IMG/VR virus record: IMGVR_UViG_3300007153_000037
Direction: 5' to 3' (one strand)
DNA from: a virus
DNA: 7,432 nucleotides
Shown here in pieces: positions 1 through 7,432 of the stretch (positions are counted from its first letter, which is position 1; each line of letters opens with the position of its first letter). Below the pieces are notes generated by a model. That model did not search any database and was not told the DNA's origin. It saw only the letters and a list, made by a program, of their open reading frames with translations. The position numbers and the translations under genes are program-made.

Positions 1-24
1 GACGGTGATTCATCTGAAGGCTGC
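1..24. repeat. Terminal redundancy (copy 1) marking circular closure
   Basis: gacggtgattcatctgaaggctgc is identical to 7409-7432. The window ends there, so the overlap is at least 24 nt. Confidence 0.95.
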
Positions 25-1064
25 TTATCAGACTCCTCAACAGTTGTTATTACGCCATCGCGATTAATATTTGTTGTTGTAGTCGTGCTGTAGTCATAGT
101 AAGTATTACCGTACTTGTAGTCGTACTTATTCTGCGTGCTAGTAACTGTAGTAGACGAAGTGCCGTCAGGATTGCGCGTTTGAGAAGTTGTCGTAGACGC
201 GGGGCCTAGCTGCTGAGAGGGCCCCGACAGATCGTGCCAGGAAGTAAGGTCATCAACACAGCGACCAGGACTTAAAGCACCGGCACAGGTCTCTTTGAGT
301 AAGTCACGAACGAATGACGATGACTGGGCAGAAGCAAAAGCTTCCATTTTGTTCCAATCAGCATCACCCGCAGGCCGATCAGAATATTCTAGAGCAGTAT
401 CAGATATCAGCTGACGATAAGATGTCGGGAAAAGACCCTGCGCGTTATTTTTATAACCCAGACTAGCGCTAATACAATAGTTATGAAATTGAAATCCAGC
501 CGGGGGCTTGGCACTACCATCAATAACAGTAAAGCGAAACGTTTGAGTGCCGTATTTAGAAACAATGTACTTATTTAGTGTGCGCGAAGAAGGCAGTGTA
601 CAAGCGTCAAAATCACGAGCGTTGAGAACTTCAGAAACCTCATCACCGTCAACGCTAACAGACGGGAGTCTAACAGCGCCGCTAGAGTCAATAACAGCAT
701 CGACAGAATTCAAAAGTGCTTGCGTAGCAGCGCCAAGAACTGCACCAGGAATGCCCCTACGAAGACCAGAAACAGCAGCCTTGCCGACAGACTTAGGATT
801 GGCTTTTACAGAGGGCTTAACGACAACCTTTTGCTTGCCGCCAGGATTGTCACCGGGGCGAAATCTATTGCCAGCCGTATGCTCATCAACAAAGTCCTGA
901 CCGTAAAACGCAGCGTCACCGTTTGGCGTTTGGAAACTACCGCCAGGGCCACTAACAACATCGCTACGAGAAGGCATATTTACTTGCTTTCTAGTTGCCG
1001 AGTAAGAGTCGGGAATTGAAAAGAAAAAGATCAAGAACGAGAAACACCAATAACGAATGCCCAT
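1..1064 (-). CDS. gIII-like minor coat / adsorption protein, 5' part (continues at 7408 on the circle; about 464 aa in total)
   Basis: I checked every minus-strand codon in this frame by hand from 1115 down to 3, and the codon spanning 2, 1 and 7408 also reads through: no stop. The first in-frame ATG is at 1064. The N-terminus MGIRYWCFSFLIFFFSIPDSYSA looks like a signal peptide. A Ser/Thr-rich linker follows (GPASTTTSQTRNPDGTSSTTVTST ... STTTTTN). The gene sits between the major coat and gVI-like genes. It is absent from the ORF track because it runs off the window edge. Confidence 0.8.
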   Translation of the reverse strand, partial: MGIRYWCFSFLIFFFSIPDSYSATRKQVNMPSRSDVVSGPGGSFQTPNGDAAFYGQDFVDEHTAGNRFRPGDNPGGKQKVVVKPSVKANPKSVGKAAVSGLRRGIPGAVLGAATQALLNSVDAVIDSSGAVRLPSVSVDGDEVSEVLNARDFDACTLPSSRTLNKYIVSKYGTQTFRFTVIDGSAKPPAGFQFHNYCISASLGYKNNAQGLFPTSYRQLISDTALEYSDRPAGDADWNKMEAFASAQSSSFVRDLLKETCAGALSPGRCVDDLTSWHDLSGPSQQLGPASTTTSQTRNPDGTSSTTVTSTQNKYDYKYGNTYYDYSTTTTTNINRDGVITTVEESDKQPSDESP

Positions 1065-1152
1065 CCACCGATAACCCCGCCAAGGAATATTAAAGAATAT
1101 GCCAGCATGGCTACATCAGCTGACGTTATTAAAAGTTGCTGGTCCATAATGT

Positions 1153-1176
1153 AAAAAAGGGGACGTTTCCGCCCCC
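1153..1176 (-). terminator. Rho-independent terminator after the major coat gene
   Basis: The minus strand reads GGGGGCG-GAAA-CGTCCCC followed by TTTTTT: a 7-bp stem including one G-T pair, a GNRA-type loop and a T6 tract. It lies 20 nt downstream of the coat gene stop, as seen after gVIII in Ff phages. Confidence 0.8.
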
Positions 1177-1195
1177 TCCCCTATTGATTTGCGCG

Positions 1196-1330
1196 TTAAG
1201 CCTTTTTGACGCCGCGCTTGCCCAGGTCGATACCCTTGAACGCCATTGTGATACCGATAACGGCGACACCGACAGTACCGACCCAGGCAGCAACAGAACT
1301 GAAATCAACAGCAGCAAAAATTGCATCCAT
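1196..1330 (-). CDS. Major coat protein (gVIII-like), 44 aa
   Basis: The hand translation is MDAIFAAVDFSSVAAWVGTVGVAVIGITMAFKGIDLGKRGVKKA. It has an acidic N-terminus, a hydrophobic core and a basic C-terminus, the classic inovirus coat design (Pf3-like, with no obvious leader). GAGG lies about 9 nt upstream of the ATG, and a strong terminator follows. It is shorter than any entry in the supplied ORF track (the shortest listed is 60 aa). Confidence 0.75.
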   Translation of the reverse strand: MDAIFAAVDFSSVAAWVGTVGVAVIGITMAFKGIDLGKRGVKKA

Positions 1331-1343
1331 GTTTCTTTACCTC

Positions 1344-1478
1344 TTAGAGTTTACGAATGACGCCAATAGCGACGCCGATTTTCCAGCCGAATGCCCAGGC
1401 AGCAACAGTCAGCATGAAACTTGCGGTATATACGGAGATAACTCCCTCAACCGTTACTTGAGTTAATGTCTCGGGCAT
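1344..1478 (-). CDS. Small hydrophobic virion/membrane protein (gVII/gIX-like or second coat-like), 44 aa
   Basis: The translation is MPETLTQVTVEGVISVYTASFMLTVAAWAFGWKIGVAIGVIRKL, with one TM segment and a basic tail. Its ATG overlaps the upstream stop (TAATG), and it sits immediately upstream of the major coat gene. Confidence 0.6.
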   Translation of the reverse strand: MPETLTQVTVEGVISVYTASFMLTVAAWAFGWKIGVAIGVIRKL

Positions 1479-1615
1479 TATTCGAACATCTCCCCGAGAC
1501 AATCACCGCAATAAACTTCGCCATCAGGTACGCCCAGGGCTTCATATAAATCTGCGGAATCCTCGACCTCATCTGAATCGAAGTCATCACCGCAGCCGCA
1601 GCAGGTAGCACTCAT
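1478..1615 (-). CDS. Acidic CxxC...CxxC mini-protein (zinc-ribbon-like), 45 aa
   Basis: The translation is MSATCCGCGDDFDSDEVEDSADLYEALGVPDGEVYCGDCLGEMFE. GAGGA lies about 9 nt upstream. The ATG overlaps the upstream stop (ATGA) and the stop overlaps the next ATG (TAATG). Confidence 0.6.
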   Translation of the reverse strand: MSATCCGCGDDFDSDEVEDSADLYEALGVPDGEVYCGDCLGEMFE

Positions 1616-1773
1616 AGAGCAATATCCTCACCGGAAGAACAATTTGGGCATACAGCAAAGTACGGAGCCGAAGAATGATCATCGAGCAGATCGGGCTGGG
1701 GGGCGGGCTGATGGTGCAACTGGCCCATATCGTCGCCGCAGCAGTTGCACAGAACACGGTCGAGAATCAGCAC
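1612..1773 (-). CDS. CxxC...CxxC mini-protein (zinc-ribbon-like), 53 aa, GTG start
   Basis: The translation is (M)LILDRVLCNCCGDDMGQLHHQPAPQPDLLDDHSSAPYFAVCPNCSSGEDIAL. GAGG lies 7 nt upstream of the GTG. The stop is coupled to the next gene, and the cysteine pattern matches both neighbours. The start codon is uncertain. Confidence 0.45.
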   Translation of the reverse strand: MLILDRVLCNCCGDDMGQLHHQPAPQPDLLDDHSSAPYFAVCPNCSSGEDIAL

Positions 1774-1782
1774 AGAGAAACC

Positions 1783-1908
1783 TCAGTTAAACCACGACTC
1801 ATCGGCACAATCAGGGCACAAAAACTCACCGTTGGGGTCTTCGCTAACGTCATCAGTAGCGCCGCAAGACTCGCAAGATTCGTCAGACTCATCTAAATCA
1901 TCAGACAT
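1783..1908 (-). CDS. Acidic CxxC...CxxC mini-protein (zinc-ribbon-like), 41 aa
   Basis: The translation is MSDDLDESDESCESCGATDDVSEDPNGEFLCPDCADESWFN. GGGGAG lies about 9 nt upstream of the ATG, and the gene starts 16 nt after the preceding stop. Confidence 0.6.
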   Translation of the reverse strand: MSDDLDESDESCESCGATDDVSEDPNGEFLCPDCADESWFN

Positions 1909-1923
1909 GAAAGCGAACTCCCC

Positions 1924-2277
1924 TTAAGCCGGTTTGGATACGGGAGCGGGAGTGACGGAGGCAGACTGAGCAGTCTTTTCAGGCAGCTCAGCGAGACGAA
2001 GCGGCACGCCCTGGAGCGAATAGCGAATGCGGAATTTGCCGTTGAATTCGTCCAGCTCGTCGCTGTAGGGCGCGAAGACTTCAGAGCCGACGTGCTGGCG
2101 ATAGGCGTTATGGAGGCCGTCTTTGTACTGCTGACCAGCAACCATAAATTCAACCAGGGCGGTCTCTTCAAAGCCGTTGCGGTTCTTCGAAACGCAGTTC
2201 ATGCCGACGATGCACCAGGGCTTTTGCTCAGTGCCTTTTTGAACGATACCGACGACAAAGCCGCGAAGAATTTTCAT
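1924..2277 (-). CDS. Putative ssDNA-binding protein (gV / RstB position), 117 aa
   Basis: This is a complete ORF with GAGGTG 5 nt upstream, and its ATG overlaps the upstream stop (ATGA). The call rests mainly on its position downstream of rep and on its small size with a Pro/Ala/Ser-rich tail. I recognise no diagnostic motif by eye. Confidence 0.5.
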   Translation of the reverse strand: MKILRGFVVGIVQKGTEQKPWCIVGMNCVSKNRNGFEETALVEFMVAGQQYKDGLHNAYRQHVGSEVFAPYSDELDEFNGKFRIRYSLQGVPLRLAELPEKTAQSASVTPAPVSKPA

Positions 2278-2600
2278 GCATACACCTCATTGATTGATTG
2301 GCCGAAGCCGAAGGCATCACCAACCCAGGGTGTGCCGGTTGAAGAGAAATCGACGCGGCCAAAACGCTTGAAATCAGCGGCCAATTTCCAGTAAAGGCGG
2401 GAGTCACGGTCAGCCACTGCGTCTGGCTGCATTTGCCTATGCATGTGAGCTGGGAGCATCGGGCCGACGAACTCACGGGCGGCGAACGTCGAGCGGAGCG
2501 CTTCGAAATCGACATTGCCGTAGGAGGAAGGACGAGCAGCAATTGCGCGATGATGGTCGCGGAGAGTCGCCGCCCTGCCCTGCAATTTGACCGTGCGCAT
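2274..2600 (-). CDS. Hypothetical protein, 108 aa, translationally coupled between rep and the ssb-like gene
   Basis: Its start overlaps the rep stop (TGATG) and its stop overlaps the next start (ATGA). I recognise no motif. Confidence 0.55.
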   Translation of the reverse strand: MRTVKLQGRAATLRDHHRAIAARPSSYGNVDFEALRSTFAAREFVGPMLPAHMHRQMQPDAVADRDSRLYWKLAADFKRFGRVDFSSTGTPWVGDAFGFGQSINEVYA

Positions 2601-3721
2601 CAGGCCACCAGTCGCAGAGGCGAAGGCACTACCGCAGAGCGGTAGAACGAAGGCAGCGGCATGTCGAAACTGCGTTCGATATCGCGGACGTTTCGAATGA
2701 AGACAACACCGTGACGAGTCGCATCGAACGGCAACTTGATGTCGATACCGATTTGACGAAGACGGGCGCGGTGCTTCTGGACTGCCGATGACTCAAGATC
2801 AAAACGCTGGCCACATTGCCAAAGAGCGACATAACCGGCAGTCGTCATCGCGGCTTTACGGTGATCGACAATGCCCTTCGCCAGCAGCTCGTCGGCCACT
2901 GTCAAAACGTCGAAGTTACTGATCTCGCACTTGTCGCCCACCATGAGGAACCCCCTTTGGATTTCTCGCAATTTCTGCTCGTCGAAGAGTCCCCAAAAAC
3001 GGAGCCCTTCCCTCTTCAAATACTCCGAACGACACTTGATCTCGGAGCGAACCATGCCGACGGATGCACACCAGTCGCGCAACTCCCGCACGTAGCGGTA
3101 TTCATCAGATTCTTCGCCGAAGGTCCGCTTGACCTTGGGCAGAAGGTGGGCGCTCAGCTCAGCCGCCTTGTTGTAATTACCCGGGTAAACGAGAGAGCCA
3201 GCTTTCTCGCCACCCTTCGGGGTCCAAACGCATGTGTTGCCGTCCGGGTACAGGTAGGCAATGGAGTTGCGGAAACGCTGGCTTGAAATGCCACGCAGAA
3301 ACGCCCGTTCGTTGCCCTTCCCTACGTAAAAATTGCTGGTCAAATCGAGGCGCTGAAAAATGGCACCGTCAGCAATCAGGGTCCCGTCTTGAAGCTGCTG
3401 CGTTGTCGTGCAGCGGGTCATTTCTGGGAGGCCAAGCTCAACCAGCACAGCGTTAATCACGCGCATGCAGCCATCGAGCGAATCGATGCCGAAAACGTTA
3501 TCGAGGCGGTTCAGACGGGACGGATTGCCATCGACCGTAATGCGCCTGCCACGAACATGAATTCGGAACGTGGTGCAGTAGCTGCCTTCGGCGTAGAACG
3601 CCGGAACCGAGGTAGAAAGCAGTTCTTCGGTCTCGATGCAGGATCGACGGCAGATCACCTCACCGACCTTCGGAAGGTCAAATGGGTAGTCCTGATACGC
3701 CTTGATCCAGTCGTAGAACAT
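2600..3721 (-). CDS. Rolling-circle replication initiation protein (gpII / phage CRI-like), 373 aa from the ATG
   Basis: This is the largest ORF after zot and sits at the head of the minus-strand operon. The N-terminus is MFYDWIKAY. Motifs include VYPGNYNKAAEL, matching the YNK..EL pattern of gpII/Rep_trans-type initiators, and VRSEIKCRSEYLKREGL. AGGGA lies 5 nt upstream of the ATG at 3721. The ORF-track start at 3736 is a TTG and seems less likely. Confidence 0.85.
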   Translation of the reverse strand: MFYDWIKAYQDYPFDLPKVGEVICRRSCIETEELLSTSVPAFYAEGSYCTTFRIHVRGRRITVDGNPSRLNRLDNVFGIDSLDGCMRVINAVLVELGLPEMTRCTTTQQLQDGTLIADGAIFQRLDLTSNFYVGKGNERAFLRGISSQRFRNSIAYLYPDGNTCVWTPKGGEKAGSLVYPGNYNKAAELSAHLLPKVKRTFGEESDEYRYVRELRDWCASVGMVRSEIKCRSEYLKREGLRFWGLFDEQKLREIQRGFLMVGDKCEISNFDVLTVADELLAKGIVDHRKAAMTTAGYVALWQCGQRFDLESSAVQKHRARLRQIGIDIKLPFDATRHGVVFIRNVRDIERSFDMPLPSFYRSAVVPSPLRLVA

Positions 3722-3852
3722 GCAAATCCCTGTCAATATCGGGAAACCAATACTTTGTGGACGGGATCATAGGATTTGCAGCTGACAGAATGCAAGCAGA
3801 TTTGTATCGGAATATCGGCACTGTATGAACGATCAGTGCGTAAGGTCGGGAA
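3721..3852. promoter_or_regulatory. Divergent promoter/operator region between rep and the repressor gene
   Basis: On the minus strand, TTGCAT (3795-3790), an 18-nt spacer and TATGAT (3771-3766) form a candidate rep promoter. On the plus strand, TTGTAT (3802-3807), a 16-nt spacer and TATGAA (3824-3829) form a candidate repressor promoter. The 9-mer GGATTTGCA occurs at 3772-3780 and inverted at 3721-3729, with a partial third copy, AGATTTGTA, at 3798-3806. TTGCA-N10-TGCAA lies at 3776-3795. Confidence 0.5.
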
Positions 3853-4209
3853 ATGAACACCGACCCAGAGGGTAGAGCCGTGACAATTGCCGAAAACCTA
3901 AAACGGTGCAGGAAGGCTAAGAAGCTGACGCAGCGCCATGTCTGGGAGAAAACCGGCATAAGCAAGTCGAGCTATGTGTCATACGAAGCCGGGAAGGCAA
4001 TACCGGCAGGAGATACCGTTGTTGCGCTAGCGAAGGTCCTTGGAACCACTACTGATGAGTTGCTGCTAGATGAGCAAGAAAGGTCGGTTTCCGAAGACAT
4101 AGCACCAATACTAAAGCGCTTTGATGCACTGCCCGTTGATATCAGAAACCAAGCCAAAATAGCCCTTAAGGGCGTGCTTTTCGGATACGAGCAAGAGGCA
4201 CTGAGATAG
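3853..4209 (+). CDS. XRE/cI-family helix-turn-helix transcriptional repressor, 118 aa
   Basis: The segment IAENLKRCRKAKKLTQRHVWEKTGISKSSYVSYEAGKAIPAGDTVVALAKVLGTTTDELL is a textbook HTH_3 pattern (LTQ..ha...Gis.s.is.yE.G...P....l..la..L....deLl). It is the only plus-strand gene and diverges from rep. Confidence 0.9.
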   Translation: MNTDPEGRAVTIAENLKRCRKAKKLTQRHVWEKTGISKSSYVSYEAGKAIPAGDTVVALAKVLGTTTDELLLDEQERSVSEDIAPILKRFDALPVDIRNQAKIALKGVLFGYEQEALR

Positions 4210-4211
4210 GC

Positions 4212-4260
4212 AAAAACCCCTCGATTGCGGGGTAAAGTGGGGGTGTTACAGCACCCCCAC
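4212..4260. terminator. Tandem hairpins between convergent transcription units (candidate terminator, clearest on the minus strand)
   Basis: Hairpin 1 is 4237-4245 GTGGGGGTG, loop TTACAG, and 4252-4260 CACCCCCAC (9 bp, perfect). Hairpin 2 is 4216-4220 ACCCC, an 8-nt loop, and 4229-4233 GGGGT. Read on the minus strand, hairpin 2 is followed by TTTTT (complement of 4212-4216). On the plus strand no T tract follows, so termination of the repressor transcript is less clear. Confidence 0.6.
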
Positions 4261-4300
4261 CCATCCGAGCCGCTGAAACTGGGCGGCATCTTCCGCCGGG

Positions 4301-4350
4301 CTCGGTCGACCTGAACCAGCCTCGGACACCTGAAACGAAGCCTCGGACGG
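4301..4350. repeat. About 2.5 tandem copies of a 20-21-bp unit in a non-coding region
   Basis: The copies are CTCGGTCGACCTGAACCAGC (4301-4320), CTCGGACACCTGAAACGAAGC (4321-4341) and the partial CTCGGACGG (4342-4350). CTGAAAC also occurs at 4273-4279, inside an imperfect hairpin at 4265-4305. Confidence 0.7.
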
Positions 4351-4446
4351 GCGCAGAGTGCCCTGACAGGCATCCTGCTGCACGCTATTGGGTAATCAGG
4401 CGCGAAGGTGGTTTTGCGCTGCTTGTCCGGGCAGCGATCGCGAAGG

Positions 4447-4561
4447 AATTGGTACCTGCAGGTGAGATCCTGGGCGAGATCGATCGGGCGTTTTGGTACC
4501 AATTTCTGCTGCAGCAGATCCAGGCCGGCGCCGACATGGAGGTAAACGAGGTACCAATCAG
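4447..4561. promoter_or_regulatory. GGTACC-box array A (3 boxes), downstream of the 123-aa gene
   Basis: GGTACC cores lie at 4451, 4495 and 4550, spaced 44 and 55 bp apart. The box at 4493-4502 is the perfect 10-bp palindrome TTGGTACCAA. The array shares sub-motifs with array B: GAGATCCTGGGC 13 nt after the first box, GGTACCAATTTCT..CTGCAG..CCAGG, and GGTACCAATCAG. Confidence 0.7.
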
Positions 4562-4929
4562 CCGTGGCCGGTTCGGTTGAGGCGAGCCAGGAAGTGATCC
4601 ATCGACTCACCAACTTGAGGTGAGGTCTCAGGCTCGAGATGGTGACGCAGGCGCGGCGGCGTCGTGTCCTTGGCCTGGAACATATCGCCTTGACCAGCAA
4701 CCTCGGCGAGCTGGATCGCAGCGTCACGAGCTGCTGCCAAAGTCTGCTGATACGACAGCACCTGCTGGCGAAGCTCGGCGATCTCAGCACGGGCAAGCTT
4801 CAGATCACTCTCCAGTCGTAACGACTTCTCGGCGGCGTACGCGAATGCCTTTGAGGCAACACGATAACCCGTAGAGGTCATGAGCTTTTCGGTCAGGCTG
4901 TCATCGGCTTGGAACTTCACTAGCGGCAT
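4558..4929 (-). CDS. Small coiled-coil protein, possible ribbon-helix-helix DNA-binding protein, 123 aa (paralog of 5064-5321)
   Basis: The internal ATG at 4929 has AGGA 7 nt upstream. The product starts MPLVKFQADDSLTEKLMTSTGYRVASKAFAYAAEKSL, a beta-strand, helix, G-x-x, helix pattern compatible with RHH. A heptad-like region follows (LKLARAEIAELRQQVLSYQQTLAAARDAAIQLAEVAGQ). The 30-codon upstream extension in the ORF track runs through box array B and lacks an RBS. Confidence 0.6.
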   Translation of the reverse strand: MPLVKFQADDSLTEKLMTSTGYRVASKAFAYAAEKSLRLESDLKLARAEIAELRQQVLSYQQTLAAARDAAIQLAEVAGQGDMFQAKDTTPPRLRHHLEPETSPQVGESMDHFLARLNRTGHG

Positions 4930-4940
4930 AGTCGGATCCT

Positions 4941-5067
4941 TTTGGTACCAGTTGGCGAGATCCTGGGCAAACCAGGTGCGCGAAAATGGTACCAAAGCCA
5001 TCGAGCAAACTGGTACCAATTTCTCCAGCTGCAGGAAGACCAGGTGCTACAAAAAGGTACCAATCAG
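4941..5067. promoter_or_regulatory. GGTACC-box array B (4 boxes), intergenic between the two paralogous small genes
   Basis: GGTACC cores lie at 4944, 4988, 5012 and 5056, spaced 44, 24 and 44 bp apart. The array is collinear with array A apart from a 24-bp segment carrying one extra box. Confidence 0.7.

Positions 5068-7432: not shown

What the first reader, a model, noticed from the sequence alone, without database searches (positions are those of the whole stretch)
1478..1908. Three consecutive, translationally coupled, acidic CxxC...CxxC mini-proteins where Ff phages carry gVII/gIX
Hand translation of the minus strand gives three back-to-back ORFs, all shorter than any entry in the ORF track (shortest listed 60 aa). 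They are MSDDLDESDESCESCGATDDVSEDPNGEFLCPDCADESWFN (41 aa), (M)LILDRVLCNCCGDDMGQLHHQPAPQPDLLDDHSSAPYFAVCPNCSSGEDIAL (53 aa) and MSATCCGCGDDFDSDEVEDSADLYEALGVPDGEVYCGDCLGEMFE (45 aa). Each has two CxxC pairs 20-30 residues apart, a zinc-ribbon-like pattern. Two of them are strongly acidic. Each has a Shine-Dalgarno-like sequence or an overlapping stop/start (ATGA, TAATG). None has a TM segment, so they do not resemble the hydrophobic gVII/gIX tip proteins. A triplicated soluble metal-binding mini-protein family in the core of an inovirus genome is unexpected. It could represent DNA mimics or anti-defence factors, regulators of host enzymes, or assembly chaperones.
Basis: partly seen in the sequence, partly recalled or inferred. 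Interest (0 to 1): 0.65.

Follow-up and report, generated by a model that had tools for sequence, protein, structure and literature searches.

The report
Zinc-finger mini-genes in a filamentous phage
Three tiny back-to-back genes in a Pseudomonas-type filamentous phage are real genes for small cysteine-rich, probably zinc-binding proteins; they belong to little-known phage families of unknown function and look like optional accessory genes, not parts of the virus particle.

Summary
Three minus-strand ORFs (m1 1783-1908, m2 1612-1773, m3 1478-1615) each carry CxxC...CxxC. Each has a Shine-Dalgarno sequence or an overlapping stop/start. Shuffled sequence gives 0.17 such ORFs.

They are not one triplicated family:
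- m2 belongs to PHROG 9584 (E 4e-18, function unknown). It has 73 clusters in Pseudomonas-group inoviruses and dN/dS of 0.1-0.2.
- m3 is a divergent positional counterpart of an acidic "CDECGEEF...CNSE" mini-protein family (about 20 clusters, all "hypothetical").
- m1 is an orphan, possibly a paralog of m3.

They do not replace gVII/gIX. Small hydrophobic genes follow at 1344-1478 and 1031-1147.

The minis sit at the junction between the replication module (after the ssDNA-binding gene) and the morphogenesis module. Among relatives this slot holds zero, one, two or three such genes, or an unrelated Cys-free acidic ORF. Its content varies independently of the families of the flanking genes. In Pf4 the same slot holds PfsE.

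Best reading: these are cytoplasmic, zinc-stabilised accessory proteins that bind a host target. The target and the function are inferred, not shown. Pfam, NCBIfam, PDB and Foldseek gave no significant match.

Interest is moderate.

The parts
1783..1908 (-). m1: 41-aa acidic Cys4 mini-protein (MSDDLDESDESCESCGATDDVSEDPNGEFLCPDCADESWFN). It is an orphan and possibly a paralog of m3.
   Evidence: The ORF is. AAGGGGAG lies 9 nt upstream of the ATG. Public gene callers call it on 3 contigs. The sense frame has the best codon-usage score, 8.2 bits against 1.0 or less for the other frames. No homolog was found among 5.8 billion proteins. Local similarity to m3 is reached by 6 of 3000 shuffles. There is no similarity to the CDECG family beyond the Cys/Gly skeleton.
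1612..1773 (-). m2: 53-aa Cys4 mini-protein with a GTG start, a member of PHROG 9584.
   Evidence: It matches phrog_9584 at E 3.9e-18 over 50 of 59 profile positions. There are 73 homolog clusters, up to 88% identical. C9, C12, G17, C42 and C45 are invariant in 73 sequences. dN/dS is 0.08-0.18 for the closest pairs. GAGG lies 7 nt upstream of the GTG. The GTG start is shared with its closest homologs.
1478..1615 (-). m3: 45-aa acidic Cys4 mini-protein, a divergent positional counterpart of the 'CDECGEEF...LCAFCNSE' family.
   Evidence: Its start overlaps the m2 stop (ATGA) and its stop overlaps the next start (TAATG). tblastn against the L004 counterpart gives 38% identity, E 5.5e-4. It is the top hit in the window for a family profile built without window sequences, but with only 9 bits. 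None of 3000 composition shuffles reach its score. The AF2 model has pLDDT 77: a zinc knuckle, an acidic helix, and a second CxxC at a helix N-terminus.
1924..2277 (-). Upstream neighbour: a 117-aa gV-like protein, the presumed ssDNA-binding protein and the last gene of the replication module.
   Evidence: It matches phrog_35243 at E 3e-25. It is 71% identical to the gene at the gV position in L001 and 62% to that in L052. The function is inferred from position and size.
1344..1478 (-). Downstream neighbour: a 44-aa hydrophobic g7-like protein, the first gene of the morphogenesis module (MPETLTQVTVEGVISVYTASFMLTVAAWAFGWKIGVAIGVIRKL).
   Evidence: It is 80-86% identical in L021, L004 and L007. 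Its homolog is annotated 'tail virion protein gp7-like' in Pseudomonas phage 17897. Gene callers call it.
1196..1330 (-). 44-aa major coat protein without a signal peptide.
   Evidence: It is 70-86% identical across relatives. It is annotated as major coat or CoaB in silverpheasant213 and phage 17897.
1153..1176 (-). Intrinsic-terminator-like hairpin after the coat gene (GGGGGCG-GAAA-CGTCCCC followed by TTTTTT). It marks the end of the operon segment that contains the minis.
   Evidence: Read directly. The simple scan did not list it. A function as terminator is inferred.

Best explanation
The three ORFs are genuine, co-transcribed and translationally coupled genes in the main gII-to-coat operon of a circular 7.4-kb inovirus of the Pseudomonas group. 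They encode small soluble Cys4 proteins, presumably binding zinc.

They come from two inovirus-restricted families, plus one orphan:
- m2 belongs to PHROG 9584.
- m3 is a divergent counterpart of an acidic 'CDECGEEF...CNSE' family.
- m1 is an orphan that resembles m3.

They occupy a variable slot at the junction between the replication module, which ends with the ssDNA-binding gene, and the morphogenesis module, which starts with the g7-like gene.

They are accessory cytoplasmic proteins, not virion or core assembly components. The most likely mode of action is stoichiometric binding of a conserved host (Pseudomonas) protein during productive replication. The zinc knuckle would supply a rigid scaffold. 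In m1 and m3 an extremely acidic surface would act as a nucleic-acid-like decoy. The outcome would be host modulation of the superinfection-exclusion or anti-defence type, as for PfsE, which sits in the same slot in Pf4.

Shown: coding status, families, conserved Cys, purifying selection, position, and turnover of the slot.
Inferred: metal binding, cytoplasmic location, a host rather than a phage partner, and the physiological outcome.
For: Real genes:
- Coordinates and junction signals.
- 3 such ORFs against 0.17 expected by chance.
- The sense frame is the best by codon usage, and antisense frames are broken in relatives.
- m2 dN/dS is 0.08-0.18 with synonymous sites near saturation.
- In the m3 family, non-synonymous changes are far fewer than synonymous ones: 7 against 20, 0 against 4, 0 against 5.
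- The four Cys and the Gly are invariant.

Families:
- m2 matches phrog_9584 at E 4e-18 and has 73 clusters in Pseudomonas, Ectopseudomonas and Stutzerimonas.
- The acidic family has about 20 clusters, all 'hypothetical'.

Position:
- The order is always ssDNA-binding gene, then [m2], then [m3], then the first small membrane gene, then the capsid gene.

Accessory, not core:
- The slot holds 0 genes in P. aeruginosa phage 17897 and L024-L036, which have the same structural module.
- It holds 1, 2 or 3 minis in other relatives.
- It holds an unrelated Cys-free acidic 60-aa ORF in L010, L012 and L014.

Independence from phage partners:
- m2 follows at least six different families of ssDNA-binding gene and precedes several unrelated downstream gene families.
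- The window's m2 is 84-86% identical to copies in L044 and L045, which share neither of its modules. It is only 60% identical to the copies in L021, L004 and L007, which share its structural module at 80-88%.
- The same m3-type gene is joined to two different structural modules, with the breakpoint at its 3' end (L057 versus L061).

Precedent:
- PfsE (PA0721) lies between the gV gene and PA0722 in Pf4 and blocks type IV pili through PilC (PMC8764522).
- An m2 homolog sits exactly there in P. aeruginosa phage 62-2 and in a P. anguilliseptica Pf-like prophage.
Against: - No functional data exist for any family member. The literature searches and text searches within individual papers found nothing on them.
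- No significant match to any characterised family or fold was found.
- The partner is unknown. Independence from flanking gene families is indirect evidence for a host target. It would also fit a generic nucleic-acid or metal-related role.
- Tight translational coupling to the g7-like gene, and the persistence of an acidic protein in the slot even when the Cys4 gene is replaced, could point to a morphogenetic role.
- m1 has no comparative support at all.
- AF2 confidence is moderate (pLDDT 64 and 77). Metal binding is assumed from the Cys pattern.
Confidence: 0.5

Rival explanations
1. The minis are morphogenesis cofactors. They are cytoplasmic helpers of assembly. One option is that they take the ssDNA-gV complex to the pI/Zot machine or strip gV from it. 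Another is that they shield the basic cytoplasmic tails of the coat and g7-like proteins. A third is that they act as a phage-encoded analogue of the host thioredoxin that Ff needs for assembly (the thioredoxin requirement is my own knowledge: Russel and Model).
For: - The minis lie immediately upstream of the first morphogenesis gene and are translationally coupled to it (TAATG overlap; zero to a few nt apart in relatives).
- The slot next to the g7-like gene keeps a very acidic small protein even where the Cys4 gene is replaced.
- They lie in the highly expressed operon segment that ends at the terminator after the coat gene.
Against: - Phages with the same structural module (g7-like, coat, g6, Zot) have no gene in the slot.
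- The same mini types combine freely with unrelated ssDNA-binding, g7-like, capsid and Zot families. No co-variation with any phage partner is visible.
Confidence: 0.25
2. The minis are regulators of phage replication or gene expression. In this reading, zinc-finger proteins bind nucleic acid or the ssDNA-binding or Rep protein. They would tune the switch from RF replication to ssDNA production, or the translation of downstream genes. This applies mainly to m2.
For: - m2 is always adjacent to the ssDNA-binding gene, whatever its family. In a Stutzerimonas prophage it lies between the Rep and gV-like genes.
- m2 is not strongly acidic.
- Additional Cys4 minis occur inside replication modules of relatives: L052 4120-4305, L020 492-668, L025 and L033.
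Against: - m1 and m3 have no basic residues at all, so direct nucleic-acid binding is unlikely for them.
- m2 combines with non-homologous Rep and ssDNA-binding proteins.
- m2 is absent from close relatives such as L001, which has a 90% identical Rep.
Confidence: 0.15
3. The ORFs are not functional proteins. They are chance ORFs or mere translational-coupling spacers, or the plus-strand antisense ORFs (1675-1896, 1745-1927) are the real genes.
For: - The ORFs are very short.
- m1 and m3 have no close homolog.
- Their acidic composition inflates similarity scores.
Against: - Chance expectation is 0.17 against 3 observed.
- Purifying selection and invariant Cys are seen in the m2 and m3 families.
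- Antisense frames carry stops in relatives, while the sense frame is always open.
- Shine-Dalgarno sequences and overlapping stop/start codons are present.
- All other genes of this region lie on the minus strand.
Confidence: 0.03
4. The minis are the functional replacements of the Ff tip proteins pVII and pIX.
For: They lie after the gV-like gene and before the coat gene, where Ff has gVII and gIX.
Against: - They have no hydrophobic segment, negative GRAVY and extreme acidity.
- Hydrophobic 44-aa and 38-aa genes flank the coat gene, and the 44-aa one is annotated gp7-like in a relative.
- Relatives with the same virion genes lack the minis.
Confidence: 0.02

Closest known systems
PfsE (PA0721) of Pseudomonas phage Pf4
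   Same: It is a very small protein encoded in the slot between the ssDNA-binding gene and the g7-like gene (PA0722) of a Pseudomonas inovirus, and it is expressed from the same operon. An m2 homolog occupies exactly that slot in P. aeruginosa phage 62-2 and in a P. anguilliseptica Pf-like prophage. PfsE acts on a host protein, PilC, to block superinfection (PMC8764522).
   Different: PfsE is a 30-aa membrane peptide with a YxWGW motif and no Cys4 pattern. The minis are soluble and acidic, carry Cys4 and show no sequence similarity to it. The resemblance is positional and conceptual only.
PHROG 9584 (phage protein family, function unknown)
   Same: m2 matches at E 3.9e-18 over 50 of 59 profile positions, and the L021 homolog matches at 1.8e-13.
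   Different: The family carries no functional annotation. m1 and m3 do not match it.
Ff gVII/gIX tip proteins
   Same: The genes lie between gV and the major coat gene, are of similar length, and are translationally coupled to the upstream gene.
   Different: pVII and pIX are hydrophobic membrane proteins. The minis are soluble, acidic and Cys4. Separate hydrophobic 44-aa and 38-aa genes are present here.
Small Cys4 zinc-finger micro-proteins (haloarchaeal HVO_2753 / 'small CPxCG-related zinc finger protein', LysW, rubredoxin)
   Same: They are similar in size (37-60 aa), have two CxxC knuckles and are often very acidic. One m2 homolog is named 'Small CPxCG-related zinc finger protein' in UniRef. 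Weak sub-threshold hits exist.
   Different: All scores are far below the curated cut-offs (20 bits against 80 for HVO_2753). There is no significant Foldseek match. The genomic context is different.
Acidic DNA-mimic or decoy proteins of mobile elements (Ocr, ArdA, DinI; from my own knowledge), and the Zn-ribbon Lar restriction-alleviation family
   Same: They are small, extremely acidic proteins made by elements that pass through an ssDNA stage. Lar-like proteins are small Cys-rich phage proteins.
   Different: There is no homology. The Lar-like PHROG 6795 matches m2 only at E 0.23. Ocr, ArdA and DinI have no Cys4 site. No activity was tested.

Membership tests
PHROG 9584 (m2) | A significant match to the family profile over most of its length. 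| tested here: met
   E 3.9e-18, 66 bits, residues 1-50 against profile positions 1-50 of 59.
m2 family as defined here (alignment A4) | A conserved C-x2-C...MGQL...AP-x-F-x-V-C-P-x-C skeleton, and a position next to the ssDNA-binding gene of an inovirus. | tested here: met
   C9, C12, G17, C42 and C45 are invariant, and D5, R6, Q18, P37 and V41 are at least 90% conserved, in 73 sequences. Synteny is shown.
Acidic 'CDECGEEF...LCAFCNSE' mini-protein family (m3) | Sequence similarity to the family profile beyond composition and beyond the Cys skeleton. | tested here: inconclusive
   A profile built without window sequences gives 9.0 bits, E 0.017 among 174 window segments; this is the top hit. 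None of 3000 composition shuffles reach the uncorrected score. 132 of 3000 do when the Cys and Gly positions are fixed. tblastn against the L004 copy gives E 5.5e-4.
Acidic 'CDECGEEF...LCAFCNSE' mini-protein family (m3) | The same genomic position (immediately upstream of the g7-like gene), a size of 37-50 aa, four Cys plus Gly, and no basic residues. | tested here: met
Acidic 'CDECGEEF...LCAFCNSE' mini-protein family (m1) | Sequence similarity to the family profile. | tested here: not met
   m1 is not among the hits of the unbiased profile. With the Cys and Gly positions fixed, 2030 of 3000 shuffles score at least as well. Only local similarity to m3 was found, reached by 6 of 3000 shuffles (BLASTP E 4e-4).
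Single triplicated family (m1 = m2 = m3) | Detectable homology between all three. | tested here: not met
   hhalign between the m2 and m3 families gives probability 7.6%. The m1-m2 and m2-m3 Smith-Waterman scores lie within the shuffle range.
Pfam / NCBIfam zinc-ribbon, rubredoxin, anti-TRAP and DksA/TraR families | A score at or above the curated gathering cut-off. | tested here: not met
   The best hits are zf-FPG_IleRS at 20.8 bits against a cut-off of 21.3, Anti-TRAP at 19.6 against 32, Zn_Ribbon_TF at 17 against 29, zf-dskA_traR at 13 against 25, and HVO_2753 at 20 against 80.
Cys4 zinc-binding fold (zinc ribbon or treble clef) | Four Cys positioned to bind one metal ion; metal content. 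| not testable with these tools
   The AF2 model of m3 places the first CxxC in a beta-hairpin and the second at a helix N-terminus. Model coordinates and metal content were not available.
Ff pVII/pIX | A small hydrophobic membrane-inserted protein. | tested here: not met
   GRAVY is -0.90, -0.06 and -0.16, with 14-15 acidic residues in m1 and m3.
PfsE | A 30-aa transmembrane peptide with a YxWGW motif that binds PilC. | tested here: not met
   The minis have no transmembrane segment and no such motif. PilC binding was not testable.

The most novel reading that the evidence does not exclude
The acidic Cys4 minis (m1, m3 and their family), and perhaps m2, are a new class of inovirus-encoded, zinc-scaffolded decoys. 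They would neutralise a host DNA- or ssDNA-binding system, such as restriction or another defence nuclease, RecA/SOS, or a pilus or uptake component. This would protect the replicating phage or exclude competitors. The hypervariable gV-g7 junction would then be an inovirus counter-defence or exclusion hotspot, of which PfsE was the first example.
Probability: 0.17. Interest if true: 0.72.

Novelty: new variant of a known kind. Interest (0 to 1): 0.45.

Why it matters
Filamentous phages shape Pseudomonas biofilms and virulence. Most of their small genes are nevertheless unannotated or missed by gene callers.

This analysis shows that the junction between the replication and morphogenesis modules is a variable slot. 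In many Pseudomonas-group inoviruses it carries conserved but uncharacterised Cys4 mini-proteins. In Pf4 the same slot carries the pilus inhibitor PfsE.

If the minis are host-directed, they would be very small (37-62 aa), easily synthesised probes or inhibitors of a conserved Pseudomonas function. The slot would also be a good place to mine for further inovirus accessory functions. If instead they prove to be assembly cofactors, they would fill a gap in how non-Ff inoviruses start assembly.

Tried and rejected
- Megablast of the whole window against INPHARED gave only a 106-nt hit in the zot gene.
- A single-sequence search with m1 returned only itself.
- The other contigs carrying m3 are 100% identical to the window, so no polymorphism data exist for m1 or m3.
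- tblastn of the m3-family consensus against phages found nothing, probably because of low-complexity masking.
- Pfam, NCBIfam and PDB sequence searches gave only sub-threshold hits, or spurious repeated C2H2 matches to 'CxECGxxF'.
- Foldseek against PDB and BFVD gave no match with E below 1.
- The profile contained m1 and m3 themselves, so its E-values for them are circular. I rebuilt it without them. This downgraded m3 to 'weak' and m1 to 'not a member'.
- One triplicated family is rejected.
- Replacement of gVII/gIX is rejected.
- An RNA element is rejected: there are no Rfam hits.
- An antisense gene is rejected.
- Roux et al. 2019 tested ten hypothetical inovirus proteins. The two with exclusion activity belong to iPF_00048 and iPF_00082. 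I could not link either to the minis.
The smaller alignment gave 4 loci.
Full report
**What the window is.** The first 24 bases are repeated at the end (1-24 = 7409-7432). The window is therefore a complete circular genome of about 7.4 kb. Nearly all genes lie on the minus strand, in the classical inovirus order:
- a gII-type Rep (2600-3736; Pfam G2P_X_C at 6e-14);
- a 108-aa ORF (2274-2600);
- a 117-aa gV-like gene (1924-2277);
- the three minis;
- a 44-aa hydrophobic g7-like gene (1344-1478);
- a 44-aa coat gene without a signal peptide (1196-1330);
- a hairpin followed by a T-run (1153-1176);
- a 38-aa hydrophobic gene (1031-1147);
- a large g3-like gene that crosses the origin;
- a g6-like gene (6738-7085);
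- Zot/pI (5611-6738).

An HTH repressor (3853-4209) is on the plus strand. No close relative exists among deposited phages. The nearest by Zot are Phage silverpheasant213 (65%) and Pseudomonas phage 17897 (58%).

**The observation.** The minus-strand read shows the junctions:
- AAGGGGAG lies 9 nt before the m1 ATG.
- GAGG lies 7 nt before the m2 GTG.
- The m2 stop and m3 start overlap as ATGA.
- The m3 stop and the g7-like start overlap as TAATG.

The window has three ORFs of 30-100 aa with a CxxC-x8-45-CxxC pattern, all adjacent and on one strand. 300 dinucleotide-preserving shuffles give a mean of 0.17 and never three. m1 has 15 acidic and no basic residues, m3 has 14 and none, and m2 has 8 and one. 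For each mini, the sense frame has the best codon-usage score of the six frames. Public gene callers call m1 and m3.

**Relatives.** Two other contigs carrying m3 are 100% identical to the window, so they give no variation. Zot retrieved 33 IMG/VR loci. A scan of these and of later loci gave the following picture.
- An m2 homolog with an ATG start is present in L004, L007, L021 and L023.
- An acidic Cys4 mini-protein lies immediately upstream of the g7-like gene in about 20 loci. Examples are MDYECDECGESFNSEDDEAEFALIEDG..C..CNSE and MDTFVCDECGEEFDEDSDGSEFAVVDDPEGGTLCAFCNSEVTE.
- silverpheasant213 annotates its copy as 'hypothetical protein'.
- Profile searches found about 20 clusters of the acidic family among 5.8 and 1.8 billion proteins. 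None carries a name or a Pfam domain.
- Profile searches found 73 clusters of the m2 family. The named ones come from Ectopseudomonas mendocina, P. chengduensis, P. anguilliseptica and other Pseudomonas. A genome scan added E. mendocina, Pseudomonas sp. P818 and Stutzerimonas stutzeri.
- m2 matches PHROG 9584, of unknown function, at E 3.9e-18.

**Coding evidence in the families.**
- In 73 m2-family sequences C9, C12, G17, C42 and C45 are invariant.
- In the acidic family the four Cys and the Gly after the first pair are invariant.
- m2 dN/dS is 0.08-0.18 for the closest pairs. Window against L044 gives dN 0.15 and dS 0.85, so synonymous sites are near saturation while the protein is kept.
- Acidic-family pairs show far fewer non-synonymous than synonymous changes: 7 against 20, 0 against 4, 0 against 5.
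- The sense frame is open in every homolog. Each antisense frame carries stops in several of them.

**Are the three one family?** No.
- hhalign between the m2 and acidic families gives 7.6% probability.
- The profile contained m1 and m3, so I rebuilt it without them. m3 is then the best segment in the window, but with only 9 bits (E 0.017 among 174 segments).
- No composition shuffle reaches the score of m3. 4% of shuffles do when the Cys and Gly positions are fixed. I therefore call m3 a divergent positional counterpart of the family.
- m1 is not detected by that profile. It scores no better than shuffles with fixed Cys.
- The only similarity of m1 is local, to m3 (P[ND]GE..C.DC..E). It is reached by 6 of 3000 shuffles.
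- m1 is therefore an orphan and possibly a lineage-specific duplicate of m3. It rests on signals within the sequence only.

**Position and turnover.** The order is the same in every context examined: ssDNA-binding gene, then [m2], then [acidic mini], then the first small membrane gene, then the capsid gene. The flanking genes belong to different families.
- The ssDNA-binding proteins include the window type, Pfam PF02303, PF17426, PF07459 (RstB), PF17878 and the Pf4 type.
- The downstream genes include the 44-aa g7-like type, an 89-92-aa type and the Pf PA0722 type.
- The capsids include Pf3-like, PF25631 and PF05356 types.
- One Stutzerimonas prophage has m2 between the Rep and gV-like genes.

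Slot content varies among close relatives.
- It is empty in P. aeruginosa phage 17897 and in L024-L036. These share the g7-like, coat, g6 and Zot genes.
- It holds one acidic mini in many loci.
- It holds m2 plus an acidic mini in L004, L007, L021 and L042.
- It holds three minis only in the window.
- It holds an unrelated Cys-free acidic 60-aa ORF in L010, L012 and L014.

A per-gene identity table shows the mosaic.
- The window's Rep and gV resemble those of L001 (90% and 71%), which has no minis.
- Its structural genes resemble those of L021, L004 and L007 (80-88%).
- Its m2 is only 60% identical to theirs. It is 84-86% identical to the copies in L044 and L045, which share neither module.
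- m1 and m3 have no tblastn-detectable counterpart anywhere.
- L057 and L061 carry the same acidic mini joined to two different structural modules, with the breakpoint at its 3' end.

The slot is thus a recombination junction with its own evolutionary history.

**Structure and known families.**
- The AF2 model of m3 has pLDDT 77. It shows a beta-hairpin with the first CxxC, an acidic helix (residues 15-27), and the second CxxC at the N-terminus of a helix. This is a treble-clef-like arrangement.
- The AF2 model of m2 has pLDDT 64.
- Foldseek against PDB and BFVD gave nothing with E below 1.
- Pfam, NCBIfam and PDB sequence searches gave only sub-threshold zinc-finger hits, or spurious C2H2 repeats.
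- Rfam found nothing.
- No paper retrieved by the searches, and none of the papers whose text I searched, describes these proteins.

**Interpretation.** The following is shown: the minis are real small genes, from two conserved inovirus-restricted families plus one orphan. They have an invariant Cys4 pattern and are under purifying selection. They lie in the main operon at the junction between the replication and morphogenesis modules.

The following is inferred:
- They are accessory, because relatives with the same virion genes lack them.
- Their partner is probably not a neighbouring phage protein, because the same mini types combine with non-homologous Rep, ssDNA-binding, g7-like, capsid and Zot proteins.
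- All known hosts are Pseudomonas sensu lato.

This pattern fits best with binding to a conserved host component. The precedent is PfsE (PA0721). It is encoded in the same slot of Pf4 and blocks type IV pili through PilC to prevent superinfection (PMC8764522). An m2 homolog replaces PfsE at that position in P. aeruginosa phage 62-2 and in a P. anguilliseptica prophage. m1 and m3 have no basic residues. The persistence of an acidic ORF in the slot suggests that a polyanionic, nucleic-acid-like surface is what matters there.

The main rival is an assembly-cofactor role. It is supported by the tight coupling to the g7-like gene and weakened by the dispensability of the slot. A regulatory role is conceivable, mainly for m2. 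None of these functions was tested.

**Verdict.** It is wrong that they replace gVII/gIX, that they form one triplicated family, and that they are unexpected for this phage group. The finding is a moderately interesting set of uncharacterised inovirus accessory mini-proteins in a variable slot.

Noticed in passing
window 4449-5066 (also 5503-5535): There is a cluster of GGTACC-core palindromes. The window has nine GGTACC sites, against 0.8 expected, seven of them within 4451-5061. It has four TGGTACCA sites, against 0.05 expected. They are arranged in two direct-repeat blocks of about 110 nt (4449-4560 and 4942-5066) that flank the minus-strand 153-aa ORF (4558-5019). They could be operator, iteron or recombination sites.
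   Followed up: partly
window 1-24 and 7409-7432: An identical 24-nt terminal redundancy shows that the window is a circularly closed inovirus genome of about 7408 nt. The g3-like gene runs across the junction.
   Followed up: partly
window 1153-1176 (minus strand): A strong hairpin, GGGGGCG-GAAA-CGTCCCC followed by TTTTTT, lies directly after the coat gene and before the 38-aa hydrophobic ORF. This is the place where Ff has its terminator after gVIII. The consensus scan did not list it.
   Followed up: partly
window 1344-1478 (minus strand): The 44-aa g7-like protein carries W-A-F-G-W, and its closest relatives carry W-A-M-G-W. This is reminiscent of the YxWGW motif that PfsE needs to bind PilC. 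It may be coincidence.
   Followed up: no
L010 about 4630-4810, L012 about 4540-4720, L014 about 3700-3890: The same slot upstream of the g7-like gene holds a Cys-free, very acidic ORF of about 60 aa (MYYVQGYDEDGALDDEECETLEDAEQILDQMVLDGATKVEVLNGYGDVIFEYDANEAEYE). It has no Pfam or PHROG match.
   Followed up: partly
L052 4120-4305; L020 492-668; L025 3773-3940; L033 2435-2602; L008 11238-11411: Further small Cys4 ORFs, unrelated in sequence to the minis, lie elsewhere in related inoviruses, mostly in or near the replication or regulation module. Cys4 mini-proteins seem to recur in this phage group.
   Followed up: no
window 4216-4262 versus L001 977-1023: This is the only nucleotide-level match between the window and L001 (47 nt, 94% identity), even though their Rep proteins are 90% identical. 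It overlaps a hairpin, GGGGGTG-TTACAG-CACCCCC, just after the HTH repressor gene. It could be a terminator or an attachment or recombination site.
   Followed up: no
L050 and L051 (Ectopseudomonas mendocina CP176620.1, about 2.42-2.44 Mb): Two m2-carrying inovirus prophage copies lie about 6.2 kb apart in the same chromosome. This suggests a tandem prophage array.
   Followed up: no
L057 3609-3634 versus L061 4240-4265: Identical acidic mini-protein genes are joined to two different downstream structural modules. The sequences diverge within the last codons of the mini gene (...CRFCNSEVSED versus ...CRFCNMHLADLVQAAG). This pinpoints a recombination breakpoint.
   Followed up: partly
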